Positions 1-64,000 of a stretch of 64,000 bases of DNA are shown here, one piece after another (the stretch's first letter is position 1; the number at the start of each line of letters is the position of its first letter). The stretch spans positions 1-64,000 of the forward strand of contig CAXUUL010000007.1 in the NCBI GenBank assembly GCA_964255285.1, in the 5' to 3' direction. A program made the position numbers and the translations under genes. The stretch comes from Ionaspis alba. Lineage: Eukaryota. The notes beneath the pieces were generated by a model. That model made no database searches. It was given only the letters and a program-made list of their open reading frames with translations, and was not told the DNA's origin.

Positions 1-264
1 GGTGTGCATCCAGCACACCCTGTCTAGGGAGGCAGGGACGCTCGGGTGAAAGAAGTAGAAGACAGGGGAGGGGAGGGGAATGCTGTTGGTTGTTACTCTA
101 GCCAGGATAGGAATGGAGCTTGTTGTCGTCGTGCCGGTGGAAACCTATGCTGTGACTTAATGAAACGAACCTGTGTATTGTTCATGACACTGGCAGATTC
201 TATTTCGTGCCTCACGCAGCGTTTCGTTGGGTATCTAAAGCCCACTGAAATTTTATACTCTCCA

Positions 265-2055
265 TCAATCCTCGTCCCAATTCGGATTCGGACCCGGTGG
301 TTTCGGCCCCCCGGCCTGCCTCGCCACGATAATTTGATCTACGCTTAGGACGGTCCGTGCCGCCTCGGTGGCTAACTTGATTGCCCATTGCTTGCTGACC
401 AGGAGATCTAATATCCCTTCTTCCTTTGCGTCTAGCGTCCCTGTGCCGTCCTCATTCTCGATATCAACTCCCACCGTCCACTCCTCGTCTTCGTCGTCCG
501 AGCCATCCGTATTATGATGTGCGGTATACAAGGTCGCGAGAACCTCCGTAGCGTCCAGACCTGCTGACTCTGCTAATGTCCGCGGTATCACCTCGAAAGC
601 TTCGGCATACTTCTTGATAGCGTATTGAGCGAGATCCGTCGTCCGCTCGCCAAAAGCCGTAACCCGCTCCACAAGCTGCATCTCCGTGGCACCGGCCCCA
701 GGTACGAGTTTCGCGTCACGAGTGATTGCTTTCACAACGTTGACGCCGTCGTCAACCGCCCGCTCAATATCATCGAGATGGTTCTGCGTGGCACCACGGA
801 TAACTAGTGTAGCGGTACGAGTAGCGTCATTTTCCTGGCGGAAGACGGTGACGCGATCACCGCCAATCTCAAGGGTCTCGACGACGTCGACGTTTCCCAT
901 CTCATCTGGCATCGGAGCACCAAGTCGGGCAAGAGGTGTGGCGCCGACAACCCGGCAAAGCCTGCGGAGTTCAAATTTGGAGAGGACTTTGATGACGAGG
1001 ATGCTGAAGCGGTTGAGATAGTGAAGCGCGAGCTCGCCGACGGTGGAACCGGCAACTACGACACGGAGACCCGAATCGTGCAACTCCTTGATGATGGCCG
1101 AGAGTTGGTTTTCCTCGCCTTTGGTGAAGTCGAGCATTTCTTTGGCGTTGTGCAGAAGAACGGTGCCCTTGGTCTCAGTCTGGCTGATGTCGATGGGACA
1201 GGAGAAGACGCCGACTTTTGCTTTCTTGGCTTTCTTGACTGAGCCGTCGGGCTCGCGGCCGAAGACCATGCCTTTGACTACTTTGCTTTGTTCCAGGCTA
1301 CCGCCCATAATTTTGACCACACGGATATTGTCGACGTTAAAGTTTTGAGGGTTTTTGGGAAGAACGGCAAGAATGGCTTCGGCTACCATGGAGGCAAGGA
1401 AGTCTTCGCTGCCGCTTTGTTTCGAGGCTACCACTGTCCGTATAGCTTTTGCCAGCTCTGTTTGTGATCTCATGTCTCTAACCTCGTCCACTACAAGATC
1501 TGTCTAGGGGTTAATTGAGAGCCTGGTATAGAATTATGAGCCTCAGTAGAAATAAGGGACCTACCATCCAGACATCTCAAAGCTTCTCTCTGTGCCATCT
1601 CGTAACCCTGAACAATATCACTAGCCTTTAGGCCCATCCTTAACAATTCCTCTGCTTTCTTCAGTAACTCTCCGGCCAGCACTATGACCATGTTCGTCGC
1701 ATCCCCCATCTCCGCCTCTTGCTGCTGGCTGGCCATAACTATAAGCTTAGCCGCCGGATGTACGACATCAAGTTCTCGGAGAATAGTTGCAGCATCAGAG
1801 GTAAGGATCATTTTCTGTAGGTGGTTGATGACAATCTTGTTCCGGCCAAACGGACCCAAAGAGGTTTGAACAGTTGAGGCTATGGTCCGGCATGCTTCTA
1901 TGTTGCGTAGGACAGCTCCGTCTTCGGATTCGTAGCTGTTTGGAATGTTAGTCTTGCGCGAACTACGTTTGGTTGCAGATTGTCCCCGAGACCTACTTCT
2001 GGTAGCCTTGCTTGAAAAGCCCACTGTTTGGAGCACTGGGTATGGAGAGAGACAT
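265..2055 (-). CDS. CCT8: T-complex protein 1 subunit theta (chaperonin CCT8), 3 exons (2055-1997, 1935-1565, 1490-265)
   Basis: Spliced start MSLSIPSAPNSGLFKQGYQ-SYESEDGAVLRNIEAC; TSDAATILRELDVVHPAAK, GDATN, VPGAGATE and C-terminal DQIIVARQAGGPKPP..NWDED are CCT-theta hallmarks; GTAGGT..AG introns join ORFs 1993-2190, 1491-2036 and 265-1491. Confidence 0.95.
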
Positions 2056-2453
2056 CTTCGCTCTTAGGTATATGCGGGTATGGAGGAGTATCAAAAGTAT
2101 GTATGATCCAGGAAGCTTTCCGAAATATTTTGAGGCACCACTACGCGAAGCAACGCGACATTTGCATGGTTTGCATACAAGAGCTATCAAAGGCTTTCGA
2201 TTTCATTTCTATCACATGGGAAAGTTATGATTGAGTTGGGCCCTAGTCTTTGACATTTGGTGTTAGTTTGACACGATAGGCTTGAGACTCGAAAGGCTCT
2301 TGGGTACATTTAGCATTCGTTCTCACATATATTGAGACTCCTGTGATCTGAATTCTGTTCGTGAGGTGCTACCACTCATCTATCTGATATATAACCTCTG
2401 TGAAAGCAGGGCCATCTCCCGATCAACAATGGAACTATCATCTTTAATGGCCT

Positions 2454-3493
2454 TCATCTCGGAGCATCCGGCCAGTAAGGAAATCTCCTTGGCATCGATT
2501 CCGCCCCGATCTCGTGTTCCACATGCTTGAGTATCTTCACCATTTCCTCGAATAGCACTTTGTACCCTTTAGGACTGAAGTGCAAACCTGTTCGAACGTC
2601 AGTCTGCTTCTGTGCCCGCTTTCATCGAAACGAACCATCGCGAAGCATATCTCCAAGAATCAAATTTATCGGAACTGCTTTTGATCCTTCTAATTTCTCT
2701 CCTGGCTTCCAACCCGCTTTTGTCATCATCGCAGTCCACAGATCCAGTACCATTACCCCTGTTTCCTTACCAACCTGTCGGCATGCATCTGCGTATTTTT
2801 TTGTGTGCTCGGCTGTCCTCGTCTTCCCCTTGATGCCTTTGAGGGAGTCGGCAGCCTCGGTCTGGTACTCATCGATCGGGGGAGTGGTAATCAGGATGAC
2901 GGTGGGCTTGTGAGCTTGCACCATCGAATGTTTGATGATCTCCGTGAGGTTTTGGGCATACTGATCCAATGGAACATGCTGTCCTGTTGGGCTTGAGGCA
3001 AGACAGGCATCGTTCGCTCCGAAGAATACTACCTACCCACATCAACGCAGTAATTTACACATGGGGTAAGTCTGGTACCAATATGTGGACATGAGCCTGC
3101 TTCGTGCTAGGCATAAAACCAGGCAAGGTCTTGATTGCATTGGCAGTATTGTATCCGCTAAGGGAAGATTCTTTTAGAGTCCTTTACGCTCTTGAAAATG
3201 CTGCAATTACCTAAAGCCTCGATTGATCACATCGAGCCGCCTCATGTAAACTAGGAAACCGCTCAGTCAGACCCGGATCTGACCAGCAACGGACGTGCAC
3301 AGACAGGAATAAGCATTGAGATAACCAGGACGTGATAGACATAGCACGGAAAAGCTGTGGTACGGGAGTTGGACCTACTGTTCTGCAGAGCAGGCATGAA
3401 TGCAAACCCACGCTCCTGGTCTGCCGATTGTTCGGTGATAGAGTCACCAAAAAGAATGATCTGGCCATAAGGACCGATATCCACGTCGTTCAT
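2454..3493 (-). CDS. SGNH/GDSL hydrolase, isoamyl-acetate esterase IAH1-like (multi-exon)
   Basis: Block I ILFGDSITEQ, spliced RRLDVINRGFSGYNT, FFGANDACL and C-terminal DG-LHFSPKGY with the catalytic DxxH split by an intron; stop TGA at 2456-2454. Confidence 0.85.
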
Positions 3494-4341
3494 GTTGTAA
3501 CAGTCCGTTGCAGCAAATCTTCCACCAGTCATGTGTGGAATCTGTCGCTTTGGACCGCAGATACGCTGCCTCAATATCGTCTAGTTATTCCATGAGTTAA
3601 CGGGATGATCATGTACGCGTTCTGGGCCAATAAACCGAGGCTAAGGGCTCTGTCGGGGTAGCGGCAGATGACCCGCAGTCCTACCCCGGGCACCTTTATT
3701 TAGCGACTCCCAAACATCGCTAGGCACCTGAACGGCAACGGCGTGATCCAGTAATCCATACGAAGAAAGGCTTCAAGTGAGACCTCCTCATCTGACACCG
3801 GCCAAGTCGTCACTTCTGTCTAGGCTTCCCACACTCTTAATTGTCGTTTTTAGAGGTCGCTCCTCACTCCTCCTCCTCCTCTTCATCATCATGAGCTGGC
3901 ATATAACTGTGTGCCAGCACTTCGCTTCTTGTGTGGCATGGTCGTGAAACATGCACTGCCTTGTTCCCCATCCTTCAGCTGGCCCAGCTTCCGAGCTGTA
4001 ACCACTGATCGCCTGTTGGAAGCGCAGTCCCGCCACGAACATCTCGAGCTTCCGCCAGAGGATGAACAGGGTCTGAGCAGGCTCAGGCCACATTTGTCTT
4101 CATAGGCATTACTGTGGCACTGCAAACTTGTATCGGGGTCCAAAAGGCATGAGGCGTGCTTATTTTGCTTCACGCTTCTCTCTTTGTCCGACTTTACTGC
4201 ACCCGCCCATCGTTGATTATGCACAAATGCTGCAGTCCTCCCACACTCTTTATTTTGTGTATAGCATTATCACCAATCAAACAACCTCAAATCAACACCA
4301 TCTCGAACTCTCAATATTCTATGCTAGGTCACTAATCCAAT

Positions 4342-7207
4342 ATGCGTAAAGGAAATCATCTTCCCCGGCTCACGTTCGCGTCTATATCTCCCGAGATGCC
4401 ACACTCGAATGGCTCTCACCATCCATCGTTGTCCATGGACGATCAAGAGGAGGATGAAGACATACAGTCGCCCAACGGGCTATACCTACCACCAGCCTCT
4501 CCTTCTGCAACCCGAAGGCTTCACTCCGCGAGAGCGTCAGACTTGAATCTCCGGAGCCGAATGCCTTCGAGGCTGGAACTGGACGAGCGGTCAAGCTTGT
4601 TGGCTTATCCAGATGGCTTTTCAAGAAACTACACAAGCGCACCGAACACATCAAGGCCACAATATTCCAGACGGCAAAGCAGATCTGCCAGTCTGCGTCA
4701 GCCTAAGAATCATAGTCGCTCGAGCTCATGGGGTGTGAGATTGGCTTCTGCCGTCAGCTCCAACTGGGGGAGAAGGACTGATACTGGGTTGTCCGAATCG
4801 AAAGGCTCTCTATTTACAGACGAGCGTGTCTGGTACGATCAATTCACGTCCACGGACTGGGTGCACGACAGTATAGCGGACAATTTCCGTGTACGCGCAT
4901 TGAAATCTCGCAAAGACATACGGGGACGATTAATTGCATGGCTAGACGGAGCAGAAGGCTGGATATTGGTTGCCATAGTAGGATGCATCACTGCCTTTAT
5001 TGCCTATTTTGTGGATGTTACCGAGAATTCAATCTTCGACATCAAGGAGGGCTATTGTAAAGATGGCTGGTATTATAGCAAGAACAAGTGTTGCTTTGGC
5101 GGGGAGGAATGCTCGTCTTGGCGGACTTGGGGAGAAGTCATGAAATTTACCGGTCTTGCAGGAGAAACGATTGATCTCCTGGCATATACCCTCTTTGTTG
5201 TGTTGTTCTCTGTTGCAGCTTGTTGGCTTACCCTGACGACCAAAACTGTGATACCGTCCTCCTTTTCACTTTCTACGCTCGACGAGAACCTTGCAGCAGA
5301 TAGTCAGAAAACCCCGTCCGCAGAGACGACTGCGAACAAGACAGGCATGGGTCCCACTGATGCTCTGGGGGATGCCCAAAAGCCTTCTACGATGATCTAT
5401 TATCCAGCTGCTGGGAGCGGAGTCGCTGAAGTCAAGGTCATACTTAGTGGATTTGTCGTGCATGGATATTTGGGGGTGCAAACCCTGGTTATTAAGACGT
5501 TGGCATTGATCCTGAGCGTTGCTTCGGGTCTAAGTCTTGGTAAAGAAGGTCCGTTCGTGCACATAGCAACTTGCGTTGGTAACATTGCCTGCCGAATGTT
5601 CTCCAAATACAACCACAATGACGGAAAGAGGCGGGAAGTTCTCAGCGCCAGCGCTGCCAGTGGTGTTGCAGTCGCCTTTGGAGCTCCCATTGGAGGTGTG
5701 CTTTTCAGTCTCGAGGAAGTCAGCTACTATTTCCCACCAAAGACCTTGTTCAGGACCTTCTTCTGCTGCATAGCAGCTGCTCTTACACTCAAGTTCCTCA
5801 ACCCGTATGATACCAACAAGATCGTCATTTTCGAGGTCCGATATACCACCGATTGGAAGTTCTTCGAAATGGCTGTGTTTATCCTACTTGGAATCTTTGG
5901 CGGTGCGCTCGGCGCATTCTTCATTAAAGCTTCTCGAATATGGGCGCAAACCTTCCGCCGAATACCCATGATCAAGCGATGGCCGACTCTTGAAGTCATC
6001 CTGGTAGCGACAATCACAGGTCTGCTCAGTTTCTGGAATCGATATACCAAGAAGGCCGTAACGGAGCTACTTTTCGAACTGGCAAGTCCATGCGCTCAAG
6101 ACGGGACTACCGGTCTGTGTCCTCAGAATTCCGACCAAGTTTTGGAAGTCATGCGATATCTGTGCGCTGCGTTCGTGATAAAGAGCTTCCTTACCACCAT
6201 TACCTTCGGTATCAAGGTTCCGGCAGGTATCTATGTGCCATCCATGGTTGTTGGTGGTCTTCTTGGCCGGATCGTCGGTCATGCTGTCCAGTATTTGGTC
6301 CTCTCATATCCCAATTCAGTCATTTTCGGAAATTGTCCTGCGGATGGCGGCTTGGAGAGTTGCGTCACACCAGGTGTCTATGCCTTGGTGGCAGCTGGAG
6401 CGACAATGTGTGGCGTTACTCGTCTCTCTGTCACGCTTGCGGTCATCTTGTTCGAGCTTACAGGAAGTCTTGATCATGTTCTGCCGTTCTCACTATCCGT
6501 CCTAGTTGCCAAATGGACAGCCGATGCATTGGAACCTTTGAGCATTTACGTATGTTTTAAGCACATCCCTTCCTTTCTTTCTCTTGCTAACACATCTACA
6601 GGACTTATTGACGGAAATGAATTCTTATCCCTTCCTTGACAACAAAATTCGACCAGTCTTCACTTCGGAACTAGGCGATATCACTCCACGTGTGCGCAGT
6701 GAGCGAATCATCGACATCTCTTCTTCCCCATTAGTAGCAGCGTCGCACCTACGGCGCAAACTACAATTTCTCCATGATGCCGGTGAACTCGATGGCGGCC
6801 TTCCGATCGTCCGTCACGGTGTTCTTGTCGGCTTGATACCTGCGCCGGATCTCGAGTTTGCGCTCGACAAGCTCGATGATGAAAGTGAAACATTATGCCT
6901 AATGGCTACGATCAATACCTTCCACCATCCAGATGATGAGGAGGAAGAGTATGATCCCACGGATCTCACGACGTACACGGATCCGGTGAGTGTTGATGCC
7001 TGTTATTCTGGACCAGCCGCTGACTCTACTTGACAGGCTCCTGTATCACTGGATATACACTCGCCAATGGATCTCGTGTACCAATGCTTCGTCAAATTAG
7101 GCTTGCGCTATATATGTGTGCTCAGGGACGGTCAATACGCCGGCCTGGTGCACAAGAAAGCGTTCGTCAAATATATAAGAGAGCTGGAGAACAGCGAGGA
7201 GTCCTAG
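4342..7207 (+). CDS. CLC family chloride channel / Cl-:H+ exchanger with C-terminal CBS domains (introns about 6550-6601 and 6986-7037)
   Basis: GSGVAEVK, GKEGP (gating Glu), AFGAPIGGVLFSLEE and GIYVPS motifs; CBS-like tail in ORF 6584-7033 and final exon ...LVHKKAFVKY; start codon uncertain (4342 or 4396). Confidence 0.93.
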
Positions 7208-7501
7208 AGTTCTCTCTCCCCAAAACCTGTTATTATTAACCTCATCAAGTTCGAGCATCTATTCCTGCATTGCAGTGCGAGGTGGCAGAGTCCAGTATTC
7301 AGCATCATTGTTGTTTGAATATTACATTTCCATTTTCCAGTGCCAGAACACCAGCGTATGAATAACCAAAGCCCATGGGCAGGACAATAATCATTGGTAT
7401 AGATCCAAAAGGGGCTTAGACGGCTGCAGAGCCTTATATGTTAGCGCATTATCACAACCAATAATTTTGACTCTGCCGCTCGTTCCCCTGTCATATGGGA
7501 T

Positions 7502-8577
7502 TCATCTATCATTCTCAGCAGTAAGCTCTTTCATCACTCCCCCTTTATCCCTCCTCCTTGCATCCCTCTCCAAAGCCTCGTCAACCACCCTCCCCATCTC
7601 TCTCACCTTAACCGCCGCCACCTCCACACACCTTAGTAATCCCAAAGCATCAGTCGGCACACCCCCCAACTTCGCAATCTGGCAGACCTCCCCCTGCGCA
7701 TTCGCCGTCACCACCACCTCACCCTCACTAACCATGCCCTCCTTTAGCGTCGCATCCACAACAACCACCTCCCCACCCTCGAAAAAAGCCATTGTTACAC
7801 AATAGGGATAATGCAGCATTGCCAAAGGCACAGGCACTCTTTCTTCCGGCGTGTAGATTGTCACCTCCTCCCCTTGGACGCTAACATCCGGCCGGCGAAA
7901 ATGCCGCAAAGCGGCTATCACAGCAACGCAGCTGGCGTCGACAAGGCCCCCGTCATGGTCGAGCACGTGCACGTCGGCGCGTAAGGACCAGCATTTTTGG
8001 CCCGCGAGGATGCAGAGGGATTCGGTGTCGAGGGCGGAGGAGCGGCGGATGGCTTTTTCAAGTAGGCGGGAAAGGAGTGTTTCGGTTTCTGTTTGTCTGG
8101 GGGTTTAGTAAGTTTTTGGTTCGTGTGCACCGGTTGTGTGGGATTGAGGGACTGATGGAATGATGAAGAGTGGACAGGATGGGTGATGGAGATATGTTGG
8201 GGGGGTTGCTTGAGAAGGAGTGGGGAGGTGACGTACCGGCCGACTTCGAAGGCGGGGGAGGCGATGGGGGAGAGCTCGGTCGTGATGGTGAAGATGCCGT
8301 CGAATTTCCGGTCAGGAAAGGGGAGGGAAACTTCGGCGGAGATGCGGGCGAGGACTCTGAGATGGTTGGTCAGTTGGGAGTAATGGTGCTTCGTGTGAAT
8401 GAGCTTAATAGACCTCGTTCTGCCTAATCTGATGTCTGCAAGGCCGTGTTCCTCGCCAAATGTCACTTGGAGCCCGCGGAATGCATCTAGAGCTCGGCCA
8501 TCGAGGCGGGTATTCTCGAGAAGAGCTTCAAGAATGAAAGCGCGCTCGTTGAGAGATGGTTCTGCTTCTCGAGGCAT
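7502..8577 (-). CDS. RRP45: Exosome complex RNase PH-like subunit Rrp45, 3 exons (8577-8414, 8356-8237, 8096-7502)
   Basis: MPREAEPSLNERAFIL..RLDGR; ELSPIASPAFEVGR; HVLDHDGGLVDASC..ALRHFRRPDV; EVCQIAKLGG; ends ELTAENDR. Confidence 0.92.
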
Positions 8578-8783
8578 GATTATGAGCTATAGAAGAGCTC
8601 CACAGAGAGTTTCAGGACATTGTTGTGGAAAGCGCCATGATTTGTGAATATTGACTTCGCCAACGAGGGAACTTTTGTAGATAGGGCTGACATGATCGAT
8701 CGCTAGTTGGGCCAATGCCAAGCAAGGATTCCGCGAATCGAAGTGACCCTCATCCTTTGAATATCACATTCTAGCACATCGCG

Positions 8784-9857
8784 ATGACTACGGGTATGTA
8801 GCATGGCTTTCCATTGAGGGGGTCCTGACTGATAGTCGTACAGCACATCGACCTACATTTGACCCTGTTTGCCACACCCATTCACGAGAAGTAAGAAGCT
8901 GCTTGCTGACCAGCGTAGGCGCGAGGGAAAGAAGCCCTGCGGGGTCCGGCTTACCACCAGCGATTACTCCCAGCACATACACAGCTCAAAACCAGGTGAT
9001 GACCTCGGTCTTCGAAGCTTCTCAAGGCTTATTACTTGTCAGGCAACCAGGGCAAGGTGGAATAGCAGATCCTCCAGTCCGGGATCTACGAGCACAATTA
9101 CTACAAGCAGAAGCTGCTCACTTCTCGAAGACGTCTGGGAAACCTGCGGCGGATGGGGAACAATTGGACGACTCATCGGTCACATCAAAAAGAAAGATAG
9201 AAGGTCCTCGTGGTGAGGATGGAGATGTAGACGAAGACCCGGATGCCAAGAGGAGGCGGATATTGGAAGAGACTCGTGATATAGATGCGGAGTCCGATGC
9301 AGAAAGCGACAGTAGTGAGGAAGACAGGTTTGCTATCTAAGGAAATGCAAGTAGAGGATTCCTGGCGGACTAACTGTCTTCAGCGATGAGGAAGACGAGA
9401 CGGCGAGTCTGCTAAGAGAATTAGAAAAGATTAAGAGGGAACGAGCGGAGCAACGAGAGAAGGAGGAATTTGAGAAAGCTGCGGAAGAGCAGGCAAAGCG
9501 TGAACACGATATCGCCCTGGGAAATCCCTTGCTCAATCCCACCAAGGATTTTAATGTTCGACGAAGGTGAGGATAACGAACTTTTGGATACGGGCAAGGC
9601 TGATGATACTCGATGTAGGTGGGATGACGATGTAGTGTTCAAGAATCAGGCTCGGGGGACGGAGGACAAGAGGAAGAAGGAGTTCGTCAACGTAAGATAT
9701 TCCGCTGCTGAACTGCTGCCGTGTACAGCTGGACTGATAGAGGAACCAAGGATCTGCTGCGTTCGGACTTTCACAAGCGTTTCATGGTACGTACGACATC
9801 TGCGCCTTGTGCCTGGAGCACAGCTGATGTCAAGAACAGAGCAGATATGTCCGGTGA
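8784..9857 (+). CDS. CWC15: Pre-mRNA splicing factor Cwc15/Cwf15 (many short exons)
   Basis: Spliced [86 protein letters not shown]. Confidence 0.92.
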
Positions 9858-10718
9858 CCATGGTATACAGTGGTGACACCATGCTTCAGGCCTTCAAAGT
9901 GGACTGCATGCACAGCGAAGCTGGGTCCTTAGTGTTTGAATTGAAACACGCATGACATTCGTGTCACTTGTCACGGCACTGCCATAAATGAAGTATCACC
10001 GGTGCAACTCACAATGAAAGGGACTCAGAGGACTAGATTGATTACCCAGCTGATTTGATACGCCCACGACACCTTCCATGAGCCCAGACCGTCTGCGAAT
10101 ACTGCGCGCCTGCTAGCCACGAAGCAAAGAATGATCTCTGCTTGCTCCACGGTCGGCGGCTTGCCGAAATCTATCCCTGATCCGATGAAGTTAATAGCAG
10201 CGATAGGTTCCTTTAGATGCATTCAGCTAGCGAAGGACAGTGGGTCCAGCTTGGATGGTACCTGTTTGGCGATCGGTCCCACGGGCTGCAAGTCGTGCAT
10301 CACCCTGCTGTGCGATGATGTCGTCGTGGCTGTCGGAAGCGGGGTTTTCTACCATTGATTGTGGTACAGAAACCAAAGGTGCAAAGTTGCAAGCTGCTGC
10401 AACCAATAATCGAAAGCACATGCAATCGAGGGATGGTCAGCCGAAGCGATCCATACCAGACCAGATCCTGCTTCTGTGGGTTATTTGTTGACTTTGGAAG
10501 AGAGAAACTTGGCACAAGCTGGCGGGTATGACGATGGGCTAAACCTGATGGGGATCGTTCATCTGGATCCCTGTCCCAGAGCTCCATAAAGACACCCCGC
10601 CATCCACCCCACTATCCTTCCATTCTCACTCATCTGAACAAACCACATCGATTCTTCGTCACTCACAATATTCAAAGTCAATTGAACAGCTCCAGCAATC
10701 AGGCAGAATCAATTTAAA

Positions 10719-12155
10719 ATGTCCGGCTACGACGACGATAACACCGTAAGCTTTCCCATGTTTGTGACTTGCTTCCAAGACATCACTGACAGCCTCGTTG
10801 CAGCGCTCTGGCGGCTACGGAGACAGTAACACCCGTTCAAGGATGGGAGGAGATGATTCCTACGGAGTATGTGACAAGTCCTTGTCTTCCTGCCCACTGA
10901 TGCTGATATACACAGTCTGGCAACACTCGTAGTGGAATGGGGGGAGATGATAGCTATGGAGTGTGTCTTCATTCCTATCATCCTATGAAGTAATCCCAGC
11001 TCACGTCTTGAAGTCTAGCAACACCCGAAGCGGCATGGGAGGCACCGACGACTACAGCGTACGCCAATTGATATGTGAGCTTTTGTCTTAGTTTACATTG
11101 CTGACTTTTCGAAGTCGGGAAATACCCGCAGCGGTATGGGTGGCTCTGACGAGTACAGCGTGAGTCAATCGATTTAAACTATACGCCCATATGCTGACCA
11201 CTGATCCAGTCTGGCAACACTCGCAGTGGCCTGGGCGGCTCCGACGAGTACAGCGTACGTCAACGACACCTCAACCCACTTCGACGAGTCTTAGGCTAAT
11301 GCTAAGTCAGTCTGGTAACACCCGCAGTGGTTTGGGTGGAGATGATTCTTATGGCGTAAGCCAATAGTGTCACCACAGCAGGGACACAGAGGCTGATCTG
11401 GCCAGTCTGGCAACACCCGCAGCGGTCTTGGAGGGGACGACGATTCTTACGGGGTAGCTCGCCAGCACCAAGCTTGTCGAACTTTCTGATACTGACTATA
11501 TGCAGTCCAGCAACAAACGCAGTGGACTAGGTGACAGCAGCGATACCTATGGCGTATGTCTTCTTGACAGGATGTCTTATAGATCACAACGCTGACCCTA
11601 GCAGTCTAGCAATACTCGCACTGGCATGGGCGGAGATGATAGCTACGGAGTATGTTCTTCATGTGAAAATTGTGACGTGACAATGTGGAAGCTGAATACG
11701 CAGCAGTCTAGCAATACTCGCACTGGCATGGGCGGAGATGATAGCTACGGAGTTAGTGGCAAGCCCAACATCCACACTCACTCAACTAACATTCGGGGCA
11801 GTCCGGAAACACCAGTAGTGGTGTCGGCCGCAGTGGCGATCCATACTCCGGCAGTACCGAATACGGTTCCGGAACCACTGGAGGTGCTGGCTATGGCAAC
11901 AAGAGCTCCAAAGACAGCTCGTCAAAAGAAGGTCAGTTACCAGAGAGGCTAGCTTTTATACTCACATCCTAACATTGTTCAGACTCTACTGCTGGAAAGC
12001 TAATGGAGAAAGTCGGCGGCATGTTCAAGAGCGACAAAATGGAGCAGAAGGGTGCCGAGAAGCGTGCCCAAGCTGGTGCTGGATCGGGAGACTATGATGA
12101 GAGCACCTCTGCTGAGGGCTATGGCAGCCGCCGCAACGACGACGGCAACTACTAG
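10719..12155 (+). CDS. Gly/Ser/Asp/Tyr-rich tandem-repeat hydrophilin-like protein (about 267 aa), 13 exons, CsbD-like C-terminal segment
   Basis: Exons 10719-10745, 10804-10866, 10916-10960, 11014-11058, 11115-11159, 11210-11254, 11311-11355, 11406-11453, 11506-11553, 11605-11649, 11707-11751, 11802-11931, 11983-12155; all separated by 49-58 nt GT..AG introns with branch-point-like CTRAY motifs; the spliced frame is open from ATG to TAG; tail DSTAGKLMEKVGGMFKSDKMEQKGAEKR. Confidence 0.88.
10804..11751 (+). repeat. Array of 10 exon-plus-intron units (about 100 bp period), exon consensus TCT GGC AAC ACY CGC AGY GGN MTG GGN GGN GAY GAY TCN/AGC TAY GGN
   Basis: 45-48 nt semi-conserved units (first one 63 nt) separated by unique 49-57 nt spacers; units 11605-11649 and 11707-11751 are identical. 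Confidence 0.9.
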
Positions 12156-12595
12156 GAATGTTGCCTGGTGTTTGCATGTGATCGCATGACCGTTGAATGT
12201 GGATCAGTCGACGAGATGTTTAAGATACCTACCCATTGCCTGCCAAAGAGCAGTGCTACTTTCACTATAGCTATTCGATGAAAACCTTATTGGCCCGAAG
12301 TCACAAACTTGTAGAACTTCGAGCGTGATTTATTTGATTGATTGTAGGGGTCTACTTGTTGCTTTGCTACGGAAGATACCGAGCTTCACAGAACCTGTTG
12401 CTCCTCCCGTACTTTGCCGGTCAAGCACTCCAAGAGACGGGCGGGGTTCCGTTCCGCCCCGCGATAACCCTTCTTCCGTCTAGATAGTACCCCGCCATTT
12501 TTCATGTAAACACCGCAATCTTCATGTTTCTTTCCAGGCACATTCGCGTATCCTATAAAAACATCGTATCATCAGCAAGAAGCAATTCCTCCACC

Positions 12596-13475
12596 ATGAC
12601 GAAAGAACGAGGCAGACTAAGTACACAATCTTATACAAGCCCTCTCCCATCTCAATGCTGACCTTCGACATCCATAGCCAACCCGGCCCTCTTGTCCGTT
12701 TCCTCCTAAGCCTCATCCATTGTCCCGATCGCAAAGCTAATCAACTCTACACAGCATCTGCGACATCCAAGAAAAATTCCGGCCTGCAATATGGGAATAC
12801 CCAAAAGTGTATGTGGGCCCCTCCGCCACTCCATCCACACCCACCAAAGCAACCACCAATCAACTGACTAACCACATCTCCTGCATTCTAGCATCGCAAC
12901 AGCGCAAAAGATGATCAAAGCCAGTGCGTCCGTCCCTGTCCTATACACCAACCATTTCACCTCTCCTCTCCAGCTGACTCGATCACTCCTGCTCCTCCAC
13001 TACAGGCTCGCTCCTTTCAATCCCCATCCACGCTACTACACAAAAAGCCTCCGCCCTCGGCCCACTCTGCGCCGAACTTTCCCTGCCAAACGCCCAAACC
13101 CAAGGCCCAATCCATGACAAAACGCTCTTCAGCATGTACCTTCCCGCCATCGCCTCCGCCCTTCCCCCATCCAGCTCGGTAATAATAGTTGGCATCGAAG
13201 CGCACATTTGCGTATTACAAACAGCCCTGGATCTACTGGCAGCGGGACATAGGGCATATGTGCTTGCGGACGGGGTGAGTAGTTGCAACAAGGAGGAGGT
13301 GCCGGTTGCGCTGAGGAGGGTGGTGGCGGAAGGGGGCATTGTGAGCACGAGTGAGAGTGTGCTATACGAGATTATGCGGGATGCGGGGAGTGAAGGGTTT
13401 AAAGGGGTGGTGGGGTTGGTGAAAGAGAGTAAGGAGAGTACGAGGGAGGGGTTGCAGACTTTGTGTAAGATATAA
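12596..13475 (+). CDS. Isochorismatase-family hydrolase (ISOC1/2-like), 5 exons
   Basis: Spliced MTKERGRLTNPALFICDIQEKFRPAIWEYPKV..HDKTLFSM..IVGIEAHICVLQTALDLL..YVLADGVSSCN..STSESVLYE. Confidence 0.88.
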
Positions 13476-13726
13476 CTATAGAAAGCCGATGGGAGGTGTG
13501 GGAATGGCAGTAATGATGTATGTATTTGTATCACTTGATGTATGGTCATTGAAGTTTTACCCGAAGGTATATTGTTTGGTATGCGAGGGCACGCGAGATT
13601 CTTTAGTGTACAAAGATAATATGGTGTCTTGAATGCGGCGAAACCGGCGCTTGGAGAAATCCCCGTTTCTAAACGCCACACTCGAGATTGAAGGAGGCCG
13701 CAGTGTCAACCGCCTGTGAAGTCTCC

Positions 13727-15608
13727 TCACTCGGTTGTCGCAGAAGGCTGCTTCTGCTGCGACGAGTTTAGCCACCCAAATGCCGAAGCGCCTCCAACGG
13801 GATTGCTCGATCTGGTCTTGTTAGTCAAAGGCTGAAGAGGAGACCTCGAATCGCTCGAGAAGGAGCTTCTGGCGATTGCTGACTGCTGATCAATATGATC
13901 GTTGCCGGCAGACGGAGCTGGGTTTCGATTGCCGTTTTCCGCAAAGCGAGAAGGTGCTGGATCCAGGCCGGTAGGGGTTTGTGCTGCTGATAAAGAACGG
14001 GATGGACCGCCTGATCTCGAAGGTTTGAGGACTTTCATGCCTCTTCCGCGCCCGGCTCTTTGATAGCCGGAGCTGGAAGCAACGCTAGAAAATGACGAAT
14101 CGGGGCGGGAGTTTTGTGTCGAGTCTCGTCGCCACGGTCCCCACATCCCACTCGATTCTCCTTTCGTTGGAGTGTCAGGCGTGGTGCCGTTGACGGAGCT
14201 GTCGGAGTCCTTGGTATTGCCTTCCAGTTGCGCGACGAGACCGGCTTCACCATTCTCGTGGTTCCCTGAAACTAGTCGCCCTTCTCCAATCACTGACGGT
14301 TGCTTCGCAGAGGTTGCAACGGGCGAATAAATGCTGTTTGACGGATCGTGGTGTTTCGGATCGGCTTGCAAATTATGAGGCTGTTTGTGTGTTGCTGGGT
14401 GGTCACTGTGGTTCATTTGCAACTCTGTCGATGAATCCCTGGTGTCCAGATTCTTTGCATCGCTATCCGTATCATTTGCAACCCTTAAGCCGTTAGTGGT
14501 AATCAAGCCTTGGAAAACCGCAGCATTTTCGGGGCGAACCAGAGGTATCGCTAATTTGTTGCGGTCGTCGTCGTATATCGTCAAAAGAGCTTGAGAGAAC
14601 AAGATATCAGCATTTTTGGCACGAAGGACATCACTTCCAAGGATGATCTGGATGGACTCGTCCTGCTCAGGCATGTCCTGCACCCAAAAATCTACAGCCA
14701 AGGTCGGTAGATGAGGTGCTGGACTTCCCGATCGTGAAGAAGATTGCTGGATCGTTGCTTCCGGAAGATATACCTGAATTCTGAGGGTGCGTTTTTCATT
14801 TAGATCGGCAATCTGATCCGTCAAGCCGAGGCGTTGGACCAGACTATTTCCAATGAGTGATCGACAAGATCCTGTGCAGATGGCAGCATAGAGCAGCGTC
14901 TCATTGGAGAAGTTGGTGTCGAGCCAGCACCGAATGATGGAAGGCAATGGACCAAGAATGAACAGACCTGGCGGAGGACCTAAAGGTGTCGTAGCACTGG
15001 GGAGTACGGGTTGACGTGCTTCAATACCGAGACTATTTAGCCTAGTGGAGTGCGCAGACTGACCAGTAGAGCTTTGTCTTCCTTCTGATTTGTGCGACGA
15101 CGACCGCTCAGTCATCGGATGACTACCAAGTCCACTGCCTGTACGCAGAGGGAAGAAGTCACTGGAAGAGCGCGAACCATGGGCGAAGTGACCGTGCAAG
15201 GCACTCTCGTCGAAGCGAACGCTGTTGGCTCTGGACGCTCCTCGTCGGGGCTCGTCCTCCGTGTCCAGATGTAGGCTCCCCAGAAGATTACCACTCTGGT
15301 CTTGGTCGAAGTTTTTGAAGGCTTCAGCGGCAGGGTTGTATCCTGGTTCTGTAACAACATCAGTATCTGCAGCATGCGTGATCGAAGCAAACATGGGACG
15401 GATTACCTTGCTGTGGGGTCCCACTAAGAATGCTTGGGAATGGAGACGTATTGCCCCAGACGGATTTCATGCGTATATCATCATCTTGTCTCCGTTCGAG
15501 GCGTGCTAAACGATCCGAATGCTCAGCTTGTGTAGCATAGACTGCCTTCATATCGTTTTGTACACGCCAGAGGTCGTCTCTAGAAGCATAGACCGACTGA
15601 GAATCCAT
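13727..15608 (-). CDS. Conserved fungal protein with N-terminal coiled coil, central retropepsin-like (Ddi1/RVP-type) domain and Ser-rich disordered tail; intron about 15406-15349
   Basis: Long ORF 13727-15424 joined to exon 15608-15407 by a GTAATC..CTGAT..CAG intron; LYAAICTGSCRSLI and IILGSDVLRAKNADILF resemble retropepsin motifs. Confidence 0.7.
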
Positions 15609-16686
15609 TCCACTCCCACGCTTGTCTAGCGGATGGAGAGTCCCTAGCAGGATCGAACCACGAGATAGCTGTCATCTAGACAAAGCTAGTCTCGAAGACC
15701 ATAGAGCCGTAGACCTGATGGCCGCCAAGTAGATGTGTTTCTTATGGTTTCCTTGGACGACTAGGACGATCAATCTTGTCAAGTCCCGGAACCTGTGCCC
15801 CCACCGTGTCTCGCACTCGCGGCTTCAACAGCCCAGCAGGTCTGTGAAACTAACCCCACTGTATCAAGATAGCCAGTGTGAGCTCGATTTACTTTTTTTC
15901 CACGTTTCGTGAGATCGGGTATTCCTTGTTTCGTAGGATCGAAAACCTCGTGTCTTGTGCGGGCGTTCTGATCTCACGGGAGGGCAAATATATGGAGTAT
16001 CGATTTAAAACTAGCTGAGGTGCGTGCGAAGTTGGAAGAGTAAGGATTTCGTGGACTATTTGTTGGGGGGTTTGAAGATATGCTCTCTCCTCAATTTGTT
16101 TTCTCTTTTGGTGCGACTTCGCGATTGGTTCTCTGAGCACGACAGCCTCGAGGCTTCAGCACTGATGAGCAACAAGTACGAAGGTAGGCAACAAATAAGC
16201 AAGAGGATCAAAGAAAGTGTCTGTCAGGGGATCTGGGATGCGTTTTGTTCGTTCTTGTAAGCTTGATAATATTCCGTTGCGGACCTGAGATTACTCAATA
16301 ATGGGACAATGTCTGGAACAAAATCCAAGACGCTAACAATCCCCGACCAAACCCCGAAGACTAATTCTTTGACCAAATGTGTAAATGTAGAGCTTAGAAA
16401 TTATATCTCAAGTTGTACTGAATATCTTGATTTGTTATTGATAGGCACGATGTTCTCTAAGGTCTATGTACTTTTAAAGAGTCTATGGAGCGCAAAAAGC
16501 AACCAAGAGCGCTCCTCAAAACTCTCTGTCTTGCCTCGAAGTCTGCCAGCGTCAGAGCAAATCAGGGCGATATACCCACGAGCAAGTCACAAGAAATCTT
16601 TCGCAACTGTACAGACAACTCCATGGCATACCAACCTAAATAGCAATATCCTCCAGCGCCATCGCGTGACATGCAAAGCGTGGCGA

Positions 16687-18050
16687 CTAATCGAGATCTT
16701 CAACCGGAAGGCTATCAACGGCAAGCAGGTTTCGTTTGAGTATCATCATCTCCAGAATGATCCCGGGGCCAAATGCGCAAGCAACGACATCCTCTCTACC
16801 ACCTTCCGAACGCCGTAATCGATCCAGAACACTCATAATCGTGGCGCTTGAACTATTTCCGTATTGCATGTAGACTTCGTAGCTGGCACGTAAATGTTCC
16901 GAAGTCAAATTCATGGCTTGCTCCACGCCGGTAATGATGGTCGATCCGCCAGGGTGTAGTGCCCAGTCGAAGTCCGTGGCCGTCGAGGGAACGGGGCGCT
17001 TATGGTACCGGGGCATAGAACTGATCAGATCTTTGAAAGCCGGTGAGACACTGGCAGCTGCCAGAGAGGGCACTCGTGGTGTCAATATGACTTTCCAGCC
17101 TACAGGTTGGTCAGCTTGCTGCTGATGAAGAAAGTCTGAACCGATGGAGATATTCACCTAGTGGATCCACGTCAAATCCGAGATCATTTTCTGTGTTGTC
17201 CAGGACCTCATGTTTCCAGCCGAGGAGCTCGTAAACGGGACCAGAGGAAGGATCTTCACCAACTCCATTGCTCAGAATGCACGAGGAAGCACAATCACCA
17301 AACAGGCAAACTCCAATCCGAGTCTTTTGCGTCTCGTGGATCGAGTCCAGCTCCGATCTCACCAGGACACTCGACAACTCGCACGCCAACACTAGTATCC
17401 TTGCTGGTTTGTTTCGATACGACGAGCCGAGTGCTAGGTTAGCGGCTGTGCGAATGGCTGCCATTCCTCCCGAGCAACCAATGCCGTGAAGCAACACCTT
17501 CTCGACATTACTTTTCATGCCCAGCTCTTTCGTTACAAAATGGTCGAAGCCAGGATTGGCTGAATTGGTGCACGTGGTCGAGACGACATGAGTGATCTCA
17601 TCGATATTGCCTCCCCATTCTTGGATTGCTTTCCTACAAGCAGCGACGGAAAGCCTGACTCCCTCCTTTTGAAAGAACGTGTTCAACTCTGTAATGCTCG
17701 GAGGTGTGGATTGATTAATGAGGGGATGGTCCGCGTCACCGACGGTAGCTCGGGTCTCAATGCCAGTATAACGATTGATAGACAGGACTTTTTGCAAGCT
17801 ATCGATCACTGGTCAGTAAAGAAGGGCCAAAAACAAACGCAGGCTCTCTGCGCGTTGCGTGGAGCAAAGAACCATGGATGATGGGTGCTCACGCTGGTGA
17901 ATCTGGATAGTGGCGCTTGGCCAAGATCTCCAATGCCTCGGGCCCGACTCTGTTCGGAGGGTACTCGACGCCAAGACCGACAATGGAGAGATTCAAGTCA
18001 TCTTTGAAGTGGTCGCTGGCGGTACTATGGCGCACCGCTGATGGGGACAT
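16687..18050 (-). CDS. Type III polyketide synthase (chalcone synthase superfamily), 3 exons (18050-17893, 17798-17158, 17099-16687)
   Basis: Cys-His-Asn triad: HGIGCSGG, DWALHPGG, YGNSSSAT; also STTCTNSANPGFD, LFGDCAS and AFGPGIILE. Confidence 0.95.
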
Positions 18051-18720
18051 CGAAGGAGACGGCACAAGATCAGATGGAGGAGTGGGTAGTATGGAACGAA
18101 TATTATGGGCGTATACGGAGGAGAAGCTGTTGGGAGAATTAAACATCACTAGAAACGTAGGCCACGAAATGGAAGAAATGTTATCCTAGTAGTATGGACC
18201 AGGATAACGTTAAGCATATCGTCACCCATCCGTGCCATCTTTGGCTCTTTCTCTCCTTCTTCAGGGCAGGTAACGTCACTTGCTCGGGCCTGCATGAGCA
18301 TCTGGCCTAGCGGGCGTGTTCGGTGGAGCATTGCCGGGGGACAAGGGGGGCACGGCGAAGGAATAGGGAGGTACTTTAGGGGGCGACAATTGCAGCAAGG
18401 CATCAACGCAGTGGCGGGACTGGAGAGCCTGCGCTGTGTCGAATCGGATTTCGGGATCCGCAACAAGATCAGTGGGCTGATATTATTATTATTCTTCTTG
18501 TTTTGGTTCGGAGTTTTGTAGTTGGGAAATGGGGCACGCCAGATCCGGGTAGCCAACGAGCTTCCTTGGATTGCTAACCACCCGTCGCCGATGACGTTGC
18601 GTGTGCCGGTGTGTCTGGCCTGTTATGTAGCCATATATTTTCCCCATGAGTCGATTCTGCATATTCGAGATGGCGGATAGTGAATGACATGTTGACAAGT
18701 CCATTGATCTGAGAGCAATC

Positions 18721-20534
18721 ATGCTAGGAGTGGCAATTCTGATCCTGCTTCTGGTGGCCTTGTGGTTTCTTCAAGGTCAACGGTCGCAGATTCGACGGGA
18801 CGGGAAAAGATTATTGTGAGGTCCGCCCCAATCTTTGTGGCTGTGTTCAACGACTCGATGGGCTGACGGTAGGAATAATGAAATCTTCAGACGGCCTCCA
18901 GGAACATTGCCACTCGCGGGGAATGGCATCTGGTTCCTTCAACCACGGCACAAGCTGTTGGACTGGTTTGCCCAGGTCCAGCCGGAAGCTGGCTTCGATA
19001 CGTACGAGATCGTAGTGCCATCTTTGCCTCCTGCCATCTGGATCAACGACCCTAAAAATGTCGAGCATGTGTTGAAGAATAATGAGCTCTTCATCAAAGG
19101 CGACTTTTTCAGAACCAGGTCATGGGATTTATTTGGTAGGTAGCACGTGATGCATTTCTCAGGTAGGGTTCGCCTGATTAGAATTTGCGCAAGACAGTGG
19201 TTAGGCAGTCAGTAATTCCGAATCACAGGTAATGGTATCATCAACGCCGATGGAGAACTCTGGAAGGTGCAGCGTAAAGCTGGTTTGAGATTCTTCAGCA
19301 ATGCCAACCTCAAAACCTTCATCGACGAAGTGTTGCCGCCCATCTTGGCAGATACCACCGAGGTTCTCGACGAAGCCTCCAGAGCAGAGTCGATAGTTGA
19401 CCTACAATATGTCTTGTTGGAGCTCACGACGCGGTTGATGGGCAAGATGGCCTACGAGGTGAGTCCAGCTTGCTATACTCGTCCAAGGCACCTCGCTTGA
19501 CTACCAAACAGATGGACATGCATGGCTCCCTGCCATTCTCTAGAGCTTTCGACTTTGCATCTGGAGCAACTGGCAATCGGTTTACCAATCCCTTCTGGAA
19601 GGTCAAAGAAGTCTTCTTTGGCCGTCGACTACGCAAAGCAGTCAAAGAAGTCAAAGATTTCGGCCGCAAGGTCGTATTCGAAGCTGTAGTACGGAGGGAC
19701 AGGACGAATATTGCAGAAGAAGTCCTGTCACCAACCAAATCAAGTCACTTGCAAGAGAATCTGATCAATTCTCTTCTTTCCCATATCTCGGATCACCAAG
19801 TCGTGGCCGATTCCGCCATGAACTTCTTGTCTGCAGGCCGCGACACAACCGCCCAATCTCTCACCTGGACTTTCTACCAGCTGATGCGACATCCAGACCA
19901 CGTCACGCAGATACGACGTGAGGTCGAGGGGCTACTCCCAAAAATTGCATCTGCCGAGCATCCACAGTCAGAAGCTCGTTCCAACAATATCCCGCTCTCC
20001 TTCTCATTAATCAATTCAAATTCCCTTTCTTACACTCACGCTGTCTTCTCTGAAACCCTCCGACTGTGCCCGCCGGTTCCACTCGAGATCAAAGAATCCA
20101 CTGCCCCAACCACTTTCCCCGACGGGACTTATCTCCCAAACTCATGCGTTGTCCTTTGGGTCCCCTGGGCAATGGGCCGATCTCCTCTGATCTGGGGCTC
20201 CGATGTCTCGGACTTCCGACCTACACGCTGGCTCGACCAGAGCGAAGATGGCAAGTCTGCAAGAGACAAGACAGCATATGAGAATCCAGTCTTTAATGCT
20301 GGACCGAGAGCGTGTCTAGGAAAGAGAATGGCGGAGCTGCTAGCTATTCACGTCATTGCGAGTTTGTGTTGGAGATACGACTTTAAGGAGGTGCTGGATA
20401 AGGAGTTGGGAGGATGTGGGATCGGGAACGAGAGGACTAGTCAGAACAGTTTGACGTTGCCCATGGAAGGTGGATTGCCTGTGAAGGTGCACCAGAAAGC
20501 TGTGCAAATGCACCATGGGACAGAAGTTAAATAA
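18721..20534 (+). CDS. Cytochrome P450, fatty-acid/alkane hydroxylase-like (CYP52/CYP86/CYP704-like), 4 exons (18721-18815, 18891-19135, 19229-19458, 19512-20534)
   Basis: N-terminal anchor MLGVAILILLLVALWFL; NDPKNVEHVLK, DLFGNGIINADGELWKVQRK, I-helix AGRDTTA, ETLR (ExxR), FRPTRW, heme motif FNAGPRACLG. Confidence 0.93.
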
Positions 20535-22144
20535 ATTATCACGTTTGATTTGACGTTGACCAAAAGTATCTCTCATACAGATGGAGTTGAGCACCCATAA
20601 CGACAACGTGGAAGATCATTTGCAAATACTAAGCAAGTGCCGTCTCAATGGAAGTTGGCTGACTGTCACTTGTGTATCGTAGCCCCAGAACCCCAACCTT
20701 CCAGACGACTCCGGCCAATAGCGCTATAATCCCATTCACGCAACCATCTGGCATTGACATCGACTTCCACACCTTTCCACTGTAACATCCCACTTCGCCA
20801 CCCAAGCAGCCAAGCCACAGACCGCATTCACCTGTTCCCCAGCTCGCTTCTGCTAGAGACGATCAGGGCTGTATTCTATTTCCGGCTGGCGCAAAATGTG
20901 CCCAGGATCAGACTGCTCTTGAAAGGGTGGGGGGGCACATATGCCGAAAGAGTCACGGAGGAATCTACGCTGTTATTCGTACCCGAGAGGAATTGTCTCA
21001 GGATCGGCTTTCATGTGCGAGAGTGGTCAAATGATGGATGGTGTGGTGCGGGCTGCACGCTGCGGGAGATGGGCGTAGTCGTAGCAAAGTTCGTTTTGGA
21101 AGTGACGGGCAAGGTAATGGTCTTTGGTCGAGGGAAGTGGTAAGGTAGGGGAGATAGGAAGTGGAAAGGGTCGACGAATGCTCAAAAGCTCGTCAATGAC
21201 ACTTCGCAGTTGCAGACAGCCTCAGCCTGCGACCAACGGCTGAGGCTCGACGACTTGGGCGGCAAGCACAGAGGCCGCCAGCCAGTTAGTGGTAAACGGA
21301 TATTTGTGAGTAATGATAGTGGGAGCACGTTCGCACAGCGTGGACCGAGCAGAGCGCAGACATTAACACAACAAGACCAATAACTAAAACTCTCATCATG
21401 GAAACATGTCCTGCGCTTTATTTACCGTGGTGAAAGAGTAGCGGTGTCCTCGGGACATTGCTAACGCTCCCAGTAAATTCAAAACCCTGGTGTGCAAGCC
21501 AGTGCGATCTGGCAATCATGAGTTTGGTAGCCTTAGTGCAGTCAGAGATCGACGGCGATCCGATGTGTCGGCTGCATTGCACAAGTTGGAGTCGGAGATG
21601 GGATGGGAAGCAGAGGATCACATAGACTTGCAGCGACGATTCAGTGAACGTTGGGAAGGCAGCCACGGATTCATAGCTTGCAGATAATACGTTTTGAAGG
21701 GGACAAAAATTTCCTCCTCGTTCAGCTACCACCAGACTGCGCGGGGTCTGCTTCGATTGCCTGCCTTCTTCGCCACGGAAAGATGTCCGAGGACTTCCCG
21801 CGGCATCGTAGCCCACGAAAAAAATGTCAGTTGTCAATGATGCAAATTTGACTAGCCGGCACTACATCGAAGAGATTGGAAGCCTGGTATCTGATCCTAG
21901 ACGCGCAGTTACGCGCATGCAACTCAACATCGTGACCCCTGACGAATGCCCGAATCGACAGCGTGAAGTTCGAGTCATAACCTGTGGGTAATCCACTTCG
22001 CAGGCTTCTACCAATATGTTGCTTGAGTTTTTGTATGAAGCTTCTAGGATAAGCTTCTTCCCATCCGTTTGTCTGCGCTGATGTTAGGCTAGGAATCTCA
22101 ACACCGCCGGCTGCGTTGGGACCTCCTATTCTAAGTCTCAGCGA

Positions 22145-23574
22145 TCACCAGAATCCTTCTTCGCCTCTTTGAAACGCTCTCTTGAAATCGTCAGCTAAGT
22201 CAGTGTGAGTATGATTCTCTTTGAGGTAACCCTGCTGCGATACGCACCATAACGCATGGTATGACCGCACTCGCTCTCAGCACGCTTCTCCTGGGCTTCA
22301 GGTAGCCTACGTTTTGTTAGAGACTCCATGTTACAGTAAGAGTGCGAATTAAAAATTCACCATCCTCGGATCTTCTCTATCCTGTTATGGTTCTGCTTTC
22401 CGTTAGAATAATGTATATTGAATCCAAGATGCGTATCCATACCGAAGGATGTGTCGACAAAAATTGCGGGATAGCAACCTGCTGGCTTTGTTCCATCCGT
22501 TTCCACCTGCCACTGTTAGTCCGTTGTTCCAGTCCATCGGACAAGTCGATCATACAGTCCAATGGCAGCTTCAGGATTGTAGCAGGACTTCGACATCATC
22601 ACTATGGAAGGTGATAAGTGCATGCTACGATTTGAGCAGCTCGGAATGTCATGTACTTAGGCCTATAAAATCCGCCTCGGACTAGAGAAACTGTCAACAT
22701 TACTGTAACATAACCCGTCAGGTTCGAAGAAAGTGCTATACCTCTTGCTTCCTTGACCCTGGCCTCTGGAACGAGTAGTCTAGGATAGTATAGGTGAGAC
22801 CGCCAGACACATCAATCACGTAAGACGCAATATACGCTATAGGTATCAAGAGCGAAAGCCGACTATAGTTCTCGGCGGCATGGTGGGCCACGTTGTGGGC
22901 GATTTCGTGTCCCAGGACCGTAGCTAGCCCATCCTCTCCAGCACAAATTGGAAGGAGGCCACTGAAGACGAATACCTTTCCCCTGTACGTATAGTATTAG
23001 CCGTAGCTTTTAGCGACTGTCAGCTACTATGTAGAACTGACCCGGGTATCACGAAAGCATTCATCTGCTTCGGATCATCGATCACGTAGATCTCCCATGC
23101 TTGACCTTCCAAGCCACTGTTTGGTATCAATCTGTCCAACACCCTCTGCACCATTTTCGTATTGGGGTGCCAAGCTGGCAGAATCCTGCCCTGGAACTCT
23201 TGTCGGACTTGTTCAAATTGTGTTAAACCCAGCTTTTCCTCTCTCGCTGGCGAGACCCAATTGAACCGCCTACGGCCAGATACAGGCACGGTCTCCATGT
23301 TTACAGCCACAAAGCCGACGGCGCCAGTGCCTGCCGTCCCGACTCCATACCGAAAGCCACGGCTTGTCTGCCATAGATACTTTATGCTTTGGGCGCGACT
23401 GAATCGGTTGTACTGAGTTTGTCTTCGGTAACCTCCGGGATTGGGAAACCGTGACTGATAGCGTATCTGCGACACAGAAGACGTACTGATATGTGTGGAA
23501 GAAGAGATGTTGGGCCTGAAGCTTCGAAGCCGAATGAGAATGGAGCGGGAAGAATGGAAAGCCATGCTGGTCAT
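22145..23574 (-). CDS. OMA1: Mitochondrial metalloendopeptidase Oma1 (peptidase M48), multi-exon
   Basis: Mitochondrial presequence-like N-terminus; ETVPVSGRRRFN, NAFVIPGGKVFVFSGLL, LGHEIAHNVAHH (HExxH), EADFIGL, PQFLSTHPS. Confidence 0.9.
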
Positions 23575-24030
23575 TTCATCAGGGACGAGCCCTAAAACGC
23601 AAAGAGATCGAAGTTGAGTACCTGACTAGGTAATGACCAATCATCTCCCGCTGCAGTCCGCTGTAGCAATGATGTCTACAAGCTGTACTAGAAGACGTCG
23701 ATATGTCTGATGTTATGAATTGTGGACGGAATACACGTGATAATCCGGCACCACATGACAAAATAAACAACAAGGGCTGCCGTCGAAAACCACACACTGC
23801 AGATCTACGACCAATAGTCCCGAGTTGAACCTAACAAACAGGCAGGTCAAATGCATTACGTTGCATGAGATGTGGATGTCTGTCACGATCAGAAGTAAGA
23901 TATGTTGTTCTTGAAAGCCTAGGTAGCTATTCACACAGGATTTTCTAAGCAGTGAAATTGAGATATCTGAACGCCTTCCAATGCCAATTCTATGAGCCAG
24001 AGAAAGTGTACGCTAAGAGTAGCCCTTATT

Positions 24031-26046
24031 TTACATCTTGACGCCCTCAAACCCGTTGGTCAGGTCGCTTTGATCCTTGTATCCATTGACCAATGCCATG
24101 ACTTTTGACCCCTTCGCCCTTGCAATAATCTCATCCAAACATCCAGCACTGGCAGCGACGAATCCAAGATATGGCTTACTAGGCTCCAGCACCCGACTCA
24201 GATACTCAGGATGAAATTGCACCCCAACAAACCATGGATGATCTTTGAGTTCGAGAATTTCCATCCTCTCTCCCGTGTCGTCTTTCCCGACGAAAGAAAG
24301 CCCATGCGACTTCAGACGCTCGATATAGGCAGGATTAACTTCATAGCGGTGCCGATGACGTTCCAAAATTACCGGTGCATCACGAGATGCTGAAGGTGAG
24401 AGAGGAGCTGCGGTATCGCCATAGCTCAGTTTTGACGAGACGTCAGACGCTGATGTATGTGGAGAGGCATTTCGATAAAGCGCCCTCAATTTGCTCCATT
24501 CGCTTCCCTCCTGGAATAGTGTAGGTCGAAGTCCCAGACGCATGGTTCCTCCGAGGGTGGTACGGTCTATCTCCGGCATGAAGATCACCACCGGATCCTT
24601 GGTCCTCTCATCTAGCTCTATCGATGCTGCATTTGGTATGTCACATACGTTGCGCGCAAATTCAATGACAGCTATTTGCATACCTAGACAAATGCCTAGG
24701 TAAGGTGTCTTGTTTTTCCTTGCCCAATTTGCAGCTGCAACCATTCCTTCTGTCCCTCTTGAGCCGAAGCCACCGGGAACAAGGATACCTTGGGCAGTGC
24801 AAAGTTCGTGCCAAGCTTTATGGAATTCGGCTGGAGACGATAAATTTGTTGCCATCTCGAGATGTGAGGCATCGACCCAAACGAGATTGAGCTTCCTTGA
24901 GCATGCCATAGCGGCATGTTCCAACGACTTTATGACAGACAGATATGAATCATGAAGATTCGTGTATTTTCCAACAAGGACGATAGTGACAGACTGAAAA
25001 AGATGATCCTGAGAAGTGGTAAGGGATTTCCATGCGTTCCAAATGTTTGCGCCCTTGGAGGCTAGAACTGGAGGAATCGACACAAGATCGAGACGAAGAA
25101 TCTTCTTGACAAGTGATATCAAACCTTGCGTTTCTAGGAGAAGGGGTACATGATAGGTGGAGGACACATCGTGAACTGCGACGACCTGTTCTGATTCGAC
25201 TTGACAGAACATTGCGATTTTGTCCGTCGTCGATCGCTCGAGAGGATTTGAACAACGACAAGCAATCTTGACATCGTTAGTTTGATATTAATCTAGAAGG
25301 ATGTTCGACTCACCAGATCGGGATTGAGGCCCGCGCTACGAACGTCCCTTATAGCTTGCTGGGTCGGCTTGGTTTTCTGTTCGCCATTGATGACGGGAAT
25401 CAATGAGACGTGGATGTGCAGGAAGTTGTCCTTGCCAGCTGCCCTCCTTAATTGCCTCATGGACTCAATGAATGGAGCACTCTCGATGTCACCAACAGTG
25501 CCACCAAGCTCAATAATACAGACATCTGGCTCTTCTTTCGTGTCGTCCACTGGAATCCTAGCAACTCTTTGTATCCACTCTTGGGTGGCATTCGTGACGT
25601 GGGGCACCACTTGAACAGTTTTCCCAAGATAATCCCCTCTCCGTTCCTTCTCGATCACGTGCTGGTAAATCTTGCCTGTAGTAATATTGTTCTCTCGTGT
25701 AAGTGTAATATTGAGGTATCGTTCATAATTTCCCAAGTCCAAATCCACCTCTCCACCATCATCTAGGACAAAGACCTCCCCGTGCTCCGTTGGAGCCATT
25801 GTTCCGGCATCAACATTCATGTACGGGTCAACCTTGATCGAAGTGACCTTGAGACCCAGAGTCTTTAGCAGCAGGCCAGTAGATGAGGCTTTCAGATGTC
25901 AATGGAATGCATATTTGTTTGCCCCGCACTCGCATACCAATGATCCCTTTTCCGATGCCGCTGATGACTCCTGTGGAATCATTAGGCGCCATAATGAAGA
26001 ACGATGATCAGGTAAGCTCACCTCCCGACACCAGAACGTACTTCAT
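24031..26046 (-). CDS. URA7: CTP synthase, multi-exon
   Basis: [57 protein letters not shown]; GATase [24 protein letters not shown]. Confidence 0.96.
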
Positions 26047-26280
26047 GTTGGCGTCTTGACAATGAGTCGTTGCTGCTGGTGCCGTTCCTGGCCGATGCCA
26101 GGTGGAAAGACGACAACTCACGATTGGCTCCGAGGGTCAGGTTTGGTGAGATCTTTCACGCTAATGTTATCTTAGCGTGACGCGAAAGCGTACCGAGTCC
26201 TCGGCGGGACACGGAGATCGATCAACAACCACGGAGGGGCACAGAGGGCTTTCTCGCAGGGACAGATCACGTTGACTACG

Positions 26281-26664
26281 CTAAATGTTGGCCGACAGGA
26301 AGGAAGTTGCCAAAGCGACCGCACAGATAGTGTGTACGAGCGCATGGAGCCATGGCCCACCAAGCGATATCTGGCTATCTCCGTTGCGGATCCGGGAAAT
26401 GGCCCGCATCAGAGGTCCGATGTGGTAGAGTGCGAAGGCACCAGAGAGCTGTCGCGTTAACTGACCTTTTGGGTGCAGAAGAAGAAGAAGTGCTGCAACT
26501 ATGTTGGTGGATAGAAGTAGGAGAGCGTATTGCCTGATTACACCATGGGCGTACGGTTGTGGTCTGGCAAGCGTAGCGGAAGGTCGGAGAAAGAAATTGA
26601 GAGCGGCTGGCAGCTCGACAACGAGATGAAGTATAAAACCGAGCTCCGCTACTGAGATTGCCAT
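26281..26664 (-). CDS. Small multi-pass membrane protein of unknown function (about 127 aa)
   Basis: ORF from MAISVAELGFILHLVVELPAALNFF with about 4 hydrophobic segments and LALYH-like / GGPWLH motifs; divergent from the next gene. Confidence 0.6.
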   Translation of the reverse strand: MAISVAELGFILHLVVELPAALNFFLRPSATLARPQPYAHGVIRQYALLLLSTNIVAALLLLLHPKGQLTRQLSGAFALYHIGPLMRAISRIRNGDSQISLGGPWLHALVHTICAVALATSFLSANI

Positions 26665-26833
26665 GAGCTGTTCGAAATGCAGGAACAAGTGGTTTTCAAG
26701 CAAGCGCGGCAAGCTCATCGTCTTAAAGCTGCTTGTCTTATTCGATGTCTCGCTTAACTTGAATCCAGGGTCGATGACATAGTGAAATCTTTTTCTGCAC
26801 TCAGAACTCAACTCTCCAATCTACATCGCAAAC

Positions 26834-27788
26834 ATGGTTCTATTGACACCCCGCATACACTTTTACGAGATCAACGATCAATCATGGTATGTGCAGTCAC
26901 AATCACCAATGCCTACGCATAGGAAGATAACAAAGATTCAGGTTCCCGGCGTATTTCCGGTCCAAAGTCCAAGCTGGTCTCACTTTGCTCTGGACCATAC
27001 AAGTCCCATACCTCCAAAACGATTCTCCTGCCGCTCTTGTCGCAAGCGTGATACAGCGAGTTCTTGGCAATCGCGTCTCTGACTATACATATGTGGACTT
27101 CTGCGCTGGCGCTGGAGGGCCCACGCCCTACATCGAAAAGAATCTCAACCGTCGATTGGGGCCAATGGATTCAGATGGTCACACCGATGCTGTCAACGGC
27201 GATCACTCTGGCGTTGACTTCGTCCTCACCGACATAGCGCCCCACCTGGAAGCCTGGGGAGAGGTGGCCAAGAAGAGCGACAACTTGTATTTCATTCCTA
27301 CGTCGATAGACGCCACGAATGCACCACAGGATCTCCTCCAGTCCTTGTCGAGAGGCGATTCGACGGACAAGAAGGTGTTCCGCCTCTTCTTCCTCGCTTT
27401 CCACCATTTCGACGATCCCCTTGCCACTCAGATCATTCGCAACAGTCTTGCCACAAGCGACGGTTTCGGAATCTTCGAACTCCAGGCGCGAACCTTTTCA
27501 TCTTTTGTGACCATTAGCATGATGTGGCCGCTGCTTCTTCTCGTTACACCTTTCTACTTCTGGAGATCGCCCGGACATCTGTTCTTCACCTATGTGATAC
27601 CCGTCATACCATTCGTATTGGTCTTCGACGGCTATGTCTCCAGCTTGAGGACGAGGACGGCAGACGAAATCCTGAGAATGGTGGGAAAGGGCAAGGACGT
27701 GAAAGGATGGGAGTTCCGAAGCGGCAGCGAATGTCACACCTATCCGACGGGAGAGATGAGTTGGTTCGTCGGGACAAGGAAGAATTGA
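26834..27788 (+). CDS. Class I SAM-dependent methyltransferase-like protein, 2 exons (intron about 26887-26941)
   Basis: PRIHFYEINDQSW-FPAYFR; motif I-like VDFCAGAGGP, VLTDI, SIDATN, LAFHHFDD, FDGYVSSLRTR. Confidence 0.75.
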
Positions 27789-28819
27789 AGCCGAACCCGT
27801 ATTGTACCTTTGCGACGATAGACACACTACCTCCGAGCTGGCGGTGGGAACTTTCGAGCAGATGCGCCTCCAAGGAGAGGCTATGTGTTCCGCCTCTGCA
27901 GCAATCGTCCGTTGTGCTGTGCTTATCGCCTTAATTTCCGACGTTCCACAACAACTAGCTCTGTGCCGGAGCTCATATGTCTACTGTAAATGTTGCAAGC
28001 TATTCACCTGGACCGGTCCTGTTGAAACTTGTTTTCATTGCGCTTCGAGGTCAAAGCTCCACCAACCTTTTCCATCCACCGCCATCGTGTCCGTCTGCTC
28101 CAGACATGGAATAGGGCACCAATTAGGAGGCCAAATAGTCCTTACTCGTGCGTGATTGGAATACGTAGTCCCGTGGTTAGTGATCTCCATTTACTTGTAC
28201 ACACGAAACCTACCTGCTCCAAGAGCTGCTAAGGCTAATTGGCGCCTTAGCAATCGAAGCGACCAATCTCTGTAGATGCACCAAGGTAGATCCAAGGGTC
28301 GGAGGGATTAGACGCCTCCCACGATGTTACCCTGAAGAGTTGGTCTCTTCCAGACCCGAGTGCAACCAAGCGATATATCGGTCCGAGCTGGCTTCGGCGA
28401 ACCTAGCAGGGCAAGCCCTATGCCTTGTTTGGAGGTTGCAGAACGCTCGTGATTGGCTAGCGCTTGTGGTCCCAAGCCACAACCCACTAATTTTCAGCCT
28501 TGAGATTCTTGAGATTGTCTTGTCTTCCTTGGGCCGGAGCACATCTGCTGCCTGAATCTCTGGGATGTGGCATTCTGCATATTGGCCTCAGCTCTACCTC
28601 TGTACAGAATGACTGTGTCGAATCAGATGCATACTGCATGATCATCAAGGAAAGGATTTTCATTGCAACTAGTGAGGCTCGCTCCAGTGTGCCAATTATT
28701 ACTCTCGACTATCCTACACGAACTGTTGCTCTGTATATCTCTGCAGACAATTATCGTACACGCCAAACACTGGGACCTCCGGCTGTTCCGTCGTGCCTGC
28801 TTAACTTTGCCTCTGCTCG

Positions 28820-29662
28820 CTAGCGTTGGGTGGGCGTTGCGGGTGCCGGGCACTGCGGGGGAGCTGGCGTTGTGCCAGGACACAGACTGTCTGGCGAGGG
28901 ATTTCTGAAGTCCACCTGAAGTTGGATGAACAGGTTTAGGAAGTCCTGGTGAGTATTCAGCCATCAGTTGTCGTAGCTTCCACGCGCAGTCATTTGACAA
29001 CCTACCCCAGAGGTGTAGACCTTTTCTATAAGGTTCGTGCCAGGTCTGATATAAAGAAGGTCGATACCTTTGTATTTGACAGTCCTACCTGCTGGAGCGA
29101 GGGTTCCGGTACCGCTGCAATGGCAAAATCAGTACTCGTCTGAATGCGTGGTGTCAAAATTCCTCAGAGGCAGGCTCCGGGAAGAAGGAACGACATACCA
29201 TCGATTGCCAGAGGTCGTGCCGGTGAATTGCCATCTCCAAGCGATTTGATGGCAGTTATGGAACTCGGCGACACCGGAGAACATTCCGTCCTTGATTGAT
29301 TGCGGACCTGCTTGTCCGGCCCTCAAGTTGGCCACCAACATGTCGCGATTGGTAGACGAAGCCTCGGGAGCGCTATAGTTGCCAAAGTTGAAGGTCTCGT
29401 CGAAGAGGATAATGTCCGAGGTGGTGGTCGTATTGGCCAAATCGATCCCGGCTGCACCGCCATCAAACAGTCGTGGCCAGCGTGAGAGGATGGAGTCGAC
29501 GTCACGTTGCGAAAGACAGTTCTTTCGATGCTTATGACCGTCATCGCCGTCACCGTGTTGACCGTGGTGACCATCACGACAGCCGCGACTGCTTTGGTAA
29601 GGTGGTGCCCAAGCCAAGGCAGAGCTGAAGAGCAACATGCTAGAGAGAACAGAGATCTTCAT
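28820..29662 (-). CDS. Secreted protein, probable NTF2/SnoaL-like fold, 3 exons
   Basis: Signal peptide MKISVLSSMLLFSSALA; CLSQRDVDSIL..HNCHQIAWRW; spliced continuation VKYKGIDLLYI..IEKVYTSG-DFLNLFIQLQ; stop TAG at 28822-28820. Confidence 0.65.
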
Positions 29663-30789
29663 GGTTGATCAGTGCGGCATGTGAGATGAAATTGCTGGCA
29701 ATGTTGCAAAGGACGAGTGAGGGAGGATTATTCAGGCATGCTGATGCGGGAAAGTGCTCGACTTATATAGCTCTATGCTTTCCGCTGGGAAGATGAAGCC
29801 AGCCACGTTTCGTAACAACAATAACGTGGGCAGCTATCCATGGGAAGCATGATTTCGGTCCCGAAGTGATGAGATGATCTCGAATCAGCCAAAGATCTTG
29901 ATCCAGAATATCTAGTCTCAACTAAGGCAGCATAGGCGAACAGAGCCCAGAAGGGCGATGAGACAAGATAGGGTATCCCAGCCAGCTGTGCTGTGAAATG
30001 AAGCAGAGGAGGATTTGGAAAGAGAGACGATCAGACCAGGATTGGCGGAGCTCGCGATGGTGAACAGCAAATAAAAGGAGGGTTTGAAAGCCGCCATCGT
30101 GCGGTTGTGGTAAACTGTACCGGAAAGGTAGGATAGCTCACAGCTAGTACATGGTGACTATGCGAGCGAACCCGGTAGTAGCGAGTCGAGGATTCGTAGA
30201 AATGCCCATCGGAGGGCTGAACATTCAAGGTTTACGTTTTCCTTATAGGGTTAGCTGTCACTTCGGTAATTGCATGAGTCGAGTCAACGGGGAGACACCA
30301 AAGGAGGCGGTTAGCTGGTGCGTCGAAGCTTGCCCTCGTTGAAGATGACTAGCATCGAGCCGAGTGTGAGAATCTGCGGACTTTCGAAAGCAGCTTGGAG
30401 GAAGGCGGAAAGTCTAGCCCTAATTGGCACACGCCTTCTTTTCTTTGGCACGTGACTGAGCTGCACCTTGGGTGGAAAGGATGATGCCAGAAAGAACAGG
30501 GTCAGAGAGAGCACGCTTGTGATGGCTAGATCTAGATGTAGATATGGAGGCATGTCACCAGTAAGCTCAGACAACGTTTTCAAGCTCTGCATTGTTGTGC
30601 CCTACCGGAACCCAATCATGCGACAAGGATAGTAACGTGCAGACAACCTCAGCCCCCCTACCCGGATCCACGAAGTCGTTAGACTTCTCGCTATCCCTTC
30701 TCCAGCGCGACCTAGAAAATACTGTACGTATCCTACAGGAAAGCTTGCCCCCTGACGCCTGTCCCTGGTGCTCGTGCACCGAGCATCGA

Positions 30790-32265
30790 TCACGAAACCA
30801 TAGCAACCAAGATCTTCTCGTAATCGCCACTCGTCTCTCCCTTGATCCTTTGCACCAGATCCTTTTTGAACCTGGCTCGATAGGCCCCTTTGACCTGATT
30901 CATGTGGTCTCGGTTCCAGTGCATACCAACAACCCTTGCCACAAGCATCTCGTCCTTCGTTCCGGGTCCGGACATACAGTCTTCTAACAAGAGAGCGTCT
31001 CTCATAGCTTTGTCGGTGCCCGATCGTACCATACGAAGCAGCGCCTCACACATGTGCCCCGAAAACTCCGAGCTGATCACCTTCTCGAGCGGAAGACGGT
31101 ACTTAGCCTCGTAAGCATGCGCAATGGCCCGAATCTGGCCGTCACTCCGGTTGCTGAGAATGGAGCAGACGGTGAGCTGATCGGTACCCAATTTGGCTTC
31201 TGTGGCACGGTGAATCTCGGACACATCGGCTTCGATAGACTGGGGAATGACTGGTGCTGAGTCTTCCTGTCGAGTCGCAGCCAAGATCATGGAGAAGAGA
31301 CGCTCAGTCTTGGCCGACAGATCGCCCGCGACATCGGCCTCCAGCGAACGATGATACGTGGCCTGGTACGCCTGCTTGATGGCCTTGAGATCGGCGTTCG
31401 ATCGTGCGATGACCACGTCGTTGAGAAGACCTTCGTTCGTGCCGATTCCTTTGAGAGCTTTGTTCAAGAGGAAGACATCCTGCTGAAGAGGTCCACGAAG
31501 GATGGAGAGAAGGGCAAGTTCGAAGTAGGATGACGTTTCCGAGGCTATGTCCGATTCAAGGGAACGATGGTGGCGTTGTTGATACGTTGTCTTGAGGTGG
31601 GGGATCTGCGCCGCTGGGTAATGGCAAAGGGTACGGATTAGGGTAGCCTCATCAGTGCCGAAGCCTTTCATGGCCTTGCGGAGGGCGTCAGCGGCAAAAG
31701 TCGCGTCCGTTGGGGGAACAGTCATTGGACCGTAACCAGGACTAGGAGGTGTGGGTATGGTTGCTCCATACTGTTGCGGCGGAGCGCCGTATTGGCCTTG
31801 CGGCTGGCCATATGGTGGCTGCTGAGGAGGCGCACCATACGGCTGTTGCTGAGGAGGATCCTGTCCGTGTGGCTGTTGCGGATAGCCCTGGGGTTGTCCG
31901 TAACCACCTTGCTGGGGTGGGTAGCCTTGGGGAGGTAATGGGCCGGGAGGAGGTGCTCCATATCCTTGATTCTGGGGAGGCGGGTATCCATAACCGGGCT
32001 GTTGTGGAGGAGGAGCTCCATAGCCTTGTTGCTGAGGATAAGGTGAGTGTCCTTGGGGAGGATAATGACCTGAAGGAGGCTGCTGATAGCCTGGCTGGCC
32101 CTGTGGAGGGTATTGGCCTGGGGGCGGCTGCTGGTAGCCTGGTTGAGGCGAGTCTTTCAATGTATGTCAGCAGGCATGTAATCGATGGGAGTGTGGCACA
32201 ATCTCACGAGTTGGTGGAGGACCACCATATTGGGGGTACCCGCCATGTGGTGGTGGATAGGACAT
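30790..32265 (-). CDS. Annexin with long Pro/Gly/Tyr/Gln-rich N-terminus (A7/A11-like), exons 32265-32208 and 32153-30790
   Basis: Annexin repeats: ADALRKAMKGFGTDEATLI, ALKGIGTNE, KLGTDQ, MSGPGTKDE, IKGETSGDYEKIL. Confidence 0.95.
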
Positions 32266-32819
32266 GGTCGCAGGCTTCGCAAGCAGGTTCTATGATCGTG
32301 GTAAGATTGATTGAAGGCGTAGAGTGAAAGCAAGGTGTTCTGAGTCGCAGGAATGTAATGATGGCAGTTGCGATGCTGTGATATGGGAAGTACTCGAAGT
32401 TGCCGCAAACGCCCCACCAAAGCACTGCCACGCAGCCAAGGCTTCAGCTACTCGTCGAGTGTTCCCCGCCCTCAATCACAAGCCAAATCTCGTTCCTACA
32501 ACGCCGTTGTGAATGTTGCGGACTATAATTGGGGGGTTCAGCCACTGCTCGCCTGCATTCAGCAGAGATATTGACATCGCTGTCCCACTTGCCACTCTTG
32601 CCCTCGCTTCAGCCGATTCGAAGATCCATGACAGAGCAGCAAACCCAACCGGGTCCTCCTGATCCGTGGAAGAGTCTCTTTAGGACCACTGTCTCCAGTT
32701 CGTGAAGTTGTTGATTTTGGTGCCTTGGGCGCCACCACGGCGTCTCCTCAGTGGTCTGGAACCCCGTGTGACGCCTACTCTACCTTCTCAAGTAATGCTA
32801 TTCACCATTCGTGCACGTT

Positions 32820-34091
32820 TCATTTTAGAGCTCGCGAATAACTGGACAACGTCCAGATTGTCATTATTTGCTGATACTCCTTGTGGGAGCTATCTCGTCC
32901 GGCCCATTGCTTTGTCCAACGCCTAAACTTATTCCATTTGAGCCCCATGGCTCTGAAATGATCCCTCAGAAACATTTTTGGGGAAATCTCAGCTGCCCAT
33001 TTTATTTTACTAGTAATGCCCGTGAAATCAGGATCTTCATTCGGATCCAGCCCGTTCGCTGGGAATGCTCTACTAATTGGGCCATGAACATCGAGATTCA
33101 GATATACGTCAACGGAGTAAACACTTTCAATGAGTGTAGGCTGAGACAAGTGACTCGACTGCTCCTGAAGATTTTCGTCCCGTGTGTCACCGGTAATTGA
33201 CTGCCAGCGATGTCCCTCAAAGTCCTGCGTGTCTATGGAAGGCATCGACGTTGCCCTCGAATCTGGTCCCGGCAAAGCCACCCTGCTCTCGTTAGTACTC
33301 GTAGTCACGGTATTGGTGAGGGTTCTTAGTCCTATCTTAGCAGAGACTGATACCTCTGTCATATTAGGGTTCATATGTTGCTTATAATTCATTGAGTCAT
33401 CGGTCTCGTGAGAGAATGGCCTTAGACTCTTGGAAGAAGTAGAGGACAAGCCAGTATCTGCTCCTACACTCGAGGATGCCAAGGATTTTCGAAAGGTAGA
33501 TCCTCTACCCCGTCTGCCTGCCAATGATGGGCTTCGTTCTCGACCTAGCCAATGAAACAGGGAGACCCGGGTACCAGTCTTCTGTCTCCTGCCATTCCTT
33601 GACACGGTAGAGAAGCCCTCCCTCGGATCAAGTTGTGGGCGCTTTGGAAATGTCTTCGAAGAATCAGGATAGCGTGGATAAGCGGGCTCGGTTTCTTCAT
33701 CTTGTGGTCCTCTTTTAGCTCTAGGCTGCAAGTTGAGGGAGCGACGATGACAACATGCTCTCTGTTCCATTCTTCGACTCCCACAGCAGCGTCGACGAAC
33801 ACGAGCATCCCTTGTTCGTCGGGCCCTCTGCAGAAACGCGGGGCAGCCTCTTAAATGTGTCCGTGCTGGCAACATGGTACTCATCAAGTTGAGAAAGTCT
33901 CAATCTCTTCGTGGGCTACCATCTCCACTCCGAAGGTGTTCTAGAGAGTCTCTTATTAAGCCCGAAGTAGTGCGTGACTGGTAGACGTTTGGATCAGGTC
34001 GTCTGATCTTTGACCTCCTCGTTTGCCATCTGTGAACCGCAATCAATATCAAGACAATGAGAGCTACGGCAGATAAGACACCAAGAACCAC
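32820..34091 (-). other. Possible orphan single-pass membrane gene, reading frame interrupted (pseudogene or unresolved introns)
   Basis: Hydrophobic segment LGVLSAVALIVLILIAV followed by basic residues in ORF 33900-34091, then a 355-aa Ser/Arg-rich ORF 32820-33887 in another frame; no family recognised. Confidence 0.3.
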
Positions 34092-35094
34092 AACAGTATC
34101 GGCCGGACTACTCGATGCAGAGGTACTCGAAATTTGGTGATCCCGATTCTACGAGAGGATTCGTAGAAATGGGCTGAAAAACATTTTTGCGGCGAGCCAG
34201 CCATGAGTATGAATGCAGGACTGGGGGCATGAAGATAGTAGATAGTAGTGTCTCTGATACATTGTCTTTTCTGCATCTTCAGATGCTCTTGTCGGCTTCT
34301 GCAGACTTTATGATCATTTTCTTCAACATACAATTCACGTTTTCCGTTCAATCCGTAGATATTATCCGGAACCGATAGTTTCGTCAGAGGAGTCGACAGC
34401 TTTGATGGAGGTGACCTTTCCAGGCCACGGTTGAGAGTCGTGGTTCCCAGAAGCACGCTGAGTGCAATAATCCGCTTGATTGCCCATGTATGGTACTACC
34501 TCCCAGAGATCTAATGATTAAATAGCTAGGTCAATCCTAATACAAGTTAGGAAAGCAAACAAGCACACAAACAGCAACGGATACCCTGCAGTCCTTACAG
34601 AAAAGCATTTAGAAGCGAAGACGAAGCATACCAGAAACGCTTGTCCTATTACTCTCTCAAACCACGACCTCCAGTCACAGTCACACGAGACAATGAACCC
34701 TCGTCGTTGAACCGCATAGTTGACGGGTTTGTTGTCAATTGGTCAAAACCACCCGACCAACATTGGACGGCAAACTACTGACACCTGTCACACAGCATTG
34801 TGATTTCATCGCGGTGCCGGACGTCTGTGGGCAGCCGGCGCCTGACGCTGCGCTTGTGGATGAAAGGGCTGGAAACACGAAGAAAGTTAGCTCCACGTTC
34901 TGGATGCCTTAGGAACATTCTGCGTCTTCTCTCTGGTAGGTGTGTAAATGTAGAATTGATGTTTAATTCATATCTGATGCACGTTCAAAGCACTCCAGCA
35001 TACCAAGCACTCACTTGCTGGAAGCAAGGGCTGTGCAAGTCGTTGCAACAACAAAATCCGGCAAAGGGCCGATAACGGCTAATTCGTATGCGAT

Positions 35095-36030
35095 TCAGGA
35101 ATAGCGAGGGTGTCTTACCAAAGGATCAGGCACTCCTTGACTGGACCCATCTTCTGCCTGTCTAGCCGATCGCGTACTGGAGGAACGTGGTGGACGTCTT
35201 GCCTCGTGGCTTCTTTGTTTTGCCGCAAGTCTCTCCCGTCGTGTCTGTACAATATGGTACCGGTCAAGATCTTGCACCGATGAAGCAATTAGTTCCGCTG
35301 ATAGTCTTTGCTGTTCCAAAGGGGCTGATCGTCCTCCGGTCATCATCAATCCTTCTGCATGTCGTCCATCGCCTGTGACAACTGGGCGTTGGTGATTGGG
35401 TCTATAAAATGGTGTACGGCTCGCCATTGGCGTCACGTCTGCAACTTCACTCCTTTTTGCACCATGGCTTTGCACTCTTTCCTCAGCATTCACACTGTGC
35501 ACATCTTGATTGATTCCCTGATTCTGGCTTCGTTCCCGTGCTCTGCTCTCGCGCTTCCTCTGTTGCTTTTGTTTGCGTCTTCTGATCAGCCATATGATGA
35601 TTCCCACTCCAACTAACAGAATAAAGAGCAAGACTGCTACAGTTATTACTCCTGCCCGTTGACCGAGGGTCCAACATCCCCATCCGGTACTTTGAAGCGT
35701 TCCGTACCCTGCCTGCCCGTAATCCTGAGTAGCCATTGATGTTGCGGGCAGGTCTGGCGCGGCTTGGACCACGATCGCAGTTTCCAATGGCAAACCAGCG
35801 CTGTCGAAAACAACATTATGGACTTCTGTGAGAACAAGGACTGGGAGAGGTGTGATGATGCCATTTGAAAGAGGGCTGACTAGAGACAATGGAAAGGCAA
35901 GTAAAGGAGGCTGAACAGATGTGGGCGGTGGAAACGGCAGATAGAGGCTTTGAGAGATTGAAGCAGTGAAGCTGACAGTCATCGTTGTGGTGGTGGTATA
36001 GGCATATTTTGTATGTGCAGAGGATTCCAT
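35095..36030 (-). CDS. Hypothetical single-pass membrane protein
   Basis: 311-aa ORF with Thr/Pro-rich N-part, TM segment AGVITVAVLLFILLVGVGIIIWLI and stop-transfer RRRKQK. Confidence 0.5.
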   Translation of the reverse strand: MESSAHTKYAYTTTTTMTVSFTASISQSLYLPFPPPTSVQPPLLAFPLSLVSPLSNGIITPLPVLVLTEVHNVVFDSAGLPLETAIVVQAAPDLPATSMATQDYGQAGYGTLQSTGWGCWTLGQRAGVITVAVLLFILLVGVGIIIWLIRRRKQKQQRKRESRARERSQNQGINQDVHSVNAEERVQSHGAKRSEVADVTPMASRTPFYRPNHQRPVVTGDGRHAEGLMMTGGRSAPLEQQRLSAELIASSVQDLDRYHIVQTRRERLAAKQRSHEARRPPRSSSTRSARQAEDGSSQGVPDPLVRHPRYS

Positions 36031-36291
36031 TTTTTAATTCAGAGAAAGAGAATCCGCTGACGGTAGAGTTGAAGATCAATGGTGGAGTGGATCAGTCTTC
36101 AAATATTGTTTTAATTGTCACGGTCGCACCTGATCTTCGGTCTGGTTTCTTTGATCGCTGCACACAACATTATTCTGACGTGGCATTGAGCTGTTCATTG
36201 TGAATCACAACCATCCACCACCACATTTGCTGAATCGATGATCAAACCTGTGAGATTGTGCGACTTGCATCAAACGGCGTCTTCCAAAACC

Positions 36292-39200
36292 CTAGACTAG
36301 TCCCGATAGAGGCCTACCACTGTTTGCCTCTTTACTCATACGGCCCTTGGCAATGCCCTTCAATCGTTGCGACCACAAGCAATGCAGTGATTGATGCTCT
36401 GCTAGTGCTAAGAGCTCGGTCAAAGCCCTAGAAATGTTTCCATTGGCTCCATATCCATGGCGGATCACTACTCCTAGAGTCAGAAAGACGCGCATTCCCA
36501 GTGTGAAGACTTGAGGATTGGATGTCCACCCCAAGAAACCATCCAGGTTATATTCGAGACCACCCTTCAAGGCTTCAAGACCCTCGAACGCCCATTCCCC
36601 AATAAATGGTAATGACACTCGCGCATGTACTGTTGGTGAATCTAATCCACATAGTAGGTCTGCCCATCTCTCAACTTCCTGTACTTCATCCATATATAAG
36701 TTCTGTTTCTCCTCGATGAAGAGAGAATTGTCCTCCTCCATCGAGACCTCTAGCAAGGACTTTACCGGGATCAAGTGTCCTCGTGTGGCGCCGGTTTTGC
36801 GTCGATCTTGGCTTAACAACCGCGACAGACCTTCGTCGAAGAGTTTTATTGAGTCCTTGTACTGCTCTTTCAAGAACTGAAGCAGTAAAGCTGTTGCAGC
36901 AATTGGAGAGAGAGACATATTTGGACCGGCTGTCGAAGAAGAACATGGTGATGAAAGTGTCCATGATACAATCCGGGCACCTTCTTCACGAACCTCGTCG
37001 TCATCATCAATCAGAGTGTCATAAAGAGCTATATACACATCAAGCAGGCGCGGATCTCGAGATGCTTCAGACGTTGACGGACGTAGGCACGTCTGGAAAG
37101 TCTTGAGGGACGACACCGCAGCTACTCGTGTTGAGAGCTCCTATTTTGGAGACATTAATCAAGGATTGAGCAGAGAGCTCGTACAGGCTTACCGATCTCT
37201 CTTGCAGAGCAACTTGTAACCGATGTGTCCAGACAAGCATTTCATTGTGATCCTCGGCTTCATTATGAACATGCTGCAGGTATGTAACAGCAGCGACCAG
37301 ACCATGAATTCGAAGTTTCACGTCTGCAAATTTTGGATCTTCCAAGCTCATGGTTCGAGCCCAGTGTAAGAGAGACTGTAGTGCTCGTCCTACAGATTCT
37401 GGCTTTGCGGCAAGGTCGTGCAATACTGACTCGGCGCCCGGACAGTCTGTGGGTAAAAGAGCATTCAGACCTTCGACCGCTAAGGCTTTAGCACTCGACT
37501 GAGGCAGCTCATCAGCCCACAAGATGTATGCCTCCAGTAAACCAGAACCACATTTATCACTTGCTCGGTGACAGGCACCCAGACGTTGGATTGCAGCGGT
37601 CAGAACAATGTCGCCTCCACGACTAAGGCTTTTCAGTGCCGTTATCGTGGCTGTACTGTTGTCAATGGCGGAAAGGCTCAGAACTATGCGAAGGCGAGCT
37701 ATGGCAGTAACCAGATGATCGTTCTTGGCTCCTTTCTTATGGACATTTCCTGAGTCAGAATCCCTAAGATATAGATCTAATTTTGTTCGAAGCTCTTCTC
37801 GCAACGTCTCATGAAAAGGGATGCCTGTGCGACTCATGAATGGTGCCTCGACTATAAAGGTCAAAATATCCAAGAAAATGGCCACAGTAAGTGGACAAGG
37901 ATTTTCTGTCACGAGTTGGTCGAAAGAAGGCCACAAAAAGCCAAATAATGATTCGTGATACCCTGAGAGACGATGATTAGGGCACAAGCATCAACAAGGC
38001 TTCTGTGAGAACATACGGGAAACATCATAACCTTTTCGCCGTACAATAAACCTCAGACATAGAAGTCGACCATGTAGACCGTTCTGTGAGATGCAAGGAA
38101 CGCGCAATTGGTCCTGGATAAGTTTGATGATGTCCTTCTCTGTGGTGATAAAGCTTAAAGTGTGCGCGGCCTTCTCCCGCAATGCCCAGTTGCGACTATC
38201 AATGTGTCGCGCTATTAAGCGTCGTACCAAAGCCCGGAATTTTTCCGGCACTCCAAATCGAGTGACAAGCTCCAGTGCAGGGAATACGGTTTGAACAGCG
38301 CGTGATACAGAATTGCCCAAGTTGTCCTCATGAGCTTGGATTTCGTCACTCTCGCTGCCCCGTTGGAGAAGTCGTACGACAAGTCCTGCAAGTACTGGAT
38401 ACTTCTCATAAGTAATTGTTGAGAACGATCCATAGCTCGAATATGAAGTATTGCCACCTGCGAGCCTTGTGATCAATGCCTTGATAAGCATCAAGCCACA
38501 ATTTCGGACTGCCCATCTACAGGGGATTTTCAGCTTTCTATTCGACGGACCGGAGTCGCGATTACTCACACATCCTGCTCCAAATTTCGGATTGCAAGTA
38601 GCAATGAACTTTCCAGATGTGGTTCTATAGCCGAACCTAATCGGGTATTGGTGAATACGTCCTTCAAACAGTTCAGTGCATGCACTTGAGGAAGTCGAGG
38701 TTTATCCTGTGCGTTAGTCATCTCAATTGGGGCATTAGCAGTCGATTGAAGATCGAGGATAATTCGCTCAAATGTACTGCCATTAGGATTCGCTGAAAGA
38801 ATTCCCGAGATCAGCGCTGGGAGACCCGCAGATCGTCTGGTAAGAGCAGAGGCCTTCTCTTGAATACACGATAAGATATCCTGCTGTCTGTAAGCAGGTC
38901 CTATGAACATACACAAGGAAGCCCAACCTGGTACCATTGCGTAGGAAGCCCATCATGTGCTTCAGTGACCGAGCAGCACGTAGCGAAAGTTTGAGATACT
39001 GTTGAAAATGCACCACGATGCCGAAGCTCGGTCAATTGTACAAGAGCTAGTCCTCCAAGCTTGCTCACCTCATCATACCGCCGACTAGTTTCGTAGTTCG
39101 ACGGCCAGTAACCACTATTCGTAACCATGACTTGTGTTAAAGCACTATCTGGTCAAAATTTTGCTTGAGAATGAATCCAATGCGATCATCATACCTGGCT

Positions 39201-41652
39201 TCCTTCAAAGCTCGCCAGGAGTAAGACAGGGTGTCTTTCGCACCAATGTCGATCTCGTCTTCAACGAAGTCCATCGTGACATGACCCTCGGGCGAATCGC
39301 AACATAGAACATGGGCAACCGCTTTCCAAACGTTCGAGCATGCAGCCATCAATCGAACATGGAAGTCTGTCCAAAAAGCTAGATTATCACCGATGGACTG
39401 GGTAAAAGTTACGTAGAAATCCTGCTGGCTTATGATGTATCTTTAAACTCCTATTAGAGATCGCTTTCTTGGATTTGAGGGTGGAAATACCTCAAGGATA
39501 TCATGCTGCCGGGTAACGGCGCATTTGATACGGCCTGCGGAAGGTTGTTCCGTGCTACCTCAATGTAATTTTCAAGATCACTAAGTAAATTGTTCAAAAT
39601 GATTCTTCTTCTGTTACTAGGATCGACTGGACTAAAGGCGATAAAGGGGCATTGATAGAGGATCTCCCAGATCCGTCCAACGCCGTCAGCATAGTCTGCC
39701 CTACCAGTGCGTCGCAACAAGTTGGTGGCCCTTTCTAGGGCCATCTGAACATTTCTCCTGCCTGTATTATGGTGCATGTGATACTCTGGATCTGAATTTA
39801 GTCCTGAAGCTTTTTTCGAGTCAGCAAGGAGGAGCAGTTTCAAAAGGCCGGTTGCTGTGCCTCGAACGTCGTCAAATGGGTCGATAATCAGGTCTAGTAA
39901 CAGACGCATCAATCGGGCGACAAATGCATCCACCTACAGACTTCAGTAAATCTATCTTATCTGTCCTTTTCGAATAGTACTTACCTGTATGAATTCGCAT
40001 AGCTGGAAGGAGAACAGCAAGTGCAAGGCTTTTATTGCTGTAATGTGCCGTGGATAGGACGAAGTGGGCCGCAGCTCCTCCATAAGAAACTCAATATACC
40101 ACGCCACAAAATCGCCGTGAGCTCTTAAGAGTGAAACGATTTCCGGTTGTGGTGATGATACAGAACTTGGAACATTACTGGAGTGATCGTGTTCTAGTTC
40201 CTCCAGAGCTGGTGACAAGTGCTCGAGACGCCTCATGCGAGACATTGCCCCTTTCAATCGTGTAAATAGTTGCCTAATTGTATCTAGAAACTCGTTTCGT
40301 GCCTTTGGGTCATTTTCTGCATGGAAGAAAGGCAGTCTCTGCTGAAGGATAGCTAAGTCATTGAGATTCAGCACTCGCGTAGACACAGAAGAGAATGTCA
40401 ATAGTGACAAGGCTGATATTCTGATACTAGATGATGCATGTAAGAGGAGTCTGACTGATATTATCGTCGTGACAGAGATTTCCGAGGCCCCTGGTAATAT
40501 TTCTTCTGTCAAATATTAGGAAGGCATCGAGCAATTTGGGTCGAGCATACCCAAATATGATACTGTGCCTGCCTCCTCCATTATCTTCATGACCAAGAGG
40601 CACAACCGAACTTCTGTTGTAGAAAGCAGTCCAAGTCTGCCTTCAAGAATAACCTTGTAAGGTAACGTTCGAGCAAATCCAATCGTATCTGTCGGGTGAA
40701 GACGAAGTAAGTCTCTTAAGATATGATGCTCAAAAATCTCGATAAGTGCGGGTCGGGTTCTGAGAGCTTTATGAACAGCTTGAGCCCATACAGGTGGTGA
40801 TATTCTGGTCAGATCGCCTAGCAATATCTCGGCAGTATCAATTCGGATCGATTTGATAAAAGATGTCAAGAAACGCCCTATAGCTGGAGCAACTTCGACA
40901 AGATACGCCCATCGAAGCGCTTGGTACACAAGCGATGGAATATTACGCAAGGAGCCGGTATCTGGCTCTCCCTCGTCTAGCAATACTGTATTGTTGTGCA
41001 TTAATCCTGTAATAGGACCAGCCACATCCTCAGTGGTCGTGAATAAGGAAGTGTACATAGCCATCATGGTATTCGCCGGGACAAGGCGCTTAGAGAGAAA
41101 TGCATCTAGTACATGTAAAGCAGGCTTGACGGAAGAGAGTTCTTCGTCCACAAAGACTATTGACAGACATCTTTTGGCAGTATCGTTCGCCAAAGTCGCC
41201 GAACCATTTGAATTGGGATTTCCGTCCAATACTTTTACAAGTGTCAACAAGAGTTGCTTCATAGGTTTGACTTGGGCATCTTCCACCCTCTTTAGATAGA
41301 TGTTGAGCAGTCGATTGCATATCGCAGAGCTGAGGCAGATACCACGGAAATGAGGTGAGGAGGAAATGATTCCTTGTTCTAAGAAACCAGATACAGCATT
41401 ACAGGCTGCGGATCTATGGCCGGCCGAGAGCTTGGGCTCCTCAGCCGTGCATAGCAGTCTTTCGAGTAACAGATCCAGGGCCGTTTCTGCATCGTCGCCT
41501 GAAGGGTTCTCCTGCTTAGGAATGAGATTATTCAGTCTTCTCCCCAAGTCACGCAACTCGGGCTCAGTCAGGAGAGTATGCTTTTCCGGCCGTACATCAT
41601 TGTGAACGTGGCTGTAGCCAGACAGAACTCGTACATCATTGACACGGTCCAT
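36292..41652 (-). CDS. THADA / Trm732 (DUF2428) armadillo-repeat tRNA 2'-O-methylation cofactor, about 9 exons
   Basis: Chain of minus-strand ORFs with SYSWRALKEA, QLTELRHRGAFS, TRRSAGLP, PQVHALNCLKDVF, WAVRNCGLML, DDDDEVR and LFIEEKQNLY. Confidence 0.9.
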
Positions 41653-41987
41653 TATTGGCTGATAGAAGCCCCCTTTCGAGATATGGAGTCCCTTAATAAG
41701 CGGCTACATTACTTCGGGCGCTACTCCTTCATCAAGCGGAGTCGTCAATATTCGAAGGGAAGTGAATAGAAAATCATCAAGTGGCATGGCGAGAAAATTT
41801 AAGATGGCGGAGTCCTGTATCTTGACAACACTGTTGGCATTAACGTTCTGCCGACGCCGAGCATTTTTTGTGGCGCATGGCGATGAATCTTTGAGCTCAC
41901 TTAAAGGTCACCAAAATCACCAGCATCCTCCGTTACCCTTTCGTGCTCTCTTTGCGCGACCTCCAAGATCCTTCCGTTCAGATCAGG

Positions 41988-42722
41988 ATGACTCTTTGGG
42001 ACACTCTCACGGGACGAAAAGCCGCATCAGCCTCTGTATCAACATCCTCCTCCGCCTCTCCCACACCTACTTTTGACGACACCACATCGGGCACAACCTT
42101 CGCGCCAACCGACTTTTCTGCTCCCGACGTCTCTTCTATACTCGGTGATGCTTCACTTCCAGATCCATCCCAACTTCACCCTTTAGCTGGCCTAAATCAG
42201 CAAACGCTCGACTACCTCTCCTTGGAAGAAAACGCCCTTTCCGATCTCCCCGGCGCCCAATCTGCCCTACCTTCGCGAGGGTGGTCGGACGATCTTTGTT
42301 ATGGTACTGGTGTCACCTACATCTCTGCACTCACAGCAGGAGGCACCTGGGGATTGATAGAGGGACTGAACCGGTCACCGTCCACGGCGCCTCCCAAATT
42401 GCGGCTCAACAGCGTGCTCAACAGTGTGACCCGAAGAGGGCCTTTCCTCGGAAATTCTGCTGGAGTAATTGCATTGGTCTACAACTTGGTGAATTCAACC
42501 ATTGGGCATTACAGGGGAAAGCATGATTCAGCGAACAGTGTCGTGGCCGGGGCGTTGAGTGGAATGCTTTTCAAAAGTACAAGAGGACTGAGGCCGATGA
42601 TGATATCAGGAGGCCTCGTGGCGTCGGCTGCCGGCGCATGGACTGTGAGACTCCTTGTTTCGTTCGTTTCTTGGCTCGGTGCTGACTCCTCTTGCTAGGT
42701 CACAAGGAAGGCACTCTTCTAA
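41988..42722 (+). CDS. TIM23: Mitochondrial inner membrane translocase subunit Tim23 (intron about 42644-42698)
   Basis: LHPLAGL, LPSRGWSDDLCYGTG, KLRLNSVLNSVTRRGPFLGNSAG, RGKHD, GALSGMLFKSTRG. Confidence 0.95.
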
Positions 42723-43383
42723 TATGTTCCTGAATGGTCGGACTCTCATTACATCCCAGTATCAGACTGCGTCCCATTTTGAGGTCGGGTACGTAGAGGA
42801 AGATGCGTCATATGGTGATGGCTCTCCGAATTTTGTGAAAGTTAGCGACTGCTGCATTTGACAGGCCCAATACGGACAGCTTCAGGAGCACGACTCTTCC
42901 CTCATCTGCTTCACAATGTTCTTATAGTATCTGTATATATATCTTTGTCGAGGGTAGACCAGACTTAACTAGATCCTGTTCCTTGCGGGGGAGTGTTGTG
43001 TGTTCAGCACAATCTTTTTGTGAACTACGACTGATCTGTATTTCTGTAGAATTGCACAATGATCCATTGCTATTGAGAGGTGATGTTGGGACTTCTGCAA
43101 GAACAATATCGGTGTCTGTAGATAATGGTGTGCAGGATAACCACAAGCGTCAAGGACGCACCATCGTGATGAATCTGGAGCAACTCGTTCATAACTCGCA
43201 ATTCAGTTAAGCGAAGCTCCAGTGATGATTTGACGAGCTGCATCTCCCGCTCGTTCTTGCCTCTTCAAACGCAGCCAGCACCAAACGAATGCAAGCTGAA
43301 ACTCGCCTATGCCTCACCTTCGCAATTTCATCTCAATTCGAGAGGTTTGATCCCTTCCTGCTTTCATTCCAGGCACTCCAGCA

Positions 43384-44372
43384 ATGGTGACTGCTCACAG
43401 CTCCAAAGAGACTGATGAGGTGCCAACACCCGAGGCTCTGATCGAGATGCTCAGAAAGCAGGCGTTCGACCTGGGAGAAATTGGACTCACCTCAACACTC
43501 AAGCCTCAAGACACCTTGCAGTCGATCAGGACTGACGACGTTCGTTCTGGAGACTCAAATCGTTATGCCTTCAGCGTTGCCAGCGCAATGAGAGAAGGAG
43601 AGCAGGAACAAGCTCACTGCCGCCACGTTCAAAACGTCATCGAGAATACGTTAGGCCACCACAGTTCAGTCTACAGGAAAGCCGACGCGATAGTCAACAG
43701 AAGACTGCTTGCAGCAGGGACAGACCCAAAGCTCGTTGACTTGTGGAGTAACATCAGGGGTATTCTGCGCCCCAAAGTTGTGAAATTGTACCGGCTAGAA
43801 AATCCATTGCCGGAACTTCCGAAGCGTGTTAAGGTGACTTTGTTGCGACAATGTGAGAAACGCACAGACAGAAAAGATGTCTATCTTTCGGTCGCAGACA
43901 CTTTAGACGGAATTCATGCAGCTCTTCGCAGTGTATCTGCTACAATCGATGGCACCGGCCAATTGATCACAAGTCGGGGCCAAGGTCCATGGATGTATCA
44001 ATTCATAGATAGACATTCTATTCTGTCTTCCGAGCGTCGAACGTTAGAGACCGATGCAGATTATCAATACCTGATGAGTGAGATGACCAAGCCAGAGTCA
44101 ACCAGGACTTCTGCTTGTATCTTCCAGGTGGGCAGAGCCTTCAATGGTATGGGAGTATCTGTTGATTGTTCTCGGATCAGGAATCCACCCTTACTTTCCA
44201 GCAAGACCTCGAGGCGACCAGGAAGGAAGAAGAGTTGAAGGACGTTCTGGACGAGGATGGCCGACCGTTCTTCAAGGCAGTAGATTGGGAAAGTTTGATA
44301 CGAAAGGAATTTGGGAGAAGTGGTGGTGAAGGTAAAGCAAGGGTGCAAGAGCAGGGTCAAACCGTACACTAG
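43384..44372 (+). CDS. Hypothetical protein, 2 exons (intron about 44128-44180)
   Basis: 284-aa ORF joined by a GTGGGC..CAG intron to ESTLTFQQDLE..PFFKAVDWESL; no family recognised. Confidence 0.5.
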
Positions 44373-45145
44373 CCAGATACATGTTCGCGGACAGGGCAAG
44401 AAAAAAATCTGCTCTGTTATCGATGTTTCTTCCGATCATAGAGATGGTGACCGAGTACGCGTGAAGCAAGGGAAGGAGCGCTCCTCACTTACCTCCTTTT
44501 ACCCTTACACTTGCCAAGTATCTGTCCACAAACATGCTTAGCGATCGTGGTGAGAGGCGTGATGCTGTCAGATTAGATCAAGTAGGTTGACCGTCATAGA
44601 CTGATTCGGAAGGCTTGCAAGCACAGGAATGCGACCTGAAGAAACCGTTGAAGACTATGACATCTCAAGGCTTCAACCAGGCTATTTCTTGTGTGAAGCC
44701 TTGGTTGACATGACGCCAGTGAATCGTCTCCTGAATTGCTCTTATCATCATACAGCTCTGATGCTCGTTCATTCTTCGTGATGTATGGACAGCAAGACAG
44801 GAAGTCTTCGGTAGAACTTCCCCTTTTCGCGTATAAGGCTAAGGAGTCTTTGACACATCCGCTAGGTGAAGATCACGATGGCGCTAACACGCGTGAATCC
44901 CTGCCTAGCGCGTGTCCACCCGGCGGGTCGAGAAGTTATTTAGATGGCGGCCACTCCGCTCTTTGATCCCCACCCGAATCAGCCCTCGAATTTGTGCAGT
45001 CTTGTGCATTACATTATCCCAGACGCACAAATCGCTCAGAAATCCAGCCGTCGATTTTTTAGGGTTTCGCTTAGACTCGATTCGGCAGTTTGATAGTCGT
45101 CTTGCATCCAATCCATTCCTACTGTCACATCAACACCACTCAGAC

Positions 45146-45932
45146 ATGAGCGACCTAGACGATAGCTATGCACCACAGTCGCCAGACCTTTCGGCCTTCC
45201 ATTCCGCACAGCCAGAACCTCAATCTGCCACGTACTACCCTCCACAAGCATCCTACCAGACTTCGTACCTCCCACCTCCACACAATGACCAGTTCCTTCC
45301 GTATGGCAGTGAACACGCTTCTCGCCCGATCAGTAGCTTCTCATCCAGTACCATACCGCGACACGATCGGACAGGTGTCGGTCCCGACGATGAATGGGCT
45401 CCAGACCTGTCAGCAAAGGGAAGCGGACGAAAGTCGAAGAAGCAGAAGACGCACGAGGAGCCGGAAAGCTCCAGCAAGTCAGCACCTGGAGTTGAAGAAG
45501 GAATTGACGTGAAGACGAAGTTTCCCGTTGCAAGGATCAAGCGCATCATGCAAGCAGATGAGGATGTGGGCAAAGTGGCTCAAGTCACCCCGACGGCTGT
45601 TTGTGAGTGCACGTCCGTGGATGTTGTTCATGAAGTTGTTCACGGACTCACAATTTCTCTATACAGCTAAAGCGCTCGAGCTTTTCATGATCTCTTTGGT
45701 TACCAAAGCGGCAGCACAAGCAAGGTCTAAATCAGCCAAAAAAGTAACCGCAGCACACCTTAAACAAGTAGTAGAGAGCGATGAACAGTTCGACTTCTTG
45801 GCCGAGATCATTTCGAAGGTACCGGATGCGCCGGTGCCTAAGAAAGACGAGGATAGCGAAGGGGTCAGCGATGTAAAGAAGAAACGTGGCGCAGCAAGAA
45901 GAAAGAGAAAAGAGGACGATGAAATGGACTGA
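45146..45932 (+). CDS. BUR6: NC2 alpha subunit (Bur6/DRAP1), histone-fold; intron about 45603-45666
   Basis: KTKFPVARIKRIMQADEDVGKVAQVTP..KALELFM..HLKQVVESDEQFDFL. Confidence 0.9.
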
Positions 45933-46294
45933 GCCGGTTGAAGACATGACGGGCCTGGCATGATTCTTCTACTTGCATTGTGAAAGCGGCTTCAAATAGG
46001 ACATTTGCACTGGTGTCTCTCGCTTTTCGTAAAGGGTTGTCGTATTCATGGTATGCGTTGTGCTGTCCCTCCGTAAGCTGTGGAGAAGCAATTGACGTCG
46101 TGGTGTAAGGGGAAAGCTGCTGTGTAAGGGGATGGTGTCCAAAAGATGTGCCTAGTGCAAACAAAATGTAAGGCTGTGTAATTGTAAAATACAGCCTTTA
46201 ACTGTTTTAATGGTTTTATAATAAAGAGTGAATATTACATCGACAGGTCCATGGCTTCCGAAGGTCGCAGCCGTAATAAACATGAATGATAGCT

Positions 46295-49246
46295 ATGGAT
46301 TTTGTAGGTAGTTTTGCTCCTTCCGTCTCTTTGACGCGTTCGAGTTGCATTAATCCAGGTTCAGTGGTCACGCCTCATCGGTGGAGTCAGAACTTCACCT
46401 AAGAAAAGAATCACGCCAAGTGCTCCACACTTGCGCCTGAGCCGTTTCAAAGCAGCTTATAACGATCTCCTCGTGCGTGAAATCCGGACTCCAAGATTCT
46501 CCGCTGATGATGGACTCAGCAAATATGGCACAATGGCGACGGCGTCTCTACGGATGCCTTCGTAGCAGAGAATGCTCGCATATCTCTGCGCCAATTGGCA
46601 GAAATGCTGAACGATGATACAAAGGGACCTACACCGCACCTGTGCATTGCTTTTGCAGCAACTTCGCGTCTCCTGGTAGTAGTTTCGAGGGTTGCGTCGG
46701 CGTTCCAGGATGATGGTCTTGCACATGAGGCTCTGGGAATCTGTGGTCTTCTGATCGATAGCGAAGAGGAGGCTTTTCTACAAGATCCCAGCTTTGCAGA
46801 AGCGTTGCCGAAGTTTGTTGAAAGTCTGCGGGAGACTGCTTCTGGCACTACAGATTTGGATACCGAGAGTGCCATGCTCGAAGTCCTGTTTGGCATTGCG
46901 TCTAGAATTCGATTTGATCCGGAAATATTACCAACGTGGTTCAAGCCTGGCTTCCATCCAGACGACATGCCCGGTCATTCTGAAACCTCTAACAATTTGG
47001 AAGAGAGAGTCAGGAGCCAAGATTTCCCACTTTTCTATCTCCTCTTGCAATTTGTGCCTGCGGAAGGGAGAGCTGGAGAGTTTGCTCGTATGGGGTTGCT
47101 CTACATCATCGAATCGTCCGAACACTCAGAAGAACTCGAGAAATGGATTGTCGATGGCGACATGGCTGCTCTAATGGCAAGCGGTCTCGGAGCATTATAT
47201 GGTCAGCTTAGCCGGTAATACTTGTCTTGCCAACACACAAGAAGAGTCTGCTAACAATCCAGAAAACTTACTCTGTGTTACGCCGAAGATGAGACCCCTT
47301 CTGTTCTCACCTTTTCGAATCATTCTCACCTCATCTCTACTCGTGATGCAGAAAGCACCACATCGTCGGAATATCAAGCCCATCTTGCAACTTTCCTCGC
47401 TTCTCTTGTCTTCTGGCAGGATCTCTTGGAGCATTGCCCTTCCAAAGACGTGCGCGAAACCCTTCTTGACCATTTCCAGGCTCTGTTTCTCCAGCAATTG
47501 CTGTGAGTAGCTTCAAGACTCCTCTTCGACCTATTGCTCATGTCCCACTCTAGATACCCTTCTTTACTAGAATCGTCCGATGTCGATGGCGGTTCAGCTG
47601 TTGCGGTTCTAACATATCTACGCCATATTCTCGAATCAATCGATCATCCTGAATTAGTTCATTTGACGTTGCAATATTTGTTTGGCATTCGAAAGACGTG
47701 TTCGTCGAAAAACGATGCGTCCCAGAGGCCAACAACTTTGGCGAGACGGCGAAAATCGGAAAATCTACTTTCTCGTTTGGGCGAAGACGAAGCGTCCCCT
47801 GACCTTTTCAATCTCGCGGATCTCATCATGGCTGGCTTGCGTTCGGAAAGCCAGCAAACTATAACTGCAGCACTGGAATTAACATCCGTCTTGCTGAGAC
47901 GGCAGCACATTCAGCTCATTCCAGCACTCCTGAAAACTCGAGCGGCCAATGACACCAATCAACGGCGGACTATTGGTGCGCAGCACAGAGAAATCAAAGT
48001 GCTGGTCTCTATTTCTGAGGGCTTGGCCGTGTCTCAGAACCTCGAGATATCGTACGGAAAGTATCTTGAAGACAATCGAAACCTTATCGAAAGTCATTCG
48101 TGTTCCGTTCAGCTTCGAAATCACGTCATCCCATCGGATCGTGCTGTACGCAGTGAGCTTGGCACGCTTCGAAGGAACATGCATTACCTGATTACAGACG
48201 ATCCTATGTTGACGTGTTCGTTGGAACTTATGGAACGGTTCTTCTGGAATGATATAGAGACTAACCTGAGCCTAACGCAGACTATGACTGATCTGGCGAC
48301 ATGTGGTTATACCAGGCTGGAATGCTGGCTGCTTGAAGATCCTGCAAGCTACCGCTTCGACATCGAAGACTCAGTAGAGCATCAAAAGGACGAGGAACAA
48401 GATCAGTCGTTGATGCGGCCGACTAACGACCTGGAAGCGAACGAGGCACGTCCAATACGAGATGTGTTCTCAGCACGGCGTGAACCTGTCGGCAACGTTC
48501 GCGAAATTTCACCTGTCTTTTCGACTCTCGATCTACTTACGCAGCAAGTAGAGACCGTTCGACGTCACATCAACGACTTTGACGCGCTATCTCTTGAGTG
48601 CAGGATGATTGTCACCGCAGACGAAGACAGTGACGCTATCGCCGCTGAGGAAACACCAGAGCTGGCCCGCGACATCGGAGACTCACAGCTTCTCTCACCC
48701 TCTCCATCGAAGGCTCCTAGCCAGATGGGATCTCTACCCACACGACTACGACACGGCAGGACTTCGGCATCTTCGTCTCCCTCGGTTTCTCGCACCGGCT
48801 CACCTCGAGGTCGACGTCTTGACCTGTCTTCGACCCCAACTCTCGTGGGCCGATTGCCTCACCTGCAAATCTCGCCAACCCGAATCTCCTCTCATGCCAC
48901 TTCACGCACTCATTCATTATCCCCTTTTCCGAAGGGTTCCCTCCCCTCGACACCACCCAAAGCGAAGCGAAGAGTTCTTCCAACACCCGCTGCTCTACAC
49001 CGAAAGATCAGAATCACTAAGAAGGCTGGACCAACCGGCAAGAGCCTGATCCTGGAGCCAGGTAGTGAGAGCAGTAGCGTGAAGAGTGAATCCTTAGGAC
49101 AACACCAAGAGGGCTATGATGAGGTCAAGGAGGTCAGCCTGGGCCATCTTTTGACCAATCTGATCATTCTGCAAGAGTTTATCTTGGAGTTGGCTGCGCT
49201 GATTGAAGTCAGAGCGACTTTGTTCGATGAAGTTCGTTATGTGTAG
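46295..49246 (+). CDS. FHIP / RAI16-like protein of the FTS-Hook-FHIP dynein adaptor complex (FhipA-like); 9-nt first exon
   Basis: ATG GAT TTT|GTAGGT..CAG|TGG TCA CGC gives MDFWSRLIGG; FPLFYLL, GEFARMGLLY, ASGLGALYGQL, YPSLLESSDVDGGSAVAVLTYL, NLIILQEFILELAALIEVRATLF. Confidence 0.85.
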
Positions 49247-49589
49247 TAAAGGCCTAATCTCATTCTCAATTCCAGTAATGAGACTGACAGAGTTCGAGTT
49301 TTACGGAGCCCGACGTTTGTGTGATAACTCCGGTATGTCTATCTTACCTATCAATGTAATTCAAACCTCAGTCTCAGGGTCAACATCTTATAACGCACTG
49401 CATAATGCGCAAACATTCAGTAGTTCTCCTCATCCTATCGACAATAGACAATCTTCGGCACGAACTCGCGTGCTTGCATGGTATTCGCAGACCGTTGACC
49501 TTGTCCCTCCATGGGAGATAGTGATCCAGCTAACCCCATCGCACCTCATCACGTCATCTGTACATTATCCCCAACTGGTCCGAGCTTCC

Positions 49590-50481
49590 TTACATCAACA
49601 ATCCGCCAAAGATCAAAGCCCCAATTCCGGTGAGCCCCACAGTTGACCATTCCAAGTACCGTCCACCCGCGACACTCGACGTTGACGACGGTGCCGCACT
49701 TCCAGTTGCGGTGCCACTCCCCGAAGCCGCGGTGCTGGACGCGTTCCCCTCGGTGGATTCGCTAAAGACACCTCCAGCGATGTTGGCAGGCGACTGGGTT
49801 TTGGCGGTCTTGGCGAGTGCCTTGTAGGCGTCAAGGGTGTTTGCACTACCGGCTCTGGTGAATGATAATATCAGCAATCGACAGGTGCCGTCGAGGATCA
49901 GTACCCCTGGATGCAGCATGTCACTTACGGAGGGTTGATGACCATAGCCATACCGCCTTGACAGTGGCTAGCCTGGGAGCAGTAGACCCAGATGGGCTTG
50001 GTATCATTGACCGTGACGGTGAAGATGAGGCTCTATGGGCCAGTCAGTGATCTGCATGGGTCTCGAGGGACAAGCCGAGCGGTAGAGGAAGCATACATTT
50101 TCCCCATTGGCTGCTGGTTGGAAACCAGAGTAGAACCCTCCCGTCATAGGATTGCAGCTACAGTGTTGTTAGCATATATATTCCTGAGACACCCAAGGGA
50201 TCTAGCTTCTGGGTGTCTTACGCCTCGGTAAAAGTAGATTGGACGACCGAGTGGTTTTTCGGGTAGAAGTGAAACTCGATCTCGTCGCCCTTGTTGGCGG
50301 TAATGCTGCTAGGCTCGAAGACCAGGGCGCCATTGCCCACATCCACACTGTGGACTGTCGAGGACGCGGAAGCCATGGCCGCAGACGAGGAGGCCGTCAT
50401 ACTCGTGGTGGTCGTCTGCCCACTGTCTCCCCCATACTGCGCCAAGACCAGGGGAAGGAGGGCAAGGGCGATCAGATACAT
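49590..50481 (-). CDS. Secreted, probably GPI-anchored cupredoxin-like Ser/Thr-rich protein, 4 exons
   Basis: Signal peptide; HSVDVGNGALVFEP, FHFYPKNHSVVQS, WVYCSQASHCQGGMAMVINP (H..C..H..M copper-ligand pattern); hydrophobic C-terminus. Confidence 0.85.
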
Positions 50482-52031
50482 GCTGGCAGGCAAAGCGAGT
50501 CGTGATGATGCTAGTAGCTTGTCGAGGAATTGTGGTTACACAGTGACCAAAGGGTAGCGATCGAGAGAGGGACACAGAGAGGAAATGAGCACGATTGCCT
50601 TGGCATGTGGGGTCAAGAGCCTATCTTATATAGGGAGAGCATCTGGAACTAAATCATGGCCAGCCTCTCCTTCGCGCTGGGACGAGGAGGGCGCATTGTA
50701 GCCCATGGTGACAAACCGGACAGCCTCTTCGCTCGATCCTGCTGGGACGGTGAGTCCCAAATAATATCCAAGCAGGGCGCCGGATGTGAGAAACGGTTAG
50801 TGCTTCACAAGGCAAAGGATCATCGAAGGAGGATAGCTTGTCGGCGCTTACTCGTTAGTCGAGATTGGCATCAAGGGAGGAGACGGTGGGGGTAAGGTCG
50901 CATGCGAGAAACATGAGACGACAAGGTTCTTTCATTGGAGATTCAGCAGCTCCTACAACAGTCACGCATGAGCTTCATCCTCAATTAGTGCCCGTGAGTG
51001 CCACGAGAGGTACGTAAGCTCCCCAAAGGAGACGGCCACGGGACGCCATATGCCGTGGTGATGACAGGTGGGAATCAATATACAGTCGGATGTATTCTGA
51101 GTGCATGTAAGTGCCTTCTGGTGCCAGCGGCCTTGGCCAAGTCGGAGGAGTAAGGACGTGACGGCACTGCCTCCACGGATTCACGATGGATGATTTCAAC
51201 ATGCTTGGCTTCTAAGCTGTCCGTAAGCTTTTGTGCAGAACCGGTTTGGTAGCTCGACGGTAAGTAGTAAAGTACTTGGGGGCATGAAAGCCACCAGAAC
51301 ATCAGGAGTCCAGACCATCGTCCATGCGCCTAGAGCTGAAGACAACAAAGTCAGTCCATTACGAGAAGCATGAACACGCAGGACAGCCGTGAGAGTACCA
51401 CTGCAGAGTCGTCACTGCAGAATCAGGGTGCTTTCCTTGCCGTCCTGCTCTACATGCGACACTCCGTGGGCAGTGAAACATGGAGGCGAAACGAACGAAA
51501 CAAGAGTGCAGAGTGATTATTCAATGCCATGCTGATATCACTATTTATTGGCCTGTGTCTCAGCAGCGGTACGAAAGAACAGCCCTCCCGCTGCAGATCA
51601 GAGAAGAAGCACCGTCTTGCGGGGGGCAACCTTGGGACCACGATCGTCGGCCAATCGATCTACGGAATCCCTGACACGTCGGAGCGTTGCCAACCTGATC
51701 CCCTGTAATGCTCAAAGCATTTCCATTCTCACAGATACAGCAGAGAGTACTCTGCAAAGGATTTCCCTCCATTATTGATGGATGACGCATATGTTGATGC
51801 TTCTGCCCCCTTCGATGTTCGTGACTCAAAATGCTGAATTTCTATCTGGATCCCGGTCGAGCCTTGCGAGAGATTGATGCAATAGCCTATTCTGTACACT
51901 CTACGATAATGGCTCATGATGCGTTGGTGAAGACAGCCGCCCCCCAAAGAAAAACAGACAGCACCCGATAGCCATGTACAGTATCTAGATTTCATATCAC
52001 CGGCGGCACACTGCAACGCCTGGTGTCTTTG

Positions 52032-53066
52032 TTACCGGGGACCCGGCAAACCAATTCTCTGCGGCCCCGTACCTCGCAGATCCTTTTGTCTATCCGCATA
52101 CTCCCTGATCAAGATAGAACACTTGATTTCCTCGCACAACTTTTTCCTCCGCTGCGTGGGCAACTTGTGCGCAAACTCCAGGCCGCTCGCTCTCTCGACA
52201 GCCTCGATCGGGACCTCGAAGTCGGTCAAAGGTTTGTCGTTGTCGATCTTTGCATTGGGTAAGACGAACGCTCCCAAACTGACATTGCCACCCGTCTTCC
52301 CATCTTCGGCGAAAATGACCTTGTAGAAGTGGGTCGGGACCGCAACATTGGGCGGGCTTCCGATGACTTCGTACGACACGCGCCATTTCCCATCTTCTGG
52401 GTCACGCCGTGGGAGATAGAGCGGCCCCGTCACGATACGCACGGAGGGATAGTCGTTTGTCAATCGACGACAGAAATCCTCCAAGTGTGCCCAGTAGTCC
52501 CGATTGAATCCATCTCCCACCTGGGGACACATATTGCTCAAGAGGAAAGTCTGGTCCATGGCTTCTTGGTCCCATTTGGCGTCGGCCGCCGGCACCTGAT
52601 GCCCTCTATCGTATCCAGATCGGAAGTAATCCTGTAGCTTGGCTCGGAACTTGGCCGGTATGGTTGTGTCCTCGACGAAGAAGGAATGGCGACGATCTGC
52701 ACCTTTAATGGCGAGCGAAGTTGGCGTGATGTGCTCAGCGACCCACATTGGGTTGCGTGTCCGTCTATCGAAGGCTGACGTCGTAGAGAGCGTTGGGTGT
52801 AGATCGGATATGGGGCCGGGAAATCCATATTGAAAGAGGCCGGATGGGTCCACGGGCGGGACGAGATTCTTGAGAGGCAACGGCGTGATAGGAGCGGGAT
52901 AGGGAGGGGAGGTAGATGTGGGGATGTTCAGGCTCGAGGTAGGTCCTGGTACCGATGCTGTGAGCGCTGAGGATTTGCGCTCCCACGTCGAAAGAATTGC
53001 CGCAGTAGCAGCAGCGCCGGTAAAGGCTGAGAGCCCAGCGATGAGGGAGAGGGTGGTCTTTGACAT
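52032..53066 (-). CDS. NUC1: Mitochondrial endonuclease G / Nuc1, intronless
   Basis: FQYGFPGP, DYFRSGYDRGHQVPAAD, TFLLSNMCPQVGDGFNRDYW, VAVPTHFYK. Confidence 0.95.
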   Translation of the reverse strand: MSKTTLSLIAGLSAFTGAAATAAILSTWERKSSALTASVPGPTSSLNIPTSTSPPYPAPITPLPLKNLVPPVDPSGLFQYGFPGPISDLHPTLSTTSAFDRRTRNPMWVAEHITPTSLAIKGADRRHSFFVEDTTIPAKFRAKLQDYFRSGYDRGHQVPAADAKWDQEAMDQTFLLSNMCPQVGDGFNRDYWAHLEDFCRRLTNDYPSVRIVTGPLYLPRRDPEDGKWRVSYEVIGSPPNVAVPTHFYKVIFAEDGKTGGNVSLGAFVLPNAKIDNDKPLTDFEVPIEAVERASGLEFAHKLPTQRRKKLCEEIKCSILIREYADRQKDLRGTGPQRIGLPGPR

Positions 53067-53618
53067 GATAAAGAGACGACGCGGGTTTGGAGAGAAGCCG
53101 AGAGCACAGGCAGGGAGATGATCAGATATATACCTCTCGAGATCGACTCCTCTTATACCAAGGAGTAAGAGGCAGCAAGCTGGTCATGAGCGACAAGCAC
53201 ACGGCCATCGAACGTTCGAAAGGACGCAAGACGCGTGAGCAGCGTGAGCGAACGATTTGGAGCCTGCCGGGATCTGCTGAAACTATAACCCGAAGATAGC
53301 AATGATTGGCTGATTCTAGGCATCTGTGGCATTGGTTCTCTATATGGTATAGCGTTCTTCGGGCCGTGCCGGGGCAATATAAGGACGAGGGTCGAAAGGC
53401 TGATCATGACGAATTGTTTTGTGAGAAAGCTTTATCTCATACTTATTCTCATCCCCTTCGCTTTACCTATCCTACCTACTTTACTACGTACATCATACTC
53501 GTAAGTGTACAGGAAGCTCAGCATATCATAGTCTGAAGCTCTTCGCCTATCGAATGAGCATTGCGGTGGCTTGCCCTGTCGCCGTTTGGCCCTGGTTGCC
53601 AACACAATTGACGGCATC

Positions 53619-55243
53619 ATGGTGCTGGATAATGATACTCGAGGGTGGATTATGGCCTGCGTCAGTGGCATTGGTATTCGCTCTACTGCTCTTTCTCCCG
53701 GTGAAGGCATGTGCTCACGTTCTTCAGCCTGTGTCGTTGGAGCCAGTATCATCTGCGTGGATTTGATCATTCGCCTTTTTCCGGGAAAGCGCAACTTCAA
53801 GATCCAGGATAGCAACGCCTTCCTCTCCTCCTCCTTGAGCTTGAGCTTTGGGGTCATGGTGAGTGGAGTTGAATCAATCTACAAGATACTTCTAATGAAT
53901 ACGTCTAGCTTTTCTCCTCTCTCTACGGAATGCTGCCGTCCGCGAAAAGTTATCTCGTCAAGGGAGGCTTCTCACCGAGCGTTGCGGCTTACGTACTCAT
54001 TGGATGCTTCCTTGCTGGTGTCTTGGGTATCCAAATTGTGTCGCACTTTTTGCACCACTATATACCGTCCAATGTAGTGGACTGCAATCATACCCACAGC
54101 GGGGAGGAAGAAAGCGACGATGATCACGATTCAAGCGCCGAGCATAGGCACCAGAACGGCAACACAGATTTGTCCGAGCAAACACCGTTACTGTCTACGA
54201 ACGACTGTAGCCGGACAAGGTCTGGCACGAACGATACCAACGATGGAACAGAAACCACCTTTCTCAGTGTCCCTTCGACCCGGAGACCATCTTTGCAAAA
54301 GCGTTTGACCGCTCGAGTGGCAACTTTTGTCTTGGGAGCCAAGGCAATGTGCGATGAGAATGGTCCTTGTCATGGGTACAGTGATCCCTGTGGTCAAGAA
54401 TGCTTCAAAGCTATCTCTCGAAGTCCCACACGCGCTCGACGATCGTCGGCCGGGCCCCCTCGGACCCCTGGACTGCACCGCGCATCAACACAGCCCTTTT
54501 CTTATACAATGCATACCCCCTTAGGAAGTCTAGAGGAGAACGCGAATTTGTGCCATTCTAGTGAACAGACGCATGAGCATCTCCAGCACCACGCACCAGA
54601 TCGAGGCCGACAAAGTCGACGTATCAGTTCCTCGTACCAACTAACCAATGGTAGCAAGCCTTCTGATGATCTCGAAAGCGGAAAGCAGAATCTTGCAGAG
54701 GCTAGATCTGTGAAAGGGAATCCACCGAATGACGCCACTCAGGCACACCACCACCATGTCCCCTCCAATGCTTTCCTATCAATTGGCCTCCAGACCTCGA
54801 TTGCCATCGCTCTCCACAAACTCCCGGAAGGTTTTATCACTTTTGCCACCAATCACGCCAATGCAAAACTTGGATTTGCCGTTTTCATGGCGCTCTTCAT
54901 ACACAATATCACGGAAGGTTTTGCAATGGCTCTTCCTCTGTATCTGGCTCTCCACAGTCGCTGGAAAGCCATGTTCTGGAGCTCCCTTCTGGGTGGGATT
55001 AGCCAGCCTCTCGGTGCCGGTGTGGCGGCCATCTGGTTTCACATCGCTGGGCGAGGTGAAATGGCCCCAGGAGAGAGGATATATGGATGCATGTTCGCCG
55101 TCACGGCAGGTATCATGTCCAGTGTGGCCTTGCAGCTTTTCTCGGAAAGTCTCGGTCTGACCCACAACCGGAATCTCTGTATCGCGTTTGCTTTCATCGG
55201 AATGGGTATTCTCGGAGTCAGTTTTGCATTGACGGCGGACTGA
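53619..55243 (+). CDS. ZIP family zinc/metal transporter (Zrt3-like), 3 exons
   Basis: DNDTRGWIM, FLSSSLSLSFGVM, His-rich loop, ALHKLPEGF, IHNITEGF, ISQPLGA. Confidence 0.9.
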
Positions 55244-55739
55244 GGTTACTGTTTACCTGCATAACAGCATTCAGAAGAGCGTTGGGGCTCAAGGCACGCA
55301 TTGTAAGCATTGGGATGGCAACCTTGAAAGGAACAAGTTGACCAAGGGCGCCATGGAAGGGCTATTGTAAGCATAAAAAGGAGTCGGAAGATTTACATGT
55401 TCCATGAGTACGGCTACTACGCTTCGCCGTGGCAGGAGACAGAGTATCTCGCCACTAGCAAGTACCCCTGGTATTGGTACTTGGCTTTTTTTTCTGAATC
55501 GAACGAACGATTTGAAGCATTTCCATCTGTTGACATGGAAGATGTCCATGAAGCAGTGTACAGATAAGCATTGTAGCACAGAGTATGAGTATGTACAATG
55601 CAGTCCCGCAACTGGAGGATTGGAACAATAGCGGCTGCCAAACCAACAAGCCAATCCGTCTCCTTCCATCCGCCTTCTTCCCCACCAACCAAAGATCAAT
55701 ACTCGTACAGGATTGGGGACAGGACACAAATGACACGCA

Positions 55740-55960
55740 GCAGTAGTAGTAATAATTTTCATTATAATTATAACCATAATCACAGCATAACAATGATTAT
55801 CATTATCATTATCACCATCCAACTCCTTCTGCAGGCTACATACTACTAGTGTCTACTACTTGCTGCTACTTACCAGTTGCGACTTGCGACTTGTCCAACC
55901 CCGCCTCTACCACTTCCAATACCACTACCGCTACCACTCTCCCACTCTCCCACTCTCGGT
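55740..55960. repeat. Low-complexity / degenerate microsatellite tract (TAG, TAA, ATCATT, CTA, ACTCTCCC x3)
   Basis: Directly visible short tandem motifs between the ZIP and PKA genes. Confidence 0.6.
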
Positions 55961-56603
55961 CTTTTTTCTCCTCTATCCTACTGATCTGCCCCTACGTCTA
56001 GTATATTATTCGTAGAAATTCGTCCACCATTCAACCCTGTCCGTTCCCTCCTCCTCCCCCTCCTCCTCTCCGTTAAACACAGACAGAGAGCTCCCTCCCT
56101 TCCATTTTCACCCAATTCGTCAGATTGCATTCCTTATAAGGTCGACGTTGTCCGACATCTTTTTGTGTCACTTCAGATTACCATCGCATCTCGGTCGGTC
56201 CCATCCTGGCATTCCAAGCAACCTTCTTTTCCCCCTTCCCCCCAAGCACCCCGCCTCCTTCCGATTCTGGGAACAACTCCTCGCTTGTTGTCTTGCACTT
56301 CCTTATTGTCCGTTCCGTAGCCTTTTCTCCACTGTTGCTAGAGGAGGCGGAGGTCCTTCGGTTCGACAGCCGCTACCTCTTCAGAAGAAGGCCCGCCGAT
56401 ACTGCCGCCGCTGGCTTGCAGGCGCCGATCGCTACCTCTGACGATCTCGTGAGGCACACAAGGTGTGAGTGCAAGCCCAGCTCCAACAACCGCTGCCAAC
56501 CCCCAACATCCATCCTCGTCACGAACGTCTGACTTCCGGCAGCCATTGCGACCCGACTTGGTGCTCCCTCACCATCAGACTCCTTCCTCACTCCTCACTT
56601 CTC

Positions 56604-58176
56604 ATGCCGACTCTAGGTTTTCTTAAAAAGAAGAGGACGAAGGATTCGTCGGGTGCCAAAGACGCTCCAACTTCACCCATTGCGGACTCTCCCGTTGATT
56701 CGACAACTTCGAGCGGTCTTAAAACTGTTCCTTCCGCATCGTCGCAGACCTCGTACCCACAATCGCAGAACAGCTCGAGCAAGCCACCGGAGCCGCTCCA
56801 GAAAACCATCTCTCAAGGCTTGGTCTCACAGCCTGCCCTGACATCTGCACCACAGAATGCCAGTCTAGAGGAGAAGCAACAGCCGCAACAATCAGCTTCT
56901 GGTGTCAATAGCGCTACCGATCCCCCGCAACTTGACGGCACACACCAAACCGGCATGGACGGGCGTAGCAATGGCGCTGCTGCAAGGGAGACCGCTACTC
57001 CAGCGGCAACACCAACGATACGCACGACGAAAGGGAAGTACACCCTGACGGACTTTTCGATACAACGCACGTTGGGTACGGGTAGTTTCGGCAGGGTACA
57101 CCTAGTGCAATCGAAACACAATCAGAGGTTCTATGCTGTCAAAGTGCTGAAGAAGCAGCAGGTGGTGAAGATGAAGCAGGTCGAGCACACCAACGATGAA
57201 CGGAGGATGCTGCAGAAAGTCAAACATCCCTTTCTCATCACTCTTTGGGGTACTTTCCAAGACTCCAAGAATCTGTACATGGTCATGGACTTTGTTGAGG
57301 GAGGAGAGCTGTTCAGTCTCCTGCGTAAGTCTCAGGTTAGTGACATTGATTTCGATTACTATTACTCCCGATTCTATTCCATCCGGGAGTACATGGACTC
57401 ACTGGCAGCAAAGCGTTTTCCAAATCCCGTAGCCAAGTTCTATGCTGCCGAGGTCACCCTAGCATTGGACTACCTGCACTCCATGCATATAATTTACCGG
57501 GATTTGAAGCCCGAGAATTTGTTGTTGGATAGGCACGGGCACTTGAAGATCACCGACTTTGGCTTTGCTAAAGAAGTCCCGGACATAACGTGGACGCTGT
57601 GTGGCACACCAGACTATCTTGCCCCGGAAGTCGTGGCATCGAAGGGGTACAACAAATCAGTAGACTGGTAATTCCCGGAAAGTCCTCTTTTGCCCCGATT
57701 GAGAGCGCTGATGTGATCATAGGTGGTCGCTAGGAATCTTGATCTTTGAGATGCTGTGCGGATTCACCCCCTTCTGGGACGGCGGCTCCCCAATGAAAAT
57801 CTACGAAAACATTCTCAAAGGCCGCGTGAAGTATCCGCCATACATTCATCCAGATGCTCAAGATCTCTTGCAGCGCCTCATTACGCCCGATCTGACTAAA
57901 AGACTGGGTAACCTCCACGGAGGGTCGAAAGATGTCATGCAGCACCCTTGGTTTGCAGAGGTGACTTGGGAACGTCTTTCGAGAAAAGACATAGACGCAC
58001 CCTACGTACCGCCCGTCAAAGGTGGTGTCGGTGATGCTAGCCAGTTCGACAAGTACCCGGAAGAGACCGAACAGTACGGGGACAAGGGTTCGGATCCGTG
58101 AGTATACTGCATATCGATATTGTTCACCTTCACACTAACAAGTCCCAGGCACGGTCACTTCTTCACTGAGTTCTGA
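56604..58176 (+). CDS. cAMP-dependent protein kinase catalytic subunit (PKA-C), introns 57336-57413, about 57668-57722 and about 58098-58148
   Basis: [61 protein letters not shown]-terminal FTEF. Confidence 0.96.
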
Positions 58177-58692
58177 ACGAAGCTGCCCGGCGGACCTGAA
58201 AGTCCGTCGATGTGAAAAGTGATGTAATGTTTCACCAGGACAAGTCAAGCTTCAGTCCGGTACTGAGAGCCTGTGCTTCGGACACAATCCTCGAAAGGAA
58301 GTCGAAAGGGGAATACACAAATTGGAATCGGGTCCCAGTCCTACTATTACACCCACTCGTCGACACATATTCTTTGACCTGTACAGACTACCTCAAGTCA
58401 ATCTTGATGGTACTATCGCGCGCTATTTGCTAGCTTTTGGCATGCATTACCCTTTGGTTTGTCTCATCACGTGAAATAGGCGCATTGTGGGTTATTCTTA
58501 TGCCATATTTCAAGACGCCAATGGAGCATATGGAAATAAAGTGCCAAAACGCAATGTTGCAGTCTCGTTCTTTCAAGGCTTGCGAGCCAATCCACGTCTA
58601 ATAAACATACGTTGTTGGGTATCTAAAAGTAATTGAGCACCAACTCGACGGGGGTCATCAATGTGAGGCACAGCTGTCTCGCTCCTCGTGTC

Positions 58693-59739
58693 CTATGACT
58701 GCCTTTGCCGAATGCGAGTCTCGGACCACATTTGATCGAGGATCTGAAAAACCGCGGTAACGGTCTTCATAGTTCCTTCTTCGGCAATCATGCTGCCAAA
58801 ATGCTGCTGTATCTTATCAGGATGCCATCTGACCCTCTCAGCTTTCAATATGCCTCGCAGGCTCTCGTGTTGGCTCCCCATGGGAGCACTGCGCATAAAA
58901 TCCTCCACTGCCTCCTTCCCTACATGTTTGGCCTGTCCAGACTTGACAGGCCAGGGCAGTCGCAGCGATTTTCTGCCCTTCCCGGCCGCGTGCATCTCCC
59001 GATCCATATCCCGACTCTCTGCCTCGTTCACCCGCCTGAGTTCCTCCCAGTCTCGCGTGTACCGCTTCCACACTCTCTCCCACTCGTCAGTCGCTCTTCG
59101 GGCTTTGCTCTGCCCTAGCGCCTCGTCAATCCTACTTTCCAATCCATCACGATCCCGCCGTCGTCCAGCCTCCTCTCTCATAGCTTCCTTCTGTCTGGCC
59201 CTCTCCTCCTCGCGCTTTGCCCGCTCCTCCAACACGTAGCCATGCGATTTCTCCCACATCTTTGCCCTTACGTACGCCGTATACTCTTCATCTGACATGC
59301 GCTCAAGTTCGCCGTCTCTGCCATGCTCATCATGGTTGTCACTGGTATTCCGGCGATAGGCTGAATAGGTGTGGATGGGTTGACCATAGACGCTTTCCCA
59401 GAAAGCGGCGCCTTCATCATCGGCCAGTGCATCGAAAAGAGACTCGCGAAAAGCTGTGTCGGGGTCAAGGTCTTTCGCGCTGGACACTTTGGGAAGGTAA
59501 GTGTCACCATACGTGGTTCGGTCGTCAATAGGAGGCTGCGCCCGGTGCGAACGGCGGTGTCCGCGGCGGAAATTATGACGATGAGACGGTCTGTGATTTT
59601 CCAACCTTGTCGGTAGGGAATCTGAAGTAGTGAAAGAGTCGGCGCGTTTCCGTTTGAAGCGGAATCTTGTGGCTTTTGAGGGGGCCGGAATTGAGTCATG
59701 GTTGCGATCTTCTCGAACGGTATCTGAGCGACTTTCCAT
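58693..59739 (-). CDS. Conserved fungal nuclear protein with NFKBIL1-like C-terminus (RWHPDK)
   Basis: LDPDTAFRESLFDALADDEGAAFWESVYGQPIH, MSDEEYTAYVRAKMWEK, LPWPV, LKAERVRWHPDK. Confidence 0.75.
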   Translation of the reverse strand: MESRSDTVREDRNHDSIPAPSKATRFRFKRKRADSFTTSDSLPTRLENHRPSHRHNFRRGHRRSHRAQPPIDDRTTYGDTYLPKVSSAKDLDPDTAFRESLFDALADDEGAAFWESVYGQPIHTYSAYRRNTSDNHDEHGRDGELERMSDEEYTAYVRAKMWEKSHGYVLEERAKREEERARQKEAMREEAGRRRDRDGLESRIDEALGQSKARRATDEWERVWKRYTRDWEELRRVNEAESRDMDREMHAAGKGRKSLRLPWPVKSGQAKHVGKEAVEDFMRSAPMGSQHESLRGILKAERVRWHPDKIQQHFGSMIAEEGTMKTVTAVFQILDQMWSETRIRQRQS

Positions 59740-59971
59740 GGCTCTTCTACAGGGGTACAGAGAACAGAAATACGTAGACCGGTAGGTGGTGATGAATGAT
59801 GCATTCTCCGCGAGTTTGGGAGACAACGAACAATGGAGCTCTGAAGGTTGACGTCGTTCCCTCTCGCTTGTGAAAGTGAAAACAGCCAGCCAACGAGGAC
59901 TTCTTCACTTCCCGTTCCCGAACTCACATCTCACAAGTTGAGCCTGGATTCTCTCTCCTTGTCGTCTTATC

Positions 59972-61135
59972 ATGATGGCAGGCCTAACTTACGGCCTCAA
60001 CATCACCAAAAAGTCATCCTCTCATCGGCCACCCGCTGCTAGGCGGAAGGCAGTGTTTGACGACGACTCCGGTTCTGATGAAGGTCCTACCCCAGATGCT
60101 CCCCAGGCAATAGACAGCCTTGGTGGACTTTCCTCTGCACCGGTCTCCAAGAGCCTTGAGTCTGCCAGACCCTCCACGCACAATGATCGCTCGTCCACCA
60201 GGACCCCTAAGAAAGGAATATCTCAGATTTCTCAACACGGCGACTTGGCCACCAACCACTCTACCACAAAGCGTGTAATATCCGCCCATTCAGTCGACTC
60301 CACCATCTACGATTATGACTCTGTATACGATTCATTACATGCTAAACCTAAGTCTCTCGCCTTCGACGACAAACGCCCTAAATATATGGGCAATCTACTA
60401 GCGGCAGCAGAGGTGCGGAAGCGAGACCAGTTGCGTGCCAAAGAGAAATTACTGGCAAAGGAGCGGGAAGCCGAAGGAGAAGAATTTGTCGACAAGGAGA
60501 AATTCGTGACAGAAGCATACAAAGCCCAGCGAGAGGAGATTAAAAGGATGGAGGAAGAGGAGGAGAACAGAGAGAAGGAAGAAATGGCTAGGAAGAGGAA
60601 GGGAGGTGGAGGCATGACTGGGTTGTATAAGGGACTTCTAGAGAGAGAGGCACAAAGACACGAGGAGATCCTGATGGCCGCCAACGAGGGTGTGTCGACA
60701 AGGGACACGGTGGAGGTGTCCGAGGAGCAGACACTAGGGGATACCGCCAGGGAGATGGGCGCGGTGGTGAACGAAAATGGGCAGATTGTTGACAAGAGAC
60801 AGTTGCTTAGTGCGGGCTTGAATGTAGTGCCGAAAGCTAAATCAGCAGCCTCGACTCGGGACAACAACAGCGCCCAAGGCTCTGCAAAATCTGACCTGCC
60901 TGCTACTTTGCATGGTCGTGACAGGAAACAGGCCATGCGGGAAAGGCAGAGCCGAATGCTCGAAGCACAACTCGAACAGGCGTCCAAGCGAGCTGCCGAC
61001 GACGAGAATGTACGTGAGGAAGCTTTGGAGAGGGCGGCAAAGAGCCGTAAGACCGTGGGTGATATCAGTAGCGCGAAAGAAAGATACCTACAGAGGAAAA
61101 GAGAGGCTGCTGCTGCGGCAGGAGGGACAGCCTGA
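59972..61135 (+). CDS. Nuclear speckle splicing regulator NSRP1/CCDC55-like coiled-coil protein
   Basis: YGLN, IYDYDSVYDSL, PKYMGNLLAAAEVRKRD, EREAEGEEFVDKEKFVTEAYK, SAKERYLQRK. Confidence 0.85.
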   Translation: MMAGLTYGLNITKKSSSHRPPAARRKAVFDDDSGSDEGPTPDAPQAIDSLGGLSSAPVSKSLESARPSTHNDRSSTRTPKKGISQISQHGDLATNHSTTKRVISAHSVDSTIYDYDSVYDSLHAKPKSLAFDDKRPKYMGNLLAAAEVRKRDQLRAKEKLLAKEREAEGEEFVDKEKFVTEAYKAQREEIKRMEEEEENREKEEMARKRKGGGGMTGLYKGLLEREAQRHEEILMAANEGVSTRDTVEVSEEQTLGDTAREMGAVVNENGQIVDKRQLLSAGLNVVPKAKSAASTRDNNSAQGSAKSDLPATLHGRDRKQAMRERQSRMLEAQLEQASKRAADDENVREEALERAAKSRKTVGDISSAKERYLQRKREAAAAAGGTA

Positions 61136-61358
61136 GATGGAGAATGCTATTTGTGCGACTGTTCACAAGTCATCCGGGAAATGGAAGCCTTGACATTCCT
61201 TTGGAGATGCTACGGGACAAGTACCGCTCAGCGTTCCTTCACCGTCGACGTATAATCGCTTGCAATCTTGACACCATGATTCTCTGTTCTTGTGCTCCAC
61301 ACCCGCAGGCTTAGAATCGCTAAGGCAAGCGACTATTTCGAGCACACCTTTCCCAAGA

Positions 61359-64000
61359 CTATTGCATCAATCCATCAAGTTCTGATTGGAAGGGTTCCAT
61401 GCCTTTACGAATCTCCTGCACAATTTCCGCTGCCTCCGCTACAGTCTGTGCCTCAAAATCATACCGCTTGGTCTCTCGCTCGCGAAAGATGATGACTCGG
61501 AAGGTCTTTGGATGCCTCCGGCTGACCTTACACCCCACAATCATGCTGAAGGGTACCGTCGTGGTCTTGGCGCTCGTGTCGAACAGCGTTTTCCCGGTCT
61601 CCCCTGGTAGGATATGCATATAGTCTCCATCTACTAAGAGGGTGCGCTGATGCGATGGCGTAAATGACATTGGCTGCTTCCTTACAACTGTGTACTTCTT
61701 ACAATTTGCTGAGTTGGACAAGAGATCTTGTTTCTGGGCAAGAGGATGACTTGGCGCGAAATTTTTTTTGCTTTTCTTCGACGTTTCCGCTGTCAGCAAC
61801 AGAGGCGCGTTGGGCGAACTGCTGCCCAGGGATCCAGTAAGGCCCAGGCCGCCGTCGTGAGCAAATCGTCTTCGCATGAGGTCAAGGTCGGTACGAGCAC
61901 CGATGGATTCGACTGTGCGATCAAGAGGGGCAACTGTGTTCGTGCCACTAACTTTCAGAAAGTGGTGGGCTTTGTCCAGGTTCCATCTTTTGCAGACGGT
62001 GTCGTGTACTTCTGCAATATAGGTATCTGTGGTAACCTCAATGGTAGTCGTTTGGGTATGTGCTTCCAAACTGGTGAAATGGATCTTCAAAATCTTTGGT
62101 GGTCCCATCCGAGGAGTTGAGTGGACGACAGGAATGCCAGGTCTATCCGCGAGTGTTGCGGATTGCTTCCTTGCGGCGAATGTGAAGGGCTTGATAACGC
62201 TAGAATTCAAGGGAGGTCCGTCAGATGTTGTGGCCTCCGTCACACCTTCAGCCGAGTCCTGCGCCAGATTCTCCGTGACAATAGGATCCTCGGCTAACTC
62301 GTCGAATTGCTTGGTGTACCTGGGGGTGAGCCTCCTATTCTCGTTATACTGCGCGTCAGAGGCTTCAACGAGCGCGAAATCGTCGTAAGCTTTGCCTCTT
62401 GACCGTCCTCGAGCAGGTCGATTGTTGTTGGACGTGAAATCAACCATGGGACTGACACGATTTAAGGCAGGGAAGTCGTATTCAACTTCTCCGTCGTCCA
62501 CGATCCGTAATGTCCACCGATTGACGTCTAATTTGCTCTTGGCTATTGGCGGCTTTAGTCCTGCCTCGTGATACCGCCAGAGGCTGAGACCAATAGCATC
62601 CGCGACCGTGACTTGGGGATTGTCTCCAGTATCACTATTTGGTACTGTTCGTTGCAGAGGCATATCGACAGCTTCTCCAGGAGAATCCGAGAAAGGAGCG
62701 TAGATTCTGATGTTGAGTGGGTTTGGGACACCCTTTCCAGATAGCCTGGCGAAAGACTCCACGGGATTGTGTGGCTTCGATTGCCTAGCTCTGATAGCTT
62801 GGCCCAAGGCGCTGACCGGCAGAACCGTACTGATTGGTCGAGGTGGTGGAAGTGCTTGAAGAACATTGGCCTGCAGGGACCTGACTTTCTTTGGTGATGG
62901 AGGATTGAGGGTCAATCCGGGCGGAAGCGTGATGAGAGGAGACGACGCAAGGTGGTCGTGAACTCCATCGAGAAGAGATTCCGAGTCTGCTGTCTCGGCA
63001 AACTCGGACGAGAGGCTGGTGTCTTCGGATTCATCGCCAGACCTTTGACCAATGTCCGATGTCACCTCTCGCACCTGCTTCCGCTCCTCCTCTTTGTGCC
63101 GTCCTTGCAAATTGCTTGTGTTTCCAGTATGCCTGCGTGGATTCACCTGCCTCCGCTGGAAAACAGAAGGGTCTAACTCATTCTCCGACGACATTTCGCT
63201 ACTCGTAGCTGTATCTCGCCTTTCTCGTTGTTTGACAGCTTCAACAACACCGAGCGAACCGCGTCTGAACCTTCCATCGGTGGAACGCCGGGACGGAGAG
63301 GTGACTAGTACTTCAGGGCCCTCTTTGGCGCTCAGCGTACGTATCGGTGACGAACCTGCTCGAATACGCACTGGCATCTTGGCAAACTTGATCTGCTGGG
63401 CTGCGCTGAACTGGCCTTTGAATACAAGGGTATGATATAGCGTGGGTAGGGAGAATTCTTACCGTTGAACGCCTTCGGTGTCTTCTTCGCTTTCATCGCT
63501 TAGATCGCTACTATCGTCCTCTTCATGCTGCTCCCTCCGGCGCCTCTTCTTCACGGTCGGAGTCGGACCGACAGTATCTGTGCTTCCTCGCCCAGTGACC
63601 ATGCCACCCTCATCGTCATCTTCGCCAAGCTCTGCAGGCGCGAATCCCGCCGACTTGATAGGGGCTGAGAAGTAATCCGACGCGATGGCTGCAGTGGGTA
63701 TTGGGGGCGAGTATGTTCTTTTGATGTCTGCATCGTTTGGCGTCCAACCAGCCGTTCGGAAGCTTGGGTCGTTCAATATGCTAGAATCGACGTTGATGAG
63801 CCTTTCTCCAACCCCATCTTTTATGTTCGTTAGATACGAGGTCCGTAGCTGCCAGATGAGAAAGCTTCGATGCGGTCAGCATAGTCCTGGAGGTTTTCCC
63901 AACACAATGGCTGGAGATAAGACGACTGAGGTAAACTGGGAGTAGAACACTGAGCAATGACGGGAGGACTTAGACGTCGACAGCGCCGATAGACCTACTC
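61359..64000 (-). CDS. SIN1: TORC2 subunit Sin1/Avo1; 5'-partial (first exon beyond window end; introns about 63998-63865 and 63462-63407)
   Basis: WQLRTSYLTNIKDGVGERLI; CRIM region VADAIGLSLWRY..WTLRIVDDGEVEYDFPAL; PH domain DGDYMHI..ETKRYDFEA. Confidence 0.92.

What the first reader, a model, noticed from the sequence alone, without database searches (positions are those of the whole stretch)
10719..12155. Hidden 13-exon gene: one protein repeat per phase-0 microexon
Seen: a region with almost no ORF signal resolves into an open spliced CDS. After MSGYDDDNT come ten repeat exons: RSGGYGDSNTRSRMGGDDSYG, SGNTRSGMGGDDSYG, SSNTRSGMGGTDDYS, SGNTRSGMGGSDEYS, SGNTRSGLGGSDEYS, SGNTRSGLGGDDSYG, SGNTRSGLGGDDDSYG, SSNKRSGLGDSSDTYG and SSNTRTGMGGDDSYG twice. 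The first 11 introns are all phase 0 and 49-58 nt long. Inference: any subset of repeat exons could be skipped, duplicated or deleted without a frameshift, making a modular cassette for tuning repeat number by splicing or unequal crossover. The logic resembles schistosome micro-exon genes and is unusual for an ascomycete. Automated annotation is likely to miss or break this gene.
Basis: partly seen in the sequence, partly recalled or inferred. Interest (0 to 1): 0.85.

Follow-up and report, generated by a model that had tools for sequence, protein, structure and literature searches.

The report
Repeat-per-exon DDR48-like stress gene
A real 13-exon gene of a lichen-type fungus encodes a floppy, acidic stress-type protein in which each of ten short repeats sits on its own small exon; relatives build the same gene family the same way, by copying exon-plus-intron units.

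Summary
The first 11 introns are phase 0. Exons 2-11 each encode one repeat of 15-21 residues.

It is a real gene. An independent splice-and-composition model recovers 12 introns. Repeat exons show pN/pS 0.21 in the proposed frame. The product aligns end to end with homologues. Flanking genes are syntenic with related loci.

The family is the Pezizomycotina "stress protein DDR48"-type: a disordered Gly/Ser/Asp/Tyr repeat region plus a conserved C-terminal two-helix motif.

The architecture is not unique to this window. Relatives also place phase-0 introns right after ...SYG. Close relatives differ by whole exon+intron units with near-identical introns. One relative has matching spliced transcripts.

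So exon+intron tandem duplication and unequal recombination are supported. Regulated exon skipping is untested. The schistosome analogy is only formal. In this window the array is old, with introns diverged nearly to background. No RNA run was listed for this organism.

The parts
10719..12155 (+). Whole coding region of the DDR48-like gene: 13 exons, 267 codons plus stop
   Evidence: End-to-end protein alignment with homologues.
10719..10745 (+). Exon 1, 27 nt, MSGYDDDNT. This is the family-type N-terminus.
   Evidence: The same kind of start (MSNYDDDNT..., MSSYDDD...) occurs in L001 and P0024.
10746..10803 (+). Intron 1, 58 nt, phase 0, GTAAGC...CTGAC...CAG
10804..10866 (+). Exon 2, 63 nt, 21-residue first repeat
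10867..10915 (+). Intron 2, 49 nt, phase 0
10916..10960 (+). Exon 3, 45 nt, SGNTRSGMGGDDSYG
10961..11013 (+). Intron 3, 53 nt, phase 0, GTGTGT donor. It has only a near-consensus branch motif.
11014..11058 (+). Exon 4, 45 nt, one repeat
11059..11114 (+). Intron 4, 56 nt, phase 0. Its ends still resemble those of introns 3, 5 and 6.
   Evidence: family D4: 76% and 68% identity over 74 nt spanning exon and intron flanks.
11115..11159 (+). Exon 5, 45 nt, one repeat
11160..11209 (+). Intron 5, 50 nt, phase 0
11210..11254 (+). Exon 6, 45 nt, one repeat
11255..11310 (+). Intron 6, 56 nt, phase 0
11311..11355 (+). Exon 7, 45 nt, one repeat
11356..11405 (+). Intron 7, 50 nt, phase 0
11406..11453 (+). 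Exon 8, 48 nt, one repeat
11454..11505 (+). Intron 8, 52 nt, phase 0, weak donor GTAGCT. My model preferred a GC donor 3 nt downstream, also phase 0.
11506..11553 (+). Exon 9, 48 nt, the most divergent repeat
11554..11604 (+). Intron 9, 51 nt, phase 0, ends in TAGCAG
11605..11649 (+). Exon 10, 45 nt, identical in DNA to exon 11
11650..11706 (+). Intron 10, 57 nt, phase 0. It has no in-frame stop and ends in CAGCAG.
11707..11751 (+). Exon 11, 45 nt, identical to exon 10. The exact 52-nt tract 11702-11753 equals 11600-11651, while the flanking introns are unrelated.
   Evidence: record 5 at double depth; family D1.
11752..11801 (+). Intron 11, 50 nt, phase 0
11802..11931 (+). Exon 12, 130 nt, carrying the ...YGSGTTGGAGYGNKSS... 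unit shared with homologues
11932..11982 (+). Intron 12, 51 nt, phase 1. L001-L006 have an intron at the same codon position.
   Evidence: P0001 carries a 20-residue insertion exactly here.
11983..12155 (+). Exon 13, 173 nt including the stop. It holds the conserved 34-residue C-terminal motif (11985-12086) and an acidic tail ending in Y.
   Evidence: Helix-turn-helix in the model of a relative.

Best explanation
This is an intact gene, most likely constitutively spliced, in a lichen-type (Lecanoromycete-like) ascomycete. It is the positional orthologue of the Pezizomycotina family that databases sometimes call 'stress protein DDR48'.

The product is 267 aa, 26.8 kDa, pI 4.4 and GRAVY -1.34. 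It is an acidic, Gly/Ser/Asp/Tyr-rich protein, inferred to be intrinsically disordered, that ends in a short conserved two-helix motif.

The ten repeat exons arose by tandem duplication of a unit made of one small phase-0 exon plus its intron. That unit already exists at the N-terminal end of the gene across the family. In this lineage the copies are old. Synonymous sites are saturated and the introns have drifted almost to background, while the peptide repeat is held by purifying selection. One recent short gene conversion made exons 10 and 11 identical.

Inferred, not shown: the short introns are each recognised on their own (intron definition), so all exons are normally included. Each repeat exon 3-11 contributes exactly one Tyr and one Arg plus 2-3 acidic residues, so exon number sets the number of weak interaction sites. 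The protein would act as a protective or condensate-forming stress protein during drying or oxidative stress.
For: Gene model and coding frame:
- establish the model and the frame.

Homology:
- The last exon matches P0001 at E 7e-16.
- A search with homologue P0005 returned 79 proteins from lichen fungi and Dothideomycetes.
- The spliced product aligns over residues 1-262 with P0025 and 1-247 with P0054.
- A profile of the C-terminal motif finds 256 cluster representatives at E<=1e-3 and 65 at E<=1e-10 among 1.84 billion proteins.
- One of these, P0206, is 'stress protein ddr48' of Colletotrichum plurivorum, with SGNNDSYG repeats and the same C-terminal motif.

Orthology:
- The upstream genes for an RNase PH-type protein and Cwf15/Cwc15 lie beside the homologue on the same side and strand in L001, L003-L006, L023, L029, L031 and L052.

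Taxon:
- Every named hit among the 120 listed for the neighbouring CLC channel is a lichen-forming fungus; the best are 79-82% identical. That these are Lecanoromycetes is my own knowledge of the names.

Exon+intron duplication:
- Residual similarity runs into intron flanks for exons 4-6 (family D4).
- In L001, exons 4 and 5 are 96% identical and their downstream introns 94% identical. In L004, exons 3 and 4 are 93% identical and their introns 100% identical.
- Unit counts differ among genomes that are 96-99.5% identical.

Splicing of this family is real:
- L055 and L056 match genomic L070 and L069 in 5-6 blocks at 99.5-100% identity with 57-62 nt removed.
- My models of L070 and L069 equal the ORFs of L055 and L056 exactly.

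Age and selection:
- Mean exon identity is 71% and mean intron identity 54.7%, against 52.6 +/- 0.7% for shuffled introns.
- pN/pS is 0.21.

Disorder and C-terminal helices:
- In an AlphaFold2 model of a full-length relative (29-sequence alignment), residues 11-202 have pLDDT below 50 and no secondary structure. Helices span 207-219 and 222-237, where the 10-residue block means of pLDDT are 66-84.

Composition:
-.

Fungal splicing:
- Two papers say fungi mainly retain introns rather than skip exons: PMC3925392 (passages read) and PMC12861292 (passages read).
Against: - No RNA run of this organism was available, so none of the 12 junctions is observed directly.
- The intron 8 donor is weak, and introns 3 and 10 lack a clean branch motif.
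- The window's own C-terminal motif does not match Pfam CsbD at E<=1, and nothing matches in the PDB.
- No STRE or heat-shock element lies in the 918 nt upstream.
- The window repeat is a 15-residue unit, not the canonical DDR48 octapeptide, and has only 6 SYG motifs against 6-45 in the published family table.
- Function rests on family names and on papers about distant relatives.
- The gene models of related loci are my own predictions. They are validated by transcripts at only two loci. Six models were dropped for implausible tiny exons.
Confidence: 0.78

Rival explanations
1. Splicing cassette. The symmetric exons are skipped in regulated combinations, giving a ladder of isoforms with 0-10 repeats.
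For: - All of exons 2-11 are multiples of 3 and are flanked by phase-0 introns.
- An EST survey lists DDR48 homologues of Coccidioides immitis, Ajellomyces capsulatus, Cryptococcus neoformans and Mycosphaerella graminicola among alternatively spliced genes. The event type is not given in the text or in supplement file 2 that I could read.
- Transcript L056 lacks one 165-nt exon relative to L055.
Against: - L056 matches a genomic variant, L069, that lacks the same exon plus one adjacent intron (224 nt). No skipping is needed to explain it.
- Introns of 49-58 nt fit intron definition, where failures give retention rather than skipping (passages in PMC3925392 and PMC12861292).
- No isoform data exist for this organism.
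Confidence: 0.1
2. The array in this species is still actively expanding and contracting by unequal crossover, so strains differ in exon number.
For: - Unit-number differences occur between close relatives in two clades.
- Exons 10 and 11 are identical over 52 nt.
Against: - Apart from that tract, DNA homology between units is limited to 45-nt islands averaging 71% identity, with unrelated introns. This is poor substrate for recombination.
- Contigs of two DNA runs (organisms A and B) show no insertion, deletion or joint where they cover the gene. X2 leaves 3 of 30 bins uncovered.
Confidence: 0.2
3. The introns were gained independently at the same spot in each repeat, for example by a mobile introner-like element, rather than copied with the exons.
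For: The window's introns are barely more alike than shuffled sequence.
Against: - No intron has another copy anywhere in the 64-kb window beyond 11-12-nt chance matches.
- Flank similarity extends from the exons into the introns (family D4).
- Relatives show whole exon+intron units copied together, with introns 94-100% identical.
Confidence: 0.04
4. This is a chance pattern or a dead relic, not a functioning gene.
For: No expression data exist for this organism. There is no Pfam hit.
Against: - The frame is open through 13 exons, and all 12 introns are GT..AG.
- pN/pS is 0.21 in frame against 1.55 out of frame.
- The product aligns end to end with homologues, and the locus is syntenic.
Confidence: 0.03

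Closest known systems
Fungal DDR48 / Cprp family of SYG-repeat stress proteins (S. cerevisiae and C. albicans DDR48, Histoplasma DDR48, Clitopilus Cprp; PMC10512284, sections 5 and 9 read; preprint 10.1101/2020.10.25.354308, passages read)
   Same: - Repeats end in D-S-Y-G.
- The protein is rich in Ser, Gly, Asp and Asn, strongly hydrophilic, and predicted disordered.
- Family members carry the DDR48 name (P0029, P0206).
- P0206 combines canonical SGNNDSYG repeats with the same C-terminal motif as the window protein.
   Different: - The unit here is 15-16 residues (S-G/S-N-T-R-S-G-M/L-G-G-D-D-S-Y-G) rather than the octapeptide.
- There are only 6 SYG motifs.
- Every repeat has its own exon, whereas Cprp is reported with three introns.
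- None of the passages I read describes the C-terminal GKLMEK motif.
- Similarity to yeast DDR48 itself was not tested here.
Schistosome micro-exon genes (features recalled, not checked in a call)
   Same: A run of symmetric exons, each a multiple of 3 nt, so exon number can change without a frameshift.
   Different: - Exons here are 45-63 nt, not 6-36 nt.
- The N-terminus is hydrophilic with no signal-peptide-like stretch (read).
- The exons are repeats of one another.
- No exon-skipping variants are known.
Animal repeat proteins built from duplicated exon+intron units, such as the 54-bp exons of fibrillar collagens or the titin PEVK exons (recalled)
   Same: One peptide repeat per symmetric exon. 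Growth is by tandem duplication of exon plus intron. Exon sequence is kept while introns drift.
   Different: Here the host is a fungus, the introns are about 50 nt and likely intron-defined, the units are far smaller, and the product is a stress-type disordered protein.
CsbD-like domain, Pfam PF05532
   Same: The C-terminal G-K-x-x-E-K-x-G-x...K-G-x-x-K-R motif gives weak CsbD matches in 15 of 51 family members, best E 0.005. One homologue is named CsbD-like by UniRef.
   Different: All matches are far below the 40-bit cutoff. The window's own motif gives none at E<=1. The motif covers about 30 of the 53 profile positions.
FUS-type low-complexity [G/S]Y[G/S] domains (compared with DDR48 in PMC10512284, section 9)
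   Same: Regularly spaced Tyr in a Gly/Ser-rich disordered chain. Each repeat exon 3-11 carries one Tyr and one Arg.
   Different: No sequence homology was shown. This protein is strongly acidic, and condensate formation is pure inference.

Membership tests
DDR48 / Cprp-like fungal stress proteins | Many copies of a core [G/S]-Y-[G/S] motif, mostly S-Y-G (PMC10512284, section 9) | tested here: met
   There are 6 SYG and 9 [GS]Y[GS] motifs in 267 aa. This is at the low end of the 6-45 SYG in that paper's table.
DDR48 / Cprp-like fungal stress proteins | The octapeptide repeat S-N-N-(N/D)-D-S-Y-G (Histoplasma preprint) | tested here: not met
   The window unit has 15-16 residues. Only the S-x-N start and the D-D-S-Y-G end are shared. 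P0206, which has the same C-terminal motif, does carry SGNNDSYG.
DDR48 / Cprp-like fungal stress proteins | Enriched in Ser, Asn, Asp and Gly, with negative GRAVY and predicted disorder | tested here: met
   G 24.3%, S 20.6%, D 11.6%, N 5.6%, GRAVY -1.34. A relative's repeat region has pLDDT below 50 and no secondary structure.
DDR48 / Cprp-like fungal stress proteins | Significant sequence similarity to S. cerevisiae DDR48 | not tested
The link rests on database names for P0029 and P0206.
DDR48 / Cprp-like fungal stress proteins | Induced by stress | not testable with these tools
   No RNA holder was listed.
Pezizomycotina subfamily with the C-terminal S-T-x-G-K-L-M-E-K...K-G-x-x-K-R motif (defined here) | The 34-residue C-terminal motif, an MS-x-Y acidic N-terminus, SYG-type repeats between them, and a tail ending in Y | tested here: met
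   There are 11 invariant columns in 51 sequences including the window. 256 representatives match at E<=1e-3.
CsbD-like (PF05532) | A profile match at or above the Pfam gathering score of 40 bits | tested here: not met
   The window motif has no match at E<=1. Fifteen of 51 relatives match at E<=1, best 0.005.
Schistosome-type micro-exon genes | Symmetric exons that are multiples of 3 nt | tested here: met
   Exons 2-11 are 63, 45 or 48 nt and are flanked by phase-0 introns.
Schistosome-type micro-exon genes | Exons of about 6-36 nt and a secreted product with a signal peptide (recalled definition) | tested here: not met
   Exons are 45-63 nt. The N-terminus MSGYDDDNT... is acidic with no hydrophobic stretch. 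No signal-peptide program was run.
Schistosome-type micro-exon genes | Protein variation produced by exon skipping | not testable with these tools
   No RNA runs were available.
Tandem exon+intron duplication arrays | Exon and intron are copied as one unit, and unit number varies among relatives | tested here: met
   Relatives. Window: residual similarity in intron flanks (family D4) and slightly raised intron identity of 54.7% against 52.6 +/- 0.7%.
Hydrophilins (recalled criterion: Gly above 6% and high hydrophilicity) | Glycine content and hydrophilicity | tested here: met
   Gly 24.3% and GRAVY -1.34. The criterion itself is recalled, not read.

The most novel reading that the evidence does not exclude
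The intron between every repeat is not an accident of history but is what makes the array possible.

Freely drifting introns, together with saturated synonymous sites, cut DNA homology into 45-nt islands. Tandem Repeats Finder sees no repeat at all. This would let the fungus keep ten near-identical peptide modules without the slippage, unequal exchange or repeat-directed mutation that would erode a plain coding repeat.

Each exon adds exactly one Tyr-Arg pair. Exon count would then set the valency, and so the condensation threshold, of a drying-induced protective protein. Lineages would tune it in whole-exon steps.
Probability: 0.15. Interest if true: 0.7.

Novelty: new variant of a known kind. 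Interest (0 to 1): 0.45.

Why it matters
The finding gives a clean fungal example of a protein built in whole-exon steps. One small symmetric exon equals one repeat, and the process can be seen at three stages:
- fresh copies with identical introns in one clade of relatives;
- copy-number differences between near-identical genomes;
- an old, selection-held array of ten units in this window.

It also flags a widespread family that gene callers mostly return as fragments. The family has 256 cluster representatives and is frequent in lichen fungi and black yeasts. Among the best 150 models the median length is 85 aa. Surveys of stress proteins in drought-tolerant fungi probably undercount it.

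My literature searches found no description of a repeat-per-exon layout in an ascomycete. [quoted passage not shown]

Tried and rejected
- Tandem Repeats Finder on 10000-13000 gave 0 rows. Diverged introns explain this. The repeat finder with short seeds does show the 10 copies.
- RNA evidence: no RNA holder was listed. The two runs laid are DNA contigs that contain the introns, so they say nothing about splicing. X2 leaves 3 of 30 bins uncovered.
- Pfam on exons 12 and 13 gave no family at E<=1.
- A PDB profile search with the C-terminal motif gave 0 matches at E<=10.
- The ESM Atlas with P0054 gave only leads scoring 0.83-0.88, one of them a 'CsbD-like' cluster.
- Rfam on 10300-12500 at E<=1 gave nothing. 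The introns are too short to host snoRNAs anyway.
- Promoter motifs: there is no AGGGG/CCCCT, heat-shock element or TATA box in the 918 nt upstream.
- tblastn of all fetched homologues against the window gave 99 hits, all inside the gene, so there is no paralogue in the 64 kb.
- My first crude reading of tblastn segments suggested that relatives keep the repeats in long exons. This was wrong. Several of their introns are multiples of 3 and stay in frame, as reading L001 showed.
- Literature: searches for repeat-per-exon or tandem exon duplication in fungi gave nothing relevant. None of the 12 papers listed for DDR48 with lichen or desiccation terms contains the word DDR48.
- The supplement of PMC3925392 lists the spliced DDR48 homologues but not the event type. 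Its file 1 could not be searched.
- No fold search was run on the model, because a 31-residue helical hairpin would match almost anything.
Full report
1. Observation

The region reads as the first stage said. Splicing the 12 proposed introns gives an open 804-nt CDS from ATG 10719 to the stop ending at 12155.
- Exons are 27, 63, 45, 45, 45, 45, 45, 48, 48, 45, 45, 130 and 173 nt.
- Introns are 58, 49, 53, 56, 50, 56, 50, 52, 51, 57, 50 and 51 nt.
- The first 11 introns are phase 0 and the last is phase 1.
- The ten repeat peptides are exactly as quoted.
- All introns are GT..AG, and ten carry a YTRAY branch-like motif.
- Weak points are the GTAGCT donor of intron 8 and the near-consensus branch sites of introns 3 and 10.

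2. It is not chance

- The repeat finder shows ten copies at 95-102-nt spacing. Tandem Repeats Finder finds nothing.
- A dynamic-programming model of my own uses only family amino-acid composition and generic splice signals. It picks ATG 10719 and 12 introns.
- Pooled over the 15 pairs among the six 45-nt exons compared (3, 4, 5, 6, 7, 10), pS is 0.74 and pN is 0.16, a ratio of 0.21. In the +1 frame the ratio is 1.55. So the peptides are selected in that frame and the copies are old.

3. What the gene is

- The last exon finds P0001 at 82% identity and E 7e-16. P0001 is a 118-aa model that carries a 20-residue insertion exactly at the last intron.
- A search with homologue P0005 returned 79 proteins from lichen-forming fungi (Endocarpon and many genome bins of Caloplaca/Xanthoria-type lichens) and Dothideomycetes (Aureobasidium, Hortaea, Cryomyces). 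One is named 'Stress protein DDR48' and one 'CsbD-like'.
- The spliced product aligns end to end with P0025, P0054 and P0024.
- A 34-residue C-terminal motif has 11 invariant columns in 51 sequences. Its profile finds 256 cluster representatives at E<=1e-3 and 65 at E<=1e-10 in 1.84 billion proteins.
- One of these, P0206, is 'stress protein ddr48' of Colletotrichum plurivorum. It joins canonical SGNNDSYG repeats to the same motif.
- The published DDR48/Cprp family is defined by SYG repeats, Ser/Asn/Asp/Gly richness and disorder (PMC10512284, sections 5 and 9). The octapeptide definition comes from the Histoplasma preprint (passages).
- The window protein is 26.8 kDa, pI 4.42, GRAVY -1.34, Gly 24%, Ser 21% and Asp 12%. 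It has no Cys, His, Ile or Trp, and it has 6 SYG motifs.
- An AlphaFold2 model of a full-length relative (the L002 ORF, with 29 aligned sequences) has pLDDT below 50 and no secondary structure over residues 11-202. Two helices, 207-219 and 222-237, cover the motif, where the 10-residue block means of pLDDT are 66-84.
- Pfam CsbD matches are weak: 15 of 51 members at E<=1, best 0.005, and none for the window. The PDB gives nothing.

4. Context

- Upstream lie a CLC channel (4342-6639), an RNase PH-type exosome gene (7502-8577, minus strand) and Cwf15/Cwc15 (8903-9955).
- The RNase PH and Cwc15 genes flank the homologue on the same side and strand in L001, L003-L006, L023, L029, L031 and L052. 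The window gene is therefore the positional orthologue.
- Every named hit among the 120 listed for the CLC channel is a lichen-forming fungus; the best are Xylographa (81-82%), Lepraria (81%) and Lecanora (79%). I take these to be Lecanoromycetes from my own knowledge of the names.

5. The architecture in relatives

A metagenome scan gave 80 loci. My model was run on all of them, and 79 gave a model.

Validation:
- The models of L070 and L069 equal the ORFs of contigs L055 and L056 exactly.
- L055 and L056 match those genomic loci in 5-6 blocks at 99.5-100% identity with 57-62 nt removed. They are spliced transcripts.

Counts:
- 37 models have no intron. Many are short contigs.
- After removing identical proteins and dropping six models with implausibly tiny exons (L014, L018, L021, L032, L034, L051), 30 distinct intron-bearing models remain.
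- These hold 99 predicted introns. Seventy are phase 0, and 53 lie directly after a Y-G/S codon pair.

Examples:
- L001 has exons of 42, 75, 75, 75, 75, 117, 48, 208 and 128 nt.
- L037 has exons of 33, 36, 33, 48, 30, 30 and 468 nt, with introns of 82-91 nt.
- L023 has exons of 24, 27, 60, 48 and 738 nt.

So an intron after ...SYG is a family habit. The window, with ten such introns, is the extreme among the loci examined.

6. How the array grows

- In L001, exons 4 and 5 are 96% identical and their downstream introns 94% identical. In L004, exons 3 and 4 are 93% identical and their introns 100% identical.
- L003 has three 75-nt repeat exons. L001 and L006 have four, with following-intron lengths 54, 51, 54 and 54. 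L004 and L005 have four, with 54, 51, 51 and 54. This fits two independent gains of different units in genomes 96-97% identical.
- The long exon also varies in 42-nt steps: 208, 166 and 124 nt.
- L069 lacks a 224-nt unit (one 165-nt exon plus one adjacent intron) relative to L070, at 99.5% identity. Each form has its own transcript.
- In the window, by contrast, exons average 71% identity and introns 54.7%, against 52.6 +/- 0.7% for shuffled introns. Only traces of similarity run into intron flanks (family D4).
- The exception is the exact 52-nt tract shared by exons 10 and 11 between unrelated introns. This is best read as a short gene conversion.
- No intron has another copy in the window.

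7. Splicing cassette or not

The arithmetic allows any subset of exons 2-11 to be dropped. There is no RNA for this organism, so this was not tested.
- Passages in two papers state that fungi mostly retain introns rather than skip exons, and tie this to intron definition (PMC3925392; PMC12861292). [quoted passage not shown]
- PMC3925392 does list DDR48 homologues of four fungi among alternatively spliced genes. It gives no event type in what I could read.
- If introns are retained, ten of the eleven phase-0 introns would break the frame or meet a stop. Only intron 10 (57 nt) is open in frame.

8. Mechanism, with its status

Shown:
- the gene model's internal consistency;
- selection on the repeats;
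- family membership by motif and synteny;
- exon+intron co-duplication and copy-number change in relatives;
- real splicing in one relative.

Inferred:
- constitutive inclusion of all exons;
- disorder of this particular protein;
- a protective or condensate-forming role in stress;
- the reading that each exon adds one Tyr-Arg pair of interaction sites. The count of one Tyr and one Arg in each of exons 3-11 is read directly.

9. Novelty

The protein family is known by name. The principle of one repeat per symmetric exon is known from animal genes (recalled). My searches found no such case described for an ascomycete. I rate it a new variant of a known kind, of moderate interest.

Noticed in passing
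window 11248-11395: In run X1 the contig graph splits into two versions at about equal depth (59.5 and 49.9). They differ at 5 sites: 11278, 11290, 11316, 11346 and 11365. Two haplotypes or genotypes are present in that sample.
   Followed up: no
window 4342-9955: A conserved gene neighbourhood lies upstream: a CLC chloride channel, an RNase PH-type exosome subunit (minus strand) and the Cwf15/Cwc15 splicing factor. In six of the 79 listed hits (for example P0013 and P0025) the DDR48-like protein also carries the Med22 family PF06179, which looks like a fusion with a neighbouring Med22 gene. No Med22 match was found in the window at E<=1e-3.
   Followed up: partly
L001 3677-3729 and the same intron in L003, L004, L006: My models, which penalise GC donors, still place a GC-AG intron (donor GCAAGT) after the 48-nt exon in L001, L003, L004 and L006.
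   Followed up: no
window 11599-11604 and 11701-11706: Introns 9 and 10 end in tandem acceptors (TAGCAG and CAGCAG). Use of the upstream AG would add one Gln in frame.
   Followed up: no
window 11626-11952: The only long plain ORF inside the gene (108 aa) starts at a Met codon inside exon 10. It runs on through intron 10, which has no in-frame stop. A caller that ignores introns would report this false protein.
   Followed up: partly
P0081: A 1259-aa protein annotated from the insect Homalodisca vitripennis scores E 5e-15 against the C-terminal motif profile, with 5 matched stretches. This could be low-complexity noise or a fungal contaminant. It was not examined.
   Followed up: no
L045/L060, L057/L062, L072/L076: Pairs of intron-free contigs at 91-99% identity align with shifted offsets in the repeat region. 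This implies in-frame repeat-number differences of roughly 45-177 nt. Repeat-count variation therefore seems common in the family.
   Followed up: partly
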